Assembly: GCA_963662265.2 (NCBI GenBank) | Contig: CAXXHA010000010.1 | Location: 32,001-96,000 of the forward strand | Direction of reading: 5' to 3' | Source of the DNA: Spirochaetia bacterium | Lineage (GTDB): Bacteria; Spirochaetota; Spirochaetia; CADAEX01 | Length of the DNA stretch: 64,000 nt | In this document: piece after piece, positions 1-64,000 of the stretch | Numbering within the stretch: the first letter of the stretch is position 1 | Layout: every line of letters begins with the position of its first letter | The notes under the pieces: model-generated | Database searches by the model: none | What the model was told of the DNA's origin: nothing | What the model saw: the letters and a program-made list of their open reading frames with translations, nothing else | Translations under genes and position numbers: made by a program

Positions 1-405
1 ATGACAGAGGAAAACTATTTCTACTTCTACAACAGGATCTCTGAAAACCTTGATAAGCTGACAGGAAAGAAAATAGAAGTTTCAGGCTATGTTTTCAGGG
101 AAGAAAACTATGAAAAAACAGAACTTGTTGTTGCAAGGGATCTTATGTGGTGCTGTGCCGCAGATATTGCAGTAATAGGGTTTTATTGTGAAGTTGAGAA
201 CCCGGATTCGTTCAAGGAAAATGAATGGATAAATGTCACAGGCATACTGGATAAACACCTGTACCATAATGAGGATCTTGATAAGGATTATTATATTGCA
301 TCGGTAAAAATTGAGAGTGCAGAAAAAATAAATCCCCCGGTGAATGAATATATATACCCTTTCTCAGGGTTTCTTAATAATGACACAGATAGAGGCAGTG
401 ACTGA
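1..405 (+). CDS. TIGR03943/YcgQ (DUF1980)-like protein, C-terminal part (probably truncated at window edge)
   Basis: GKKIEVSGYV...R..MWCCAAD...W..V.G motif pattern typical of the DUF1980 C-terminal domain. Confidence 0.7.
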   Translation: MTEENYFYFYNRISENLDKLTGKKIEVSGYVFREENYEKTELVVARDLMWCCAADIAVIGFYCEVENPDSFKENEWINVTGILDKHLYHNEDLDKDYYIASVKIESAEKINPPVNEYIYPFSGFLNNDTDRGSD

Positions 406-560
406 TCATCTTCAATTTTAAAATTACCAGGTATGAGTATTCTGGTAATAAAAGGGGCTTATATGACCCGGCAAAATCCAAATACAATCCTGTCCCATGA
501 CAAACTGGGAAAGATAATCAGAAATATTCAGGACAACAGGTTTGCATACAGAAGAGCTGC

Positions 561-2186
561 TTACTCAAACACACGCTCAGAAAGCCTTAGATCCTCGCAT
601 TCACTTATTCCGGGAAGAAGAATATCCTGCTTGTTCTGAAAATTCTCCATCCGCCTGAGGATACGGTCAAGCATTTTAACAGCCTTGAGAATATACGGGC
701 CCTTGTTAAGCATAACACACTCACATCTGTGCCCCATTGCGGCATCTGTAATTTCTGACCTTGTAGGAATCCCCTTCTTGGCAAGATTTTCAAGAACCTG
801 GGTAGCCCAGATTACAGGAATATGTGCTGCAGCGCATGTCCTGATAATCTCCTCCTGAACCGCGGCAAAGCTTTTCCAGCCTGCCTCAACCGCAAGATCA
901 CCCCGCGCAATCATCACACCAACAGGATATCTCTTCATGGCTGTGAGAAGAAGTTCCGGTAGGCTGCAGAACCCCTCCCTTGTTTCAATCTTCAGTATAA
1001 TCCCGGTTTCTGAATCACGCTTTTCAAGCTCCTCAATAAGGGCCTCCACATCGGAAGGCCTGTTTACAAATGAAAGGTTAACAGCATCGGCATGTTCGGC
1101 AATAAAGGCAATATCCTGCCTGTCCTTCCCGGTAAAACCTGAAAAAACATAGCCTGTTGTGGGGAAATTAATCCCCTTGTCCTGCCGGAGCTTGGCAGAT
1201 GCCCCTTTTACAGATGTAATTCCGACAACAGCACCTTCCGGGTCTGTGCTTTCAATAACCCCCTCAATCTTGCCGTCATCAAAAAAAACAGCATCACCCT
1301 GTTTTACATGATCAAGTATTTCAGGAAGAGTGCAGGATACGCAGGCGGGGGACAGGACATTTCCCTCTTTATCAAGAGAGGCATCCCTGCCAGGGACAGC
1401 TTTCCTCATAATACGAAGAGAATCACCCTCGCCCAGCCTGATAAAGTCACGGGGAGGCTTTCCGCTGCTCCCGGGTAATACCAGGTCATCAGCAGCAGGC
1501 ACACCACTGTCTCTGGAAGATTCATTCCCTGTTTTAGAAGACTTCCCTTCCCCCCTTGGAGACTTTATTACACCTGTCCTTATCTTGGGCCCAGCAAGAT
1601 CCATCATTACAGTGCATTTCCGCCCCAGCTCAGTTTCTGCCTTTTTAATGTTATCAATCATTTTTTTCCAGACTTGAGCATTGTCATGTGCGCAGTTTAT
1701 CCTGGCGCAGTTCATACCTGTCCTGATAAGATCTTTTATGAAATCATAATCCTCAGATGCGGAAGAGGGGATTGTAACCATGATGCGTGTATTTCTTTTT
1801 TCCGGCTTCCGCCCGAAAAGAACCCGTGTATTCTTTTTGAGTATCTTTCGCCCCTTTACCGCAGTAATACCTTTGAGAGATTTTCTGCCTTCGGTATCTT
1901 CGTTTAAAAAAGATGTAATCTTCCTGATTGAATCAAGACCGGACATTACATGATCTTCTATCCTGCCGAAACCGATCAGCCCGGAATCTGTTATCCTGCT
2001 CTGTATCCTGTCAAGATCGAAAGTCCTTAATGCAAGATAATGAACAAGGTTTCGCGCGCTCTTGCCGAATCTCGGATGAACCTCTTCAAGATTACTTCTG
2101 TAACGGGATTCGAGAGAAAGAGCCTTATCTATGATTTTATTTATATTTTCCCCGATATAGGAGAGTTTCTTTTCTATCTTCTTCAT
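561..2186 (-). CDS. pyk: Pyruvate kinase (long N-terminal extension type)
   Basis: RINCAH, DLAGPKIRTG, ILKIET, MIARGDLAVE, WATQVLE, PTRSEITDA, CVMLNKG motifs. Confidence 0.92.
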   Translation of the reverse strand: MKKIEKKLSYIGENINKIIDKALSLESRYRSNLEEVHPRFGKSARNLVHYLALRTFDLDRIQSRITDSGLIGFGRIEDHVMSGLDSIRKITSFLNEDTEGRKSLKGITAVKGRKILKKNTRVLFGRKPEKRNTRIMVTIPSSASEDYDFIKDLIRTGMNCARINCAHDNAQVWKKMIDNIKKAETELGRKCTVMMDLAGPKIRTGVIKSPRGEGKSSKTGNESSRDSGVPAADDLVLPGSSGKPPRDFIRLGEGDSLRIMRKAVPGRDASLDKEGNVLSPACVSCTLPEILDHVKQGDAVFFDDGKIEGVIESTDPEGAVVGITSVKGASAKLRQDKGINFPTTGYVFSGFTGKDRQDIAFIAEHADAVNLSFVNRPSDVEALIEELEKRDSETGIILKIETREGFCSLPELLLTAMKRYPVGVMIARGDLAVEAGWKSFAAVQEEIIRTCAAAHIPVIWATQVLENLAKKGIPTRSEITDAAMGHRCECVMLNKGPYILKAVKMLDRILRRMENFQNKQDILLPGISECEDLRLSERVFE

Positions 2187-2229
2187 ATGGTTCTGCTGAT
2201 TTGAATAATAACAGAATATAAAGATATTA

Positions 2230-3366
2230 TCAGCCCTTTATAACACCCAGCGGTTCAAGCTTCACAAGAACCTTTACAAGATCTTTCTGGTTTCTCATAA
2301 CCTCATCTATATCCTTGTATGCGCTTGATGCCTCATCAAGATCTTTGGCAGACCTTATTGCATGCAGTATCCCCTTCTCATCAAGCTTCTTCTTTTCGAT
2401 ACCGAGGTCAAGCTCCTTTCTGGCAGCATGGCGGCTCATTACCCTTCCAGCCCCGTGTGAGCAGGAATAGAAACTCTCCTCGTTTCCAAGCCCTTCAACA
2501 ATAAACGAGGATGTACCCTGGGAGCCGGGAATAATGCCGGTCTCCCCCTTCCTTGCAGATGTTGCACCCTTTCGGTGTATTATTACATCCTCATAAAAGT
2601 GCCTTTCAGCTGCTGCGTAGTTATGGTGGATATTTACCTCATCCAGAAAGCTGCAGTCTGTATACTTAAGAAAAGCCTCCTTGATCCTCTCCGATATTAG
2701 CCTCCTGTTCTCCCTTGCAAAGGAGAGGGCGAAATTCATCTCTGCCATGTAGAGGCTGAAAAGCTCTGTACCGGATCTGAAAGATGAAAGGTCCTTTCCT
2801 CCTCCCCCCTTCATGTTCTCACTCTTTGCAAGTGAGTTATAGTAGTCACAGACCTGCTTGCCGAAATTCCTCGATCCGGTGTGAAGCATGAACCAGATAT
2901 GGCTGTCAGATCCTTTCTGTACCTCTATGAAATGGTTCCCGCCGCCGAGAGTCCCCAGCTGGCATTCAATATTGCTTTTTTCCTTTCTGAAAACAGGGTA
3001 AGGTTCTCCCGGTAATTTGAGTTTATTGGCAGGCGGAATTTTATGATGAGCAAAGCCCACAGGAACACTTCTTCTTATATCACTCATTATTTTTTTAAGA
3101 ACTTCCCGGTCAAGCTTTTTAAGATCTGTCTTAACCGCGCACATGCCGCAGCCTATATCAACACCCACAGCATTGGGGACAACAGCATCCTTCGCAGCAA
3201 GGACTCCCCCTATAGGCATGCCGAATCCTGTATGGCAGTCTGGCATTACAGCAATGTGATGAAACGCGAAAGGGAGCTCTGAAAGATTATATGCCTGCTG
3301 GAGGGCCGAGTCCTCTATGCTGTCTGTCCAGATTTTTATCGGGATTCCGTTTCTCTTATCAACTAT
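2230..3366 (-). CDS. rtcB: RtcB-family RNA ligase; RtcB-like sequence extends upstream of the ATG at 3246 to a candidate ATA start at 3366
   Basis: MPDCH, VGVDIGCG, GTLGGGNHFIE, HTGSR, HHNY, HRKGAT, SCSHGAGR motifs. Upstream in-frame IKIWTDSIEDSALQQAYNLSELPFAFHHIAV matches the usual RtcB N-terminus. The start position is inferred. Confidence 0.9.
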   Translation of the reverse strand: MVDKRNGIPIKIWTDSIEDSALQQAYNLSELPFAFHHIAVMPDCHTGFGMPIGGVLAAKDAVVPNAVGVDIGCGMCAVKTDLKKLDREVLKKIMSDIRRSVPVGFAHHKIPPANKLKLPGEPYPVFRKEKSNIECQLGTLGGGNHFIEVQKGSDSHIWFMLHTGSRNFGKQVCDYYNSLAKSENMKGGGGKDLSSFRSGTELFSLYMAEMNFALSFARENRRLISERIKEAFLKYTDCSFLDEVNIHHNYAAAERHFYEDVIIHRKGATSARKGETGIIPGSQGTSSFIVEGLGNEESFYSCSHGAGRVMSRHAARKELDLGIEKKKLDEKGILHAIRSAKDLDEASSAYKDIDEVMRNQKDLVKVLVKLEPLGVIKG

Positions 3367-3624
3367 AAAAGGCGCTGCCTCCGGGAATAAACAATTTACA
3401 ATGCACTTAATAATTCAGACATATATAAAGACAGAATAAATTTCTTTCTTTAATTAATTATACAACAGAAAGAGATGATTGACCCACACAGGGAATATTC
3501 TAACCTCTAAATAGAATCGCCATTCTTCATTTTTAACAGTAATTATTATTATTTAAAACATTTTTGAAGAATATTGCTCTCAGTAAGATTATTTGCAGCG
3601 TCAACAACATACAAAAACTTATTT

Positions 3625-4005
3625 TTACAGTAATACAAAATATTTTCCAAACCTCCTGAATAACAGGATACCTGTAAACCCCATCAGGAGATCCATGAAA
3701 CTGAAAGTTCTGGATGGGAATAATATCTGGGAAAACTCTTCCGCAATTATCAGAATCGATGTAAGCAGGAAAGATAAGGAAATATTCTTTTTCATGATAT
3801 ACACCTCTTTTTTATATAAAAAATAATCAAGTAAGATGTAGAAAAATCCATATAAAACAGCATGAGCCAGCCAGTCATAATGAGGTATTCCGGATAAAAG
3901 AAAGAGAGGCAGCCTGCCGATATCTGCCAGTATAATGACCAATACAATCAGAAAACAATAGGGGATAAATATAAATGCTTTTTTCATAATCACTCCATGT
4001 TTCAT
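3625..4005 (-). CDS. VanZ-like small membrane protein
   Basis: DWLAHAVLYG, EEFSQILFPSRTFSFMDL motifs; hydrophobic segments. Confidence 0.75.
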   Translation of the reverse strand: MKHGVIMKKAFIFIPYCFLIVLVIILADIGRLPLFLLSGIPHYDWLAHAVLYGFFYILLDYFLYKKEVYIMKKNISLSFLLTSILIIAEEFSQILFPSRTFSFMDLLMGFTGILLFRRFGKYFVLL

Positions 4006-4135
4006 AAATACAGAATTTATTTATTGCAATATATAATAAGCAGCACTTTATTATTTTACATAAAGAACAGCGTATCCTAAAAACCAGGCGGGGGGATAAA
4101 GCCTTACTGACTGGAACAAACACCCCCCGTAGTTT

Positions 4136-5485
4136 TCAGCAGTTCTTATTTCCCGGACCGATTTCATACCAGTTTATTCTTCTTGTCAGCACCATAATTA
4201 CCGCAAGTATTATAAAAAGGCCAAGCGATCCGATCAGCAGCGCCATATCTTCCGAAGCAAGAGCCATATAAAGGTAGAGGTAGAGCAGAGTATTCAAAAA
4301 AGCCATAACAGCTCCTTTCTGAGCGCTTCGAAGGACTGCTCCTGTATAAAATGATACAAGCGCTGCCGATGCTCCTGCAGATGCCATGTAGGCAAGGAAA
4401 AAAGCTATATGTTCAGAAAGGGAAATGAGCAGAAGAAAAAACATGCAGACCGACAAACCTATCATGATGTACTGAAGGGGATGAAGTTTTTTCACAGTAA
4501 TTACTTCAAACAGGAAAAGAATAATGAAGGGGAGAAAAATAAACAGAAAACAGTACTTCATAGCCCTGTGACTCATGTAATAGCTGTCTACCGGTGTAAT
4601 AAAGTTTACACCAAATCCGCTGTCATAAATATAATTCCAGTCATAGTTATTTTCCATCCCGCTCTGGGGATAGTTTCTTGCAAGAGCACCGACATTCCAT
4701 TGGGCAGTAAACCCGTTTTTATCAATATCTCTTTCTGTTGGAATAAAAGATCCCGAGAATTCCGGGCTGATCCAGTCGGAGCTGACTGATACAGATGTTT
4801 CCCTACCCAGAGGAAAGAAGGTTAGAGCACCGCCTCCCTTTAAGCTGACAGACATTTTAAAATCAGCTTTCTCAGAACCATTGAAAGGAACAGATGCGCT
4901 TATACCTGCAGGAAATATTGATGTCCCTGATGTTCCTCCCTGGAAAGCGAATTTTTCCCCGTTCCAGTCCAGATCAACAGACTGGCTGAGTCCTTTTATA
5001 TCTCCCAGGCCGAGAATTATTCTGGCTTCTTTCCAGATAACTTCCCCCCTGTCAGCCTTCCACACCTCATCAATATTTTTTCCGAAATTCCCTTCGATTG
5101 TAAAACTGCCCTTATAGAGCTCAATCTCAAAAATTCCCTTTTCTCTTGTATGTGACTCAAGAATACCGTCAACTTTCAGATCATCGGGGAGAATATAGAG
5201 AAACTGCCTTGATAGGCGAAGAACATCCTTACCATCTATATATTCTATCTCTTTTTTTTCTACCGGTATTGCCAGAACCGGTCCTGCAATATGCTGCCGT
5301 CCGCCCCATTGATTTATAACAGCGTACTCAGCATTTTCCTTTCTGTTTTCACGCTCTCTTACAAGATTACTTATTGCCGAAGCCGGAAGAAGAAGCAGAG
5401 CTGCTATAACCAGAGTTACCATCAGTTTTGCCATAGGGCTGTTTCCCTTTAATTTAACCCTGTTAATTATTTTGTTATCACCCAT
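4136..5485 (-). CDS. creD: Inner membrane protein CreD
   Basis: LVRERE..WGG.Q...GP, SPEFSGSFIP, RAMKY, LHPLQY, LLLISLSEH, ALLIGSLGLF, TRRINWY. Confidence 0.9.
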   Translation of the reverse strand: MGDNKIINRVKLKGNSPMAKLMVTLVIAALLLLPASAISNLVRERENRKENAEYAVINQWGGRQHIAGPVLAIPVEKKEIEYIDGKDVLRLSRQFLYILPDDLKVDGILESHTREKGIFEIELYKGSFTIEGNFGKNIDEVWKADRGEVIWKEARIILGLGDIKGLSQSVDLDWNGEKFAFQGGTSGTSIFPAGISASVPFNGSEKADFKMSVSLKGGGALTFFPLGRETSVSVSSDWISPEFSGSFIPTERDIDKNGFTAQWNVGALARNYPQSGMENNYDWNYIYDSGFGVNFITPVDSYYMSHRAMKYCFLFIFLPFIILFLFEVITVKKLHPLQYIMIGLSVCMFFLLLISLSEHIAFFLAYMASAGASAALVSFYTGAVLRSAQKGAVMAFLNTLLYLYLYMALASEDMALLIGSLGLFIILAVIMVLTRRINWYEIGPGNKNC

Positions 5486-5551
5486 ATTAACCTCTTTTTA
5501 ATTTGATATGATGAAGTATGACTCTTGCAGTTGGCAGGAAAAGGGCATAAA

Positions 5552-5569
5552 TGTGGCAATATTGTGACA
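5552..5569. promoter_or_regulatory. Candidate OmpR-family binding site between creD and the response regulator
   Basis: Direct repeat TGTGGCA (5552-5558) / TGTGACA (5563-5569) with 11-bp period in the divergent promoter region. Confidence 0.5.
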
Positions 5570-5621
5570 TTGAAAACATCTGTCTTGGTTTTTACATGTT
5601 TCATATGATAAATTAAGATAT

Positions 5622-6317
5622 ATGAAAATATCAGTTGTTGATGATGAACCTGACTTGAGAGAAACTATCTCATATGCCCTTACCCATGAAGGGTATGACT
5701 GTGAAAGCTACAGGGACGGTCTTCATGCATGGACTGCCTTCAGTCAAAAACTTCCTGATCTTATTATTCTTGATGTATCAATGCCTCAAATGGACGGGCT
5801 TGAACTGTGCAGGAGAATCAGAAAAATATCAGAGACAGTACCTATTCTGTTTCTCTCGTCCAAGGATGATGAAATTGACCGTATTCTTGGACTGGAAATC
5901 GGCGGCGATGATTACATGTGTAAACCATTCTCAGTCCGGGAGCTGCTGGTCAGAATCAAGGTTCTTTTCAGGAGGCAGATGGCCAGGCAGGAAAATGCCA
6001 AAACAGAAGATATTTATCAGCTCGGGAACCTCATCCTTCATTACGGGAAGTATATGGCTTTCTGGAAAGATCAGTTAATTGAACTTACTGTTACAGAATT
6101 CCTCCTTCTTAAAATACTTTCTCAAAATCCCGGATTCGTTAAAACAAGAGAAGTGTTAATGAACCAGGTTTATCCCGAGGGAACCTATGTCTCTGCAAGA
6201 ACAATTGATACACACATAAAAAGACTGAGAAAAAAAATACAGAAAATGGATGAATCATTTGATGAAATTGAAACAGTTTACGGGGTGGGCTACAGATACA
6301 GGCAGCCTGCTGCATAG
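5622..6317 (+). CDS. OmpR-family response regulator (CreB/ChvI-like)
   Basis: VVDDE, DLIILDVSMP, GGDDYMCKPFS receiver; RTIDTHIKRLRKK...ETVYGVGY winged helix. Confidence 0.92.
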   Translation: MKISVVDDEPDLRETISYALTHEGYDCESYRDGLHAWTAFSQKLPDLIILDVSMPQMDGLELCRRIRKISETVPILFLSSKDDEIDRILGLEIGGDDYMCKPFSVRELLVRIKVLFRRQMARQENAKTEDIYQLGNLILHYGKYMAFWKDQLIELTVTEFLLLKILSQNPGFVKTREVLMNQVYPEGTYVSARTIDTHIKRLRKKIQKMDESFDEIETVYGVGYRYRQPAA

Positions 6318-7854
6318 TATATCGCTCAGACTTCTTCTATTTAATATCCTTCTCGTTTTCCTCCCTATTGCCGCTGTTCTCTACCTTGATGTATATGAGG
6401 AAAAACTTCTGTTATCACAGGAAAAATCCATGGTTCAGCAGGGGCGCCTCCTTTCTGCAGCGCTCAGCAACCAGGGTGAAATTGAAAAAGAAAATGTTGA
6501 GTTTATTCTGAAAAACCTCGCAGGGAGGACAGAAACAAGGCTCAGGGTAGTTGATAATAAAGGCGTCTTACTGGCAGACACAAGCACTCTTTTTTTAACA
6601 AAGCAGCCGTCTCCGGCTCCCGCTAAAAGTAAACAACAGGAAGAAATCATGATTCATAAAGAGGATACCCTCCTTTACAGAATTGCAATTTTCCCAATCA
6701 GGGTATATAGAAAATTATTCAATCCACCGGTCTCTGTAGAAAATGAAACTTTCTACAACTCAACCGAACCTCTCATGGGTAAGGAGATCCAGGCAGCGCT
6801 TGAAGGAAAATACGGAGCTGTTACAAGATTATCAAGGGGAGGACAGAGATCTGTTACCCTCTATACTGCAATACCTGTTTTTAACGGAGATGAAGTTACA
6901 GGCGCTGTTTTAAGCAGTCAATCGACATACAGAATACTCAAGGATTTATATGAAGTCCGTTTATTTATTGTAAAGATATTTATAGCCTCATTGACAGCTG
7001 CACTCTGTATAAGCCTGTTCTTATCCAGAACAATTTCTTTCAGAATAAAAAAACTCAGAAAAGAGGCTCAATCAATAACAACAGGAAGAGGCAGGATTAA
7101 AGGAACATTCACCTCTTTCAAATTGAAAGATGAAATCGGATTTCTCTCCTTTTCACTTAAAGATCTTACAGACCGCCTGGACCGCCATATACAGTTTATT
7201 GACAGCTTTTCACGGGATATCAGCCATGAGTTTAAAAACCCCCTGGCAGTGATCAGATCATCAGCAGAGATGATTGAAAGAACAGAAGGCAGGGAGCAGA
7301 CACGGTTTATCCAGTTGATTAATCAGAATACAGGAAGAATGGAATCACTGCTGAACGGCATTGAGGAAGTTTCAAGGCTTGATTCTTCCCTGGACAGGGA
7401 GAAAAAAGAAAAGATTGAAATATCCGATTTCTTAAACATCATACTGGAAGGTTTCAGGATTACTTTTTCCGGCAGAAACTGGATTTTTGAAAATTTCAAA
7501 CAAGGTTATTTTATCCTGGCAAATCCCGAGAGGCTCAGCCAGATTTTTGTCAATCTTTATGAAAATGCATGCTCTTTTTCCCCCCGGGACGGGAAGATTA
7601 TTACATCCATACAGAAAGAGAGGCACCAGCTTAAAATAACAATATTCAATGAAGGGCCTCAGCTTCCGGAAGAGGATAAAGAAAAGATATTCACCCGTTT
7701 TTACACATCAAGGGAAACTGACAAGAACAGGCATCATGGCCTGGGTCTTTCAATTGTAAAAACCATTGTTGAAAGTTACGGAGGCACAGTTTCCGGAGAA
7801 AACTCCCCTGGTGGTGTATCTTTTATAATATTACTGCCGCTGTTAAAAAGCTGA
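6250..7854 (+). CDS. Sensor histidine kinase (CreC/ChvG-like); exact start uncertain
   Basis: Two TM segments, HAMP (DEIG), H-box SHEFKNPL, N-box NLYENA, G-box GLGLSIV. Confidence 0.9.
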   Translation: MNHLMKLKQFTGWATDTGSLLHSISLRLLLFNILLVFLPIAAVLYLDVYEEKLLLSQEKSMVQQGRLLSAALSNQGEIEKENVEFILKNLAGRTETRLRVVDNKGVLLADTSTLFLTKQPSPAPAKSKQQEEIMIHKEDTLLYRIAIFPIRVYRKLFNPPVSVENETFYNSTEPLMGKEIQAALEGKYGAVTRLSRGGQRSVTLYTAIPVFNGDEVTGAVLSSQSTYRILKDLYEVRLFIVKIFIASLTAALCISLFLSRTISFRIKKLRKEAQSITTGRGRIKGTFTSFKLKDEIGFLSFSLKDLTDRLDRHIQFIDSFSRDISHEFKNPLAVIRSSAEMIERTEGREQTRFIQLINQNTGRMESLLNGIEEVSRLDSSLDREKKEKIEISDFLNIILEGFRITFSGRNWIFENFKQGYFILANPERLSQIFVNLYENACSFSPRDGKIITSIQKERHQLKITIFNEGPQLPEEDKEKIFTRFYTSRETDKNRHHGLGLSIVKTIVESYGGTVSGENSPGGVSFIILLPLLKS

Positions 7855-7991
7855 ACAAATCAAACTGGCTGCTGAGTATTCTGAGATACCAGCTATTGTA
7901 AAATTACTCCCTGTATCAGGCTTTAAAACGTGGAAGAATATCCCATGATACATATTTAAAGAATCTTAGTTATACCGATAAAACTTGTTTT

Positions 7992-8666
7992 TTATTCTCG
8001 CATTAAATATATTACTTGTTTTCGAAACCAGGATCTTGGAGCCATTTTTCGATAATAGTTCACAATTAAATGAAATGAACATTTACCAAGTTTTTTCCCG
8101 CATCCACATGGACAAACCTTTTTATTTCCAACTCTTTTCTTAAGTCCCATAAGCCGAAATGCCTGGATAATTTGATAATCTTCTTCTAAACCTAATAGTA
8201 AAGAATAGTCATCCAAAGCTCCGGAATTCCCGTGGTCCAGTTCTCCGAACATAAAATCATCACCGTACTTTAATTTAACAGAGACAGCATAAAAGTAAGG
8301 GATTAAACATCTCTCTGCAAAAACAACCAGATCAGGAGAATTATTCACTATCGATAATAGACGGAGAGGAGATCCGAGACAGAGTGAACCGTCAGGATTT
8401 ACGTGAAAATCACCATTCTTAGGAATCCTCCCTTTTGTTTCTTTTACTACCGGAACTACTTGAGGAAAACCATAAGGAACTAAAAGTTCAATATTAAATT
8501 GGTCACAAATAGTTCCTCTGTTGTTTGTATCTGCAGTAAAACTAAATATTCCTCGAAGGTATATACCCAATTCAGATGATGGAGCAGTGGACATGCCCGG
8601 ATATTCGGAGAGAAATTTTTCTATTCCAAATTGTTTAGACTTTTCAAGCACATTTATACTCGCCAT
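7992..8666 (-). CDS. CBASS-associated E2/UBC-like protein with C-terminal SEC-C-type zinc motif
   Basis: P.GFP...P..KET, FHVNPDGSLCLG (E2-like H-x-N...C catalytic segment), CPCGCGKKLGKC; overlaps the end of the CD-NTase gene. Confidence 0.75.
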   Translation of the reverse strand: MASINVLEKSKQFGIEKFLSEYPGMSTAPSSELGIYLRGIFSFTADTNNRGTICDQFNIELLVPYGFPQVVPVVKETKGRIPKNGDFHVNPDGSLCLGSPLRLLSIVNNSPDLVVFAERCLIPYFYAVSVKLKYGDDFMFGELDHGNSGALDDYSLLLGLEEDYQIIQAFRLMGLKKRVGNKKVCPCGCGKKLGKCSFHLIVNYYRKMAPRSWFRKQVIYLMRE

Positions 8667-9844
8667 GGTTTTGGTGGATTTGCTTCCTCAAGGTGATGTC
8701 TTTTTTGTGTAATGATATGAACAGGCTTCTGCTCAAATCCAAGTCCTTTACTTAAAAGTTCAGAATTAAGTTTTACTGAGAATTTTCTCTCTGCCATCTC
8801 CCGGATGAATTCGGTATCAGTAGTTGAAGTAATATGGTAAAAATCTTTCTTGACTTGCATTAGCCACAAATGGAACGTCTCCTCAAGTCTTAGGTGAAGA
8901 CAATCTGCTCTGTACCATCTATCAGCAAAGTCTTCTCCTGGGTCCACAGGATTCGGTACACGAGGAATCGATGCATTTATATAGTTTTCCATTTTGCTCA
9001 AAACATTATTCAGAGCTAATTGAAGATTTGTTTCGCCCTGATAAGCTCGTGATGCTAATGTTGTAATTATGATTGAAATAGGCTTCGATTCCGGGTTTTC
9101 GATACTCCAACAGTCTCTATGCCTTTTAAGTAATTGAATAACTCTTTGTAATGGCGATTTTATCTTGTACTGAGGAACATCATCAACTTGCGCTTTTTTC
9201 ATCCTGTATCCTATAGGTAATGATTGCATTCGGTATCCAAACCACTTTGCATAACCTTCAGGATTACTAATATTCCAATCGTCACAGATATTTCTGTATG
9301 ATTCATGACGATCATCAGTGATGGAAATTGTCGTATAAGCAGCCGAAGCGGCTAATGGATCTTCAAGTCCAGTTGATCGAATCGATTTTAAAATCGCTTC
9401 TTGCTTTACACTTTCGGCGGGAATACATGGGACAATATCCATGTGAAAACTGATTTCATCTTGATATTCTAAACGCCAACATCTATGTTTTGGTTCCAGT
9501 CTTTTTTGGATTCCTCTTGCTGTTCTGTATAATTCCAGCTCTGACCCAACAATTTTCTTTAAACCTTCTTGAGTGATGGTTCTTTTATCAAATCCGGTCC
9601 GCAATTTGCAAGCGAGATCGAGATCGTATTCATCTCTTTCATTTATCGGACGTATTGCAGTGCCAAGTCTAAAAGACCCCTGAGGGAAAATGTGTGGCTC
9701 GTTATCTTTAAGTAGAGATCCTTCTCTATCAAACCATTTCCCCAAGTCTTCATATCTTTTTTTTGCTTTTTCATAAGCATGATCAGGTAATTCCAGCTGT
9801 TCGATCAAGTTCGAAAGTATCGTTTCTTTTTGTATTTCAGTCAT
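8654..9844 (-). CDS. CD-NTase (cGAS/DncV-like cyclic oligonucleotide synthase, SMODS family)
   Basis: PQGSFRLGTAIRP..EYDLDL, FHMDIVP, SNPEGYAKWF, LQRVIQLLKRHRD, PISIIITTL, NPVDPGEDFADRW. Start at 9844 follows GGAGG and overlaps the upstream stop region. Confidence 0.92.
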   Translation of the reverse strand: MTEIQKETILSNLIEQLELPDHAYEKAKKRYEDLGKWFDREGSLLKDNEPHIFPQGSFRLGTAIRPINERDEYDLDLACKLRTGFDKRTITQEGLKKIVGSELELYRTARGIQKRLEPKHRCWRLEYQDEISFHMDIVPCIPAESVKQEAILKSIRSTGLEDPLAASAAYTTISITDDRHESYRNICDDWNISNPEGYAKWFGYRMQSLPIGYRMKKAQVDDVPQYKIKSPLQRVIQLLKRHRDCWSIENPESKPISIIITTLASRAYQGETNLQLALNNVLSKMENYINASIPRVPNPVDPGEDFADRWYRADCLHLRLEETFHLWLMQVKKDFYHITSTTDTEFIREMAERKFSVKLNSELLSKGLGFEQKPVHIITQKRHHLEEANPPKPWRV

Positions 9845-11009
9845 CTTTTCCTCCGATTGTGATTGTTTTAACAAACTTTCGCAGTTTGTTATTCTGGTCA
9901 TATATTATCCAGGGCATATCCGCTTTTGGCATTCTGGCTCTCCCCATTTCTATAGAACAGGAGATACCCATAGCTGGAAAAACTGATAAATCTTTTTGAC
10001 CGTGGAAATTCTTTATTTGAATCATTAGAGACCTTATTGCCGTACGCATCATTGAAAGTTGAACTTGATTGCGAATATTGTCATTTCCTATATGTGTTTC
10101 AGGGACGGTTAAATCCCATATTGAAACATTATCCCCTAATACAGATTTGATTCGGTCATGATGTATGGAATCGCTCAAAGAAATAACAAGCACTGGTTGT
10201 CCCTCTGTGTTCTTTGGTTTTTTTATGATGAATTCGAATCCTTCTGGAAAATTTTGCCAGTGCCAGCCTTTGGGTTCTCTTAAAAGTTGATAGGTATCTA
10301 CAGATACTTTATCAGTGAATAACGCCCCTAGATGAATCAACAAAGGAATATCTGCTAAACAAAATAGCGAGAAATGCTTTGTCTGATCACTTTCAACAAG
10401 AGGTATTATCTTCTGGTTGAACATCCTGATTTGATGAGATAATTCAGATTCCCAAAATATTGACGTTTTGTCCTCGTGGGAGCATAACATTGATAGATCA
10501 ACTGATTTATCAGAAGCAGGATAGCGCTCTGGAAACATCGCTTCTATGGCTTCATCCTTCTGAAGCGGAGACCGTTGCTCGCCTATATTACTACCATAAA
10601 AAACTACATGGGATTTTTTGTTCGCTACAATTCCTGTTACGGATACAACTCTGTATTCATGCTCTCTTTTCCATTGCTGGAGTATTGAAGCAGAATATTT
10701 ACTACCATCTTTGTCTTGATCAATCGTTTTATGGCAGTCATGACACATAAGCATCAGGTTGTCTACATCATTAAGTTTCTGCGGCTTTTTTTGAAAAGGA
10801 CCCCACCCACGGGGGCCATCTTTTGAGAAAGAGTAAATGTGAGCTTTCTCCGAAATATTAACACGTTCTTGGGTAACTGGAGACTTGTAGAGTATTCGAT
10901 TACAACCATTAAATTGGCATCGTCCAGCAGCTCGTGCCCACAATTCTCGCTCTATTTCTTTTTTGATATTGCGGGTTATTTTGATTTCTTTAATAACATC
11001 TGTCCCCAT
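9837..11009 (-). CDS. HNH-SAVED CBASS effector (Cap5-like)
   Basis: LWARAAGRCQFNGC, KAHI...GPRG, NLMLMCHDCHKTID (HNH) followed by a SAVED-like region (FCLADIPLLIHLG, LSVFPAMG..SIEMGR). Confidence 0.88.
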   Translation of the reverse strand: MGTDVIKEIKITRNIKKEIERELWARAAGRCQFNGCNRILYKSPVTQERVNISEKAHIYSFSKDGPRGWGPFQKKPQKLNDVDNLMLMCHDCHKTIDQDKDGSKYSASILQQWKREHEYRVVSVTGIVANKKSHVVFYGSNIGEQRSPLQKDEAIEAMFPERYPASDKSVDLSMLCSHEDKTSIFWESELSHQIRMFNQKIIPLVESDQTKHFSLFCLADIPLLIHLGALFTDKVSVDTYQLLREPKGWHWQNFPEGFEFIIKKPKNTEGQPVLVISLSDSIHHDRIKSVLGDNVSIWDLTVPETHIGNDNIRNQVQLSMMRTAIRSLMIQIKNFHGQKDLSVFPAMGISCSIEMGRARMPKADMPWIIYDQNNKLRKFVKTITIGGKDD

Positions 11010-11020
11010 AAATATACCCT

Positions 11021-11254
11021 CTATTTCTTATCCTTTGGAGGACAGGGGTCATTACCATAACTGTTACCACCACGGATTTTTCCATCTCGACCATGAATCT
11101 TGGTATCAGATTTCTGGTTTCGGGCAATATCCTGTGCTATTTCAATTGCTTCTTGTTGAGTTGAGGTTACCTTTGTAGCCTTACTATTCCCGGCACCTTT
11201 AACAGCCCATCCATCTTCATGTTTAACGACATGCTGATTCTTTCCTTTTGCCAT
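11021..11254 (-). CDS. DUF2188-family small protein
   Basis: NQHVV...GWAVKGAG...TQQEAI..A..IA.NQ....IHGRDGKIR...SYGNDP pattern; AGGAGG RBS. Confidence 0.8.
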   Translation of the reverse strand: MAKGKNQHVVKHEDGWAVKGAGNSKATKVTSTQQEAIEIAQDIARNQKSDTKIHGRDGKIRGGNSYGNDPCPPKDKK

Positions 11255-11271
11255 CTCGGCCTCCTTGCATT

Positions 11272-11301
11272 TTCTCGTTCATTGAAACAGATGAACGAGA
11301 A
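11272..11301. promoter_or_regulatory. Perfect 11-bp inverted repeat containing a repeated 14-mer (candidate operator or hairpin upstream of the CBASS genes)
   Basis: TTCTCGTTCAT-tgaaacag-ATGAACGAGAA; TTCATTGAAACAGA (11278-11291) recurs exactly at 11868-11881. Confidence 0.65.
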
Positions 11302-11314
11302 TGATCAAAAAATT

Positions 11315-11872
11315 TTATTTAATTCTATAGTAATAGAATTCTTTACCACCACTCGGGGCAATTTCTTCTTGTCTTATTAGAAACCCCCCAGTCACTAATT
11401 GTTTAAGTTTCATGCTTGCATTGTTTAATTTCAGTTCCAACTCCTTCGCTACTTCAGCTGCTGTTATTGACGGCTTGGAAATAGCAAGCTCCAAAACTGC
11501 TTTTATTCCCAATTTTGGTTCTGTTCCAATTATCTGATACTCATTATCATTCCAGATAAACATTGGAATCTCTTTTTTAAGTGCAGCAGCATCAAGGTTA
11601 TCTATTAAATCAGGGTTCGTTACATCTGTAAGACAGATCCCTTTATCTCCCTTATATCGCCTAGCAACTTCCATTATACTTTCACGGGGAAATGAGGCAT
11701 CCAATCTACCTACATTTTTCAATGATATTAAAAAAAGAAGAGAAGTTGATTTTTCAATAATATTGAGGAGTTTTGAGTGTACTTCAATACCTTGTTCGCG
11801 ACCCCACCCATCATCTGATTCCATGAGATTTCGAAGAAGTATAGTCTCTCTTTTCTGCTTCATCTCTTTCAT
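11315..11872 (-). CDS. STAS-like + winged-HTH transcriptional regulator (CapS-like)
   Basis: N-terminal ISLKNVGRLDASF (STAS-type phospho-Ser loop); C-terminal ITAAEVAKELELKLNNASMKLKQLVTGGFLIR...GGKEFYY wHTH. Confidence 0.75.
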   Translation of the reverse strand: MKEMKQKRETILLRNLMESDDGWGREQGIEVHSKLLNIIEKSTSLLFLISLKNVGRLDASFPRESIMEVARRYKGDKGICLTDVTNPDLIDNLDAAALKKEIPMFIWNDNEYQIIGTEPKLGIKAVLELAISKPSITAAEVAKELELKLNNASMKLKQLVTGGFLIRQEEIAPSGGKEFYYYRIK

Positions 11873-11888
11873 TGAAACAGAAAACTAA

Positions 11889-12818
11889 CTATTTGTCAAG
11901 ACCAATATCTAATGTAATATGAGTTCCGGCGAAATCCATTGTCGTTTTTGTTATAGAACCTTGAGCTTCATACCCAAATATTTTTGAGTCTAGGGGTGTA
12001 AGGTGAAATCTGGAGTGAGGGAGTCGCACATCCAGAGTCGCATGAAATTTCAAAGCATGTTTTGCACATGTTTTTAGTCCACAACCTTTGTCACCACCAT
12101 CTTTTGAAAGGCCTTCGGAAAACATCAGTTCAATCAATTTTGCATCATCTGCATCTTTATATTGGGGATAATGATCTGTAATTTTTGAACGAAGGGAAGT
12201 CAGTAATCCTATACCGCTATCTGACACAGCAACTTTAACAGAAGTACCTTTTTTATAAACTTGAAAGGCGATAAAACCTTTAAGCTCAGTTTGACTATGA
12301 AGGTAGATATTTTCTACAAGCTCAGCAAAAAAAGTATAACAGGGAGTATCAAAAGAGGCCCTTATATTCTCGTCAGCAATATTGGATAGCAATTTATTAG
12401 CTAAAGTCGTAGGTAAGGAAGAATCTCTTGCTAAATTTACAGGATCTATTGGAATAATTTCAAGAACTCCAGAGTTTGTACCTCGAAATATATCTGCACC
12501 AGAAATATCTGGCCTTTCTGGGACAGTTGTTATATCATCTTCCAACTGATCAAAAAAACCTAATCTATTCATATATCCAAATGCACCATCTTCACCTTCT
12601 TCGAAATTAAGACAGACATTTTTTCCTGATTTGCATAGTTGGTTAAGATAGCTTAAAAGCCGAACCCCCGCATCTACCATGAGCTTTCCGCCATCAGGAA
12701 CAGTAATCAAGAAATCCGTACTATCTTGAATAGTCGTACCTTCAACCAGATTTAATTGATTTTCAAGATCCACACAGCTAATCCATTTTTCCGGTAATTC
12801 TATTGAAATCTGTCTCAT
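11889..12818 (-). CDS. Anti-sigma-factor-like GHKL kinase/ATPase with N-terminal STAS-like region (CapK-like)
   Basis: ELVENIYLHS (N-box), VAVSDSGIG (G1), GCGL (G2); no recognisable HisKA H-box; YMNRLGFF N-terminal motif. Confidence 0.75.
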   Translation of the reverse strand: MRQISIELPEKWISCVDLENQLNLVEGTTIQDSTDFLITVPDGGKLMVDAGVRLLSYLNQLCKSGKNVCLNFEEGEDGAFGYMNRLGFFDQLEDDITTVPERPDISGADIFRGTNSGVLEIIPIDPVNLARDSSLPTTLANKLLSNIADENIRASFDTPCYTFFAELVENIYLHSQTELKGFIAFQVYKKGTSVKVAVSDSGIGLLTSLRSKITDHYPQYKDADDAKLIELMFSEGLSKDGGDKGCGLKTCAKHALKFHATLDVRLPHSRFHLTPLDSKIFGYEAQGSITKTTMDFAGTHITLDIGLDK

Positions 12819-12928
12819 GCTTATTCGCTCCTAACTACACATATTTCCAAGAGAAATACTCAAATCCATTGGAAACTGTAAATTCCATATCATTCCCCAG
12901 AGCCTTAAAATGGGCTTTTCCACTCATA

Positions 12929-13810
12929 TCAATGATGCAGTATATCCACCGCATTGCTAGATATCTTCTGTATCGACTCAACCGATTTTTCGTAGTTCTC
13001 CTCTGCAACCCCTGTGTAGAGAATATCCATGATAATTATCTGGGAAAGCCTTGCGTATGAAGTAAGAAGGTAGTCATCAAGCTCCTCGTACTGGGAGGAA
13101 ATCTTTATGTCTGCCATCTTTATAAGGGGGGATCTTCCCGGGCCTGTTATTGCAATAGTTGCAGCGCCGTTATCCTTTGCAATCTTCATTGCAGTGTTGA
13201 CAACTTCTGTCTTTCCCGAATAACTGAGGCCTATTGCGACATCCCCTTTCTCTGTTAATGATGCTGCAATCCCCATCTCTGCAGGGTCGTTGTAGACAGA
13301 TGTCTTTATCCCTGCCCTGTAAAACCTGAGGTATGAGTTTTTTGCTGCTATGCAGGATGTCCCTACGCAGAAGAAATTTATACTTTTTGCATCCTTTATA
13401 GCACCGATCGCATTTAGGATCTCCCTGGTATCGAGGTTCTTGAGAGTCATCTGTATGTCTGAGATATATTCATTCTTTACACGTGATATGAGGCTGTCGA
13501 CAGGGTCGTCTGTGTTTATCCTGTCAAGGTCGTCAAGTTCACCTTTAGTCTCTCTTACAGATGAATCAACCTTTATAACTGCATACTTGAAGTTCTGAAA
13601 GCTGCTGAACCCGATTTTTCTTATAAATCTTGTTACTGTCGCTTCCGACACATCGCAGTTCAGTGCAAGCTGCTTTATCTTGAGATGTTTGAGCTCCTCC
13701 CTGTTGGAGAGAAAATATTCAGCCACCTTCACTTGAGCCTTGTTGAACGAAGGCATGAGGTTCTGTATTCTTACGAAAAGATTGTTTATAAAGATATCTT
13801 CCTGCGCCAT
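12929..13810 (-). CDS. RpiR/MurR-family transcriptional regulator
   Basis: LA..CDVSEATVTRFIRKIGFSSFQNFK HTH; SIS domain GLSYSGKT, IAITG...SPL. Confidence 0.92.
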   Translation of the reverse strand: MAQEDIFINNLFVRIQNLMPSFNKAQVKVAEYFLSNREELKHLKIKQLALNCDVSEATVTRFIRKIGFSSFQNFKYAVIKVDSSVRETKGELDDLDRINTDDPVDSLISRVKNEYISDIQMTLKNLDTREILNAIGAIKDAKSINFFCVGTSCIAAKNSYLRFYRAGIKTSVYNDPAEMGIAASLTEKGDVAIGLSYSGKTEVVNTAMKIAKDNGAATIAITGPGRSPLIKMADIKISSQYEELDDYLLTSYARLSQIIIMDILYTGVAEENYEKSVESIQKISSNAVDILHH

Positions 13811-13894
13811 TTCTTACAAAGTAAAAGAAATAATGCGGTTTTGCAATAAAAAAATAAAATATATGCAGTAATGATTCTTTGTATAGAAAAAAAC

Positions 13895-13922
13895 TTGACA
13901 GGAGAAAATGCTCTGGTATAAT
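13895..13922 (+). promoter_or_regulatory. Sigma70-type promoter of the DUF819 operon
   Basis: TTGACA (13895-13900), 16 nt spacer, TGgTATAAT extended -10 (13914-13922). Confidence 0.8.
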
Positions 13923-13930
13923 TCTTCCTG

Positions 13931-13970
13931 TATGAAATTCACTTTCATATGAAATGAAATTACATTTCAT
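13931..13970. promoter_or_regulatory. Tandem palindromic operators, likely bound by the divergent RpiR
   Basis: TATGAAA-ttcac-TTTCATA (13931-13949) and ATGAAA-ttaca-TTTCAT (13954-13970) just downstream of the -10. Confidence 0.7.
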
Positions 13971-14016
13971 ATCTCATTTGCCCGGCCGGCAGCAATTCTA
14001 CAATGGAGGAAATTTA

Positions 14017-15183
14017 ATGGAAAGTCTTATCTCTCCCGACAGTCTCGGACTGATCATTTCTGTAATGATGATAATGATTGCACTCGCTTTCTATCTTCAG
14101 AAATTCAGGGTATTCAGATCATTCGGCCCTGTTATCACAGTTATTATTCTCGGAGCTGTTTTATCCAATCTCGGCATAATGCCGAAATGGTCTGACAGCT
14201 ATAATTTTATTTTTGAATTTGCAGTACCTGTTTCGCTTTGTCTGTTCCTTCTGCATATTGATGTTAAAAAATTCCTTAAGGTTGCAAAAAACCCTATGCT
14301 TGCAATGCTTTTCGGTCTTTTCAGCATCTGTGTGGTTGCACTCACCATGGGTATTATCTTTGCACCGAAAATCGCAGAAGGATGGAAAATTGCAGGTATG
14401 TTTATCGGAACATATACAGGCGGAAGCCCAAACCTTACAGCTATTGCCCAGGGCCTCAAGGCTACTCCCGACACTATTGTTGCAGGTAATGCTGCAGACT
14501 ATGCAATCGGCCTTCCCACTATTCTTATTTTCATGGCGCTCCCGAGACTTATCGGAAAAGCCAAATGGTTTCAGAAATTCTGGCCCTACTCTCTCAACGA
14601 GGAACAGCTTGCAGCTCCTGAAGAGGAAAAGCTTTTCGGAAGCATAGACTGGTCAATTCATGATATTTCAATCCTTCTTGCAACAGCATTCACTGTAGTT
14701 TCAGTCTGTACCCTTGTTACAAGCCAGTTCTCAGACCTGATTGCAAGTGCGACAAGAATTCTCTTAATCACAACTGTTTCAATTATCATGGCGCAGTTTG
14801 AGCCTATCAAGAAGCTGAAAGGTTCTGTAGACCTGGGTTTCTATATATGTCTCTTCTTCCTCTGTGTTATTGGTTTCATGCTTAACATCAAGGAAGTGCT
14901 TAATGCTGCTCCCATGATTGCCCTCTTCTGTTTCTGCGTTGTTGCAGGAGCTGTGCTTCTTCATCTTGTGCTTTGCAGAATTTTTAAGATCGAATGGCAG
15001 TACTATATTGTTTCTTCTGTTGCAGCTATCTGGGACGGTCCTACAACTGCAATGCTTGCAGGGGCTCAGGGTTGGACATCGCTCATGCCTGTGGCAATTA
15101 TCCTGGGTGCCTTTGGAGAGGCCTGCGGAAACTATCTAGGTATCGGAATAGCATTTCTAATCAAATCATTTATCGGTGCCTGA
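14017..15183 (+). CDS. DUF819-family multi-pass membrane protein (probable transporter)
   Basis: About 10 hydrophobic segments, LSNLGI.P, GTYTGGSPN, GPTTA, GNYLG; GGAGG RBS before ATG 14017. Confidence 0.75.
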   Translation: MESLISPDSLGLIISVMMIMIALAFYLQKFRVFRSFGPVITVIILGAVLSNLGIMPKWSDSYNFIFEFAVPVSLCLFLLHIDVKKFLKVAKNPMLAMLFGLFSICVVALTMGIIFAPKIAEGWKIAGMFIGTYTGGSPNLTAIAQGLKATPDTIVAGNAADYAIGLPTILIFMALPRLIGKAKWFQKFWPYSLNEEQLAAPEEEKLFGSIDWSIHDISILLATAFTVVSVCTLVTSQFSDLIASATRILLITTVSIIMAQFEPIKKLKGSVDLGFYICLFFLCVIGFMLNIKEVLNAAPMIALFCFCVVAGAVLLHLVLCRIFKIEWQYYIVSSVAAIWDGPTTAMLAGAQGWTSLMPVAIILGAFGEACGNYLGIGIAFLIKSFIGA

Positions 15184-15258
15184 GTTACAGGAAATCACAG
15201 CCGGATTATTCCGGTATGTGATTATTTTAAATAATTACAGAGGAATACAGGCAGAGTA

Positions 15259-16527
15259 ATGATTAATAATAATATCAGTAAAAATGATTATATTGATTTT
15301 CTCAAAAAACTGATTGCGATCCAATCTGTTACTGGTAATGAAAAAGAAGCTGCTGAGTTTCTTAAAAAGAATTTTATCGAAAACGGTTTTGAAAACTGCT
15401 TCATTGACAGGTGCGGAAACCTTGTCGCACTTCTACCAGGCCGTGGAGAAGGTCCATGCATCATGCTTAACGGTCACCTCGATGTTGTGCCAGAAGGAAA
15501 TATGGATGACTGGCTCCCATATCATCCATATAACGCGGAACTTGATGATGAGGGGAACCTGTACGGACGGGGAACTTCTGACATGAAGGGGGGGCTTTCA
15601 TCCCTTTTCTTCACCATGCTTCACTTTAAAAAGCTCTCCGATGAGGGGTTTACACTTCCGGGAAACCTTGTATTCTCTGCAGTTGTCCATGAGGAAGCTG
15701 CTGAAATGCTTGGAATGGAGTATCTTATAGAAAAGACTCTTCCCGAAATAGGTATAAAATGCGACCTTGTGTGCCTTGCAGAGCCGACTGACGGCAACCT
15801 TGCAATTGGACAGCGGGGAAAGGTTGAGCTTGTAATAAGGACAAAGGGAAAAACAGCCCACTCATCTGTTCCGAAAGAGGGTATCAATGCTCTTGAAAAG
15901 ATGGGGCCTGTGCTTGATTATATTTTCAAAACCATGCCTCTTTCTCTTAAATCCAGCGATGTTTTCGGGGAAGGGACTGTTACAGTTACCGACTGTGTTG
16001 TGAAGCCGGGGGCTTTGAGCGTAATACCTGATGAATGCGAGATTTCGGTTGACAGGAGGTACATGCCTGATGAGACGATTGAATCGCTTCTTGAGGAATT
16101 TGAAAATCTATTCAAAGGCCTTAAAGAGAAGGACAGTGATTTTGATGCATCTGTTTCTGCAAGGTATTTCGATGAGACAACCTATACAGGCTACAGTAAA
16201 AACATCATGAAATATCATCCCCCCTGGATGATGGAGAGGGATAATATATTTGTAGAAAAAGCATTTGCTGCGCTTAAAAAAGCGGGTCAGAATCCTTCCA
16301 TCAAGTACTGGAAATCGGGATGCGACGGAAGCATGAGCTGCGGAATCCACGGGATACCCACAATAGGTTATTCGTGGGGTCTTGAAGAATGGGTTCATAA
16401 GCCTGGTGAAAGGGTAAATATAGACAAAATGCTTGAAACGATATCCGGATATATTGAAATTGTAAAAAATGTGATGGATGCTGATGAGTCATTCAGCATC
16501 GGAAAAAGCGGAAGGAGCGGGATTTGA
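15259..16527 (+). CDS. M20-family metallo-amidohydrolase (ArgE/DapE/YgeY-like)
   Basis: LNGHLDVVP, GRGTSDMKGG, HEE, AEPT, GKTAHSS, H.PGE. Confidence 0.88.
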   Translation: MINNNISKNDYIDFLKKLIAIQSVTGNEKEAAEFLKKNFIENGFENCFIDRCGNLVALLPGRGEGPCIMLNGHLDVVPEGNMDDWLPYHPYNAELDDEGNLYGRGTSDMKGGLSSLFFTMLHFKKLSDEGFTLPGNLVFSAVVHEEAAEMLGMEYLIEKTLPEIGIKCDLVCLAEPTDGNLAIGQRGKVELVIRTKGKTAHSSVPKEGINALEKMGPVLDYIFKTMPLSLKSSDVFGEGTVTVTDCVVKPGALSVIPDECEISVDRRYMPDETIESLLEEFENLFKGLKEKDSDFDASVSARYFDETTYTGYSKNIMKYHPPWMMERDNIFVEKAFAALKKAGQNPSIKYWKSGCDGSMSCGIHGIPTIGYSWGLEEWVHKPGERVNIDKMLETISGYIEIVKNVMDADESFSIGKSGRSGI

Positions 16528-17471
16528 AAACACTTATTAAGACAGATATTGAAACAGCTGTTAAAAGAGTACCTGAATGGGAGGGACTGGATGTTGATTT
16601 TAAACCGGCAGGCAACGGCATAACAAATCCCAACTTCATAGTTTCAGCAGCTGGGAAAAACTACTTCCTTAAAATCCCAGGGGCCGGAACAGACAGTTTC
16701 ATTGACAGGGACAACTGCCATGAAGCAAACCTGATTGCAATGGAATCAGGCTCAGGACCGGATGTTTTCAAATACTTTCCCGACACAGGTGTTGAAATAT
16801 GGGAATGGCTTGAAGGCTACAGGCAGCTTACTTTCGGGGATGTCTATGACAGGGAGATTTTCACAAAAATTGCCGAAACTGCCCTGAAGTTCCATTCATA
16901 CAGCGAAAAAAAGCTACCCCTTACGCAATCACTGTTTGAACAGGCAAGACACATGATAGAGAGAGCTGACAAACTCGGTTACAGGCCGCCCTGGTACGAC
17001 AGGATTATATTCCTCTTAAATACAATTGAGGAGGCTGTTAACACAGACGGAATAAATTTGAGCCCTTCACACAACGACCTCTGGACAAACAACTTCATGT
17101 ACAATCCGGAAACCGGGGATATGAAGATGATTGATTTTGAATATGCATCCATGAGCGATCCCTATAACGACCTGGGATGTTATTCAACTTCAAACTACCT
17201 TACAGAAGCTATGGATGTTGAACTCTGCAAAATATACCACGGAAGATGGGATGAAAAGGGTTTTGCAAGGATGAAGCTCTACAAGATTGTAGCTGACATT
17301 AAATGGGGCTACTGGGCGCTTCAGCAGTCGCTCTACTCTGATGTCGAGTTTGACTACATGGAATGGTACGGGGTCCAGTTCTCACGGCTCCGTCACCTCT
17401 GGCATGATCCAAGGCTTGACTACTGGATATCCCTCCTAAAGGGGACTGATATTTTTATCAGAAGAAAATAA
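16524..17471 (+). CDS. Choline/ethanolamine kinase-like phosphotransferase (APH superfamily)
   Basis: GITNPNF, KIPGAGT..FIDR, SHNDLWTNN, MIDFEYASM.DP..DLG. Confidence 0.82.
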   Translation: MKTLIKTDIETAVKRVPEWEGLDVDFKPAGNGITNPNFIVSAAGKNYFLKIPGAGTDSFIDRDNCHEANLIAMESGSGPDVFKYFPDTGVEIWEWLEGYRQLTFGDVYDREIFTKIAETALKFHSYSEKKLPLTQSLFEQARHMIERADKLGYRPPWYDRIIFLLNTIEEAVNTDGINLSPSHNDLWTNNFMYNPETGDMKMIDFEYASMSDPYNDLGCYSTSNYLTEAMDVELCKIYHGRWDEKGFARMKLYKIVADIKWGYWALQQSLYSDVEFDYMEWYGVQFSRLRHLWHDPRLDYWISLLKGTDIFIRRK

Positions 17472-17536
17472 AGCTTTAATTATTTATTCAGAACAATCTG
17501 ACCGGTGTCAGATGACAATAACAGAAGCCTGCATGT

Positions 17537-17606
17537 TGATATGAACCCCTTTTGTTGGACAAAAATCCAATAGCAGGGGTTTTTTCTTTTGAAATCAGGT
17601 TCATAT
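17537..17606. repeat. Hairpin/terminator that resembles an IS3-family end remnant
   Basis: AACCCCT..GTTGGA-caaaaa-TCCAAT..AGGGGTT followed by a T-run; outer ATATGAACC / GGTTCATAT inverted repeat; starts TGATATGAACCCC..GTTGGAC. Confidence 0.4.
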
Positions 17607-17871
17607 AACCTGGTAATTATCTGTTAAGTTATTTTTATTAAATAACAATGAAAAATTTTTATTTTCCCTTTTTCCCCTTTGACTGATAATCATATAATTG
17701 ATATATTACGGCTTCCCTTTGGATCGCATCCATAACAGCATGTCAGTTTATAAAAAGTTACCAGAATTATACGTATCTCGCAAAAAGTTCCCGGACAGGA
17801 AATTTCCGTTCCTTATAACAATTTAATTTCAGTAACTCAAAGAATATTTATTTTTAAAGAGGAAAAAAATA

Positions 17872-19962
17872 ATGAGACTCAACGTAAAATGGAAGATCCT
17901 TCTTCCGGTAGTATTAATTCTTGTAATCTCCCTGGGAACAGTTACAGGATATTCGTACCTGCTTCAGAAAAAAATGGTGCATGATCTTATGGAAACAACT
18001 GCAGCTGAACAGCTGTCTGAAATAAGCAACATTGTAGAATCTTCAGAAAAACAGATCAGAAATCTTAAAAGTTCTCTCAACAGGAATTACCTGAGAATTG
18101 CAGAAACAATTGCAATAGCTGTCAAGGATGGAAGCAGTATTCTTGAAACAGGAAAAATGACAGAACTTGCAGAAACTGCAGGAATTGATGAAATCCATGT
18201 TACTGATGAAAACGGGATCCTCAGATGGGGAAACAAAACTGGTTTCTACGGATTTGATTTCAATACAAGCGATCAGACACAACCCTTTCTTGCGGGACTG
18301 AAAAATCCCTCCTTCCAGCTTGCCCAGGATCCCCAGCAGAGGGGTACAGACAAGGTCCTTTTTCAGTACATCGGTGTTGGGAGAAAAGACAGACCTGGAA
18401 TAGTACAGATAGGGGTTCAGCCGCTTGAGCTCAACAACCTTCTGGAATCATCATCAATCAGGAACACACTCAAAAACCTCAATATATCAAGGTCAGGTGT
18501 TGTCTATATTATCAATTCTGATGGAACAATTGCTGAAAGCTCTGCAATACTCAATGATAAACATCTTAACCCGGAATTGTGGAATTTCATTAAAAATTCC
18601 GGTAAAGAGGGAAAAGGCATTGTTGAAGACAGGTATGCAGGATTCATGGAAAACGATGATTACATATGGATGGTCACTTACCCGCTTACAGAGTTCACAT
18701 CAGAACTGAACAGCTTCCTTATACATGTCTTTATCATGTTTATTGTGCTTGCAGCAGTATCTGCAGCTGTAATCCTTCTCATTGTAAGCAGGATCACAAA
18801 TCCGCTTAAGAAAGGTGTAACTTTTGCAAACATGATTGCTCAAGGGGACCTCACAGCAGACCTTGAAGTGAATACTTCAGATGAGGTAGGAGTTCTTGCA
18901 TCGACACTCAGGCAGATGGTAGGCAAAATCAGCAACGTGGTGGAAAAAGTAGCAGACACATCACTGACAGTTGCATCAGGCAGCAGGCAGCTGAGCCAGA
19001 ACACTGTAAAAATGGCAGAAGGTACAAGCTCCCAGGCATCAGCAACTGAAGAGGTTTCAGCTTCCATGGAGGAGATGAGCGCGAACATAACCCAGAATGC
19101 GGAAAACGCCGACACAACAGAGAGAATTGCGATGCAGGCAGCAAAAGATGCTGTTGAAAGCAGCAAGTCAGCTAAAAAAGCTGTTGATGCAATGAATGTT
19201 ATAAATGAGAAAATCAGCATTGTGGAAGAGATTGCAAGGCAGACAAATATGCTTGCTCTTAATGCTGCCATAGAAGCTGCCCGGGCAGGGGAGCAGGGAA
19301 AAGGCTTTGCAGTTGTTGCATCTGAAGTCAGGAAACTGGCAGAAAGAAGCCAACAGGCTGCCGGTGAAATAACAGAACTTACCCAGTTGACAAGCGCTTC
19401 AGCAGATGAGACATCTGCAATGCTTAAAAAGCTTGTAGACGGAATTAACCAGACAGCCGAGCTTGTCAGGGAGATAAGTTCGGCAAGCAGGGAGCAGAGC
19501 GGAGGAGTTCAGCAGGTAAACAGGGCAATTCTCCAGCTTGATGAGGTTGTTCAGCAGAACGCATCCTTCTCTGAAGAGATTTCAGCCACAAGCGAGGAGC
19601 TTACAGCGCAGGCTGAATTTCTACAGGAGACTGTTTCCTACTTCAGGATTGATAAATCATCTTCAACAGGGGAAGATGCAGGTCTTCTTCTCCCGGCCGA
19701 AAGAAATGCCGGCAATGGCAGAGCTGCGGAATTAAATACTGCGGGTGTTTCGGCAGGAAGGAAAAGCTCTTCAGGCAGTGCTTCTGTTATAAGGGCTGCC
19801 GGAGCCGGGCAGGTTCGGATCACATCAGGGGCTGCCGGGGCTGCGGGAAAAACAGAAGAAACAGCTGCAGTTTTCAAGGCAGTATCAGCTGCTGAGTCAT
19901 TAAACAACGGAAATCCTTCTGATACTGATTCGATGTCAGATGGAGGGTTTAAGGAGTTTTAG
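17872..19962 (+). CDS. Methyl-accepting chemotaxis protein (Cache-like sensor, HAMP)
   Basis: TM-sensor-TM, [48 protein letters not shown]. Confidence 0.95.
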
Positions 19963-20109
19963 GTGGATCTGAAATTCTTATTTCATGATAATTGCACCAA
20001 GATGATTATGCCGTATAGATAAGAAGCTGCTTATCGGAAATCCGAGAGTACCGGGATTAAGTAACCGGGAAATACAATCAGCTACAGGCTGTGTGCAAAC
20101 TTGAATATT

Positions 20110-20143
20110 AAAAAGGCCTGCTTTGACAAGCAGGTCTTTTTTT
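20110..20143. terminator. Bidirectional intrinsic terminator between the convergent MCP and VOC genes
   Basis: AAAAAGGCCTGCTT-tgac-AAGCAGGTCTTTTTTT. Confidence 0.8.
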
Positions 20144-20153
20144 AAAAGGGATT

Positions 20154-20636
20154 CTACATCCCCATGCTTTCAAGCCATTCCTTTTCATTCTTTTTCATCT
20201 CATCTTCAGTAAGCTTCCACTTATTTGTCGCTATAGCCCAGACATGGCCGAAGGGATCAAGGACTTTCCCCATCCTGTCTCCCCAGAATGCATCCATTAT
20301 TTCATCCACAATTTCAGATCCGTTTTCCACCATTCCATTGTAAACAGCATCACAGTCTTCAACATATATAAACAAGCTCACAGTAGTCCCGTTAATAGCA
20401 CCTTTCTCCACACCTCCCGGATAGGAATCAGCCATCATAAGATTTGTATCCCCAATTCTTATCATTGAATGCATTATCTTATCACTGCCTGGAAAACTGT
20501 AAGGGGGAAAAACAAGTTCCGCCCCCAGCACTTTCCTGTAATATTCAATAGCTTCTGAACAGTTTCCATTAAACCACAGATTAGCTGTTACATTGTTCAT
20601 CCCTTCTGGGACAGGTTTTAATGCTTTTTCAGCCAT
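20154..20636 (-). CDS. VOC/glyoxalase-family protein (PhnB-like)
   Basis: AIEYY..VLGA, IMHS.IRIGD..LMMAD, DAFWGDRMGKVLDPFGHVW. Confidence 0.88.
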   Translation of the reverse strand: MAEKALKPVPEGMNNVTANLWFNGNCSEAIEYYRKVLGAELVFPPYSFPGSDKIMHSMIRIGDTNLMMADSYPGGVEKGAINGTTVSLFIYVEDCDAVYNGMVENGSEIVDEIMDAFWGDRMGKVLDPFGHVWAIATNKWKLTEDEMKKNEKEWLESMGM

Positions 20637-20913
20637 TAAAATTCTCCTTGTATAGAGATCTGTAAGTATGAATAATTAAGCCTTGAATTTTCTGTTTAAA
20701 CACCTGAAACATTTTATACCTTACTTTTATTAATAGTAGTTTCAAAATGATCTGTTTTCAAAAGAAACTCTTACATGAGGCTGTATTTACAATAAATTTT
20801 AATAAAATCAGATATTCTGAAGGCTTTATAAATTAAACAGGACGAAAATTCTTTCTTCAGGACCGGAAGATAATTTCATATTTAAACAAGCAGTGTTTTA
20901 AATATAAAATAAT

Positions 20914-20969
20914 ATCGATATTATTGTATCCAATATTGACATTTTTCTTATTCGATACTATATTATCCA
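20914..20969 (+). promoter_or_regulatory. Array unit 1 promoter with ATCGAT-type operator repeats
   Basis: TTGACA 20936-20941, 17 nt, TATATT 20959-20964; ATCGAT-N8-ATCCAA upstream and TTCGAT-N8-ATCCAT across the -10. Confidence 0.75.
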
Positions 20970-21044
20970 TACAGGTTGGGCAAACAACCTGTAGGTGAAA
21001 ATATTTTGTTTTTGAGAAAATCAAAAATAAAAAAAGAAAATAGA

Positions 21045-21152
21045 ATGTACGAAAGACCTCTGGTAAATGGCAAAATAATATCAGAAATAAGGTCTTTCAA
21101 TAAAAAAACTGCAAATACGTCCGGCAAAACAGTATTTGCAGTTATAATCTAA
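21045..21152 (+). pseudogene. Decayed paralog of the unit-2 47-aa microprotein (MYERPLVNGKIISEIRSFNKKTANTSGKTVFAVII)
   Basis: ERPLVNGK vs ERPFINGK and ANTSGKT vs AEATGKS. Upstream TTGAGAAAATCAAAAATAAAA aligns with TTGAGGAGATCAAAATGAAA of unit 2, with the RBS and ATG altered. Confidence 0.5.
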
Positions 21153-21202
21153 GACTTTTTTATAGATTCCTCCTAACCTTCTAAAAAGAGTTTTATTCAT
21201 GG

Positions 21203-21237
21203 GAACCTGCTGTAAGTTTTACAGCAGGTTCTTTTTT
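21203..21237 (+). terminator. Intrinsic terminator, unit 1
   Basis: GAACCTGCTGTAA-gtt-TTACAGCAGGTTC-TTTTTT. Confidence 0.85.
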
Positions 21238-21309
21238 CATTATTACCTCCTGTAATAATGAGTTGTTATTTATAAAACTGCAGTGAGTTTCACTGCAGTT
21301 TTTCTTTTT
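21238..21309 (+). other. Extra module: hairpin with CTCCT loop followed by a second terminator
   Basis: CATTATTAC-ctcct-GTAATAATG (21238-21260); AAAACTGCAGTGA-gtt-TCACTGCAGTTTT + T-rich tail (21274-21309). Confidence 0.6.
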
Positions 21310-21578
21310 GCTGGCCGTTGCTGCATAAACAGGCTTTTTATACTTATAATTCTGCATTTATTTCACAGACTTATCCGCTGATCACCTGGCAGAAATCTTA
21401 TATTTCCCTATTAACAGCTTTCAAGGACTCTAAAGCTGTTAAACTTATTTCAACAGTGTTTTATCCTCCCGGAATAATTCTAATTATCACGCAGTCTAAA
21501 CACTGTTTTGCCCATATTCCCATATGGAGCCCACCTGTCTACCTATCTAACTACCCAGAACCATGTAGATAAATTTTT

Positions 21579-21635
21579 ATCGATAATTACATATCTTATA
21601 TTGACATTTTTTATTTTCGATAGTATGTTATCGAT
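21579..21635 (+). promoter_or_regulatory. Array unit 2 promoter with ATCGAT-type operator repeats
   Basis: TTGACA 21601-21606, 17 nt, TATGTT 21624-21629; ATCGAT at 21579; TCGATA-gtatgt-TATCGA across the -10. Confidence 0.78.
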
Positions 21636-21676
21636 AGTTAGAGATTGAAATAAATAGTATTTCAAGGAGGACAATT

Positions 21677-21772
21677 ATGTTAGAAATTTTAATTGTAGCT
21701 ATTATAGCAGCTGGTGCAGTTTTTGCATTCATAGAAGACGGTCGTGTTAGTCCTAACGGAATCGACTGGTAA
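21677..21772 (+). CDS. 31-aa single-TM micropeptide MLEILIVAIIAAGAVFAFIEDGRVSPNGIDW
   Basis: AAGGAGG RBS 6 nt upstream; hydrophobic N-terminal helix; clear paralog at 22205-22306 with conserved IAAG...AFIEDG...PN..DW. Confidence 0.75.
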   Translation: MLEILIVAIIAAGAVFAFIEDGRVSPNGIDW

Positions 21773-21803
21773 TCTAGAAAAAACTTGTTTTGAGGAGATC
21801 AAA

Positions 21804-21947
21804 ATGAAAAAAATACTTAGTAAATTATCAGAAAGACCATTTATCAATGGCAAACAGAGACATATTAAAAAAGAAGGCCTTTCAATTAAGGCAGTTGCAG
21901 AAGCAACAGGAAAATCAATTGAATCTGTACTTTCAATGAAATTCTAA
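21804..21947 (+). CDS. 47-aa basic microprotein with an HTH-like C-terminus
   Basis: GAGGAG RBS; GLSIKAVAEATGKSIESV fits the S-x-x-x-[VI]-A-x-x-x-G-x-S-x-x-x-V helix-turn-helix pattern; decayed paralog in unit 1. Confidence 0.6.
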   Translation: MKKILSKLSERPFINGKQRHIKKEGLSIKAVAEATGKSIESVLSMKF

Positions 21948-21991
21948 AACTTCTTTTTAACTTCAAACCTTCTAAATTTTGAGTTTTATTC

Positions 21992-22028
21992 AAAAGACCT
22001 GCTGAGCCGTATACAGCAGGTCTTTTTT
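21992..22028 (+). terminator. Intrinsic terminator, unit 2
   Basis: AAAAGACCTGCTG-agccgtata-CAGCAGGTCTTTTTT; stem core ACCTGCTG/CAGCAGGT shared with the unit 1 terminator. Confidence 0.85.
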
Positions 22029-22105
22029 AATTTTTCAGTGAAAATCATTGATAACCTTTGTTCAGGAAGTAGATAAATAAAAATCATGCATTTTGATAAT
22101 ATATT

Positions 22106-22162
22106 ATCGATAATGCTGTATCCATACTTGACTTTTTCAGTTATCCTTTATACATTATCAAT
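22106..22162 (+). promoter_or_regulatory. Array unit 3 promoter with ATCGAT-type operator repeats
   Basis: TTGACT 22128-22133, 17 nt, TACATT 22151-22156; ATCGAT-N8-ATCCAT upstream, same spacing as units 1 and 2. Confidence 0.72.
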
Positions 22163-22204
22163 AACTTTAAATACGATTTTAATAATCTTGTTAAGGAGGC
22201 CAGC

Positions 22205-22306
22205 ATGTTACTTATCAATACTTTAGTAATCATGGCTATTGCAGCAGGAGTTTTAGCTGCATTCATTGAAGATGGAAAAACAGCACCAAATTGCTGTGAC
22301 TGGTAG
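22205..22306 (+). CDS. 33-aa single-TM micropeptide MLLINTLVIMAIAAGVLAAFIEDGKTAPNCCDW
   Basis: AAGGAGG RBS 5 nt upstream; paralog of 21677-21772 with synonymous codon changes in the shared FIEDG/PN/DW residues. Confidence 0.75.
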   Translation: MLLINTLVIMAIAAGVLAAFIEDGKTAPNCCDW

Positions 22307-22356
22307 AAAGTAGTCTGAAGATTTCAGATACTTGTAAAAACTGAAAACAATCAGTA

Positions 22357-22550
22357 GAAAGGTCTGTAATTTACAACAGGATTAACAATATAGAGAAAGG
22401 AAGACCTTTCACATTACATTCCATGATGCTGCAGCAAAAACAACAGAATCGGCATCCGGAATGTAAAACAAAAGACTTTTTAGATTCCTCCAAAATTCTA
22501 AAAAGAGTTTTATTTCCAGGCCCCGCAGCGTTGCTGAGGGGCCTTTTTTT
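22357..22550 (+). ncRNA. Putative structured RNA / 3' UTR-derived sRNA, array unit 3
   Basis: Stems 22357-22365/22402-22410, 22414-22422/22458-22466 and 22476-22484/22497-22505 with TTCCTCC in the loop; terminator 22518-22550. Confidence 0.6.
22518..22550 (+). terminator. Intrinsic terminator, unit 3
   Basis: AGGCCCC-g-CAGC-gtt-GCTG-a-GGGGCCT + T7. Confidence 0.82.
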
Positions 22551-22685
22551 CCCCCTTTCACGCAAATACCCATTCTCTCGGCAGCTTCATAAGATTTAAT
22601 AATAAAATTCCGCCTCTTGCGATTTATATGCATATCATGCAACTTCAACCATCCAGGTATTTTTACAAAATAATTACAGACTGTA

Positions 22686-22740
22686 TTGACTTTTTCCCTT
22701 TTCGATAGTATTATATCGATAACAAGTTACCGATAACAAG
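22686..22740 (+). promoter_or_regulatory. Array unit 4 promoter (no recognisable ORF follows)
   Basis: TTGACT 22686-22691, 17 nt, TATTAT 22709-22714; TCGATA-gtatta-TATCGA plus direct repeat CGATAACAAG at 22717 and 22731 (14-bp period). Confidence 0.65.
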
Positions 22741-22802
22741 CAATATTTCTGATGGCCAGAAATGTTTGACTTTATAAATACAACTGGAATAAGGCTGGAG
22801 AT

Positions 22803-22834
22803 AAAAAAAATCCCGGATCCGAAGAACCGGGATT
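22803..22834 (-). terminator. Intrinsic terminator of gdhA
   Basis: A-run then ATCCCGG...CCGGGAT stem downstream of the gdhA stop. Confidence 0.8.
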
Positions 22835-22871
22835 TATATAAGCCTAATCAGGCTAAATATAAAACTATATC

Positions 22872-24209
22872 CTAGTAACCGAGATCAAGCATTGCATCTG
22901 CAACTTTCTTGAAACCGGCAATATTAGCACCGTTGATGTAGTTTACAAAACCTGAAGCATCTTTGCCTTCTCTAACACAAGCAGCGTGGATGTCTTTCAT
23001 GATTACTTTGAGTTTTGCATCAACTTCTTCAGATGACCAGTTGTATTTCATTGAGTTCTGGCACATTTCAAGACCTGATACTGCAACACCACCGGCATTA
23101 GCAGCTTTACCAGGACCAAACGGGATCTTGTTTTTAACAAACTCAACTGCAGCATCTGCAGTACAGCCCATGTTGGATGTTTCAACAACATATTTAACAC
23201 CGTTTGAGATAAGAGCTTTTGCATCATCGAGAGTAAGCTCGTTCTGGAAAGCACAGGGGAATGCCATATCAACTTTAAGTTCCCATGGTTTTTTACCTGC
23301 AACAAATTTTGCGCCGAATTTTTCAGCGTAAGGAGCTACAACATCATTGTTGGAAGCTCTGAGCTCAAGCATATAGTCAAATTTTTCTTTTGTATTGATA
23401 CCTGCTTCATCATAGATGTATCCGTCAGGTCCAGAAATTGCCACTACTTTACCACCAAGTTCAGTAGCCTTCATTACAGCACCCCAGGCAACATTACCGA
23501 AACCTGAAACAGCAATTGTTTTGCCTTTCATTGAATCATTGTTTGTTTTGAGCATTTCATCAGCAAAATACATTGTACCAAAACCAGTTGCTTCAGGTCT
23601 TACAAGTGAACCGCCCCAGTTAAGGCCTTTACCTGTGAGTACACCTGTGTTTTCAGCTCTGAGTCTCTTGTACTGACCATACATGAAACCGATTTCTCTT
23701 CCGCCTACTCCGATATCACCTGCAGGAACGTCAGTCTGAGGACCGATATATTTCTGAAGTTCTGTCATGAAACTTCGACAGAATCTCATGATTTCTGCAT
23801 CTGATTTACCTTTAGGATTAAAGTCTGAACCACCTTTACCTCCACCCATTGGGAGAGTAGTAAGACTGTTTTTGAAAATCTGCTCAAATCCGAGGAATTT
23901 AAGAGTTCCGAGAGTAACGCTTGGGTGGAATCTGAGTCCGCCCTTATATGGACCAATAGCGTTGTTAAACTGAACTCTGTAAGCCTTGTTTACCTGTACT
24001 TCACCGTTATCATCTTCCCATTCAACTTTGAACATGAAAGTTCTGTCCGGCTCAGTAATTCTTTCAAGGATTTTTGCATCTACATATGCAGGGTTGTCGT
24101 TAACTACATCAATAATAGATTCAACTACTTCTTTTGCAGCCTGAATAAATTCCGGCTGAGCTGGGTTTTTTCTTTCCAGTTCTGCCATAAATTCGTCAAG
24201 ATTATACAT
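22872..24209 (-). CDS. gdhA: NADP-specific glutamate dehydrogenase
   Basis: GPYKGGLRFHPSV, PMGGGKGGSDF, DVPAGDIGVG, RPEATGFG, KAANAGGVAVSGLEM; AAGGAG RBS before ATG 24209. Confidence 0.96.
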   Translation of the reverse strand: MYNLDEFMAELERKNPAQPEFIQAAKEVVESIIDVVNDNPAYVDAKILERITEPDRTFMFKVEWEDDNGEVQVNKAYRVQFNNAIGPYKGGLRFHPSVTLGTLKFLGFEQIFKNSLTTLPMGGGKGGSDFNPKGKSDAEIMRFCRSFMTELQKYIGPQTDVPAGDIGVGGREIGFMYGQYKRLRAENTGVLTGKGLNWGGSLVRPEATGFGTMYFADEMLKTNNDSMKGKTIAVSGFGNVAWGAVMKATELGGKVVAISGPDGYIYDEAGINTKEKFDYMLELRASNNDVVAPYAEKFGAKFVAGKKPWELKVDMAFPCAFQNELTLDDAKALISNGVKYVVETSNMGCTADAAVEFVKNKIPFGPGKAANAGGVAVSGLEMCQNSMKYNWSSEEVDAKLKVIMKDIHAACVREGKDASGFVNYINGANIAGFKKVADAMLDLGY

Positions 24210-24414
24210 TTCTAACAGCTCCTTAAAACATTTTAATACCACCCCTCAGGGCGGTATTACTTATCTATATATAAAGCCTATTTCTGATATTAATCAAGTA
24301 TTAATATTGGCCTATCTATACATCTATACAAGTTAAATCATGAATATTGTTGATATTTAACATAGTGGTGTATTATTATTAAGAAAACGAACATTCTTTT
24401 TTAAGGAATTTACA

Positions 24415-27402
24415 ATGAATAATCCTCTTGCATCCAAGTTTCATTTCAAGGAAACCCCATTTAAACAGCTTATGGATAAAAGGATAAATGACATACTCCT
24501 TGTATGCAGCAAATATGACAAATTCATGCTTGATGAAGACGGCAGAATTGATGAACAGCTTTTCCAGGAATATGTGTCCCTCAACCTCCGCTATCCTCCC
24601 CGTTTCACACATGTTTCAACAGAGGAAGAAGCTTTTGAAAAGCTCTACACGGAGAATTTCGACCTTGTAATTACAATGCTCAACTTCAAGGGAACACTCG
24701 TTCTTGACCTTGCGGAAAACATAAAAACAGCATATCCCGATATACCTGTAGTTGTATTGAGCCCGTTTTCAAAGGCTATTTCAAAGAAACTTCAGGCTCT
24801 TCAAAATGTCAAGGCAGACTATATTTTCTCATGGCTCGGCAATGCAAGGCTGCTGCTGGCAATTGTAAAACTTATTGAGGATAAAATGAATGTTGAGCAT
24901 GATGTGGAAATCGCAGGTGTTCAGACAATTATTCTTGTAGAAGACTCAATCCGTTACTATTCAAGTTACCTGCCCAACATATACAGGCTTCTTTTCCGGC
25001 AGGCCAGAAGGATTATGGAAGAGGGGTTAAATGAATATCAGCAGAATACAAGGATGAGAGGAAGGCCGAAAATTCTCCTTGCAACTTCCTATGAGGAGGC
25101 TATCGAGCTTTATGAAAAATACAAGAACAATACTCTCGGTGTAATTTCCGATATCGGATATAAACGGGAAGGTGTTGAAGACCCTGTTGCAGGGCTGAAA
25201 CTGAGCAGACTGATTCGGGAGGAAAACACAGATGTTCCCATACTGCTTCAGTCGGCCCAGCTTGACCTTAAGGAGGAGGCCTCCACATATAACGCATCCT
25301 TTATCTACAAGCACTCTGAGACCCTGCTTAAAGAGCTGAGAGACTATATCAAAGACAATTACGGCTTCGGAGACTTTATATTCAAAGACCCTGAAGGGAT
25401 GACTCTTGAAAAGGCGAGAAACCTCAAAGAGCTTCAGGAAAAACTCGCAATTGTTCCAAACTATTCTGTCGAACACCATATCAGACAGAACCACTTTTCA
25501 AAGTGGATGAGGGCAAGAGCGCTTTTTACACTTGCAGAAATTTTCAAGCCTATCCAGCTCAAGGATTTTGACGGGTCTCTTCTTGAGACAAAAAAGTATC
25601 TTATTGAAATTATCAAGCTCTACAGAAAACAGACCGGAAAGGGTTCAATCGCAAGTTTTGACAACAACAGGTTTGATGATTTTACATCATTCGCAAGAAT
25701 CGGGGACGGTTCACTCGGGGGAAAAGCAAGAGGTCTCGCTTTCATTGATAATATAATTAAAAGGCATGACCTTCTGTTCAAATACAAGAACATAACAATC
25801 AGTATCCCTAAAACAATTGTTCTTTCAACATCTGTCTTTGAAGATTTCATGGACCTAAACAACCTGTACAGTACAGCTCACTCAATAAAAACAGACAAGC
25901 TTATGTTAAACGCGTTTCTCCAGGCGGAACTGCCGGAATATATGCATGAATATATAAAAACAATCCTGACTGTAGTAACCAGGCCTATTGCAGTAAGATC
26001 ATCCAGTCTTCTCGAAGACTCACTCTACCAGCCTTTTGCGGGAGTTTATGCAACATACATGCTTCCAAACAACAACGAAGACCTTAAAATCAGGTGTCTT
26101 CAGCTGGAACAGGCTGTAAAAAGTGTTTTTGCATCAACATATTCCAGAAAAAGCAAGGCATATATTTCTGCAACAAAAAATGTAATTGACGAGGAAAAAA
26201 TGGGTGTAATAATCCAGGAAGTGACCGGACAGGAGCATGACGGGTATTTCTATCCCGATTTTGCAGGAGTTGCCAGATCATACAACTACTACCCTCTTCC
26301 TAATGAAAAAACTGAAGAGGGGATAGCAGATATTGCTCTGGGGCTTGGTAAGACTGTTGTTGAGGGGGGAACAGGCCTGAGATTTTCACCTTCCCATCCA
26401 AAAAAAAACATAATGTTTTCTTCAGTTGATACTGCCCTCAAATCAAGCCAGAAAGTTTTTCACGCCCTGGACTTAAGCCCGTACAGTTTTACTCCTTCGA
26501 TAGACCAGGAGGAAAATATTCCCCGTCTGGATATTGACAGGGCATTTGAAAACCCGACATTCAAGTATATCGGATCTACATATGACATGCAGAACAATGC
26601 AATCAAGGACACAGTAAATGCTCAGGGAAAGAAAATTGTTACATTTGCCGGAATTCTCAAGTACAAAATGTTTCCCATTGCAGACATACTCAAGGAACTA
26701 CTTGCAATAGGTCATGAATCAATGCAGTGCCCTGTTGAAATTGAATTTGCTGTCAATTTAAGCCCGAATCCTGAAATACCGCACAAATTCAGCTTTCTTC
26801 AGATCAGGCCGATAGTAGAAGGGCTTGAAGCGATTGACCTCAATATCAACAACTACACAAAAGAAGATAAAATTATCCATTCAGATAAAGCCCTCGGAAA
26901 CGGAAAATATGAACAAATTCATGATTTTGTTTATATAAAACATGAAAGCTTTGATCCTGCACATACCCAGACTATGGCAGATACCCTGGACAGGATAAAC
27001 AACCAGTTTATTGAAGAAGACAGGAACTATATTCTCGAAGTTCCGGGCAGGCTGGGATCATCAGATCCGTGGCTGGGTATTCCTGTAAGCTGGGCCCAGA
27101 TATGCAATGCAAGGGTAATCATAGAATCCGGTCTTGAAAATTTCCAGGTTGAACCAAGCCAGGGGACCCACTTCTTCCACAATATAACTTCACTGAATAT
27201 TGCCTACTTCACAATCAACCCGTTTTATAAAGACGGATTTATCAACCTTGACTTCCTTAAAGAAGCAGAGGCTGTTTACGAGGATGAATTTATAAGACAC
27301 ATAAGGTTTGAAAAAACAATAAAGGTATTTGTTGACGGCAAGGACAGAAAAGGAATTATACTGAAACCGGGAGTAGGCGCTATTGATATGATGAACCTTT
27401 AA
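24415..27402 (+). CDS. Receiver-domain + PEP/pyruvate-binding (PPDK_N) fusion protein
   Basis: Two REC-like regions (FDLVITM; LGVISDI), then GGKARGLAF, AVRSSSLLEDS...FAG, GLGKTVVEG, PVEIEFA, FLQIRP; no His-swivel or pyruvate-binding barrel recognised. Confidence 0.82.
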   Translation: MNNPLASKFHFKETPFKQLMDKRINDILLVCSKYDKFMLDEDGRIDEQLFQEYVSLNLRYPPRFTHVSTEEEAFEKLYTENFDLVITMLNFKGTLVLDLAENIKTAYPDIPVVVLSPFSKAISKKLQALQNVKADYIFSWLGNARLLLAIVKLIEDKMNVEHDVEIAGVQTIILVEDSIRYYSSYLPNIYRLLFRQARRIMEEGLNEYQQNTRMRGRPKILLATSYEEAIELYEKYKNNTLGVISDIGYKREGVEDPVAGLKLSRLIREENTDVPILLQSAQLDLKEEASTYNASFIYKHSETLLKELRDYIKDNYGFGDFIFKDPEGMTLEKARNLKELQEKLAIVPNYSVEHHIRQNHFSKWMRARALFTLAEIFKPIQLKDFDGSLLETKKYLIEIIKLYRKQTGKGSIASFDNNRFDDFTSFARIGDGSLGGKARGLAFIDNIIKRHDLLFKYKNITISIPKTIVLSTSVFEDFMDLNNLYSTAHSIKTDKLMLNAFLQAELPEYMHEYIKTILTVVTRPIAVRSSSLLEDSLYQPFAGVYATYMLPNNNEDLKIRCLQLEQAVKSVFASTYSRKSKAYISATKNVIDEEKMGVIIQEVTGQEHDGYFYPDFAGVARSYNYYPLPNEKTEEGIADIALGLGKTVVEGGTGLRFSPSHPKKNIMFSSVDTALKSSQKVFHALDLSPYSFTPSIDQEENIPRLDIDRAFENPTFKYIGSTYDMQNNAIKDTVNAQGKKIVTFAGILKYKMFPIADILKELLAIGHESMQCPVEIEFAVNLSPNPEIPHKFSFLQIRPIVEGLEAIDLNINNYTKEDKIIHSDKALGNGKYEQIHDFVYIKHESFDPAHTQTMADTLDRINNQFIEEDRNYILEVPGRLGSSDPWLGIPVSWAQICNARVIIESGLENFQVEPSQGTHFFHNITSLNIAYFTINPFYKDGFINLDFLKEAEAVYEDEFIRHIRFEKTIKVFVDGKDRKGIILKPGVGAIDMMNL

Positions 27403-27445
27403 CAGGAGAAACTCATAAGACTGGAAATATTTTTCAGTTTTTAAG

Positions 27446-27488
27446 AAGGGGCGCTTTGTAATCAGATCAATTACAGGGCGCCTTTTTT
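27446..27488 (+). terminator. Intrinsic terminator
   Basis: GGCGCTTTGTAAT...ATTACAGGGCGCC followed by a T-run. Confidence 0.75.
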
Positions 27489-27593
27489 ATATTCATCCGG
27501 CTCAAGGCAGCTGTTATTAAGACCTTATCCAGCAGTGAAAACGGTAAATATATAATCCGGAAAATGTAAAATACTGCAGTCCGGGATTAAAAA

Positions 27594-28298
27594 TCATACA
27601 GATTTCTCAGGCGGGGCAAGAAGCTTCATCTCCTTCTTTTTCCTCCGTTTTTCCCGCTCTGCAGCCCTCTCTGCAATTGTTTTCTGAAGCTTTTCAAGCG
27701 CTATTTCACCTGCAATTATCAGGGCATTTACACCTGACAGGATCTTGTGCTCTTTCCAGGAAATCCTGCCGTTCTTGGGCTTATAGACAAGATCATGCTC
27801 AATCTCTGCCCAGGAATGCATGAGAATAGAGGCAACCTGTATTTCAATCATTGTATTTCTGAATTTATCTGAAAAATCACTGTCTTTAAGATAAACACGG
27901 TAGTGATTGGCACAGTATTCTGCCTTGTTGATTTTCGGCCGTTTTCTTTTCCGGTCGTTTTTTTCGGGAAAAGTCTTGCATTTTACGACATTGAACTTTT
28001 CCCTGATTATCCGGTCAACTGCGTCCCGTTCATTTGGAAAGTAAAGAGCTATTCTCACACCTGCAAGATCATATATATCTTCCCTTATCTGCTCTTCATT
28101 TTCATAGTTTCTGGTTTTAAATCTTCTTTCAATTTTTTCCCTGAGAGAGTCAGCCTTCTTGGCCCTGGAAGATATAATTGATTTTATACCTGCAGCCTTC
28201 ATTGCATCATCAGTAATTTCCTGCGAAATATAAGCCAGTTTAATATAAAAATCATAATCCTCTTTATACTTCTCTACAAACTGATCAATTAATTCCAA
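27594..28298 (-). CDS. Stand-alone RelA/SpoT-domain small alarmone synthetase-like protein
   Basis: SRAKKADSLREK, DLAGVRI, H-Y, EIQVASILMHSWAEIEHDLVYK. Confidence 0.85.
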   Translation of the reverse strand: MELIDQFVEKYKEDYDFYIKLAYISQEITDDAMKAAGIKSIISSRAKKADSLREKIERRFKTRNYENEEQIREDIYDLAGVRIALYFPNERDAVDRIIREKFNVVKCKTFPEKNDRKRKRPKINKAEYCANHYRVYLKDSDFSDKFRNTMIEIQVASILMHSWAEIEHDLVYKPKNGRISWKEHKILSGVNALIIAGEIALEKLQKTIAERAAEREKRRKKKEMKLLAPPEKSV

Positions 28299-28975
28299 CT
28301 AAAACCCCCTTTCCAACTTTTTTATTTTTCCGGTTCCGGGTTTGATAACAAATCAAAACCATATTCTTTATGAATCAGATTTCCTGTTATCACGGTCTGA
28401 ATATATAATAATACGGATTCTCCGTTTCTCAAAGAAATCATTTGCTCTCATGTTTTTCAGGTTTTTTATCTTATGCTGCCTTTCATTGCAGTTTTTTAAA
28501 CTCTTATAAAACTGTTAAGGGGCAGAAAAAACAATGATGCTGTCCGGATTATCAAAACCCGGGCAGCATCACATGTGATAGATATTCCGGCGGAAGTATT
28601 CAAGTACAAACCGGAGAAATTATAGAGCTGCCTGTTCTGATTCAGGCATCTCTCGCTTCCCTTTCTAATATAAAAAACAACAGAAGCCAAGGTACTGTTA
28701 CAGCTTATAACAGTTAGTTTATAAAGTTATATTTTGTTAATATTTGTTATTAAAAATGATCATTGCTTATTTATAAAAAACAACTCTTTCGCAATGCCTT
28801 GAGGGATTTCAGCGTGCAGCTGTCTCCGGCACAATGATGTTACCCGCACCCGGACTGCAGGCAAAAGCCTGTTCCGCACACAGAACCGGCTCCCCCCTCA
28901 TTTTAGATGCTGTAAATTGCAACAAACAGTTGTTTATTATTCCCGCATACTATAGATAGCTTCAATTTTCTCTAA

Positions 28976-29005
28976 TTGACTCAAACAATTCAAAAAATGT
29001 ATCAT
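28976..29005 (+). promoter_or_regulatory. Probable leaderless promoter of leuS
   Basis: TTGACT 28976-28981, 18 nt, TATCAT 29000-29005, 6 nt before ATG 29012; no RBS. Confidence 0.6.
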
Positions 29006-29011
29006 GCCTTC

Positions 29012-31438
29012 ATGAGTAAATATCCATTTCACGAAATCGAAAAAAAATGGCAGAACTACTGGGAAGAGAACAATACTTTCCAGGTCACAGAAGATGAATC
29101 AATTCCTGTAGAGAAAAGAAAATATGTGCTGGATATGTTTCCCTACCCGTCAGGGGCAGGGCTTCATGTAGGTCATCCTGAAGGATATACAGCAACAGAT
29201 ATATACTGCAGATTCCTAAAGATGAACGGATACGCAGTTCTTCACCCTATGGGATTTGACTCTTTCGGACTGCCTGCAGAAAATTATGCAATCAAGACCG
29301 GGACACACCCCGGGGTATCAACACAGAACAACATAGACAAATTCAGAGAACAGATTAAGGCTCTCGGATTCTGCTATGACTGGAGCAGAGAAGTTTCCAC
29401 ACATACTGCTGAATACTATAAGTGGACACAGTGGATCTTCCTGAAACTCTATGAAAAAGGGCTTGCCTACGAATCAGAAATGCCTATCAACTTCTGCCCG
29501 TCCTGTAAAACAGGGCTTGCAAACGAAGAGGTAAAAGACGGCAAGTGCGAAAGATGTAATACACAGGTTATCAGGAAAAGCATCAGACAGTGGATGCTTA
29601 AGATTACCAAGTATGCAGACAGGCTTCTTCACGAACTTGATGAACTTGACTGGTCTGAAGCTATCAAGACTATGCAGAGGAACTGGATCGGAAGAAGTGA
29701 AGGCGCAAATGTAGTATTCCCCATGGAAAACTCATCTGATTCCATTGAGGTTTATACAACTAGACCGGATACTCTCTTCGGCGCTACATACATGGTACTT
29801 GCTCCCGAGCATCCTCTTGTACAGAAAATCACAACTGCAGATCAGAAATCAGCTGTTGAAGAATATATAAAAAAGGCAAGCTACAAGTCAGACCTTGAAA
29901 GAACAGACCTTGCAAAGGAAAAAAGCGGTGTTTTCACCGGAGCCTATGCTGTTAACCCTGTAAATGACGAGAAAATCCCTGTGTGGATTTCCGACTATGT
30001 TCTTATAACATACGGTACAGGAGCTATCATGGCTGTTCCTGCTCATGATGAGAGGGACTTCGAGTTTGCACAGCTTTTCAACCTTCCGATAATCCAGGTT
30101 GTTTCAGAAGACGGTTCACTCTATAAACTTGATCAGGCCTATGTGGCAAAAGAGGACGGCGTTGCTGTCAACTCTGCCCAGTTCACAGGCATGAAAACAC
30201 CCGATGTTATCAGAGAGATGATTAAATGGCTCGAAGAAACCGGAAGAGGAAAGAAAACAGTCAACTACAAGCTCAGGGACTGGATCTTCTCAAGACAAAG
30301 ATACTGGGGAGAGCCGATTCCTATAGTACACTGCGAAGAGTGCGGTATTGTCCCTCTTGATGAGAAAGACCTGCCCCTCACACTTCCTGAAGTGGAATCA
30401 TACACTCCTACAGGTACAGGGGAATCTCCTCTTGCTGCAATTGACGAATGGGTAAACACAACATGCCCCAAATGCGGCGGCAAGGCAAAGAGAGAAACAA
30501 ATACAATGCCCCAGTGGGCAGGTTCCTGCTGGTACTACCTCAGGTTTATCGATCCCCACAACACAGAGGAATTTGTTTCAAAAGAAAAGGAAAACTACTG
30601 GATGCCTGTAGATCTTTATGTAGGGGGAGCAGAACATGCAGTACTCCACCTCCTCTATTCAAGATTCTGGCACAAGGTACTTCATGATATAGGTGCTGTA
30701 AGCACAGTTGAACCTTTCCAGAGACTGGTTAACCAGGGAATGATTCTCGGCGAGGGCGGGGTGAAAATGTCAAAATCCCTCGGCAATGTTATCAATCCTG
30801 ATGATGTAATCAAGGATTTCGGCGCAGACTCAATGAGAATGTATGAAATGTTCATGGGACCTTTAAGTGTGTCAAAACCATGGTCAACAACAGGGATCTC
30901 AGGTGTATACCGGTTCCTCGACAGGGTCTGGAGACTTTCCGAAGAGAGAGAACTAATCAACGAAGAAGCACCAGAGGCGCTTGATAAGCTCCTTCACAAG
31001 ACTATAAAGAAAGTAACACACGATACAAATAATCTTGAATTCAACACTGCGATCTCGCAGATGATGATTTTCATAAACGACCTCTACAAAGATACAAAGC
31101 TTTACAGGGGAATGTGGGAGAAATTCATCAGGCTTCTTGCGCCTTATGCTCCCCATATTGCGGAAGAGCTCTGGGAAAAAGCGGGAAACAAACCTGCAGT
31201 ATCTCTTGAAAGCTGGCCTGAATTCGATGAAGCAAAGACTATTGAAAGTGAAGTTACAATAGTGCTTCAGATCAACAGTAAAAACAGAAGCAAGGTGGAA
31301 ATGGCCAAGGGTTCTTCAAAAGAGGAACTTGAAAAAGCTGCCCTTGAAAACAGCAGAATCAAAGAGCTTACCGAAGGTAAGAAAATAGTCAAGATAATTG
31401 CTGTTCCTGACAAACTGGTAAACATCATTGCTAAGTAA
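29012..31438 (+). CDS. leuS: Leucine--tRNA ligase
   Basis: [14 protein letters not shown] (HIGH), [23 protein letters not shown] editing domain, KMSKS. Confidence 0.98.
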
Positions 31439-32885
31439 TTCAGCATCAGACACATATAAAACAAGGCAGGCGGACTTCTCCTCCCGGTTAAAACGGGAGG
31501 GGATTTTCGCCTCTGTTATTTCTGACTTCGAGAATTCCAGAAATTCTTCACTCAGATACCTTTCCGGACATCCGATGGATGCTCTTCTTATCATCTTTGC
31601 AGACTCAGACTCTGTCCTTATCCCCTGGGATGTAAACCTGGCAGGCCAGTTTGCTTCGGTATCGGAGATTGTTCCCTTCACAGATTTCAACAGAAACTTT
31701 CTTCTTGCAGTCAGGAAAAGTGCAGAAAACAAGCTTGATTCAGAACAGGGAAGAAAACTCCTCGAAGAACTTTCAGGATTCAGAGGTAATAATGATAAAA
31801 CCGGAAGCGGGAAAAGCATAATTAACGGCAACTCATCGGAAACATTCATAGATATACATGATTCAGCAGCTGCAGGCAGTCAGGAAAAAGATCAGCATTA
31901 TTCAGAAAACTCAGCTGAAACTGCTGCTGAGTGTGAATTAAAGACATCTACAGCCGTTCTCCATGACAGGGTACATGTTTACAGAAAACCTGTGCTTGAA
32001 CTTTCATCATCAACCTCCTACCCTGTTGTTTGTAAAGCACAAGCGGACCTCTGCAGGTTTATTGTACGCTGCGAAGAGGAAGGGGCTGACAGCTTCCTGG
32101 AATCAAAGAGGATAATAAAGACTGAAGAAGAAATTGAGTGCCTGAAGAAGGCTGCTTCAATAACAGACAGGGTATTTCTCAAGCTTGAAAAATTCTTTAA
32201 AGAATCTTTTTCTGAAGATTCAGAGAGAGGGGAATGTGAAAGCCCGGAAACAGCTCATGATGCTTCAGGAAATACTGGCAGAGAGGAAACCTGCCTTACA
32301 GAGACAGACATAGCGCTCTTTATCGAAACCGAGGGAAGAAAAGAGGGAGCAGAAGGGACAGGATTTGAAACACTTGCAGCATCGCCTGAAAGAAGCTTTT
32401 CAATACACCCTTTCCCGTCATACTCCGACAAAAAAGCTCCCGCCCCAGGGCTGACAATTATCGATTTCGGTCATAAATATGAAGGATATACTTCTGATGT
32501 GACAACAACTGTTGCATACGGAAAACTCACGGAAAAGCAGGAGAAAATGATCTCGCTTGTAAAAGAGGCGACAGAAATTTTCGAAAGCATCCTCGGCCCC
32601 GGAATATCAACTGTCAAGCTTACAGAAGCTGTAACTTCTCTTTTCGAAAAGAATGGATTCACAATGCCCCATGCCCTGGGCCACGGGATTGGACTTGATG
32701 TTCATGAATCTCCTGTTCTTAAAAATTTAAAGAGAACAGAGACAATCCTGAAACCGGGAATGGTTCTTGCTGTTGAACCTGGAATTTACAGCCCTGAATC
32801 CGGCGGCGTAAGACTTGAGAACGATTACATGATCACAGAAACAGGATTTGAGAAAATTACCAATTCCAGAATAATCCGGCTTTAG
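31428..32885 (+). CDS. Xaa-Pro aminopeptidase (M24) with low-complexity insertions
   Basis: [49 protein letters not shown]. Confidence 0.88.
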
Positions 32886-32933
32886 CAGAAAATTCAATAA
32901 AGAAAAACAGATTTAATTTTATTGCCGGAAGGA

Positions 32934-32962
32934 AGCAGGCTGAGAAATCAGCCTGTTTTTTT
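32934..32962 (+). terminator. Intrinsic terminator
   Basis: CAGGCTGA-gaaa-TCAGCCTG-TTTTTT. Confidence 0.8.
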
Positions 32963-33090
32963 CTGGAAATTCATATTTTTGCACTGCTTCTGACTATCTC
33001 TACTGCTGCGGATATCCAGCACTGCTTTACAATTTTCCAGATTATATATTATCTATTTCCTGCCAGTTCTATTTTGAACAGAATAACTTT

Positions 33091-33876
33091 TCACAAACTC
33101 CCGGAAAGCCCCCCTTCCCCGCCGCTGAAAAAAACTGTCCAGCTGTCCTTATTAATGAAAAGTTCTGCATATTTAAAACCGGGAAGATCCTTCCCCAGAA
33201 GGACAAACCTCCCGGTACAGATATTTTCAAGACTGATTTCCCCTGCAGGAGAATTGAAAGACCTGCTGTCAAGCGGCTCTGCAAGGATCCATTCATCCTT
33301 CAAAAAGATGTCGGAAAGCAGAATATCAAATGATCTTCTCAATGAAACCTGGTTTGAATTGAAAATCCCGACAGAAAGAGAATAGAGGACAGAAGTATCA
33401 GAGATTTTCCATGGATTGCAGCCGGATTTTTCCTTAAGCACCTTCTGAAAACGCCTTATATTGAAATTTGAAAAATCCACCCCTTTTTCAGAAAGGAGGA
33501 GAATTACTTCGGCAGAAAAACCGTCTTCCCATGTAAGTAACAACTCATCATCACTTAAAACAGCAGGAAAAACAGCACCTGCAGGCTTCAGCCTTATTTC
33601 ACCGGATTTTAAAACAGGGTAAGCGCAGACAGGAACAATTTCCTTTCCCGTTTCAATATCTATTTCATCCCCGAATCCCGCGCCGGTTACGACTTCTTTC
33701 CTCCCTCCTGCGTAATACTCAACACATACAGCGCAGTCTCCCTCAACAATATCCCAGCCCTGAGGTGTCTCGGGAATATGAACTGTTATTATCTGATTAT
33801 TGAAAAGAATACAGGATACATTATAAAAGGAGAGAAGAATAATCATGAGAAGAAATATAAACAAGTTATTTTTCAC
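33091..33876 (-). CDS. Hypothetical protein, probable lipoprotein
   Basis: Basic/hydrophobic N-terminus ending VSC; long ORF with typical composition. Confidence 0.6.
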   Translation of the reverse strand: MKNNLFIFLLMIILLSFYNVSCILFNNQIITVHIPETPQGWDIVEGDCAVCVEYYAGGRKEVVTGAGFGDEIDIETGKEIVPVCAYPVLKSGEIRLKPAGAVFPAVLSDDELLLTWEDGFSAEVILLLSEKGVDFSNFNIRRFQKVLKEKSGCNPWKISDTSVLYSLSVGIFNSNQVSLRRSFDILLSDIFLKDEWILAEPLDSRSFNSPAGEISLENICTGRFVLLGKDLPGFKYAELFINKDSWTVFFSGGEGGLSGSL

Positions 33877-33917
33877 ATGGAATAATAACTGCGCTTAAGG
33901 AAATACTGCTTCAGATA

Positions 33918-34457
33918 CTAACCTTCTGCTATGTTTTCCCTGTATATGTCCCTGATTCTGCTGAAAATTTCCCCGTATTCAGGACTGCGGTAGTCAAGAT
34001 ATGTCCAGGGGAAAGGCTCGAATGATCCGTTTTTATACCCGAGTGTGACTTCTCCGTATATCCCCTCTTTCAGAGGTATTCTATGGACATTGTCCTTTGT
34101 AGACGCCAGAATAAGATGACTGAGATTAAGAATGCCGGGATCAAAATTCAACCGCCTTGATAATCCCTCGCCATTCTGTATAGAGAAGAATTTTTCCAGG
34201 TAATTTGTGTGGATTTTGACATCAGAAAGTTCATCAGGCAGAATAAGCCTTTCAAACGAAAGGAAAAATCGGTCTATATCCCCGCCCATCTCACGGTCGT
34301 AGTAAGATGTATAGGAAAAAGGATATATCTCACTCTTATAATCAACAGGACCGAATTCATCGGTAAGAGCCTTTATAACTTCACCTTCACGGTCTTTCAG
34401 AACAGAAAGAATACCTATGATAAGCTTATGTTTTTTAAACGGTTTTATCTCTCCCAA
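33918..34457 (-). CDS. DUF4416-family protein
   Basis: FSYTSYY..EMG, K..TN.LE, R.LNFDPG, LASTKD..HRI.L..GIYGEVTL, PWTY.DY. Confidence 0.8.
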   Translation of the reverse strand: MGEIKPFKKHKLIIGILSVLKDREGEVIKALTDEFGPVDYKSEIYPFSYTSYYDREMGGDIDRFFLSFERLILPDELSDVKIHTNYLEKFFSIQNGEGLSRRLNFDPGILNLSHLILASTKDNVHRIPLKEGIYGEVTLGYKNGSFEPFPWTYLDYRSPEYGEIFSRIRDIYRENIAEG

Positions 34458-34505
34458 AACATTCTCCTTGTCATATAAATAATTTTACATCATAATACAA
34501 ATATA

Positions 34506-35942
34506 ATGAAGAAGGCACTTGAATTTCATGATGAATTAAGAGACGCAATAGAATACAGGAAAGATTTTCTGGAAACAGAACTTCTTCCCAAATTAAAGGA
34601 GATGTTTGTAAACTATCACTCCTCATTTAAATCTGTTGTAAACCTGCTGCTTAACAAAGCATTAATTAAAGAAGATCCTTATAAGCATGATCAGAAAATT
34701 TCAGAAATTTCGATACCACCCTCTACACAGATCATGGAAAATGAAAAAGCTGTTCAGCTGGGAACAAGGCTTTCATTTTATGATACACAGCTTGAGCATA
34801 TAACACATTACTATGTTTTTTCAGTAGATCATATCAACACAGAAAGGATAAATCTTCTCAGGAAATTTACAAACCATATTCACTGGAAAATGGTTGCGGA
34901 AACATCCCAGAACCCGACAACAAGGGCGCTTGCCTCGCTGCTTGTAAAAATAAGAAACGGGAATGACCAGCTTTCAATATCAATAATAAATACCTCAATA
35001 AACCAGCTTGCCACTTTACAGAAGCTGATTGATGATGCATTGAAGGAAGTCGAAATATATCAGAAGGAAGCATATAAATTCAGAGTAAGGGACAGGGTAA
35101 TAATAAGTTCAGGTATATATAAATATGCCTCGGAAAACAGCTCACAGGAGACTCTTTCTGTCATAAGAAAAAAATTCAACGAAACCATGGTTGAAGAAAA
35201 ATTCATACCTGAATATATCAATGAAATACTTGAAGAGGAGTTTTCAACAGAGTATGACGAACTCAGGCAGGACCTGCTTTACAAACTGACAGCTAATTTG
35301 CAGAAAAAAGAGAAAAAAGAGGAAAAAAAGGTCAAAATAAAGCCTCCTTCACTCAACATGCTTTTAAATGCCGCGCTGACAGTTTGTTCCGCATCTTCCC
35401 AGCTCCAGTCGCTTGCAGAGAAAATAAATGAGAATGTTTCAGTTATCAGCGATATAAAAACAACCCAGCTGATAAGAATTCTGTCCAAAATCTTTAAAAT
35501 AAACAACACAAAGAATATATTATTTGAAATAGAATATATTGATGATTTAACCGGTTCAAGAAAAGTTGAAAAAATAGACAAAATTGATTTCATTAAAAAA
35601 ATACAGAAGTTACAGGCAGAACTCTCTGCGAAAAAGCTGAAAGCCGAAGTTACAGCGCTTACAACATCTGCAGGGAGAGAAAGCTACCTGCTCGATTTCA
35701 TTGACAAGGCAAATACAAGGCTGAAGATATTTACCTACCAGGCAGGCGGTATTGATAAATTCATAAAAAAATCAACTGAATCTTCTTCTTCTGCAGGCCA
35801 GCTGAAAGGGTTTGTTATAGAGAACAATGCTGTAAAAAATATAATTATAAAGTCAAAACAGCAGGCACAGGAATATAAAAACCTGAAAGAGGAATACAGG
35901 CAGTTCAGGGAACTGGGAATAGAAGAGGAAAAAGAGCAGTAA
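34506..35942 (+). CDS. Hypothetical alpha-helical protein
   Basis: 478-aa ORF, charged/helical, EDPYK motif; upstream TTGTCA-17-CATAAT. Confidence 0.7.
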   Translation: MKKALEFHDELRDAIEYRKDFLETELLPKLKEMFVNYHSSFKSVVNLLLNKALIKEDPYKHDQKISEISIPPSTQIMENEKAVQLGTRLSFYDTQLEHITHYYVFSVDHINTERINLLRKFTNHIHWKMVAETSQNPTTRALASLLVKIRNGNDQLSISIINTSINQLATLQKLIDDALKEVEIYQKEAYKFRVRDRVIISSGIYKYASENSSQETLSVIRKKFNETMVEEKFIPEYINEILEEEFSTEYDELRQDLLYKLTANLQKKEKKEEKKVKIKPPSLNMLLNAALTVCSASSQLQSLAEKINENVSVISDIKTTQLIRILSKIFKINNTKNILFEIEYIDDLTGSRKVEKIDKIDFIKKIQKLQAELSAKKLKAEVTALTTSAGRESYLLDFIDKANTRLKIFTYQAGGIDKFIKKSTESSSSAGQLKGFVIENNAVKNIIIKSKQQAQEYKNLKEEYRQFRELGIEEEKEQ

Positions 35943-36680
35943 TCAGTTTACAAACAGAGCAACCTGGCTGTTCTGTATGCAGACTGAAATATGCTGCTTG
36001 AATCCCGACTCTATTTCCTGCTGCTTGCTAAGAATCCTTGAAATATAATCAAGCGTCATTCTCGGTGTTCCGTTTCTCTCAACCCGGGATTTTCCCGCAT
36101 TATACATTGCAAGCGCTACAACATAATTCTCGCCGTTATCAAGACACCATTTCAGGTATTTGACACCATACATTATATTTTTCTCATCGTTGAAGAAGTC
36201 AGTTTCTGTCAGTTCAGGAAAAGACTTGGAATTCAGCTGAAACAGCCCCCTGTCGATGGAATGCTTGTTATAGTTTATTGCCCTTGATTTGAATTTGCTT
36301 TCTGTCCAGACAAGCGCAAAAACAGTGCTGAAAGGCAAGTCGTAATTATCAGCATACATGAGAATAAGTTCAGCAATGTCTCTTGATCCTGCAATCTTTG
36401 CATAGTAGTCAACGACATAGTTTTTTGTATATATATTTCTGTACATCTCTTTTTCCATGACTTTATAATCAGTCAAGGTATAAAGAGGATCATTTTCACT
36501 GTTCATTTCCTGCTGCAGCTCTGTTTTTTCAACCTGCGCGATAACTGCAGATTTTTCAGTCACCTCGGTACTACCTTCCAGCATGCTTATTGACAGCAGA
36601 AGAGGTGCAGCAAGGATAATAAAAATTACCCGTTTGATATAAGGCCTCCAGTAGAATATTTGTTTACAAATAATCGCCAC
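35943..36680 (-). CDS. SLT-domain lytic transglycosylase (true start may be ATC at 36638)
   Basis: ALVWTESKF, DRGLFQLN, ALAMYNAG, T.DYI. Confidence 0.85.
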   Translation of the reverse strand: MAIICKQIFYWRPYIKRVIFIILAAPLLLSISMLEGSTEVTEKSAVIAQVEKTELQQEMNSENDPLYTLTDYKVMEKEMYRNIYTKNYVVDYYAKIAGSRDIAELILMYADNYDLPFSTVFALVWTESKFKSRAINYNKHSIDRGLFQLNSKSFPELTETDFFNDEKNIMYGVKYLKWCLDNGENYVVALAMYNAGKSRVERNGTPRMTLDYISRILSKQQEIESGFKQHISVCIQNSQVALFVN

Positions 36681-36974
36681 AATATATACTTAAATACTCA
36701 AGACTAGTCAAGTTTCACACCCCTCATACCGATAAAATAAGTTATTTTTCTGCACTTTTTTACCGGTAAATACCGGAATTAAAGTCTCTAAAAGTCCCTT
36801 TTCAGCATTTTCTCCATTATGTCAAAGCCGGAAAAACACAAAAAATTACTGGAGTTTACAGCCTTAAAATAGAATTTCGGGACGATATTCTGCTGTCAGT
36901 TTTTTCAAGCGACAATGTCCTGATGCCGATAATCTCCTTAATTATCTCTTTAAATTTTATCATTCCGGAATATT

Positions 36975-37961
36975 ATGGAATTCAGAAAACAGACAGAAAA
37001 CAAGAAATTAAGCTTTATAGGTCTCGGATGCTGGCGGTTCGGAGAACCGGAAACTCAGGAAAAAACAGACAATCCGGGAAAATCATACTGGGGCAGCCAG
37101 GACAGAAAAGACTCATTAAAAACAATTGATGCGGCACTGCGGGGAGGTATCACGCACTTCGACACTGCCCAGAGCTACGGTTACGGAAGATCTGAACAGA
37201 TTACGGGGCAGAGACTCAGAAGAGTGCGGGAAAGCTGTATAATCGCCACAAAACTGATGATAAACAGGTCTGATCCTGATGACATAGAAAAAAAAGTCAA
37301 CTTAAGCCTCAAAAGGCTGAATTCCGATTATATAGATATTTTCTACCTGCACTGGCCCTCAGACACTGAACAGATAAAAAAAGCTGTAAATATACTGCAG
37401 AGGATCAGGGAATCGGGAAAAATCAGGCACATAGGAGTCAGCAATTTTTCTGTAAGTGAAATGAAAACAGCGATGAAAGAGGGGCAAATTGATTTTCACC
37501 AGACTGGATACAGCCTTCTATGGAGGGAAAGTGAAAAAGAAATAATCCCATTCTGTATTGAAAACAAAATATCAGTAATTGCCTACAGTTTTTTCGCCCA
37601 GGGGCTGCTTACAGCATCCGACCTGAACATGGTTGGACAGAAAACAAATGACAGAAGGCGAAACCTCCTGTTCTTCAAGTATAAAAACGAAGATATTCTT
37701 CACAAATTTAGAAGAACTCTGTTTAAAATATCAACAGACAGCGGTTATTCTGTCCCCCAGCTGCTTATAAGCTGGGCAAAATCCAGGAAATGGCTTGATT
37801 CTGTACTTATCGGAGCATCAAACAGAAAACAGATAGAAGATATATTAAAGAGTGAAAAAACTGCTGTGGAAGAGCAAATTATTGAAAAACTCGAAGAATT
37901 ATCATCTGAAACAGCATTTGATTTTAAGGATTCAGGAAACATTTTTGGGCATACCACATGA
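36975..37961 (+). CDS. Aldo/keto reductase
   Basis: IGLGCW, HFDTAQSYG.G.SE, SLKRL..DYIDIFYLHWP, GKIRHIGVSNF. Confidence 0.92.
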   Translation: MEFRKQTENKKLSFIGLGCWRFGEPETQEKTDNPGKSYWGSQDRKDSLKTIDAALRGGITHFDTAQSYGYGRSEQITGQRLRRVRESCIIATKLMINRSDPDDIEKKVNLSLKRLNSDYIDIFYLHWPSDTEQIKKAVNILQRIRESGKIRHIGVSNFSVSEMKTAMKEGQIDFHQTGYSLLWRESEKEIIPFCIENKISVIAYSFFAQGLLTASDLNMVGQKTNDRRRNLLFFKYKNEDILHKFRRTLFKISTDSGYSVPQLLISWAKSRKWLDSVLIGASNRKQIEDILKSEKTAVEEQIIEKLEELSSETAFDFKDSGNIFGHTT

Positions 37962-38049
37962 CGGCAAGATTGATTCCTGTAACTACTTGTAGTATTCTAT
38001 ACAGTATATACCGCAATAATAATCAGAAAAAAATACAGGGAGGTTTAAT

Positions 38050-40716
38050 ATGAAAGTCTTTAGAAAAAAGGCTTTGATATTTCTCGTTATTGTCCAGATC
38101 CTCTTAATGCCTTTATATTCCTGTTCCAAAGGTGAGGCTGAAAAGCCGAAAGATTCAGGTACAGGCGCCAAAGAAGAAATTACAATAGCAGAAAAAGATG
38201 AACAGATAAAAGAAACCGAAATTCTTACTCCGGTTAAACAGCCTGAGAAAATCGAGGGAATGATTACCTATTACTCGGGTGATGTTACTGTTTTCGAAGA
38301 GGGAGAATGGTACGATATTGAAATCGGTGATTTTGTCACAGAAAAAAATGTTCTTAAAGTTGAATCAGACTCATTCTGCGAAGTTCAGTTCGGAAATACG
38401 GCTGTTGTAAAGATTCAGGAAAATTCAGAAGTAGACCTTGCCAGGGTATCTCTTGAGCCGGGAAATGCTGAAGTTTCCCTAGATATGAAGCTTGGCAATG
38501 TTCTCTGCAAAGTCCAGAAATTAACGGGAAATGAATCATTCAAGGTAAAAACCCAGACTGCTGTCTGCGGTGTCAGGGGAACAGAATTTTCCGTATCTGC
38601 GGCAGAAAATGCCGATACAGTACTGGCTGTAAAAAAAGGTGCAGTAGCTATTCTTCCCAAATCCATGGATACAGATGAACTTGAAGAAAAAGTTTCAGGC
38701 AAAGGGGATGCTGTCAAAGAGGCAATCAGAAAAATTGAGGAGTCTGCCCCTGTTGTAAAAGCAAACGAAGAGATAAAAGTTGATACAGAAGTTGTTGAGA
38801 AATCAAAAGCTGCTGCAGAAAAAATAGAAAAAGTGGTTATCGAGGCTTCAAAAGCGGAAACAGCGGAAGAAGAGATAAAGATTGCTGAAAAACTGAATGA
38901 AGTAATAGAAGTAGAGAAAAAGGAAGTTGCAAAAACTGTTGAAAAACCAAGGGAAATCTCTGTAGAAAAAGCAGAAGACCTGAAACAGGTTGAACACATG
39001 AAAATGATTGCCATCACCCCTGTAGTTAAGGCAGAAGAGGGTGCAGAAGAAAAAGCTGCGCCTCCCGCAATTGTTCTTCACAAGGTATCAATAAACACCC
39101 TCACAGCAGGTGCTTCAATAGAAAAAGATGGAAGAATTCTTGCAACAAACAGTTATTCCGGCATCTTTGAAGAGGGGGAAGTTCTGAAATTCCATATTTC
39201 AAAAGAGGGATATGAACCCTACAATATGGAATTCAAGGTTACAAAAAACACTGCAAGGCTTTATAAAGTAGAGCTTAAAAAACTTCCTGAACCTGAAAAA
39301 GATGTACTGAAAAAAGAAATCAGCTTCAGCACAGTACCGGAAACAGCATCAATCTTCATAAATGGAGAAAACAAGGGAACAGGCAGTTTCACTGACATCT
39401 TCGAAGAAGGGTCAGAACTGAATATCAGGGCAGCAGGAGAAGGCTATGACGACAGGATTCTCGAAATAACTGTTGGTGAGAACACAGAGGAAGTTTATGA
39501 GCTCACCCTGCAGAAGGGAGTAAAGAGCTTTACAGTAAAAACAGTTCCGGATGATGCATCTATCATGTACCAGGGTAAAAAAGCCGGCACAGGAAGCGCA
39601 TCCTTTGATTTTAAATATGGAGAAAATGCTTCAATCAGTATAAGCAGGAACGGATACAAAGACAAAATACTTAAACTGACTATCGGCAAAAACACACAGC
39701 CTTCATACACAGTAAAACTTGATGCAAAACCTGTGGAACTTGTACTTTCACCATTTACAAAACCGGTAATAAAAACAATTGCGTACCAGAAGGGAAGATT
39801 TTTTACTTCTGATGCAGCAGGCAGTATTTATTCAGCACAGCTGGATGGCAAATCAAGCTGGAAATACACCACAAAAAACACACAGAATGCAAATTCTGCC
39901 CCTGTAGCTGCAGGAAAATATGTTTTCATGTCAGGTGCACGGGAAATGGTAACACTTGAAGCGGAAACAGGAAAACTGAACAACACAAAATCACTGGACC
40001 AGAATTCAGCCCACATGTTCGGAAGATCAATTATCCCGTACAAAGACAGCTATATCTATCCGAAAAATAAAATCATTACTCTGGGTACTTTTGAAAAAGG
40101 ATCTTCAGAAACAGATATAAACCTACCCTCAGATTCAGGAATGAGCCCTGCAGTCTGGAAAAACAATATCGTAATAGCAGACATGGAAGGGACAGTACAT
40201 ATAATTGATCCTTCAACAAAACTTGTAACCGGGTCAATAAAGACATCAGCATTCCAGCCTATAGCCCTGAGCATTGCAGTATCAGGAGACAAGGGGTATT
40301 TTGCAAACAGAAAAGGCAAAGTAGCAGCTGTAAACTTTGCGGCAAAACAACTTCTGTGGGAAAAAGAAATCGTTGAAGATAAAATAAACATCTTTACAGA
40401 CCTGGCAGTTCACAAAGGCAAAGTTTTTGTCTTTACAGGAAAGAATATACATATACTTAAGGCAGACACCGGGGACAAGGCGCTTGAACCGATAAGAGCA
40501 TCAACTCCTCCTCTGTGCAGCGGCAGCCTGTTTTTTGCGGGAAAAACTGACGGGGCCTTTGGAATATACAACGTACTCACAGGAAAAGAGGTCAGATCAA
40601 TACATCTTGATTACGGAATAATAAAGACAAGACCTGTGTTTGCAGACAGCTTGATTATTGCAGGAACAGACAGGGGTAAAATAATTATTATGAACCCTGA
40701 AGGATTCGGCCTTTAA
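38050..40716 (+). CDS. Lipoprotein with FecR-like, PEGA-like repeat and PQQ-type beta-propeller domains
   Basis: LYSC lipobox; FKVKTQTAVCGVRGTEF (FecR); repeated ST.P..ASI...G...GT...I...GY (PEGA); W-containing propeller blades at the C-terminus. Confidence 0.75.
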   Translation: MKVFRKKALIFLVIVQILLMPLYSCSKGEAEKPKDSGTGAKEEITIAEKDEQIKETEILTPVKQPEKIEGMITYYSGDVTVFEEGEWYDIEIGDFVTEKNVLKVESDSFCEVQFGNTAVVKIQENSEVDLARVSLEPGNAEVSLDMKLGNVLCKVQKLTGNESFKVKTQTAVCGVRGTEFSVSAAENADTVLAVKKGAVAILPKSMDTDELEEKVSGKGDAVKEAIRKIEESAPVVKANEEIKVDTEVVEKSKAAAEKIEKVVIEASKAETAEEEIKIAEKLNEVIEVEKKEVAKTVEKPREISVEKAEDLKQVEHMKMIAITPVVKAEEGAEEKAAPPAIVLHKVSINTLTAGASIEKDGRILATNSYSGIFEEGEVLKFHISKEGYEPYNMEFKVTKNTARLYKVELKKLPEPEKDVLKKEISFSTVPETASIFINGENKGTGSFTDIFEEGSELNIRAAGEGYDDRILEITVGENTEEVYELTLQKGVKSFTVKTVPDDASIMYQGKKAGTGSASFDFKYGENASISISRNGYKDKILKLTIGKNTQPSYTVKLDAKPVELVLSPFTKPVIKTIAYQKGRFFTSDAAGSIYSAQLDGKSSWKYTTKNTQNANSAPVAAGKYVFMSGAREMVTLEAETGKLNNTKSLDQNSAHMFGRSIIPYKDSYIYPKNKIITLGTFEKGSSETDINLPSDSGMSPAVWKNNIVIADMEGTVHIIDPSTKLVTGSIKTSAFQPIALSIAVSGDKGYFANRKGKVAAVNFAAKQLLWEKEIVEDKINIFTDLAVHKGKVFVFTGKNIHILKADTGDKALEPIRASTPPLCSGSLFFAGKTDGAFGIYNVLTGKEVRSIHLDYGIIKTRPVFADSLIIAGTDRGKIIIMNPEGFGL

Positions 40717-40740
40717 CCGCAGAATTACAATGAAACCTAT

Positions 40741-40769
40741 GCCGGAGAATATTTTCTCCGGCTTTTTTT
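40741..40769 (+). terminator. Intrinsic terminator
   Basis: GCCGGAGAA-tatt-TTCTCCGGC-TTTTTTT. Confidence 0.85.
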
Positions 40770-40811
40770 ATCTTCTTGATTTTGTTAATAAATTGAATAA
40801 TAATCCTAATT

Positions 40812-42401
40812 ATGAAACAACTTAAGTGTTTTACTTTACTGTTTATACTTATTTCATTCTCATCAGTCAATTCCGATGCATCAGAAGCCAACGGCAATGA
40901 CAACAGCCAGAGACCTCTTACCATAAGTTTTTCACCGGCGAATATTGAATATAATCCGCTGCATACATTTACAGCAACAGAAGCTCAAGTTTATACAGCG
41001 ATCTACGAAGGGCTGGTAACTTACAACCCGTTTACCCTGGAACCTGTACCGGCAGCAGCCAGTACCTGGAAAATAAGCAAAGACAAAAAAGAATATATAT
41101 TTACACTCAGAAAAAATTCCTATTACTGGGACGGGGTCAATGTTACTGCAGAAGATTTCAGAGACAGCTGGCTTAAAATGCTCAATTCGGAAACAAAAGC
41201 GCAATATGCGTTTCTTCTCGATGTGATAAAAGGGGCAAAAGAATACAGGACAGGCATCAATACTGACGAGAAAAGCGTAGCCATAGAAATACTATCAAAA
41301 TACAAACTCAAAGTGACACTCGACAAACCGGCAGAACATTTTTTGAAAATACTCTGCCATCACAGCTTTGTCCCGATACACCCCTCTTTCCTGAACAAGA
41401 AAGACTGGTCAGATCTACCTTCTGCCCCGGGGAACGGTCCATACTATATTTACAAAAAGTCAGAAGAAAAAATTCAGCTTCTGAAAAATGTTCTTTACTG
41501 GGACAGTGCCAATGTGGAAATCGAGGCTATCGACCTTGTTTTCATTGATGATCCCGAGCTTACTACAGAAAAATTCAACAAAGGAGAAATTGACTGGGCA
41601 ACCGGGAATTTCATATCTTCTGTGGTCAAAAAAAGAGAAAACATAATTTTCACCCCGACATTTGCAACAAATTACTTCTTCTTCAACTGCAGGAAAAGCC
41701 CGTGGGACAATCCCGAGGCAAGAAAAGCATTTATTCTGTCATCCCCACTCGAAGGGATAAGAAACAGCCAGTACCTGTATTATCCGGCAGATACCCTTGT
41801 GCCGCTGATCCCGAATTACCCCAGAATAAACGGGTATAAGAGACAGAATAAGGCTGAAGCTAAAAAAATACTGCAGGAATCCTTTAAAGATAAAAATATG
41901 GATATTATAATCAAAATACCCAATAATCCGGAAAGCGACAGAGTAGCATCCCTTCTCAAGGAATCATGGGAGGATTTTTCAGGAAGCAAAGTTGTCATTA
42001 AAAAATCTGAATACAACAAATACTACAATGAACTTTCGGAAAACAATTATACACTGGGGACAATATCCTGGATCGGGGACTTCCCTGATCCACTGACATT
42101 CCTTCAGATGTGGACAACAGACAGCAACCTGAATGACTCGGGCTACAGCAATACAGATTTTGACAGCGATATTGAACAATCAATGACTCTCTCAGGCAAA
42201 GAGCGTTACTCATTTCTCTCAAATGCTGAAAAGAGACTTCTCTCTGATGCGGCAGTCATACCGGTCAGCAACACCCCTTCAGTCAACTTGCTGAACAGGG
42301 AGCAGCTGCAGGGCTGGTACCCGAATCCGCTCGATATTCATCCGGTCAAGTATTTTTTCTATCCAAAAGATGAGATACATCCCTACCTTGTAAAGCGCTG
42401 A
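40812..42401 (+). CDS. Peptide ABC transporter substrate-binding protein (OppA-like, orphan)
   Basis: IYEGLV, PAAA..W.IS.D..EYIFTLR, VTAEDF..SW, GNGPY, WIGDFPDP.TFL. Confidence 0.88.
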   Translation: MKQLKCFTLLFILISFSSVNSDASEANGNDNSQRPLTISFSPANIEYNPLHTFTATEAQVYTAIYEGLVTYNPFTLEPVPAAASTWKISKDKKEYIFTLRKNSYYWDGVNVTAEDFRDSWLKMLNSETKAQYAFLLDVIKGAKEYRTGINTDEKSVAIEILSKYKLKVTLDKPAEHFLKILCHHSFVPIHPSFLNKKDWSDLPSAPGNGPYYIYKKSEEKIQLLKNVLYWDSANVEIEAIDLVFIDDPELTTEKFNKGEIDWATGNFISSVVKKRENIIFTPTFATNYFFFNCRKSPWDNPEARKAFILSSPLEGIRNSQYLYYPADTLVPLIPNYPRINGYKRQNKAEAKKILQESFKDKNMDIIIKIPNNPESDRVASLLKESWEDFSGSKVVIKKSEYNKYYNELSENNYTLGTISWIGDFPDPLTFLQMWTTDSNLNDSGYSNTDFDSDIEQSMTLSGKERYSFLSNAEKRLLSDAAVIPVSNTPSVNLLNREQLQGWYPNPLDIHPVKYFFYPKDEIHPYLVKR

Positions 42402-42556
42402 TCCACAGCCTCTCAAGGCTTTGCACCTCAGTCACCCGGTCGTATGTAATAAAATCCAAAATATTCAAAAACTTTTAATTACTTAATACATAACGGTTGG
42501 TTATATACGCTCTTCTCCCTTTGACGCAAACGTGTTTTTTCTTTATAATGTCCTTT

Positions 42557-43069
42557 ATGAGCAATAACACTGAATTTGACACTGTTTTTAAAGTTAATCA
42601 GCATATTGTCTACCCTATTCAGGGTGTCGGAACCATTCAGTCGATCGAAAAAAAGATGTTCAAAAACAATGAGATACTCTACTACATAATTTATTTTGAA
42701 GTATCCGACATGACAGTTATGGTGCCTGTAGATAAGGCTGATTCAATAGGAATAAGACCTATTGTTTCGAAAAAAGAATCTGAAAAAGCTCTGGTTATAG
42801 TTGCAGCACCTGATGAGCCGCTTACAACAGACTGGAAAATGAGATATCAGATGAACCTGGATCTTCTCAAGAAAGGGGATATTACTGATATCGCTGTTGT
42901 AGTCAGATCACTCTACCACAGAAGCAAACAGAAAGAACTTCCGATTCTTGAAAGAAAATTGTTTGATAATGCTATCAAACTTCTAATTGATGAGATTTCC
43001 TATTCTCTCGACAAATCAAAGGATGAAAGTGAACAGCTGATTTTCAGCAAACTGGAAACTGATACATAA
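42557..43069 (+). CDS. carD: CarD-family transcriptional regulator (probably leaderless)
   Basis: IVYPIQGVG.I, VMVPV...GIR, DWKMRY, LPILERKL; TTGACG-17-TATAAT-7-ATG. Confidence 0.9.
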   Translation: MSNNTEFDTVFKVNQHIVYPIQGVGTIQSIEKKMFKNNEILYYIIYFEVSDMTVMVPVDKADSIGIRPIVSKKESEKALVIVAAPDEPLTTDWKMRYQMNLDLLKKGDITDIAVVVRSLYHRSKQKELPILERKLFDNAIKLLIDEISYSLDKSKDESEQLIFSKLETDT

Positions 43070-43752
43070 TGAAGCTTAAAGTTTTTGCGCTTATTACTGC
43101 TGCGGGAATAAGTAATAGAATGGGGGGTGTGAAAAAAGAATTTATTCTAATTAAAAAGCACCCCCTTTTGCAATATACAGCAAATCCTTTTGATAAATCT
43201 GGTTTAATCAATAAAATATTTATTACATATACACCCAATAATAAAGAAATGTTCAATGATATTATTCAGGAAGCAAACTTAAAAACTCAAATAGTATTTG
43301 TTGAAGGGGGAAGCTCCAGGCAGCAGTCTGTATACAATGGATTACTGGCAATGAAGGAAGAAAACCCGGATATAGTTTTGATTCATGACGGGTCCCGTCC
43401 TGCAATCAGTAAACATCTTATAAAAAGTGTATATGAATCAACCAGAAGTCATGGCGCTGCAGCCCCTGTAATACCAATAACAGATTCCCTGAAAAAGACT
43501 GATAAACACGGGTTTTTATCAGAACATCCGGACAGGGACGAGTTCAGGGCAATACAAACTCCACAGGGATTTTTATATAAAGATATACTTGAAGCACATA
43601 TCAAGGCTTCTACAGACGGAAGGGAATATCATGATGACACAGAAATTTACTCCCATTATATAGGAAAGGTTTCAACTGTTCCCGGCTGTAAAAAAAATAT
43701 CAAAATAACATACCGCGAAGATTTAATGTTTTTTTCAGGTGAAGAACAATGA
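43069..43752 (+). CDS. ispD: 2-C-methyl-D-erythritol 4-phosphate cytidylyltransferase
   Basis: AAGISNRMGG..K.F, GGSSRQQSV, LIHDGSRP, QTPQGF, NIKITY.EDL. Confidence 0.92.
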   Translation: MKLKVFALITAAGISNRMGGVKKEFILIKKHPLLQYTANPFDKSGLINKIFITYTPNNKEMFNDIIQEANLKTQIVFVEGGSSRQQSVYNGLLAMKEENPDIVLIHDGSRPAISKHLIKSVYESTRSHGAAAPVIPITDSLKKTDKHGFLSEHPDRDEFRAIQTPQGFLYKDILEAHIKASTDGREYHDDTEIYSHYIGKVSTVPGCKKNIKITYREDLMFFSGEEQ

Positions 43753-44225
43753 TAAGAATTGGTCAGGGATATGATATTCACAAACTGGCAGAGAAGAGGG
43801 ATCTGATAATTGGAGGGGTTAAAATTGACTTCGAAAAAGGATCTGTGGCACATTCAGACGGAGATGTTTTAATACATGCAGTTATAGACTCCCTTCTTGG
43901 AGCTGTTGCAGAAAATGATATTGGAACACATTTCCCCCCTTCTGACAATAAATATAAAAATATATCCAGCAGGATTCTTCTCAGGAAAATATATTCAATA
44001 ATTAAAGAAAAAGGGTATAAAATATCAAACCTTGACACTTCTGTTATACTGGAAAAACCGAAACTCAGAAGCTATATAGATCTGATCAGAAAGAACCTTG
44101 CAGATGATCTTGAAACAGAAATAGGTAATATTTCAGTCAAGGCAAAAACAAAAGAACAATGCGATGCAGCAGGAAGAGGAGAAGCTATCGAAGCATTATC
44201 CTCGGTTCTTCTGATCAGAATCTGA
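43749..44225 (+). CDS. ispF: 2-C-methyl-D-erythritol 2,4-cyclodiphosphate synthase
   Basis: RIGQGYDIH, HSDGDVLIHA..D.LLGA, DIG.HFP, SVKAKT.E. Confidence 0.95.
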   Translation: MIRIGQGYDIHKLAEKRDLIIGGVKIDFEKGSVAHSDGDVLIHAVIDSLLGAVAENDIGTHFPPSDNKYKNISSRILLRKIYSIIKEKGYKISNLDTSVILEKPKLRSYIDLIRKNLADDLETEIGNISVKAKTKEQCDAAGRGEAIEALSSVLLIRI

Positions 44226-44230
44226 TTTGT

Positions 44231-45592
44231 TTAATTACTGTCTTTGAATACACAGCTTTCCCATTCCGGATTAAGACATTCATTCCACATCCCTGCTTCA
44301 AAAATAAAATCAAGAACAGTATATCTTTCCCTGAGAAACCTGGCCTTTTGAAAGCTTTCCCGAAAAGTTTTGTTATCAAGTCCAATATGGTTCGGAACAT
44401 AAGGAGCTCCTGCTTTCCTTAAGGCATTTTTCAGGTTTTCTGAGCCATACAGCTGTTTACCGAGTTTCATTTTTATTTCCGGCCATAAAAGTTTTACATA
44501 TTTCCACCGTGATATGAAATCATCCGTATCAACATATTTTTTTCTGCTCTGGTTAACTACCTGTTCCGCAAGAACACGGTCTTGAAACAATCCCCGGATT
44601 TTTTTTTCAACTTCTTTCCAGTCAGGCCTGCTTGCAGTTATTTTATCGACATCTATTTTCTCTGTTTCCATTGCCATCAGTTTTTCATATGCTGCTTCAA
44701 CAGCCACAGAACCTATCCCGACTTTTACCCCGTGAAAAGGGATATTTCCATTGTATGTGTAATTATGATTATCAAGGACATGACTGAAAATATGTTCAGC
44801 ACCGGATGCAGGCCTTGAACTCATTGCATGCTGCATTGCAAATCCGCTTATTACAAGTCCTTCCATAAGACTGGTTAAAGCATCCTGTTCTCTGTTTTTA
44901 ATCCCTTCCGGATTGCCGACCCATTTTCTTATATTATTCTGAAGCATTTCCCAGGCATTTTCATTTATATGGTCAATACCAATCGCATCTGCAATTATCC
45001 AGTCTGCCCCGGCAGGTATCTTTGCGATAAGGTCGGCATAACCTGATCCGTTCATTTCTGCCGGCGCCGAAGCAATTATATCTATATCAGCCATAACAGC
45101 AGCGGGAGCAGGACAGTCGATTGTCTGTTTATAGTTGTCTTTTGTTATTGAGGCCCCGTAAGAGGTATACCCGTCAACAGAAGCTGCTGTAGGAAATATC
45201 ATATATTCCCGGCCGCAGTTATGAGAAGCAAGCTTGACAAGATCGTTGATAGTACCGGAGCCTACAGCAATCGGGACAGCATTATTACTCCTTAAAAATT
45301 CTTCGAGTATTAATACATACTTATACTCGGCATGGATCTCTTCTTCAAAAACAAAAGGTTTAAGAACTTTTAATTCTGTATCTGAAGAAAGAATACTCAT
45401 TATAGTTTTTCCGGCAGCAATGTATGTATTCTGATCTGCAACTACAACAACTTCTTTTTCAGCAAATGACTGTTTATAGTATTTTGCAATATCTCTGATA
45501 TTCCCGCAGCCGATTACCGCTTTTCTGGTATTGCAGACCATCTCCAGTGCATTTTCGATTCTTGTGTTTATATCCTGTTCATAAGTAATCAT
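44231..45592 (-). CDS. sn-glycerol-1-phosphate dehydrogenase family (AraM/EgsA-like)
   Basis: AVGSGTINDLVK, PTAASVDGYTS, GYADLIAK..AGADW, SSRPASGAEH.FSH, HG.KVG. Confidence 0.85.
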   Translation of the reverse strand: MITYEQDINTRIENALEMVCNTRKAVIGCGNIRDIAKYYKQSFAEKEVVVVADQNTYIAAGKTIMSILSSDTELKVLKPFVFEEEIHAEYKYVLILEEFLRSNNAVPIAVGSGTINDLVKLASHNCGREYMIFPTAASVDGYTSYGASITKDNYKQTIDCPAPAAVMADIDIIASAPAEMNGSGYADLIAKIPAGADWIIADAIGIDHINENAWEMLQNNIRKWVGNPEGIKNREQDALTSLMEGLVISGFAMQHAMSSRPASGAEHIFSHVLDNHNYTYNGNIPFHGVKVGIGSVAVEAAYEKLMAMETEKIDVDKITASRPDWKEVEKKIRGLFQDRVLAEQVVNQSRKKYVDTDDFISRWKYVKLLWPEIKMKLGKQLYGSENLKNALRKAGAPYVPNHIGLDNKTFRESFQKARFLRERYTVLDFIFEAGMWNECLNPEWESCVFKDSN

Positions 45593-45635
45593 TTTGATAT
45601 CTCTTTGGAATATACTGTTTTATTAACAATTAAAG

Positions 45636-45668
45636 TCAGGTTACCCATCACATTGATGGGTAACCTGA
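45636..45668. other. Strong intergenic hairpin (15-bp stem)
   Basis: TCAGGTTACCCATCA-cat-TGATGGGTAACCTGA between the SAF oxidoreductase and G1PDH genes. Confidence 0.8.
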
Positions 45669-45675
45669 TATATAT

Positions 45676-46965
45676 TTAAAAAAATCTGTCCTGAAATTTT
45701 CTCATCTGATAAATAAGTGAATCAGTATCCAGATCCACCATGTCATAGGTAAGTATTTCACCTTTTTTGACATTTCTCTTCATTTTTGTTTTTTTGGTAA
45801 CCAGGCCAAGTGGAAGAGCATTTGATTTTTTCGCATTTACAGCGCTTTCAAAACTTCCATACACGGTATACCCCCCAATTCCATCAAGAGTCTGTCCCTC
45901 TGCCAAATCTGTTTTAGCAACAGTAATTGTTTCTGAAACCGGACCGCTTATAGGAACAATTGTTGACTGGTTATCCAGAACAGCCTTTACTGCTGAAAGA
46001 GGAGTTTCAAGACTGCAAAGATGATAAGGCCTGTATAAAACATAATTGGGACCATCGCCCATCTTGAGATAATTCATTTCATGATTAACAGAAGGTAGAT
46101 CGCTTCTTATAATAATGAAGACACCCGGGGCAACACCGTTTATATAGTCAACAACCCCGTAATTATTGAGAATACCCCCTTCTTCCTTAAGCATAAACAG
46201 ACCTGGAAGATCGCTTACCTGACCAGCAGCGCCGTGCGCGCCTCTTACATCAGGAACAAATCCTGTTGAATTTGACATGGCAGTCATCTCTACCATGGTT
46301 TTTGTGCCGTCTTTGAAAGATGTAAGCATTTTAGGACTTACACCTTTTCTTGTTGCTTCCTCATACACTGTTTCAGGGTTGCAGGAATAATCAAGCTTAT
46401 TATTTTTACCCTTCCCAATTACAAGAACCTCAAATCCGAGAGCATCTGCAAAATCATACATTTCTTTTACAGCCCCAGGTTCATCTCCCGCAGACCCGGT
46501 ATAAACAACACCGGCATTATCAGCCATCTTTTTAAGTATTGGACCGATGACTACATCAGTTTCAACATTGAGCATAACAATATGTTTTTTATTGTTTATT
46601 GAATCAATTGCAACTTTTGCTCCTACTTCAGGAACACCGGTTGCATCAATATTGACATCAATGGCATCAATCTGTGCCGCAAGCTCAGCATTGTCTGTTA
46701 CAAGGTATTTCCCTTTACCTATCCAGTCATTTGCTTCCGACACTGTATTAACTATTTTATAATCATCTTCAGACATCCCCGCATCTTTGTACGCCCTGAC
46801 TGCATTTTCAATGTTTATATCAGCGACAATTGCAGGCCTGATTCCTTTCATTGCAGACATCTGGCTTACCATGCCGTTTCCCATCTGCCCTGCTCCAATT
46901 ATACCAGCCATGATATGTTCATTTTTTTCTTCAAGTTTTAAAAGTTTTTTATTTATACCCAGCAT
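45676..46965 (-). CDS. NAD(P)-dependent oxidoreductase with C-terminal SAF domain (homoserine-dehydrogenase-like)
   Basis: GIIGAGQMG, NVETDVVIGP, GDEPG, SFKDGTKTMVEM, YRPYHL, AKTDL..G..LDGIGG. Confidence 0.85.
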   Translation of the reverse strand: MLGINKKLLKLEEKNEHIMAGIIGAGQMGNGMVSQMSAMKGIRPAIVADINIENAVRAYKDAGMSEDDYKIVNTVSEANDWIGKGKYLVTDNAELAAQIDAIDVNIDATGVPEVGAKVAIDSINNKKHIVMLNVETDVVIGPILKKMADNAGVVYTGSAGDEPGAVKEMYDFADALGFEVLVIGKGKNNKLDYSCNPETVYEEATRKGVSPKMLTSFKDGTKTMVEMTAMSNSTGFVPDVRGAHGAAGQVSDLPGLFMLKEEGGILNNYGVVDYINGVAPGVFIIIRSDLPSVNHEMNYLKMGDGPNYVLYRPYHLCSLETPLSAVKAVLDNQSTIVPISGPVSETITVAKTDLAEGQTLDGIGGYTVYGSFESAVNAKKSNALPLGLVTKKTKMKRNVKKGEILTYDMVDLDTDSLIYQMRKFQDRFF

Positions 46966-46987
46966 AACTGCTCCTTATAATTTTTTT

Positions 46988-47854
46988 TTACATCAATCCT
47001 GATGTAATCATTTTATCTACAAGTCTTGCGACTCCATCTTCGGTATTTTTTTCTGTTATATATTTAGCTATTTTTTTGACGTTTTCATTTCCATTTTCCA
47101 TAGCAACGCCGTATCCTGCCCATTTAATCATCTCAATATCATTGTCATAATCACCTACAACTACCACTTCATCAGGAGTAATATCCCGTTCACTGCATAT
47201 TTCTTCCAGCGCGGATTTTTTACTGATACCTGCAGCATTTATATCAAAGCGTCTTTTACCTGTCCGTGTAATTGTAAGTTCGGGCCATTCTGACATCTCG
47301 TCATGAAGTTTCTGAACCAGGTCTGTGTCATCATCAAGAACAGTTGCCTTGATAATTTCCGCAGTGCCGCTGCAGATAAAATCCCTGATATTACCAACTG
47401 CCCTTACCTGAATATGATTTGCCTGATTTCTGTAGTTCTCAAAAGTAAGTTCCAGATCAGGATTTATAACAACATTTTTCAATGGCCACATTCTGTTTTC
47501 TTCATTGAGTTCCTCTACATAAAGAATGTTATAGCCGTAAAACTGTACATATGAATTTTTACTGTTTATATAATCAGCAATTTTCAATGAAGTTTCAGTC
47601 TTTAAATAATTAATCTTAATTGATTCTCCTGTCACTGGATCAACAATTGCCCCGCCGTTTAACGCAACAAGCGGAGTCTTTATCCCGATGCATTTTGCAT
47701 GAAGCCACAGAGAAGCCGGGAATCTGCCGGAAGCCAGTGTCACATCTCTCTTTTTATATATCAATTTTTGCAAGCCGTTTTTCACAGGTTCTGTAAGGAC
47801 TCTATTCGCATCCAAAAGTGTATCGTCCATATCAAGAGCCAATAATTTGTACAT
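46988..47854 (-). CDS. Cof-type HAD-IIB phosphatase
   Basis: LALDMDDTLL, LASGR, GISK, GDYDNDIEM..AG.GVAM.N. Confidence 0.9.
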   Translation of the reverse strand: MYKLLALDMDDTLLDANRVLTEPVKNGLQKLIYKKRDVTLASGRFPASLWLHAKCIGIKTPLVALNGGAIVDPVTGESIKINYLKTETSLKIADYINSKNSYVQFYGYNILYVEELNEENRMWPLKNVVINPDLELTFENYRNQANHIQVRAVGNIRDFICSGTAEIIKATVLDDDTDLVQKLHDEMSEWPELTITRTGKRRFDINAAGISKKSALEEICSERDITPDEVVVVGDYDNDIEMIKWAGYGVAMENGNENVKKIAKYITEKNTEDGVARLVDKMITSGLM

Positions 47855-47905
47855 ATTTTTTTAATCCTTATTTACCAAGGTGTGTTTAAGTTCATTTTCA
47901 GTTTT

Positions 47906-48646
47906 TCAATCTACTGTATAAACAGATTTCATATGGGGCATAACAACTTCGCCTCCAAAGGAATCACAGGCATTTTTCTTTAACAACTCAATATCGCAAT
48001 CATGAGATATATGTGATAGGAGAAGTTTTTTAACTTTCCCCTTTCTTGCTATCAAACCCGCTTCATGAGCATTCATATGCCCTTCCCCGGTAGTGTGCCT
48101 GCTTTCCCTGGACACAGCAGCTCCGCAAATCAGAAAGTCTGCATTCATTGCAAAATCAGCAAGAGAATCCATATAAACAGTGTCTGTTATATAGACAATT
48201 ACTTTTCCGTTCTGTTCGATTCTTATGGCATAACAGGGAATAGTATGGTTAACAGGCATAAATGTTATGTTCATACCTGAAATATTTATATTTCTGTTTT
48301 TATCCATATCATATAACTCTGCATTCTTCCCCTGTATTGTTTTCCACACATCTTCAGGTTCTGAAGGTGAATATATCTGCAGTTTATCTTTCATTTTTCC
48401 GCTTCTTATTGCATAGTTTGCAGAATACTGAAGAATACTAACATCACACATGTGATCATAGTGAAGGTGAGTAAGCAGAACAGCTGATACGTTCTCAACA
48501 TTTGCGTAAAACGGGAACCTGCTCATCACACCGCTGCCGCAATCAAGAAGAACCTGCCCGGAGTCTCCAGTTATTAAATAACCTGAAGTTGCGCCTCCGG
48601 CAGAAGGAAATGTTCCCCAAAATCCCAATACATTGACTTTAAACAC
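47906..48646 (-). CDS. MBL-fold metallohydrolase (RNase Z/YhfI-like phosphodiesterase)
   Basis: LLDCGSG, THLHYDH, H....Y, DT, GHM, LSH. Confidence 0.85.
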   Translation of the reverse strand: MFKVNVLGFWGTFPSAGGATSGYLITGDSGQVLLDCGSGVMSRFPFYANVENVSAVLLTHLHYDHMCDVSILQYSANYAIRSGKMKDKLQIYSPSEPEDVWKTIQGKNAELYDMDKNRNINISGMNITFMPVNHTIPCYAIRIEQNGKVIVYITDTVYMDSLADFAMNADFLICGAAVSRESRHTTGEGHMNAHEAGLIARKGKVKKLLLSHISHDCDIELLKKNACDSFGGEVVMPHMKSVYTVD

Positions 48647-48657
48647 ATTAACCTCAA

Positions 48658-49713
48658 TTATTTATCAAGCCATACAGCATCTTTTATTCTCATGCCGACT
48701 ACATCTCCGACATCAAAATTGTTAGAGACATCAGAAAGAACCCTGAGCATTTCATTTTCAACCGATATATAGTATTCAATCGAATGGCCAAGATAAAGTT
48801 TTCTCGAGATACATCCTTTGAGAGGAGAACCCTGATCAAAATCTATCTTGTTTGGCCTTACCGCCAGCAATCCCTTGTCTGATAGTCTTTCCCTCTTTTT
48901 TACAGAAACCATTTCGCCGTACATATTCACAGTCATTTCATCCTTTGAACTGTCACCGGCCCATTCACATGGGAGAGTATTTGCCGATCCGATGAATTTA
49001 GCTACAAATGAGTTAGCTGGTTCCTGATACAATTCCTGAGGACTTCCCATCTGAATAAGTTTTCCCTTTTTCATGACAATTACCTTGTCAGACATAGACA
49101 TTGCTTCAACCTGGTCGTGTGTTACATTTATAATTGTAACTTTCATCCTCTTCTGAATTTCCTTAATCTCACTTCTCATCTGCTCTCTTAAGGCTGCATC
49201 AAGATTGGAAAGGGGTTCATCAAGCAGAAGTATTTTAGGATCCATGACAAGGGCCCTTGCAAGGGCAACTCTCTGCTGCTGACCGCCTGAAAGTTCATGA
49301 GGATATCTTGATGAAAACGGAAGAAGATCTACTATTTTCAGGACCTCTTCTGTCTTCTGCTTAATGATATTCTTATCCTCTTTCCTGATTTTTAGCGGAT
49401 ATGCAACGTTATTGAAGACGTTCATATGCGGCCAGACAGCATATGTCTGAAAAACCATTCCAATTTCTCTCTTTTCCGGCTGTAAAAAAGTGTTGTTGCT
49501 TTTATTAACAACTTCTCTTCCGTCAATCGAAATAACCCCTTCTTCCGGGACTATGAATCCGGCAATCATTCTTAATGTAGTTGTTTTTCCACAGCCGGAA
49601 GGCCCGACAATAGTTGCCAGTTCATTTTCATTTATTTCAATATTAACGTTATCAACTACTGTTATATTCCCCTGATAACGTTTTGTAAGATTTTTTATCT
49701 CAAGTTTGCCCAT
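48658..49713 (-). CDS. ABC transporter ATP-binding protein (FbpC/PotA-like)
   Basis: GPSGCGKTT, LSGGQQQRVALARA, LLLDEPLSNLD, VTHDQ.EA. Confidence 0.95.
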   Translation of the reverse strand: MGKLEIKNLTKRYQGNITVVDNVNIEINENELATIVGPSGCGKTTTLRMIAGFIVPEEGVISIDGREVVNKSNNTFLQPEKREIGMVFQTYAVWPHMNVFNNVAYPLKIRKEDKNIIKQKTEEVLKIVDLLPFSSRYPHELSGGQQQRVALARALVMDPKILLLDEPLSNLDAALREQMRSEIKEIQKRMKVTIINVTHDQVEAMSMSDKVIVMKKGKLIQMGSPQELYQEPANSFVAKFIGSANTLPCEWAGDSSKDEMTVNMYGEMVSVKKRERLSDKGLLAVRPNKIDFDQGSPLKGCISRKLYLGHSIEYYISVENEMLRVLSDVSNNFDVGDVVGMRIKDAVWLDK

Positions 49714-49757
49714 ATTCTTCTCCTTTCCAGATAATCATTTACCGTGTATTTTTAGCC

Positions 49758-51491
49758 TTATGAATATAGTTTTCTGTCGCCTATGGTATTTATCAGAACA
49801 TTCATTCCAAGAACAAACAGCATAAGCAGAGTTGCCAGAGCTGCTGTCAGTATTGTCTTTCCCTCTTCCTGGGCAGCATAGACAATAACTCCAATAGTCT
49901 CATGATTAACAGTCCAGAGCAGCGCTGACAAAGTTATTTCTGATAATGCAGGCATCATGACAAGAAAAAAAGCAGCAAACATGCTTGGTCTCAGTAATGG
50001 AAACATGATATCCCTGAAAGACCTCAACTGGCTGGCGCCGCATATACGGCTGGCCTCTTCCAGTGAAGGGTTTATCTGCCCTATTGCGCCTGTAATTGTC
50101 TGAACACCAAGGTTCATGAACTTTGCGAGATATGCGACAAGAAGTATCCATATAGTTCCGTATAATTTCAGCCCGATAACAGGCAGCCTTGTTGCAAATG
50201 CGAGTATCATTGCCAGCGCTATAATTGTTCCCGGAACTGCATATGGAATAGTAACCATTGTCTGTACATGCCTGGTCCCTTTTCTTAATTTCCGGACACT
50301 GACATATGCGATAATTGTTCCCACCATGGAAACTATGAGTCCTGCTGATATTGCCAGCATAAAACTGTTGATAAATCCTCTCTTTATATTTGCAATCTGA
50401 AAGAGCTTAATAAAATTATTCAGAGTCATATTGTCCAATGAGAAAGGCAATCCATAAATCTTTGTTAAAGCGGTTACCAGAGTAACAAGAAATGGAGCTA
50501 CAGTTGTTCCGAGAAAAATTACAGATAATATTGAAAAAGTCAGAATGTTCCATTTGCCCATGCGTGTCACTTCACTTGAACCGCTTTTACCGCTTACAAC
50601 AACATATTTATTCTTCTTGGTTAAAACAAATGACATATGGAGTCCTACAATCCCGAAAAGAGAGAGAACTATTGAGTTGGCAGCTGCTATCTGAAGGTTA
50701 TTGGGTAAATCCGGCCTTGAAATAGTCTGATATATCTGAGTAGTCATCAGCTGTATCTGCTCAGGCGCCCCAAGCACTGCTGCTACTCCAAAATCAGCAA
50801 GAGCATTCATAAACAGAAGGAGCATCCCTCCAAGTATTGAAGGTACAATAAGGGGGATTACAATATCCTTGATAGTCCTCAAGGGGGTAGCTCCTGAGAT
50901 TCTTGCAGCCTCTTCAACTGAAGCATTGATTTTTTTAATTGCAGGAAGAACGACAATATACGGTATGGTATATTTATAAATTGACATAACAAATATCATT
51001 CCGCCCTTGCTGTATATATTAAAAAAAGATTCGCTTAAATTGTATATTTTCATAAACAACTGATTTATGTATCCGACAGGTCCCAACAAATAAGTCCAGG
51101 CAATTGCTCCAATAAAGGGTGGAATTAAATATGGAATAATAAGAAGAATACTCCACATTTTTTTAAATGGTATATCTGTTCTGGCAACTATCCAGGCAAG
51201 AATAACTCCTATTGCAGTTCCAATTAAAGTAACAGGCAATACAACGATCATGCTGTTTACAATACTTTTCAGCACCATCGGATCTTTGAAAATATAGATA
51301 TAGTTAAAAAATCCAAAACCGCTATCAGTTTTAAAACTGCTTATTATGAGAACTACAGAAGGATAAAATATTGTAAAGCATAACAGGATGACAGTTCCCC
51401 ACCAGACAATGTTTGGTAAGAAATCGCCATTTGAAAGTATTTTTTCCTGCAAAAAAGTACTTTCAAGTTTCTTTTTATTTTGATGTAACAT
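49758..51491 (-). CDS. ABC transporter permease, duplicated domain (FbpB/AfuB-like); start uncertain
   Basis: Two EAA motifs (EEAARISGA; EEASRICGA), about 12 TM segments. Confidence 0.9.
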   Translation of the reverse strand: MLHQNKKKLESTFLQEKILSNGDFLPNIVWWGTVILLCFTIFYPSVVLIISSFKTDSGFGFFNYIYIFKDPMVLKSIVNSMIVVLPVTLIGTAIGVILAWIVARTDIPFKKMWSILLIIPYLIPPFIGAIAWTYLLGPVGYINQLFMKIYNLSESFFNIYSKGGMIFVMSIYKYTIPYIVVLPAIKKINASVEEAARISGATPLRTIKDIVIPLIVPSILGGMLLLFMNALADFGVAAVLGAPEQIQLMTTQIYQTISRPDLPNNLQIAAANSIVLSLFGIVGLHMSFVLTKKNKYVVVSGKSGSSEVTRMGKWNILTFSILSVIFLGTTVAPFLVTLVTALTKIYGLPFSLDNMTLNNFIKLFQIANIKRGFINSFMLAISAGLIVSMVGTIIAYVSVRKLRKGTRHVQTMVTIPYAVPGTIIALAMILAFATRLPVIGLKLYGTIWILLVAYLAKFMNLGVQTITGAIGQINPSLEEASRICGASQLRSFRDIMFPLLRPSMFAAFFLVMMPALSEITLSALLWTVNHETIGVIVYAAQEEGKTILTAALATLLMLFVLGMNVLINTIGDRKLYS

Positions 51492-51542
51492 TAAAAATAT
51501 CCTTTTATTATCAATACGATATAACAAAAATATGTTTTAAAA

Positions 51543-51575
51543 TTGACAGGCAGCTTTTTAAAACCTGCCTGTCAA
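51543..51575. other. Hairpin downstream of the binding-protein gene (mRNA stabiliser or partial terminator)
   Basis: TTGACAGGCAG...CTGCCTGTCAA. Confidence 0.7.
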
Positions 51576-51612
51576 AATTAGTTTTAAAGAACGATTACTA
51601 ATCCGTTTCGGA

Positions 51613-52638
51613 TTATTTCATTTCAAAAATGTTGGAAAACTCTTCACGAAGGTATGATCTGTTTTCGCTCAGATATACAAGATCAAGGTCCAGAAGTTTA
51701 ATTTCATCAAGTGCAGGAGCTCCTTCCGGTACGCCTACACTGTTTTTCACAGGTATATAACCCTGGGCAACAAACATTTTCTGGCATTCCTCTGACAAAA
51801 GGAAATCAATGACTTTTTTAGCAGAGTCCTGAACTTTTGATGTTGAAATAATACCTACAGGAGTAGGGATCAGAGCCGCACCTTCTGAAGGCCATACAGA
51901 TTTAACAGGTGATCCTTCATTTTCAGCATTTCTTGCCATAAAATCGACAACAGAAATTGCCCAGTATTCTCCGCTTGAAACCTTGCTTGTAAGCTTTCCG
52001 TTGGAGAGTTCAAATTTACATTCATTGCCTTTAAGAGATTTGTAATAATCCCAACCCAGTCCCTGGTTATCAACAAGCTGTGAAAGTGTCAGAAATGCTG
52101 CTCCTGAGTAGTTTGGATTGGCAATTGCAGCCTTGCTTTTCAGATTTGAATTGTATAAATCATGCCATGAAACAAGAGGATCTGAAACTTTTAAAGTATT
52201 ATATGCAAGTACATTAAAAATCTGTCTTACTTCATAAAATTTCCCATCATTATATTTATAACGGGGATCAAGATCCTTAGCTTCAGGTGAATCATATTTC
52301 ACAAGAAGATTTTTTGAATCAAGCTTTGAAAAATAATCAACATCAGCAAACCAGATAAGGTCTGCCTGAGTTTCCCCGGTTTCAAGCTCTGCTTCTATCT
52401 TTGAGACAACTGCACCAGTTCCTGATCTGAAAATATTAACAGTAATATCAGGATTGCTCTTTGAAAAAACATTCATCATCTCATTTACCTTGTCCTGAGA
52501 CTCAGAAGTATAAAGATTGACAACAGTTGGTTCCGCAGAATCTGTTGATTTTTCCTCGCTGCTTCCCGCTGCTGACAGATTAATCACAGGCATCATGATT
52601 AGCACAGCAAACAAGCAAACTACAGTCACACGTTTCAT
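51613..52638 (-). CDS. ABC transporter substrate-binding protein (AfuA/FbpA-like)
   Basis: Signal peptide; LYTS, RSGTG....KIEAE, ADLIW, SW.DL, ANP.YSG, WPSEG. Confidence 0.85.
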   Translation of the reverse strand: MKRVTVVCLFAVLIMMPVINLSAAGSSEEKSTDSAEPTVVNLYTSESQDKVNEMMNVFSKSNPDITVNIFRSGTGAVVSKIEAELETGETQADLIWFADVDYFSKLDSKNLLVKYDSPEAKDLDPRYKYNDGKFYEVRQIFNVLAYNTLKVSDPLVSWHDLYNSNLKSKAAIANPNYSGAAFLTLSQLVDNQGLGWDYYKSLKGNECKFELSNGKLTSKVSSGEYWAISVVDFMARNAENEGSPVKSVWPSEGAALIPTPVGIISTSKVQDSAKKVIDFLLSEECQKMFVAQGYIPVKNSVGVPEGAPALDEIKLLDLDLVYLSENRSYLREEFSNIFEMK

Positions 52639-52695
52639 AAAAATTTTCTCCTTAAGTTATTTATAATTAAATCCCGATTAAACATTTTTCTGCTA

Positions 52696-53640
52696 TCAGG
52701 AATCAATTTCCATTATTTTTTCAACAGTTTCATCATCACTGATCAAAGTGTTGAACCATTCACCTTTTATCCCGGCAAGAATTGAACCGGCTTTTTCTTC
52801 TCCCCGCCCGACAGCAATTGCAGCAGGGATCTTTTTTATTTCTTCATGAGGAAGAGCAATAACCCTTTTATTAAGCGGGATATCAAGAATTCTTCCCTCT
52901 GAATCAAATTGCCATCCAAGGATGTCACCTTCAATTTTTTTATCTTCATTGTTTTTCAAATCTACAAATCCCCCTTCAACAAGGCTGGATTTTTCATTTC
53001 TGATAGTCCCTACACCGAATACAGCCATATCAAGATTGCTGCAGATATCAAAAACTTCTCGTATTGCTTTTTCATTAAAAAAGGATTCCCTTACTTCTTC
53101 ACTTCCCACAATCAGGGGTGCAGGACAATATACATAGGAACCGCCTATCTTTTCGGCCAGCTTCCTTACAAGATCTACTCCGTCATATTTGGGATCTTTA
53201 AGCGGTATATAGCCAGACATCTGCACAACTGTACTGTTTTCTAGAACAGTTTCCTGCATTATTGAAAACGCCCGGTAGAGAGTTCTTGATCTACCTATTC
53301 CGATATTTATTCCTGTTTTCAGATATGTAGTAATACACTGCGCTGCCAGATTCCCAAGCATTTTTTCTTTCAAGTCATGATGAACCATGTTTTTTGTATT
53401 AAGCAGATATACATCTTTAAGCTTATATCTGTCCTTAAATTCCCGTTCAAGCTGCCAGTTTCTCTTAAGTGCATAATTTACCCGAACATCAATAAGACCA
53501 ATATTCCTGCTTGTATCAAGCATCCGAGAAACCATTGATCTTGATTTCCCTATCATCTTTGCTATCTGGTCCTGATTCAAACCTTCTTCAAAATATAAAA
53601 CTGCTACCTGAGCCAGCAGATCCAGTCTTTCCTCTTCCAT
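52696..53640 (-). CDS. SorC/DeoR-type sugar-binding transcriptional regulator
   Basis: VA.LYF..GLNQ.QIA...G.SR..VSR.L HTH; IGIG..RT, PAPLIV, GDI....FD..G, LISDDET. Confidence 0.9.
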   Translation of the reverse strand: MEEERLDLLAQVAVLYFEEGLNQDQIAKMIGKSRSMVSRMLDTSRNIGLIDVRVNYALKRNWQLEREFKDRYKLKDVYLLNTKNMVHHDLKEKMLGNLAAQCITTYLKTGINIGIGRSRTLYRAFSIMQETVLENSTVVQMSGYIPLKDPKYDGVDLVRKLAEKIGGSYVYCPAPLIVGSEEVRESFFNEKAIREVFDICSNLDMAVFGVGTIRNEKSSLVEGGFVDLKNNEDKKIEGDILGWQFDSEGRILDIPLNKRVIALPHEEIKKIPAAIAVGRGEEKAGSILAGIKGEWFNTLISDDETVEKIMEIDS

Positions 53641-53655
53641 TTGCGCGCCCCTCGC

Positions 53656-53722
53656 ATTCACTATTGTGAATCTCAATTCATATATGTGAATTCATGCTAA
53701 CGCATAATATTTCTGCTGTCAA
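53656..53722 (-). promoter_or_regulatory. Promoter plus tandem palindromic operators of the SorC-transporter operon
   Basis: Minus-strand TTGACA (53717-53722)-17-TAGCAT (53694-53699); ATTCAC-tatt-GTGAAT (53656-53671) and ATTCAT-atat-GTGAAT (53676-53691). Confidence 0.72.
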
Positions 53723-53942
53723 GTTTTTTTATTAAAATAAAAAGATTAGTTTTTCAGAATCAAGACAGTATTTTTAGAGTTTTTTTAATAGGTATAAAAA
53801 TCATTGAGACTTAAAAGACAGGTAGTTTAGTAAAAGTTTTTATATAATGAGGAGGTAATTCTATATTTTATAACAGCTTTATAAGCTTTATGGGAATCTC
53901 TGAAACCCGTTTTTGCCAGACTGAAAATTCCCCTGCAGCAGA

Positions 53943-54965
53943 TTAGTTGAAATTATCATTTACTACTGCAGTTAAAATATCACTCATACATGGGACCCAA
54001 TCAGAATTGGAATCACAAACAGATTCAACAACAGCCTCAATCGAACTTCTTTCAAAAGGAACACCTTTGATTTTCTTTACAAATTTATTGATCATTTCGG
54101 GATACAGACAGTCTGTAAATATAACAGCATCAAGTACTTCAGCATTCTTCACATCAAGATTAATTTCCACGGTACCCCATTCAAACCATTTTTCAAGCCT
54201 GTAATTAAAATCAGGACTTTTTTTATACACCCATTCCCAGCTTTTCATCAGCTCATAATAATCAATTAACCTGGGGGTTCTCTTTAAAACATTCAAATCA
54301 AGTATTTCTTTTTCACCAGAACCCCGGTATTCAAAAAATGTTTCAGTAATAACTCTTTCAAGAACTTCTGTATCGATTTCATTATTGTATTCATTAAGAT
54401 TCGCAACACGTGATTTGACAGATTTTATACCTTTTGATTCAAGCTTCTTCCTGTCGGGATTCAAATACATTGATAGCCGCTCAAGGTCAACATCAACAAG
54501 TAATGTTCCATGATGAAACGCCCTGTCTTTTGTCAATTTAAAAGCAGAACCAGAAATCTTTCTGCCTTCAACAAGAATATCATTCCTCCCCGAGACTTCC
54601 GCTTTGATTCCCAGTTTGGAAAGTGCCTGGATTATTATTTCAAAATTTCTCTCTTTGCTGTAATTGTCAACACCTGACATAAATGTGAAATTAAGATTTT
54701 TTCTGTCATGATAAACAGCGCCTCCCCCGCTCTGTCTGCGGGCAAGCTTAACATTATCTTTTTCCATAATTTCAAGCCTGCACTCTTTCCAGGGATTCTG
54801 ATAACGCCCTATTACAACAGTATCTGAATTCCTCCAGAGGTAGAGATAGTGCTTTTCAGGAGCAATATCATTAAATATCCAGTTTTCGATAGCAAGATTA
54901 AACCACGGGTTTTCTGTACCCGAATAAAATACTTTAGTTTCGATTTGTTTTTTTTCAGCTTCCAT
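53943..54965 (-). CDS. lplA: Lipoate--protein ligase A
   Basis: NPWFNLAIE, VVIGRYQNPW.E, RRQSGGGAVYHD, GRNDI...GRKISGSA, HHGTLL, SVKSRVANL. Confidence 0.93.
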   Translation of the reverse strand: MEAEKKQIETKVFYSGTENPWFNLAIENWIFNDIAPEKHYLYLWRNSDTVVIGRYQNPWKECRLEIMEKDNVKLARRQSGGGAVYHDRKNLNFTFMSGVDNYSKERNFEIIIQALSKLGIKAEVSGRNDILVEGRKISGSAFKLTKDRAFHHGTLLVDVDLERLSMYLNPDRKKLESKGIKSVKSRVANLNEYNNEIDTEVLERVITETFFEYRGSGEKEILDLNVLKRTPRLIDYYELMKSWEWVYKKSPDFNYRLEKWFEWGTVEINLDVKNAEVLDAVIFTDCLYPEMINKFVKKIKGVPFERSSIEAVVESVCDSNSDWVPCMSDILTAVVNDNFN

Positions 54966-54984
54966 AATTTTCAGTTCATATAAT

Positions 54985-55929
54985 TCAATCAAGTGAATTG
55001 AGTATCTTGAGCGCAGCAACTTCATCGGTTATTAATATATTTATCAATTCACCTTTAATAGCGGCATGAATAGCCGGTGCTTTATCCTTGCCGCAGGCTA
55101 CACCTATTCTCACAGGTATTTTTTTATAGTCGTCCATGCTTACACCAATAATCCGTTTATTGACAGATATATCAAGAATATTTCCCTCTTCATCAAAATG
55201 ATAACCGCAGATATGTCCCCTGGCTCCCTGCTCATATATCTCCCGTGCTTCTTCCGTAGACAGGTACCCGGCACGTACCAGAGCACTGCGCTCAGGGATA
55301 TCTGACGAAAGTCCAACAATAGCAATATCAAGCGAGGTTGTTTTTTTCACAGTATCCCTGACAGCAGGTTCTTCCATAAGCATATTTTTAAGCTCCTCTG
55401 TCTTCACCATAACAGGGGCATAGAGAGGATAATATTTCCCATTCAAACGGCGGGCAAGCGCCTGTGCCAATTCAGGACCATCATATGAAGGATCTCTGGC
55501 CCCAAGCCCTCCCATTAGCTGAACAACCTCTGCATCAACAATTTCAGATCTCTTCATCTGATTAACCATTTGATACAGTGTTGTTCCCCAGGATATACCT
55601 ATGCAAATTCGGTCCCTCAACATTGACGACAACACCGAAACAGCCTTCGCGCCTGCCTTGGCCATTGTCGTAGTAGAATCAGAGTCTGAGCGGGTCACAA
55701 AAACCTTATCAAGAGAAAACAGGTTTGCAAGCTTTTCCCCGAGAGCTGTTGAAAAATATGATTCATCCTGAATCCTTATTTCCACAATCCCCTCCTCCCT
55801 GCACTGTTTCAGCATAAGTGATACAGTCGGCCGGGAAATACTGAATTCTCTTGCTATTTCCTGTTGAGACAGCCCATCTATATAGTATCTCCGGGCAATA
55901 TCTATCAGATAATTTCGGTCCTTTTGCAT
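54985..55929 (-). CDS. SorC/DeoR-type sugar-binding transcriptional regulator (second copy)
   Basis: IARRYY.DGLSQQEIA....SRPTVS, GISWGTT, VQLMGGLG, LITDE. Confidence 0.9.
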   Translation of the reverse strand: MQKDRNYLIDIARRYYIDGLSQQEIAREFSISRPTVSLMLKQCREEGIVEIRIQDESYFSTALGEKLANLFSLDKVFVTRSDSDSTTTMAKAGAKAVSVLSSMLRDRICIGISWGTTLYQMVNQMKRSEIVDAEVVQLMGGLGARDPSYDGPELAQALARRLNGKYYPLYAPVMVKTEELKNMLMEEPAVRDTVKKTTSLDIAIVGLSSDIPERSALVRAGYLSTEEAREIYEQGARGHICGYHFDEEGNILDISVNKRIIGVSMDDYKKIPVRIGVACGKDKAPAIHAAIKGELINILITDEVAALKILNSLD

Positions 55930-55991
55930 ATATAATCCCTGTGAATATTTGGTATAATATTAACCTATAATAAAAACTATTCACTTACAAG

Positions 55992-57401
55992 TTATTTCTT
56001 ACCAGGAGGAAGATGTAGACAGCACCCGAGTGAATCTGCAGCAGCCTCCATAAGCGCTTCTGAAACTGTCGGATGGGCATGAACAATACCTGCCAGTTCA
56101 TTTACTGTTATCTCCATACTCATAAGAGAAGCAGCCTCATTAATTATCTCAGATGCTCCATCTCCCACAATATGAACCCCGAGTATTTCACCATAAACAG
56201 GATCGGAAATTATTTTTACAAAACCTTCACCAGCTCCCGATGCCAATGCTTTTCCATTGGCAGATAATGGGAAAAATCCAACAGAATATTTCCCCCCGGC
56301 AGCAGCTTCATCTTCTGTCAAACCAATCCCGGCAGCTTCAGGACTTGTATAAACAACAGAAGGCACATAACTGAGCGAAGAATCATCTTCAACGCGACCT
56401 TTCAATGCATGTTCTGCGGCAAACTCTCCCATCTTGAAAGCTGCATGAGCCAGCATTTTTCTGCCATTTATATCACCTGGAGCATAAACCCCCTTAATGC
56501 TGGTCTCCATATGATCATTGACAACAATCTTTCCTTTCTCAACAAGGATAGGCTGATCACCTGCGCATGAAAGATCAGCTTTTCTGCCGACAGAGAGCAG
56601 GATATTTTCATATTCCTTTTCTGTTTTATCATTAAATACAGCGCTAAGCCCCGAACCGGTCTCTTTCACTGCATCAACACTTCGTGAAGTCGCTATTCCA
56701 ATCCCGTGCTTTTCAAGCGAAGCCTTAATATGTTTCGATATATCCCGGTCCATAAAAGGAAGTATCCTGTCTCCCAGTTCAACTATATCGACATGGCATC
56801 CGAATGATGAAAATATCAGAGCCATTTCAACACCAATCACCCCGCCGCCTACAATAAGGAGTGATTCCGGAACATTATCAAGGTCAAGTATTTCATTGCT
56901 TGTTAATACCCGGCTGCTTTCAAATCCCGGAATATTCAGCCTTACAGCCTGGGAACCTCCCGCAAGGATGACAGACTTCCCTTCAATAATATCATTATTA
57001 TCGATAACAACCTTTCCATCACCTGCAAGTACCCCTGTACCCTTGAACAAAGCCACCTGGTTACTCTTGAGAAGCATTTCTACTCCGCTTGTGAGTTTTT
57101 TAACTATCTTATTTTTTTCTTTTACAGCTTTTTTCATATCAACAGAGACTTTTTTGCTTTCAAGGACTATCCCTCTTGCATCAGCCTTGCCAAGCTGGTT
57201 GATAATTTCAGCACTTTTCAGAAATGTCTTTGTGGGGATACACCCCCGGTTAAGACATGTCCCCCCCACAACATCTTTTTCCACAAGGGCAACTTTTCCC
57301 CCAATCCTGGCAGCTTTGATTGCGGAAATATATCCCGCAGGCCCGCCGCCAATTACTACAACATCGAACTTGTTTTTTTCCACACTGCTACCTCTTCTCA
57401 C
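55992..57401 (-). CDS. lpdA: Dihydrolipoamide dehydrogenase (E3)
   Basis: GGGPAGY, GGTCLNRGCIPTK, GGGVIGVE, MLAHAA, HAHPTVSE. Confidence 0.95.
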   Translation of the reverse strand: MRRGSSVEKNKFDVVVIGGGPAGYISAIKAARIGGKVALVEKDVVGGTCLNRGCIPTKTFLKSAEIINQLGKADARGIVLESKKVSVDMKKAVKEKNKIVKKLTSGVEMLLKSNQVALFKGTGVLAGDGKVVIDNNDIIEGKSVILAGGSQAVRLNIPGFESSRVLTSNEILDLDNVPESLLIVGGGVIGVEMALIFSSFGCHVDIVELGDRILPFMDRDISKHIKASLEKHGIGIATSRSVDAVKETGSGLSAVFNDKTEKEYENILLSVGRKADLSCAGDQPILVEKGKIVVNDHMETSIKGVYAPGDINGRKMLAHAAFKMGEFAAEHALKGRVEDDSSLSYVPSVVYTSPEAAGIGLTEDEAAAGGKYSVGFFPLSANGKALASGAGEGFVKIISDPVYGEILGVHIVGDGASEIINEAASLMSMEITVNELAGIVHAHPTVSEALMEAAADSLGCCLHLPPGKK

Positions 57402-58690
57402 AACATCATAAGAGGCAGTTCGAGATAGTCTTTTAAATGTTTCATAAAGACTGCCGCCTCTGCACCGTCAACAATTCTGTGATCATAAGTCAGACACAGC
57501 TGCATGACTTTTCGGCTTTCAACTTCACCATTTTCTTTAAGCTTAAGTGAGTCCTCTATCGCACAAACACCAAGTATTCCTGCTTCAGGAGGGTTAATTA
57601 TCGGGGTGAAAGATGTAATTCCAAACATACCCAAATTGGAAACTGTAAAGCTGCCGCCGCTCATTTCATCAGGAGACAATTTTCCATCTCTCCCTTTCCC
57701 GGCAATGTTTTTTGCACAGGCAGACAGTTCTGTAAGAGAATACTTTTCCGCTTCTCTGATTACAGGGACAACAAGCCCTCTTTCTGTAGCAACTGCCACG
57801 CCGAGATTTACACTGTCCTTCAATATCAGTTCTGTATTATTAAAAACAGAATTCAGCTTGGGATATTTTTTCAATGCCTTTACAACAGCAAAAAGAATGA
57901 AATCATTAACAGAAAGCTTCATATTCAGCCGCCTGTTCAATTCACTTCTTGCTGTCAGCAGATCTGTTAAATCAGCCTTTATATTCTGTGTAACCGGGGG
58001 AATAGTCAGATGGCTCTCAAGCATACGCTTCCCGGTTATTTTCTGTATTCCGGTCAGAGGCATATGTGAATTAAATTCATCTGAAACCTTTTCAAGGCTG
58101 TTGCCCCTGCTTCCTGTATCAAGGTCTCTTGCAAATATTTTCCCGGAATATCCGCTTCCGCTAATATCCCCGGGTGATATATTATTAGCTTCCATTATTT
58201 TTTTGGCTAAAGGTGTAGACTTCAGAGAAACAGCAGTAACATCCTTTTTCAGTATTTCACCCCATTTACCTGTTCCTTCTATATTATTAAGCTCTATTCC
58301 TTTTTCTTCTGCCGCCTTACGGGCTGCCGGTGTTGCCTTTATCCTGCAAGTTTTATCAGTCATCCTGCTTTCAGAAGAGATCACCTTTTTTACAGGCTCT
58401 TCATTCTTTTCCTCATCAGCTGCATCATCACTTTTTTCCGGTATTTTTTCCCCGGCTTCTCCAATCCAGGCAATTACTTCTGTTACCGGGACAACAGCTC
58501 CTTCATCAGAAAGTATTTTCAGAATTGTCCCGTCATAATCAGCCTCTAATTCCATTACAGACTTATCAGTCTCAATCTCAGCAACTGCTTCGCCCTTATC
58601 AACAGTATCTCCTTCATTTTTCAGCCACTTGATAAGAGTTCCCTCTTCCATAGCCATACCTGTCTTGGGCATAATAATAGGTTTTGCCAT
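57398..58690 (-). CDS. Dihydrolipoamide acyltransferase (E2)
   Basis: Lipoyl domain EIETDKS, two E3-binding repeats (ATPAARK; STPLAKK), SNLG, YDHRIVDG. Confidence 0.93.
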   Translation of the reverse strand: MAKPIIMPKTGMAMEEGTLIKWLKNEGDTVDKGEAVAEIETDKSVMELEADYDGTILKILSDEGAVVPVTEVIAWIGEAGEKIPEKSDDAADEEKNEEPVKKVISSESRMTDKTCRIKATPAARKAAEEKGIELNNIEGTGKWGEILKKDVTAVSLKSTPLAKKIMEANNISPGDISGSGYSGKIFARDLDTGSRGNSLEKVSDEFNSHMPLTGIQKITGKRMLESHLTIPPVTQNIKADLTDLLTARSELNRRLNMKLSVNDFILFAVVKALKKYPKLNSVFNNTELILKDSVNLGVAVATERGLVVPVIREAEKYSLTELSACAKNIAGKGRDGKLSPDEMSGGSFTVSNLGMFGITSFTPIINPPEAGILGVCAIEDSLKLKENGEVESRKVMQLCLTYDHRIVDGAEAAVFMKHLKDYLELPLMML

Positions 58691-58704
58691 TATTCCTGTA
58701 TCTC

Positions 58705-59685
58705 CTATAATATACTGTTGATTTCTTCTTTGATTTTATCCTCTGTGGGAACAACCTGGGCTTCCAGATTGGGGTTGTAGGGAATAGGAACGTCCAGCCC
58801 CCCCAGCCTTTTCACAGGAGCATCCAGATAAAAAAATGCATCGCTTTCCGCAACAACACTGGCAAGTTCCGCTCCATACCCGCATGTCTGGCAAGCTTCA
58901 TAGACAACAAGGACTTTACCTGTTTTTTTCACAGACTCAATTATTGCTTCCTTATCAAGAGGAACAAGCGTTCTGATATCTATAACCTCAATTTCAGTGC
59001 CATTTGCAGCAAACTCTTCAGCAATTGAAAGACATCTGGGAACCATCCGTCCATAAGTTACTATAGTAAGGTCTGAACCAGCTCTCTTCACATCCGCCTT
59101 TCCAAGCGGTACTACATAATCATCATCCTCTTCTGGAACCTCCCCCTTTGTCCTGTACAACAGCTTCTGTTCGAGAAACACTACAGGATTATTGTCTCGG
59201 ATTGCTGATTTAAGAAGTCCTTTTGCGTCATAAGGAGTAGAGGGGATTACAACTTTAAGTCCCGGAACATGAGAAACCCAGGCTTCAAGACTCTGGCTGT
59301 GCTGCTCGGCTGCCCCTGTACCGGATCCTCCCGGAGCCCTGAGAACCATGGGAACAGCGCCCTGACCTCCAAACTGGAACCTGTTTTTTGCTGCCTGGTT
59401 TGCAAGCTGTTCAAGAGCCAGCGTAATAAAATCGCTGAACATGATCTCGACAATTGGTCTCATTCCAGTCATTGCAGCTCCTGCCGCGCAACCTGTTATT
59501 GCAAGTTCGGATATAGGTGTATCAATAATTCTTTCATCGCCGAATTCCTCGAACATTCCTCTGGAAACACCGAATGCTCCCCCGTAAATCCCTACATCTT
59601 CCCCCATAAGAACAATATTATTATCTTTTCTCATTTCTTCGCTCATTGCTTCGTTTACAGCCTGAGCATATGTTATCTCTCTCAT
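58705..59685 (-). CDS. TPP-dependent acetoin/2-oxoacid dehydrogenase E1 beta subunit
   Basis: [42 protein letters not shown]. Confidence 0.93.
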
Positions 59686-59695
59686 CTATATCTCC

Positions 59696-60655
59696 TTAAT
59701 CTGCAAAAACATCATCAAAAATATTTTCTATTTTTGGCTCAGGACTTTTTTCTGCATACTCGACAGCATCTTCAACATCTTTTGCAGCTTTCTTATCAAG
59801 CTCATCCAGTTCCTTATCAGTCAGAATTTTCCCGGAAACAAGATATTTCCTGTACCGTTTTATCGGACATTTCTTCTTCCATTCATTAACTTCTTCTTTT
59901 GTTCTGTAAAGCTGGGAATCACTTTTTGAATGCCCCATCCAGCGGTAAGTATTGAGAACCATCAGCATCGGTCCGTTTTCAAGAACATATTCCCGGCCTT
60001 TCTTTGTTTCTTCATATATAGTCATGATATCGTTTCCATCAAGGGAAACACCTTTCATCCCATAGGAAGAAGCCCTTACAGCTATATCCTTTATATTCAT
60101 TGATTTTGAAATGCTGGTCGACATTCCATAATAGTTATTTGTACATACAAAAATCACAGGCAATTTCCAGACTGATGCCAGATTCAGTGATTCATGAAAA
60201 GCCCCTTCATTGGTTGCTCCGTCGCCGAAAAAAGAAACTGTAATATTTTTTGTTTTTCGATACTTCTGTGAAAAAGCAGATCCTGTAGCTATCGGGATTC
60301 CCCCTCCGACTACTCCGTTGGCGCCAAGAGATCCTACAGAGAAATCAGCAATATGCATGCATCCCCCTTTCCCTTTGCAGTAGCCAGTTTCCTTTCCAAG
60401 AAATTCCGCCATCATCCTTTTGATATCCATCCCCTTTCCAATTCCCTGATTATGTCCTCTGTGGGTCTGAGTTATCAAATCTTCTTTTTCAAGAGCTGAA
60501 CACACTCCTACACCGGTTGCTTCCTCTCCTATGCAAAAATGAGCAGTCCCATGTACTTTGCCCTGAACAAATAAACGGGCAGCTGTTTCCTCAAATTCCC
60601 TGGTCTGCATCATTTTTAAATATAATTCTTTATGTTTTTCAACAGGAAGATCCAT
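59696..60655 (-). CDS. TPP-dependent acetoin/2-oxoacid dehydrogenase E1 alpha subunit (AcoA-like)
   Basis: THRGH, GKGGCMH, GANGVVGGG, FFGDGATNEGAFHESLNLA, YRWMGHS.SD. Confidence 0.93.
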   Translation of the reverse strand: MDLPVEKHKELYLKMMQTREFEETAARLFVQGKVHGTAHFCIGEEATGVGVCSALEKEDLITQTHRGHNQGIGKGMDIKRMMAEFLGKETGYCKGKGGCMHIADFSVGSLGANGVVGGGIPIATGSAFSQKYRKTKNITVSFFGDGATNEGAFHESLNLASVWKLPVIFVCTNNYYGMSTSISKSMNIKDIAVRASSYGMKGVSLDGNDIMTIYEETKKGREYVLENGPMLMVLNTYRWMGHSKSDSQLYRTKEEVNEWKKKCPIKRYRKYLVSGKILTDKELDELDKKAAKDVEDAVEYAEKSPEPKIENIFDDVFAD

Positions 60656-61068
60656 TTTATTCTCCTTTACATGTGTGTTACGTTATATCCATATATTACC
60701 ATTTTCTTTTTATTTGTCAATTGCTAATTTATCATTATATATTTAACATATGTTATTTTTACAGCTAATTTTCCAGCTTCTATTGAAAATATGAAATTGA
60801 GAACAATTATTTACTATATTATTGATAAATATCAGCATTTCCGACTGAGGAATTCATAATCATGAACAGACTAAGGAATAGAATAACCCTGCAGCACCCG
60901 AAAGAAATGCAGAAAGAAGGGGATACCCGTGTATCAGTAAAGTATTACACTGTAAAACAGAGTATACTGAGATACGAGTTATGAATTGGTGACTTTCTTT
61001 GTAGATAACAAATTGAGGCAGTAAAACAATATCTCACAGAGAATACTGAATACCCGGCTTCAGCAGGA

Positions 61069-64000
61069 CTATGCTTCACTTACAGTCTTTGAATTCATAT
61101 ATTTTTCGACATCAACCTCGTCAAGCTGCTCCGGTTTCAGATACTTTCTCCCGTATTCCAGGTATACACCTGATTTAAGAAGCAGATTGAATATTTCAGG
61201 ATCAATATGACCGGTCTGTGTCATCTTATACATGATACTGATAATCTCTGAAAGGGTCTTGTCTTTCTTGTATGGCCTGTCAACAGAAGTAAGAGCTTCG
61301 AAAATATCTGCAACTGCAAGAATTCGTTCCGGGATTGACAATTCGCTCAGTGTAACCTTTCTCGGGTAGCCTGTACCGTCAACTGTTTCATGATGACTGC
61401 CCGCATATTTGGGGACATTTTTAAGATCTTCCGAAAAGGGAAGTTTTTCAAGCATTATTATTGTCTGGGCCACATGCTCGTCAATCTTGAACCTTTCCTC
61501 CTCGGTAAGCGTTCCTTTCCTTACCGAGAGGTTGTAGAGTTCTCCCCTGTTATAAAGATGCTCTGGTACCCTGAATTTAAAATCATATAAATCATAGCAG
61601 TCCTGACCAAAATTCTCCCTCTCAATAATAAGTTCCCTTCTGTCGCTGATAAGGTGTTCAAGGGCAGGAAGATCAGCACGGCTGTCATATTCAAGCTTCT
61701 CATGCCTCTGAGCCTCTGACCAGCTTAAACCGAGCCTGTTGTCAAAAAACCTGAGCCATTCAGTTGATGCTATTCGGTCAAGTTTTTCAAGGCTCTCATC
61801 GCTCATATACTCAGTGCCAATATTGCATTCTGCTATAAAAGCGAAATCTTCATAAAGCTGTTTTTCCCTTTCCCTGAGAACAGCATCTTCTTTTTCAGGA
61901 TCAGCGCCTCCCAGGACTGCTTCATGACGCTTAATTACAGCATCACGCAGCAGCACTTCGAATCTTGTCCTGATTTCATGTATCCTGTTGTATATTGTTT
62001 CAAGCTTGGTAGCCTTATCTATGACATATTCAGGTGTTGTTACCTTGCCGCAGTCATGAAGCCATGCAGCAGTTTCAAATTCCCTCTTCTGAAAAACATC
62101 CAGATTGTATGATTCAAACGGTTTTTCATCAGATTTTTCAGCTGCCAGGGAAAGCATTTTTGCAATTACCGGAACCCTTGCACAGTGTCTTGCTGTATAA
62201 GGGCTCTTGGCATCAATTGCAGATGCAATAAATTTCACAAGGTCATCAAACAGCTTCTTCTGCCGCTCAAGAAGGTTCCAGTTCTGGATTGCTACAGATG
62301 CGGCAGAGGCAAGAGCTTCCACAAATCCGTGAATATCTTCATGAAAAGGGATTATTTCACCGGTTAACAGGTCCTTGGAATTAATAAGCTGCAGTGCACC
62401 CAGCACCTTGTTGCTTCCCCTGAGTTTCAAAGGTACAGTCAGAAAGGAAACTGACTTGTAGTTATTGAATTTATCAAACTCCCTTGTTCCGGAGAAGTCA
62501 TATTTATCATTATGATACGCATCAGGGATATTTTCTGTTTTCTTGCTGAAAAAAGTATTTGTAACAACATTAAAGTGATTCTCACTCCCGTCTTCGTTAT
62601 AAAGCTGAACAGGGTGCATTGTTATGGGATTGCCGCTTGTTCCCCCCTGGCTGAAGCCCAGCCTGTCATTCAGAACAATAGTAAATTCAAGAAACCTTTC
62701 ACTCTCATCAAGCAGGTAAAGACTTCCCCCTTCGGCATGAGACAGCTGCTTCGCCCCAGACAGAATCATTTCAGAAAGTTTCTTGATATCAAATTCAGCC
62801 GACATGGCTATTCCCATATCCACAAGCATTTCAAGCTTTTTAAGTGTTTCATGAAGCCGGGCTGTTCTTTCAGCGATTGTAGCCTTCATTACTGTAAACC
62901 CGGAAGCAAGCTTGTTAAACTCATAAATCGGGGTCGTTACCTTGAGCTCCCCGTCAAATTTCATCTGCCCGACAAGCTCTGCATCTGCTGTCAGCTCAAT
63001 AAGGGCAAGTGCCAGTCTTTTCGACAGAAATATAACGACAGGGACTGTTATTATCAGGATAGTCAGGGCAAATATAATAATTTTGTTCTGCATTGCAACC
63101 GCCCCCCGCATGAAATCATCAATTGGAGCAACAGACATAAACACAAGCTTTCTATTAATTGCGATGTCCCATATTTCTGACTGGAAAAGAACATTGTTAT
63201 CAACTATTTCAACAGGTTCTGTAAATATTTTTTCCGATTCAGGATTAATTTCATCTGCAATTTTAAAAAATCTTTTTATCTCTTCCGAAGAGGCAATTTC
63301 CTTCCTGTCATCTGTAAAAAGAGCTATTCCTCCGTTTTCTGATATTTTCTGATCCGCTACAAATAAGGAAAGATGTGATATGGTAAGATCAACTCCAACA
63401 ACCCCGCTCCCCCCCGGAATCCGGCTGGAAACAGTGATTCCCGGCTGTTTAAGAGAATTAAATACATAAGGACTTGAAAGTACAGGTTCATCATATTCAA
63501 GTGCCTCAATATACCATCCCCGCTCCCGGTGTTCATAATTGAAATCATCAGATGTCCCGCCCCTGGTTATCTCCCCTCCTGAATTAACAAAAGAAAAGGT
63601 CTGAATCCTGTATTTCCCCTGAGCATATACAGTCCTCACAATAAGTTCTGTATCATCAGGCGCATCATGTGCTTTTTTGACAAGAGGGCGGTCCTTTGCG
63701 TTTATTACCTGGAAAAAACTTCCGTCTTCAAGGCCGATATAAACGGAATAAAATGCGCTGTATTCATGAAGCATTCTGGAGAAAAAGAGAAAAGCAGGGT
63801 GTTCTATACCACTTTCCGAGACCGGAGGGACATCTATATCAGGGATTCTTGCAGTCATTGATGATAAATGAAGCGCAGGCTGAAGAAGAGTCTCTGTCCT
63901 TTCAAGAGCTGTGAGACTTGAGACTTTGAAATTATTAGCAGCTGATTCATTTGCAGAATCACGTGCAACTGAAAGTATCATTGATACAGTTGTAAGCGCC
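61069..64000 (-). CDS. Membrane HD-GYP phosphodiesterase with Cache, HAMP and GAF domains (N-terminus probably beyond the window)
   Basis: Y..R.WY Cache motif, GAF (FLTVPL..GALQLIN), IDAKSPYTARHCARV, LHDCGK, HHETVDGTGYP, ADIFEALT..DRPYK. Confidence 0.9.
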   Translation of the reverse strand, partial: ALTTVSMILSVARDSANESAANNFKVSSLTALERTETLLQPALHLSSMTARIPDIDVPPVSESGIEHPAFLFFSRMLHEYSAFYSVYIGLEDGSFFQVINAKDRPLVKKAHDAPDDTELIVRTVYAQGKYRIQTFSFVNSGGEITRGGTSDDFNYEHRERGWYIEALEYDEPVLSSPYVFNSLKQPGITVSSRIPGGSGVVGVDLTISHLSLFVADQKISENGGIALFTDDRKEIASSEEIKRFFKIADEINPESEKIFTEPVEIVDNNVLFQSEIWDIAINRKLVFMSVAPIDDFMRGAVAMQNKIIIFALTILIITVPVVIFLSKRLALALIELTADAELVGQMKFDGELKVTTPIYEFNKLASGFTVMKATIAERTARLHETLKKLEMLVDMGIAMSAEFDIKKLSEMILSGAKQLSHAEGGSLYLLDESERFLEFTIVLNDRLGFSQGGTSGNPITMHPVQLYNEDGSENHFNVVTNTFFSKKTENIPDAYHNDKYDFSGTREFDKFNNYKSVSFLTVPLKLRGSNKVLGALQLINSKDLLTGEIIPFHEDIHGFVEALASAASVAIQNWNLLERQKKLFDDLVKFIASAIDAKSPYTARHCARVPVIAKMLSLAAEKSDEKPFESYNLDVFQKREFETAAWLHDCGKVTTPEYVIDKATKLETIYNRIHEIRTRFEVLLRDAVIKRHEAVLGGADPEKEDAVLREREKQLYEDFAFIAECNIGTEYMSDESLEKLDRIASTEWLRFFDNRLGLSWSEAQRHEKLEYDSRADLPALEHLISDRRELIIERENFGQDCYDLYDFKFRVPEHLYNRGELYNLSVRKGTLTEEERFKIDEHVAQTIIMLEKLPFSEDLKNVPKYAGSHHETVDGTGYPRKVTLSELSIPERILAVADIFEALTSVDRPYKKDKTLSEIISIMYKMTQTGHIDPEIFNLLLKSGVYLEYGRKYLKPEQLDEVDVEKYMNSKTVSEA

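Follow-up and report, generated by a model that had tools for sequence, protein, structure and literature searches.

A conserved anti-Shine-Dalgarno hairpin at the 3′ end of tandem small transcription units in Spirochaetia, a candidate regulator of the cluster's own ribosome-binding sites

Introduction

RNA regulation in spirochaetes is, to our knowledge, little charted. The window analyzed here, a 64,000-nucleotide stretch of a Spirochaetia contig, contains small hairpins that carry the anti-Shine-Dalgarno (anti-SD) motif UUCCUCC in their loops, immediately before intrinsic terminators, and the question that the locus raises is what these loops act upon. The initial annotation proposed that they repress either the GGAGG-led micropeptides encoded beside them, in cis or between units, or a wider regulon. 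The reading favored here, at a probability of roughly 0.45, is that a displayed anti-SD seed acts on the ribosome-binding sites of its own cluster, in cis in the one-unit form of the locus and partly in trans in the window.

Organization of the locus

The window holds three tandem paralogous transcription units on the + strand, and the flagged blocks are their 3′ modules. The order within a unit is a promoter with TATCGATA boxes, in some units a membrane micropeptide of 31–33 residues, a 47-residue helix-turn-helix (HTH)-like ORF, the anti-SD hairpin and an intrinsic terminator. Unit 1 has the hairpin without an ORF, unit 2 has both ORFs and a decaying hairpin, and unit 3 has the micropeptide and the hairpin; the HTH-like ORF is decayed in units 1 and 3. 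The features are the following.

20904–20970, + strand: promoter 1, predicted, −35 TTGACA at 20936 and −10 TATATT ending at 20964; a TATCGATA box at 20913, with a second, degenerate one overlying the −10
20971–21238, + strand: predicted unit 1 RNA, ~268 nt, with the start site inferred from the −10 box
21150–21198, + strand: unit 1 anti-SD hairpin, stem of ~16 bp and 13-nt loop UUCCUCCUAACCU; loop motifs TTCCTCC (21167–21173) and ACCTTCT (21176–21182)
21201–21238, + strand: unit 1 first intrinsic terminator
21238–21260, + strand: unit 1 second C-rich hairpin, CATTATTAC-CTCCT-GTAATAATG, CCTCC at 21246–21250
21274–21310, + strand: unit 1 second terminator
21566–21635, + strand: promoter 2, −35 at 21601, TATCGATA boxes at 21578 and 21629
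21664–21772, + strand: unit 2 micropeptide, SD AAGGAGG (GGAGG 21666–21670), 31-residue ORF 21677–21772
21788–21804, + strand: unit 2 SD hairpin UUUUGA-GGAGA-UCAAAA, whose loop displays the SD of the HTH-like ORF and whose final A is the first base of the start codon
21804–21947, + strand: 47-residue HTH-like ORF, the sole intact copy in the window
21948–22029, + strand: degenerate 3′ module of unit 2, without CCUCC but with CCUUC at 21968–21972, then terminator
22092–22162, + strand: promoter 3, −35 at 22128, TATCGATA box at 22105
22193–22306, + strand: unit 3 micropeptide, SD AAGGAGG (GGAGG 22195–22199), 33-residue ORF 22205–22306
22468–22516, + strand: unit 3 anti-SD hairpin, stem CUUUUUAGA / UCUAAAAAG, 12-nt loop UUCCUCCAAAAU, TTCCTCC at 22485–22491
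22519–22550, + strand: unit 3 intrinsic terminator, GGCCCC...GGGGCC stem and T-run

The initial description of the motif is accurate in its particulars. TTCCTCC is present on the + strand at 21167–21173 and 22485–22491, the unit 3 block consists of CTTTTTAGA (22476–22484), ttcctccaaaat (22485–22496) and TCTAAAAAG (22497–22505), and both blocks lie upstream of intrinsic terminators (21201–21233 and 22519–22550). Unit 2, described as having lost CCTCC while keeping its flanks, lacks CCTCC and retains ACCTTCT (21967–21973) and GAGTTTTATTC. Both motif-bearing hairpins are A/U-rich with TTCCTCC in the loop. The 10-mer AGATTCCTCC occurs twice where 0.20 occurrences are expected, a count reached by none of 100 shuffles. 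With one mismatch allowed, however, the four occurrences found against 6.5 expected are not above chance, and the case for the motif therefore rests on its conservation. A strict terminator scan returned 401 sites, ten with CCTCC within 70 nt upstream; since neither the first terminator of unit 1 nor that of unit 3 was among them, it serves as a rough background only.

Conservation and unit history

The module is found at the 3′ end of eight of ten paralogous units in four related Spirochaetia genomes, namely the window and three relatives designated G001, G002 and L047. MAFFT placed two paralogues in a poor register and a model-made alignment included four spurious rows; folds of the individual sequences, instead of alignment-based pair counts, were therefore used as evidence of pairing. 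In these folds CCUCC lies in a hairpin loop just before the terminator in all eight CCUCC-bearing units. The unit 1 hairpin is identical between the window and G001 at all 49 positions, at a synonymous divergence (pS) of 0.36–0.44; the ORFs are 82–87% identical, the promoters 77–90% (promoter 1, 82%) and the unit bodies and unit 1–2 spacer 23–41%. Its core is invariant across the four genomes and it scores 62.8 bits against a covariance model. Given complete identity despite ~40% synonymous divergence, the unit 1 hairpin is the best conserved part of the locus, and the comparison supports strong selection on the loops. The initial statement that the blocks are the best conserved part of the units thus holds for unit 1 but not for unit 3, whose hairpin (35/49) is less conserved than its ORF (84%). 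The first terminator of unit 1 shows a compensatory T-A to C-G change relative to G001 and L047, the second terminator has two compensatory pair changes in G001, and the second C-rich hairpin is 23/25 identical to that of G001. Among paralogues the stems vary (CUUUUUAGA/UCUAAAAAG versus AGGUU/AACCU), and decayed unit copies keep or improve their internal stems. The SD hairpin of unit 2 reads UUUUAA...UUAAAA in L047, a G-C to A-U compensatory change with respect to the window.

The history of the units can be read from the same comparison. Wherever the HTH-like ORF is intact (G002 and L047 units 1 and 2), the module begins at its stop codon. L047 unit 1 has an intact HTH-like ORF at the place of the decayed one in window unit 1, and that decayed copy has no SD, no start at the position used by the family, and deletions; the ORF is decayed in G001 unit 1 as well. 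The ancestral unit, as the sequences indicate, was a promoter followed by the 47-residue HTH-like ORF, the anti-SD hairpin and the terminator. The anti-SD motif is located in the 3′UTR of an ORF-bearing transcript in unit 3 of the window, in the single unit of G002 and in units 1–3 of L047, whereas window unit 1, being ORF-less, places it in the 3′UTR of no ORF. With its own predicted promoter (11/12 consensus positions), 15-bp intrinsic terminator and lack of an ORF, unit 1 is a candidate ORF-less small RNA. The unit 2 module, by comparison, is only 20/48 (42%) identical to that of G001 and is therefore regarded as decaying; L047 unit 2 still carries CCUCC.

The element is confined to a narrow group. 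A DNA search of 61 genomes gave convincing matches in G001 and G002 only, with further short matches at E values of 1.6e-4 to 7e-3. A profile of the HTH-like protein, run against 401 genomes of the class, matched three genomes of the genus only, with weak matches to HTH segments of longer ORFs in six more. Searches of genome contigs and metagenome contigs returned two and three loci, respectively, and among the latter only L047 is a true relative. The covariance model gave five strong matches in 101 genomes, all at this locus and within one genus. No further copies were detected in the window's own genome by blastn, tblastn, DNA search or covariance model. An Rfam cmscan of 19500–24500 on both strands, with E values up to 10, yielded 32 matches, all of them weak and far from the gathering scores; over the hairpins the highest-scoring were PyrR (25.9 bits, gathering score 54) and VrrA (19.5 bits, gathering score 50). 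No Rfam family was matched, the RsaE/RoxS, cuckoo-type and 6C families included.

Strand of the hairpin

The hairpin is supported as an element of + strand RNA because the stem changes preserve pairing through G·U, the terminators carry compensatory changes and T-runs occur on the + strand only. Specifically, the G001 unit 3 stem is preserved through U·G and G·U changes, which fit an RNA of the + strand alone, and promoters, like T-runs, are seen on that strand only. Two minus-strand interpretations were considered and rejected. As the SD of a minus-strand ORF, GGAGGAA has no start codon in range, and the minus-strand ORFs (MNKTLFRR... and others) are not conserved. A minus-strand RNA with GGA loops, similar to a CsrA sponge, conflicts with the one-sided T-runs and promoters and with the G·U changes.

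The small proteins

The micropeptides of 31–33 residues consist of one hydrophobic helix and an acidic tail with the conserved pattern IAAG...EDG..P...DW; they have very strong SDs and occur in tandem copies. Relative to G001, pN/pS is 0.26 for the unit 2 micropeptide, 0.16 for the unit 3 micropeptide and 0.20 for the HTH-like ORF, values which indicate that the micropeptides are under purifying selection. None of the three ORFs matched a Pfam or NCBIfam entry. The 47-residue protein is predicted by AF2 with a pLDDT of 77; Foldseek returned nothing at E ≤ 0.001, the weak top rows being HTH DNA-binding domains over 25–27 residues, and a PDB sequence search gave nothing significant. Its fold may resemble the DNA-binding domains of Hin and the resolvases.

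Loop accessibility and folding within the transcript

The loops are predicted to be open, with unpaired probabilities of 0.99–1.0 in unit 1 and 0.82–0.86 in unit 3 and opening costs of 0.0–0.3 kcal/mol.

Whether a loop reaches the SD of its own transcript is less clear from the models. In five of the six micropeptide units the minimum-energy fold joins the SD of the micropeptide to the C-rich motif at the 3′ end, and when the last 100 nt are removed in silico the SD becomes less costly to open in four of the six. In the ensemble of unit 3, however, the hairpin is closed with its loop free and only 0.63 SD–anti-SD pairs are expected; neither truncation nor mutation of the motif in silico frees the unit 3 SD, in the window or in G001, and the 5′–3′ duplex energies do not surpass those of shuffled sequences, 35 to 136 of 200 shuffles reaching the observed value in the eight units tested. 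No covariation was found between the flanks of the SD and those of the anti-SD. In L047 unit 2, GAUC is replaced by GAUU, but this candidate for such covariation is explained by the stem of the SD hairpin itself. An intramolecular loop–loop kissing contact is a pseudoknot and lies beyond the scoring of the folding programs used. The proposal of cis repression of the micropeptides consequently keeps the pairing seen in five of six minimum-energy folds and is opposed by the unit 3 ensemble, the in silico mutants and the shuffles, so that folding support for cis sequestration is mixed.

Complementarity to other ribosome-binding sites

The cluster's own ORFs have ribosome-binding sites of the GGAGG type, to which the loops are complementary. 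The accessibility-corrected energy of the unit 1 loop is −6.0 kcal/mol with the SD of the unit 2 micropeptide and −5.0 kcal/mol with that of unit 3, and the predicted trans energy of the HTH SD is near zero (−0.4 and 0.1 kcal/mol). The complementarity to the cluster SDs spans 5–8 bp and is nonspecific; they rank 7,063, 9,705 and 9,706 among 21,345 GGAG sites, and unit 1 shares with the micropeptide mRNAs only 5–9 nt of anti-SD complementarity. No specific trans target stands out among the 21,345 GGAG sites and 5,040 SD-led ORF starts, which follow a smooth distribution with top-scoring sites mostly within coding regions or simply G-rich. An initial accessibility scan selected long A/U duplexes of positive net energy and was uninformative. 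The suggested target gdhA fares poorly, its SD ranking 14,071 of 21,345, and the target scans lend no support to the VOC gene. For the wider regulon, the other branch of the initial proposal, no site stands out in these scans, in which a 5-nt seed cannot be scored.

Discussion

In the favored reading, the hairpin would hold a copy of the ribosome's anti-SD letters open as a pairing seed, and the seed would pair with the AAGGAGG of the micropeptides and the GAGGAG of the HTH-like ORF, lowering translation and mRNA stability. The initial claim that the loops repress the GGAGG-led micropeptides is partly supported: the loops exist on the + strand, with predicted accessibility, conservation and complementarity to the SDs, and the folding support for action in cis is mixed. 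This account is grounded in the sequence and its strand, the fold with its accessible loop, the conservation and the history of the units; that the loop pairs with SDs, that it represses and which SDs it addresses are inferred. Because the SD of the HTH-like ORF is itself displayed in a hairpin loop, a loop–loop contact is possible, and because the module of G002 lies in the 3′UTR of the mRNA it would control, the one-unit form would act in cis. In the window, unit 1, ORF-less and with its module kept letter for letter, may serve as a trans-acting small RNA, unit 2 still has both ORFs and a module in decay, and unit 3 retains micropeptide and module. The perfect module of unit 1 and the 42%-identical module of two-ORF unit 2 look like a division of labor. 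The invariance of 49 nt exceeds what a 5-nt seed and a stem need, so that the module may have another partner, either a protein or a more extended target; none was found.

That invariance is an argument for an unlikely alternative in which the hairpin serves mainly for protein binding or processing and a protein, not an SD, recognizes CCUCC; it could be an RNase III or 3′-end stability element, a site for the 47-residue protein or a chaperone, or a decoy of the 16S rRNA 3′ tail. In unit 1 stem and loop are fixed together with no covariation among orthologues, as is typical of sequence-specific protein recognition, and the ~16-bp stem is long enough for a double-strand RNase. The loop region AGAUUCCUCCUAACCUUCUAA also resembles the organism's own 16S tail GGAUCACCUCCUUUCUAAG beyond the core (GAU, CCUCCU, UUCUAA), although this likeness requires a 4-nt insertion and could be due to chance. 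The paralogues (L047 units 2 and 3, G001 unit 3) vary their stem and loop flanks freely while UUCCUCC stays in the loop, so that a pairing seed fits better than a fixed protein site. Similarly improbable is a C-rich small RNA that acts globally in trans, as a functional counterpart of RoxS/RsaE, and by which the units, above all unit 1, would repress many mRNAs at G-rich ribosome-binding sites, with expression tied to the redox or fermentative state through a candidate TATCGATA operator. Unit 1 has the makeup of such an RNA (promoter, open C-rich loop, U-rich spacer and terminator, no ORF) with up to three C-rich motifs (UUCCUCC, ACCUUCU and the CCUCC of the second hairpin), and invariance of the whole module suits a seed with many targets. 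Promoters flanked by TATCGATA boxes recur at the genome's rex gene and Fe-only-hydrogenase operon, an architecture conserved in G001 for rex and hydrogenase and in G002 for rex. The box has, however, no known resemblance to the Rex operator, and nothing relevant on a spirochaete Rex motif was found among the papers listed in a literature search. The absence of an outstanding target in either scan, the rank of gdhA and the confinement of the element to one locus of one genus also count against this alternative, for which the precedent is RoxS, a C-rich small RNA that, according to PMC5419742, is repressed by Rex in B. subtilis and has its transcription tied in this way to the redox state.

A module of the type I toxin-antitoxin kind, which would be one particular form of the favored reading, is distinctly improbable, and the likeness to type I toxins goes no further than analogy. 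The micropeptides would be membrane toxins whose mRNAs are silenced by folding of the 5′ end onto the 3′ anti-SD, and unit 1 would be the RNA antitoxin. Short hydrophobic-helix peptides in tandem, under purifying selection (pN/pS 0.16–0.26) and led by very strong SDs, agree with it, as do the minimum-energy folds that pair SD and 3′ end (5/6); in AapA1, as described in PMC5416894, a long-distance 5′–3′ interaction likewise makes the full-length mRNA inert until 3′ trimming activates it. No antisense antitoxin overlapping or complementary to the micropeptide mRNA was found, and no conserved antisense promoter was seen by eye; the one promoter-like site on the minus strand of unit 2 is not kept in G001 on the same visual inspection. 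The conserved EDG...P...DW tail suggests a specific function instead, and G002 carries the module and the HTH-like ORF without a micropeptide, which places the anti-SD module before the micropeptides. Almost no credence can be given to the motif being a relic or a chance feature, either a remnant of gene copies in decay or a ribosome-binding site of the minus strand read in reverse complement. A coding unit did decay in the copies that are now units 1 and 3, and most of the other + strand TTCCTCC sites in the window (11 of 13) could be minus-strand SDs. Against this stand the 49/49 identity of the unit 1 hairpin at a pS of ~0.4, the lack of a start codon after GGAGGAA on the minus strand, the unconserved minus-strand ORFs and stem changes compatible with the + strand only.

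If the displayed seed does act on the SDs of its cluster, the locus would provide a new family of anti-SD regulators in spirochaetes and a natural example of a control element in the 3′UTR of a small gene becoming a free-standing small RNA after tandem duplication. The stages would be preserved in four genomes, from a locus of one unit through a locus of three units that has all parts to one of three units among which the work is divided, and the locus offers concrete start sites and a 13-nt loop for comparing cis and trans anti-SD control. Otherwise, it would be a further conserved C-rich hairpin of a common type. A bolder version, which as a whole is unlikely, adds that a duplicated transcript with a 3′UTR anti-SD split its jobs, unit 1 turning into a riboregulator alone, its hairpin unchanged between species, and unit 2 into an mRNA alone, with the array part of a redox operator regulon (rex and Fe-hydrogenase). 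It would then be an independently evolved RoxS-like C-rich regulator, derived from the 3′ end of a gene, that also gates membrane micropeptides.

Comparison with known systems

In the icaR mRNA of Staphylococcus aureus, which encodes a small transcription regulator, a C-rich anti-SD in the 3′UTR pairs with the mRNA's own SD and lowers translation. The present locus similarly has a C-rich anti-SD, complementary to the transcript's own SD, in the 3′UTR of an mRNA for a small putative regulator. It differs in that UUCCUCC is held in the 12–13-nt loop of a conserved hairpin, that the unit is tandemly multiplied with one ORF-less copy, and that folding models show no stable cis pairing in unit 3. 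Dual-function small RNAs such as RNAIII/hld, SR1/SR1P and SgrS/SgrT combine a small protein and a base-pairing region in one transcript, whereas here the two functions appear to be split between paralogous copies. The type I toxin mRNAs hok and aapA1 differ in that here no overlapping antisense antitoxin was found and the module also occurs without a micropeptide (G002). In B. subtilis, as reported in PMC12697547, which cites the 3′–5′ UTR pairing of icaR and hbs, distal anti-SD-like sequences hundreds of nucleotides downstream pair with the ribosome-binding site and inhibit expression.

C-rich loops are described as seeds that pair with ribosome-binding sites in PMC4615179 and PMC6486639. The RoxS/RsaE RNAs of Firmicutes resemble the locus in having several C-rich regions in loops, complementary to G-rich ribosome-binding sites, and the promoters here share an operator architecture with those of rex and hydrogenase. 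Unlike them, the present element has no Rfam match, arose at the 3′ end of a coding unit, occurs in a single genus and has no regulon in the target scans. The cuckoo, CcsR and alpha-r14 RNAs of Alphaproteobacteria and the 6C RNAs of Actinobacteria, as presented in PMC4615179 and PMC6486639, also display an anti-SD-like C-rich motif in loops on variable stems, often in several copies. The motif of the cuckoo family is CCUCCUCCC, compared with UUCCUCC here, and the spirochaete element belongs to another phylum; each of its units has a single hairpin that follows an ORF, in contrast to a stand-alone RNA of several hairpins. Alongside RoxS/RsaE, cuckoo, 6C and the icaR 3′UTR, the locus would represent a new family within a type of RNA control that is already known.

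Organization of the locus

The window, G000:C10:32001-96000, belongs to the genome of an uncultured member of the Spirochaetia. Three tandem transcription units lie on the + strand between a glyoxalase/VOC gene and gdhA, each starting at a conserved promoter and each closed by an intrinsic terminator (3/3). The promoters and transcription starts are predictions.

Features of the locus and of related promoters (window positions unless a contig of G000, the window genome, is named).
20154-20636, minus strand: glyoxalase/VOC gene (Pfam Glyoxalase), one flank of the units
20936, 21601 and 22128, + strand: predicted -35 boxes of the conserved promoters at the start of each unit
20913, 21578, 21629, 22105 and 22714: TATCGATA boxes at the locus
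21677-21772 (unit 2) and 22205-22306 (unit 3): micropeptide ORFs, 31-33 aa
21804-21947: 47-aa small ORF of unit 2
22872-24242: gdhA, convergent with the units, the other flank
G000:C1:262118/262169 and G000:C1:273761/273820: TATCGATA boxes at rex and the 2Fe-2S / Fe-only hydrogenase operon

Beyond the unit 1 terminator come another hairpin, whose loop likewise carries CCUCC, and then a second terminator (21238-21310); both are conserved in the same-genus genome G001, the terminator stem with compensatory changes. The promoter and operator occur a fourth time as an orphan copy (22654-22870, -35 box at 22686) that is not present in G001, has no unit behind it and is aimed at the 3' end of gdhA. 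This copy is probably a partial duplicate, since the sequence downstream of it is similar to what lies 5' of the locus in G002, another genome of the genus. The gdhA leader (minus strand, 24234-24335) contains a terminator-like hairpin (24259-24234) immediately ahead of the Shine-Dalgarno (SD) sequence and, upstream of that hairpin, the direct repeat TGTATAGA-TGTATAGA, which could constitute an attenuator or operator.

Coding content and history of the units

The small ORF is a real gene, with a pN/pS of 0.20 between the window and G001 and a family of 9 matching proteins of 39-48 aa among 5.8 billion sequences searched. Pfam and NCBIfam contain no matching family, and its AF2 model (pLDDT 77), which ends in a helix-turn-helix-like pair of helices, has no significant structural match. 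Its N-terminal ERPxING motif may resemble the minor-groove arm of Hin/resolvase DNA-binding domains. The micropeptides are likewise real genes under purifying selection (pN/pS 0.16-0.26), with the conserved pattern IAAG...EDG..P...DW, in which a single hydrophobic helix precedes EDG..P...DW, and with CC in some members. Their family is an orphan known only from this clade, with six small cluster representatives among 1.84 billion proteins.

When 61 related genomes were searched at the DNA level, the locus was located in G001 and G002, the other two members of the genus, and metagenome contig L047 carries a fourth version; the comparison covers these four genomes or contigs. G001 has the same three units adjoining gdhA. 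G002 has a single unit, without a micropeptide, consisting of a promoter, a 48-aa ORF with the SD GAGGAGAUC, a TTCCTCC hairpin beginning at the stop codon, and a terminator. In L047, unit 1 comprises an intact small ORF followed by the same hairpin as window unit 1, and units 2 and 3 contain micropeptides and the variant hairpins AAGGUU-CCUCCA-AACCUU and AGGUU-CCUCC-AACCU. The composition of these units points to an ancestral unit of promoter, small ORF, anti-SD hairpin and terminator. In the copies that form window units 1 and 3 the small ORF has decayed, and unit 2 alone in the window retains both ORFs intact. The small ORF of L047 unit 2 (P0009, 3215-3355) departs from its relatives by two compensating frameshifts over ERP...GLS, which reflect either genuine variation or a fault in the assembly.

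Structure and conservation of the anti-SD hairpin

TTCCTCC occurs at 21167-21173 and 22485-22491, as initially annotated, both times in the loop of an A/U-rich hairpin just 5' of a terminator. The exact 10-mer AGATTCCTCC is found twice against 0.20 expected (0/100 shuffles reach two) but its count with one mismatch is not above chance; counts of the motif thus give little support by themselves, and the argument depends on comparison with relatives. When the last 115 nt of 10 units were folded, CCUCC was placed in a hairpin loop in all eight units that bear it. Unit 2 of the window, where the loss had been noted previously, and unit 2 of G001 have lost CCUCC but retain CCUUC. In whole-transcript folds the loop motif is unpaired with a probability of 0.99-1.0 in unit 1 and 0.82-0.86 in unit 3, and its opening costs 0.0-0.3 kcal/mol.

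Judged from the sequences, the hairpin RNA is the + strand, because the stem of G001 unit 3 is maintained by U-A to U.G and A-U to G.U changes that would be mismatches on the other strand, the terminator stems show compensatory pair changes, and only on the + strand are the stems followed by T-runs. No Rfam family matches the element. A covariance model built on the eight hairpins and run on 101 related genomes gave 5 matches at E <= 4e-5, all at these loci, and three further marginal ones (E ~0.02 to 0.03). Outside the window, the minus strand of G000:C20 (~3385-3480) has a further intergenic hairpin whose loop is C-rich, AATATAGTT-CCCCTCCCAGT-TAACTATATT; a small hairpin and then a strong terminator come after it, and it is a candidate for a separate C-rich small RNA.

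The hairpin had been described as the best conserved part of the units. This holds for unit 1, where it is identical at 49/49 positions between the window and G001 and nearly identical in L047 and G002, but not for unit 3 (71%, loop motif and pairing retained) or unit 2 (42%), which fall below the ORFs (82-87%). Promoters are 77-90% identical, unit bodies ~40% and the unit 1-2 spacer 23%, at a synonymous divergence of 0.36-0.44. At 42% identity, the unit 2 module is drifting. Because the hairpin is invariant among unit 1 orthologues, covariation comes from paralogues and terminators only.

The small ORF codons for ERP (GAAAGACC) and GLS (GGUCUUUC) are able to pair at 21050-21098, 21830-21882 and 22357-22412. 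Decayed copies keep or improve their internal stems: the GAAAG..CUUUC stem is shortened to GAAAGG-GAAA-CCUUUC in L047 unit 3 (~3970-3990), and the window unit 1 hairpin at 21108-21142 shows compensatory changes relative to the coding version in L047. Retention of the ERP-GLS stem in decayed copies hints that this part of the coding region also has a function as RNA.

Predicted pairing in cis and in trans

The loop is complementary to the ribosome-binding sites (RBSs) of the cluster: both micropeptides are preceded by AAGGAGG and the small ORF by GAGGAG. The GAGGAG site is itself displayed in a loop, that of the conserved hairpin UUUUGA-GGAGA-UCAAAA, in whose stem a G-C pair is replaced by A-U, a compensatory change, in L047 unit 2. 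The proposal in the initial annotation that the micropeptides are repressed in cis is borne out in part. In minimum-energy folds the SD pairs with the 3' C-rich motif in 5/6 micropeptide units, and removal of the last 100 nt in silico lowers the SD opening cost in 4/6. In unit 3 of the window and G001, however, neither truncation nor motif mutation in silico frees the SD, the unit 3 ensemble leaves the loop free, and 5'-3' duplex energies are no better than those of shuffles. In trans, the unit 1 loop gains only -5 to -6 kcal/mol net with the micropeptide SDs, which are unremarkable among 21,345 GGAG sites. All energies come from nearest-neighbour models, in which loop-loop kissing inside one molecule cannot be scored.

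The palindromic promoter box

The palindrome TATCGATA flanks the unit promoters, and 5/7 of its copies in the 64-kb window fall within this 2-kb stretch. The same two-sided arrangement occurs at the G000 rex gene (Pfam Put_DNA-bind_N + CoA_binding) and at an operon encoding a 2Fe-2S thioredoxin-like protein and an Fe-only hydrogenase; the boxes are conserved at both loci in G001 and at rex in G002. The genome contains 102 copies, 35 of them outside long ORFs; several of these 35 adjoin redox genes, with single boxes near a Zn alcohol dehydrogenase, a flavin reductase and a C_GCAxxG_C_C protein. The palindrome is probably the operator of a small redox regulon, with Rex and the 47-aa protein as candidate binders.

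Interpretation of the locus

The most informative evidence lies in the evolution of the units: unit 1, which lacks an ORF, has preserved its module in full, whereas the module of unit 2, the sole unit with both ORFs intact, is decaying. Together with the kept or improved internal stems, this pattern is read as a division of labour after duplication of an mRNA with a 3'UTR anti-SD, at a probability of about 0.45; the pairing, its effect and its targets are what we infer. The starting point would be an mRNA whose 3'UTR anti-SD acts in cis, as in G002, and after duplication unit 1 would have become the riboregulator copy, unit 2 the mRNA copy and unit 3 a mixed copy.

A global regulator of the RoxS/RsaE kind is unlikely, although the TATCGATA promoter arrangement is common to the units, rex and the hydrogenase operon, and RoxS is described as a C-rich sRNA under Rex control (PMC5419742). 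The initial annotation had envisaged gdhA or a wider regulon as targets, but no target stands out in the genome scan of this 90.6% complete genome, whose assembly may be missing one, and the gdhA SD ranks only 14,071 of 21,345. Equally improbable is an element for protein binding, processing or mimicry of the 16S tail. It would explain the fixation of all 49 nt, and the loop region (21164-21185, AGAUUCCUCCUAACCUUCUAA) resembles the genome's own 16S rRNA 3' tail (GGAUCACCUCCUUUCUAAG, G000:C24:43036 and copies) beyond the core, with GAU before CCUCC, UUCUAA after it and a 4-nt insertion; the paralogues, however, vary everything but UUCCUCC. Less likely again is a type I toxin-antitoxin system, a special case of the division of labour, given that no conserved antisense promoter is seen at the units in the window or G001 and that the module is older than the micropeptides. 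A relic or chance occurrence is very improbable.

Comparison with known systems

It is already well established that anti-SD or C-rich loops can serve as seeds for pairing with RBSs. Examples are the CCUCCUCCC loops of cuckoo/CcsR hairpins (PMC4615179), 6C sRNA (PMC6486639) and RoxS/RsaE (PMC5419742); icaR and hbs 3'UTRs pair with the SD of their own mRNA in cis, and pairing of distal aSD-like sequences with RBSs is a recent finding (both PMC12697547); and aapA1 mRNA has a 5'-3' interaction (PMC5416894). The hairpin element has no sequence or model match to any of these, and on paper would resemble them in its mode of working. What sets this locus apart, as far as the compared sequences indicate, is that the element arose from the 3' end of a very small coding unit and that functions seem to have been divided between the tandem copies.

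Follow-up and report, generated by a model that had tools for sequence, protein, structure and literature searches.

The window, the whole 64,000-nt stretch of DNA that was analyzed, comes from a Spirochaetia genome (G000; 3.77-Mb assembly in 41 contigs, 90.6% complete). A sequence-only reading of it had reported two micropeptide genes, each behind an AAGGAGG ribosome-binding site. Both open reading frames (ORFs) are present on the plus strand as quoted, and the AAGGAGG ahead of each was confirmed at 5 to 6 nt from the ATG. These genes, pep1 and pep2, are not free-standing. The locus is an array of three to four paralogous cassettes between a glyoxalase-family gene and gdhA, of which, in the source genome, three are complete and the fourth is an orphan promoter. 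The cassettes follow a common plan: a sigma-70 promoter with operators, an optional peptide ORF, orf47 or its remnant, a hairpin with a CCUCC loop, and a terminator. Cassette 1 (P1, pep1, orf47, terminator) is the only one with an intact orf47 in this genome. Cassette 2 carries P2, pep2, about 250 nt of noncoding DNA that can be aligned with orf47, the hairpin, and a terminator, and cassette 0 carries P0, a decayed orf47 copy, a hairpin of the same type, and a terminator but no peptide. The features of the locus are as follows.

20154-20636, minus strand: glyoxalase-family gene
20915-20969, plus strand: P0, promoter of cassette 0 (-35 at 20936-20941, -10 at 20959-20964; operators at 20915-20932 and 20952-20969)
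21019-21152, plus strand: decayed orf47 copy of cassette 0 (ribosome-binding site and ATG lost, indels)
21153-21240, plus strand: 3′ module of cassette 0 (UUCCUCC-loop hairpin, box at 21164-21173; terminator at 21201-21233)
21566-21634, plus strand: P1, promoter of cassette 1 (-35 TTGACA at 21601-21606, -10 TATGTT at 21624-21629)
21566-21583 and 21580-21597, plus strand: distal operators of P1
21617-21634, plus strand: proximal operator of P1, over the -10
21664-21670, plus strand: Shine-Dalgarno sequence of pep1, AAGGAGG, 6 nt before the ATG
21677-21772, plus strand: pep1, gene for a 31-aa micropeptide with a single predicted transmembrane helix, stop included
21792-21797, plus strand: ribosome-binding site of orf47, GAGGAG
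21804-21947, plus strand: orf47, 47-aa basic protein
21995-22029, plus strand: terminator of cassette 1, ending the pep1-orf47 transcript (inverted repeat and T run)
22093-22156, plus strand: P2, promoter of cassette 2 (-35 TTGACT at 22128-22133, -10 TACATT at 22151-22156)
22093-22110 and 22107-22124, plus strand: distal operators of P2 (proximal operator degenerate)
22193-22199, plus strand: Shine-Dalgarno sequence of pep2, AAGGAGG, 5 nt before the ATG, inside the context TTGTTAAGGAGG
22205-22306, plus strand: pep2, gene for a 33-aa micropeptide with a single predicted transmembrane helix, stop included
22357-22410, plus strand: hairpin GAAAGGUCU...AGACCUUUC in the orf47 remnant of cassette 2
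22474-22550, plus strand: 3′ module of cassette 2 (9-bp hairpin with loop UUCCUCCAAAAU, box at 22482-22491; terminator at 22519-22550)
22686-22733, plus strand: P3, a fourth operator-promoter of the same type with no cargo, pointing at the gdhA 3′ end
22872-24242, minus strand: gdhA

Comparisons were made among four related genomes: the source genome, G001 (a same-genus genome that served as the reference for orthologues), G002, and the metagenome contig L030. The array is kept in three of them, the source genome, G001, and L030. L030 carries these three cassettes too, flanked by the same neighbor genes, and its cassette 0 has an intact 46-aa orf47 paralogue. In the L030 record the glyoxalase gene is split, and the A-runs of the cassette-1 orf47 contain a paired -1/+1 shift; both are most simply homopolymer errors. 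The single cassette of G002 lies next to gdhA and encodes a 48-aa homologue of orf47 but lacks a peptide gene. P3 is not present in G001 or L030. From this distribution the ancestral unit seems to have been promoter-orf47-hairpin-terminator; a peptide gene of the type found in the window (type A, below) would have been added in front, after which the unit would have been duplicated.

The peptide genes, orf47, and their distribution

A six-frame search of the source assembly with pep2 as the query gave two matches in total, pep2 itself and pep1 (E = 4.6e-6, 47% identity), and no other relative. The paralogy proposed in the sequence-only reading is therefore beyond chance. Its codon argument for selection at the protein level also holds, since pS is 0.83 and pN is 0.37 between the two paralogues, with synonymous sites near saturation. 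Both genes have orthologues in G001 (85% identical in the case of pep2), and proteins identical or nearly identical to pep1 occur in a public collection (P0007). Measured against G001, a check that the earlier reading had suggested, dN/dS was 0.19 for pep1 (9.0 synonymous and 8.0 nonsynonymous differences) and 0.11 for pep2 (9.5 and 5.5, respectively); for genes this short the ratios are based on 17 and 15 differences, and their direction is the same throughout. Both peptide ORFs are kept by purifying selection. Contigs from four sequencing runs covering 20900-22600 represent a nearly identical strain, which differs at 5 bases, all outside the three ORFs and too few for any conclusion on selection. 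The peptides also have the predicted build of one transmembrane helix plus an acidic tail that had been read from the sequence: each has one hydrophobic stretch of 19 residues (mean Kyte-Doolittle hydropathy of 2.69 in pep1 and 2.47 in pep2) followed by a 12-residue tail with a net charge of -2. Their topology is not confidently predictable because neither end has a clear positive bias. Taken as a whole, pep1 and pep2 are very probably real protein-coding genes for membrane peptides.

The partner of pep1 is orf47, and the two form a predicted two-gene operon with pep1 first. Five homologues of orf47 share 74 to 97% identity, and its dN/dS against G001 is 0.16; by these sequence comparisons orf47 is a real gene. 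An AlphaFold2 model from a six-row alignment (pLDDT 76) consists of a beta-hairpin and three short helices, with a C-terminus predicted to be helix-turn-helix (HTH)-like. The top Foldseek rows were mostly HTH domains, aligned over 23 to 26 residues at 1.0 to 1.7 Å, but no row was significant (best E value of 1.5); the best E value in a PDB profile search was a weak 0.42, and the ESM Atlas gave HTH_3 clusters at 0.87 only, a weak lead. No family was found for orf47 in Pfam or NCBIfam at E values up to 1, and PHROGs and PADLOC returned chance-level rows only. A profile that detects orf47 within the genus found it in none of five further genomes, among them G028, G037, and G027, which belong to other families.

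The peptides themselves (<40 aa) were compared with 1.84 billion representative proteins by means of a profile built from six peptides, at E values up to 0.001. This search returned 10 proteins, namely, nine peptides of 30 to 44 aa, whose clusters have one or two members each and no name, and one unrelated 897-aa protein. Six-frame searches detected the family in all three genomes of the Spirochaetia genus and, at a credible level, in 0 of 16 other genomes of the same taxonomic family, one of which (G011) gave a weak match with no gene-like frame. A wider sample of 400 genomes from across the phylum yielded no member of the family. Seventeen of these had matches at E values of 0.01 to 0.1 only, nearly all within long ORFs, and the two or three matches with short frames had no gene-like start or tail. 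The profile and six-frame searches that the sequence-only reading had recommended thus point to a family that is real but genus restricted. Pfam, NCBIfam, PHROGs, and PADLOC hold no family for the peptides (chance-level rows at most), and the ESM Atlas gave no usable match for pep2. Judged by these searches, the peptides most likely form a young, genus-restricted family of 30- to 40-residue single-pass membrane peptides.

The signature proposed earlier was borne out in part. I12, A14, A19, and D23 (numbering of the 33-aa peptide) are invariant in 12 of 12 family members, and E22 and the last W, which is nearly invariant as had been noticed, are each found in 11. However, the D-W ending occurs in only 7 of the 12, and PN is not general. 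The idea of a strictly terminal DW docking motif is weakened by a second tail type that ends in E-W, K-W, or N-W. Type A tails, which both window peptides have, read E-D-G-x-T/S-x-P-x-x-x-D-W, often with one or two Cys residues immediately before the D-W. Type B tails read E-D-x-x-E-A-H-H-K-x-x-W or are longer, with a His-rich stretch before the ending, and are found in G001, G002, and metagenome proteins. The TTGTTAAGGAGG ribosome-site context of the type A gene pep2 is also present at the stand-alone type B genes of G001 and G002. In the family alignment the hydrophobic part is conserved as well as the tail, and the small conserved residues A14/G15 and A18/A19 fall on one helix face. Small residues along one face of a helix are a common helix-packing pattern, which is suggestive of packing through this face in these peptides.

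Operators and predicted Rex control

The ten cassette promoters of the three genomes align without gaps and share a -35 of TTGAC[ATC], a 17-nt spacer, and a -10 of TAnnnT. At fixed positions in these promoters is an operator, an 18-bp 7-4-7 inverted repeat of the form TCGATAW-N4-WTATCGA. One copy lies over the -10 and the start site, and one or two overlapping copies abut the -35. For example, the proximal operator of P1 is TCGATAG-TATG-TTATCGA, with equivalents at P0 and P3, and distal sites are found at P0, P1, and P2. The tandem operators keep a 14-bp register built on the palindrome TATCGATA. This core was found 7 times in the window compared to 0.9 times expected, and none of 100 shuffles reached 7. 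Its genome-wide count of 102 is near the rough expectation; the explanation that TATCGATA is simply common is rejected locally by the count in the window.

Upstream of one gene with the Rex architecture of Pfam domains PF06971 and PF02629 in the source genome, two operator sites lie at 93 and 34 nt. Of 14 Rex upstream regions, those of the best-matching Rex genes of 14 genomes, 6 had the motif: those of the source genome, G001, and G002 (the rexA orthologue, at 273842-274462 of contig C1 in the source genome) and those of G028, G037, and G027. The last three belong to three other families and have the motif before their nearest Rex gene, so that four families are represented in total. Operators also precede orthologous 2Fe-2S ferredoxin/HydS-like [FeFe]-hydrogenase operons in the source genome and G001, as well as NuoE-like 2Fe-2S genes, a gene for a Zn-dependent alcohol dehydrogenase, and, in the source genome, a TIM-sugar kinase pair. 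An Fe-type alcohol dehydrogenase gene in G001 has one, and ldh in G037 has a tandem pair; these two genes were named from sequence without a family search. As a candidate general binder of TATCGATA sites, orf47 was rejected: genomes in which the orf47 profile gave no match still have these sites before rex and ldh, which means that the common binding factor is not orf47. Within this genus, orf47 may nevertheless bind such sites. The presence of the same operator before rex, hydrogenase, alcohol dehydrogenase, and ldh genes makes Rex control the best reading.

The layout is also that of the Rex operator (ROP), an 18-bp 7-4-7 inverted repeat overlapping the promoter (PMC2883068, PMC5886521). These two papers give a Rex box of TTGTGAAW4TTCACAA (PMC2883068) and, in Table 5, sites of the TTGTTAA-N4-TTAACAA type (PMC5886521). 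The Rex regulons that they describe have sites before rex, hydrogenase, alcohol dehydrogenase, and ldh genes, as the cassette motif does (PMC2883068, PMC5886521). In contrast to the half-sites TTGTGAA and TTGTTAA given there, the cassette half-site is TCGATAW, and the cassette sites are in tandem arrays. The source genome encodes three Rex-architecture paralogues, of which RexC is the most distant, and a canonical-looking CTGTGAAATTTTTCACAG site 33 nt upstream of RexC fits a scheme of one operator type per paralogue. The cassette operator would then belong to one of the three.

Some observations argue against Rex control. At a threshold of at least 12/14, the operator motif had 58 matches in the source genome compared to 70 for a reversed control, and the total is thus not overrepresented. 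Only the intergenic share is raised (34/58, or 59%, versus 22/70, or 31%, and 4/22, or 18%), in a genome of which 18% lies outside ORFs. The cassettes themselves account for 9 of the 34 intergenic matches, and the enrichment is moderate. In addition, 8 of the 14 Rex upstream regions lack the motif, and the proximal operator of P2, the promoter of pep2, is degenerate. The operator is absent at the type B peptide genes of G001 and G002, and redox control is therefore not a trait of the whole peptide family. Full-text searches of one open-access library for the motif, for spirochaete Rex, and for Rex with small membrane proteins returned nothing on this system. On balance, Rex control of the cassettes, with binding predicted from the operators, is considered fairly probable, and expression is then likely when the cell is over-reduced.

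A working scheme can be proposed as follows. At a low NADH/NAD+ ratio, a Rex paralogue of the RexA/B clade would occupy the 18-bp TCGATAW-N4-WTATCGA sites, which abut the -35 and cover the -10, and block transcription. When NADH rises, the paralogue would leave, and the cassettes would be transcribed. The peptides would be translated from perfect Shine-Dalgarno sites and insert as one helix, the small-residue face (A14/G15 ... A18/A19) may pack against another membrane helix, and the F-I-E-D boundary and the W-ended acidic tail may give specificity. In this way, the peptides might tune some membrane protein or the energetic state of the membrane in reductive stress. This composite of Rex-switched single-pass membrane modulators induced in reductive stress is given about an even chance.

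RNA modules and competing explanations

The peptides are most likely condition-specific single-pass membrane modulators, and the reading of them as type I toxins is the weaker one. The sequence-only reading had named both toxins and small regulators without choosing between them and had missed the cassette context; its predicted transmembrane peptides and the selection on them stand. The predicted pep1-orf47 operon, the shared repressor-type promoters, and a scan in which no conserved antisense promoter was found have since changed this picture. A toxin-like peptide would damage the membrane by depolarizing it, its translation being checked by pairing of CCUCC with AAGGAGG or by an antisense RNA, and the small size, the single helix, the several copies, and the very narrow distribution would all suit it. 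In hok and aapA1 mRNAs, translation is checked by 3′-5′ pairing, and a box AGATTCCTCC...TTCT containing CCUCC (TTCCTCC) does precede the terminator in 8 of 10 cassettes. The cassette-2 transcript (22163-22556) is highly structured, with a z score of -6.25 and 0 of 100 shuffles as stable, and in its minimum-energy fold UUCCUCC occupies the loop of the 9-bp hairpin. However, pairing of this loop with the Shine-Dalgarno sequence would involve only 5 to 6 bp, and the CCUCC module is best conserved in cassette 0, which has no intact ORF in the source genome or G001. Type I toxins typically have basic or polar tails and usually solitary loci, and an operon with a protein gene is unusual for them; here the tails are acidic, and pep1 shares a predicted operon with a conserved protein gene. 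A consensus promoter scan gave 17 sites overall compared to 10.5 expected, with promoter-like sites on the minus strand among them. The only antisense site near pep1 that matches at 10/12 (21853-21824) is not kept in the G001 alignment, and the minus-strand site at 22739-22710 falls within P3, a promoter absent from G001 and L030. No toxin family or toxin RNA was matched in Pfam, NCBIfam, PADLOC, or Rfam. A benign modulator and a membrane-damaging peptide would look alike at the level of sequence, and the toxin reading is regarded as unlikely.

The cassettes may instead be dual-function RNAs, mainly Rex-controlled riboregulators whose CCUCC loops would act on the ribosome-binding sites of other mRNAs, in the manner of RoxS/RsaE, and whose peptides would be later cargo with a related redox role. 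CCUCC could pair with the AGGAGG of the cassettes' own ribosome sites or of other mRNAs. Cassette 0 keeps its promoter and 3′ module while its ORF has decayed in the source genome and G001: 101 of 103 module bases are identical between the two genomes, compared to a difference of about 15% in coding DNA, and both changes are compensatory and lie in the terminator stem. At 21238-21302, another CCUCC-loop hairpin with a terminator also has compensatory changes in G001. The hairpin GAAAGACCU/AGGUCUUUC of cassette 0 corresponds to the GAAAGGUCU/AGACCUUUC hairpin of cassette 2, with two pairs changed on both sides, and the G002 cassette lacks any peptide. A precedent is RoxS, a Rex-repressed RNA that works through C-rich regions (PMC5419742). 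Against this, RNAalifold predicted no pairs, and hence no consensus structure, from a crude alignment of ten modules, probably because terminator stems are not alignable by sequence. Rfam, RsaE included, gave no match at gathering in the window and nothing credible at E values up to 10 in 20800-23000. Together, these two null results leave the evidence for RNA structure suggestive only. In the source genome the module was found nowhere but at this locus, and the purifying selection on the peptide ORFs and orf47 means that the units are at least mRNAs, which speaks against a pure riboregulator. The dual-function reading overlaps the preferred one of membrane modulators and does not exclude it; as an account of its own it is rather improbable. 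The same low probability applies to the fuller version, in which tandem Rex-switched units, each an mRNA and a RoxS-like riboregulator silencing ribosome-binding sites, would jointly reset the NADH/NAD+ balance.

Two further explanations carry less weight still. The membrane peptide might hold and release the HTH-like protein, which would act on DNA or RNA. Cotranscription of pep1 and orf47 is predicted in the source genome, G001, and L030, and proteins of both kinds on equal-sized public contigs (6664, 768719, 24576) suggest further co-occurrence. Such a pair is nevertheless improbable to a high degree, as orf47 occurs in G002 without a type A peptide, pep2 is accompanied in cassette 2 by no intact orf47, type B peptides stand alone, and the binding factor shared by the operator sites is not orf47. 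Least probable of all is an exported precursor of a 12- to 14-residue acidic, W-ended product, or a mere upstream ORF. The conserved F-I-E-D boundary and W terminus would fit a processed product, but no basic n-region precedes the hydrophobic stretch, no processing or export gene lies nearby, and conservation is as strong in the hydrophobic part as in the tail; a dN/dS well below 1 across the whole ORF argues against a sequence-independent upstream ORF.

Significance and comparison with known systems

To our knowledge, small membrane proteins are badly underannotated and almost unknown in spirochaetes. The family described here was missed by gene callers and family libraries even with clear selection, an origin in one genus, and a predicted reductive-stress cue. 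What is new is that the peptides belong to repeated mini-operons with shared operators, which are probably of the Rex type. The array forms a natural series from a protein-coding to an RNA-only unit, which lets the origin of dual-function RNAs be asked about; if the dual-function reading were true, it would show how such units arise, are duplicated, and lose their coding cargo. A by-product is a proposed variant Rex operator for a spirochaetal Rex clade, with a first candidate regulon.

MgrB, MgtS, AcrZ, and CydX are enterobacterial peptides of 30 to 50 residues with one transmembrane helix, a strong ribosome-binding site of their own, and a specific regulator. The window peptides resemble them in size, single predicted helix, strong ribosome-binding site, and conservation at the protein level, and by analogy would pack their helix against a larger membrane protein. 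They differ in having no relation in Pfam or NCBIfam, in belonging to another phylum, and in their acidic, W-ended tail, and predicted Rex-type redox control would take the place of Mg2+/PhoPQ control. With type I toxins (Fst/Ldr, Hok, TisB, AapA1) they share a hydrophobic peptide in several copies, a lineage-restricted distribution, a structured mRNA, and a possible anti-Shine-Dalgarno element, whereas the predicted operon with a protein gene, the repressor-type promoter, the acidic tail, and the lack of a family match set them apart; nor was a conserved gene for an antisense RNA seen. SgrS/SgrT, RNAIII/delta-hemolysin, and SR1/SR1P are dual-function small RNAs with a small peptide. As in these, one short transcript here combines a peptide ORF with a base-pairing module, but the pairing is hypothetical, and the three to four tandem copies of the unit vary in their cargo. 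RoxS/RsaE of Firmicutes, which has a role in NAD+/NADH balance, is a Rex-repressed transcript whose C-rich single-stranded motifs can pair with G-rich ribosome-binding sites (PMC5419742); the cassettes resemble it in the C-rich box of their predicted hairpin loop. The cassettes differ from it in having no Rfam match, in being protein coding as well, in their spirochaetal host, and in a Rex control that is predicted from their operators.

Cassette-type promoters beyond P0, P1, and P2

The promoters P0, P1, and P2 of the three paralogous cassettes are joined in the window by a fourth promoter of the same type, which faces gdhA, a convergent gene, and is directed into its 3′ end.

22686-22733: P3, cassette-type promoter with two good operators (predicted Rex-type inverted repeats)

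No peptide, orf47 (the gene for a 47-aa basic HTH-like protein), or 3′ module was found behind P3, and the promoter itself was absent from the same-genus genome G001 and from L030, a metagenome contig with the same cassette array. P1-like promoters were also seen in short contigs of two sequencing runs, X1 and X7, over window positions 21575-21636, where 9 of 62 letters differ. The sequence upstream of these promoters differs from that in the window, and therefore relatives in those samples bear more such promoters elsewhere. Two additional copies of TATCGATA lie in the window, at 8349-8356 and 56999-57006.

Hairpins, reading frames, and a neighboring micro-ORF

The cassette-0 terminator is followed on its 3′ side by a second hairpin, and pairing in the stems is kept in G001 through two-sided changes.

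21238-21302: second CCUCC-loop hairpin and second terminator

In L030, the cassette-1 orf47 copy (3715-3858) carries a −1 shift and a compensating +1 shift, both in A-runs, and the adjacent glyoxalase gene (2162-2648) is broken into two parts. Both irregularities are probably homopolymer errors in the L030 record.

Immediately upstream of the gene for the type-B peptide (the family member with a His-rich, W-ended tail) in G001 and G002, another same-genus genome, is a micro-ORF that adjoins a double ABC ATPase gene.

L007 1214-1303 and L004 about 1815-1904 (minus): conserved micro-ORF encoding 29 aa with a single TM segment, preceded by a strong RBS

Neither this micro-ORF nor the double ABC ATPase gene was found in the source organism's own assembly, G000.

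Rex paralogues in the source assembly

Outside the window, G000 encodes three paralogues of Rex architecture with 30-50% mutual identity. During a scan for Rex-like boxes, ATGATAAAAACTTATCAT was also seen three times, with a period of 69 bp, upstream of a gene (contig C8:96484-96639, outside the window). The paralogues and their upstream sites are as follows.

C1:273842-274462: paralogue 1, TCGATA-type sites
C32:118700-119299: paralogue 2, TTATC-GT-GATAA palindrome
C10:3917-4546: paralogue 3, canonical TGTGAA-type palindrome
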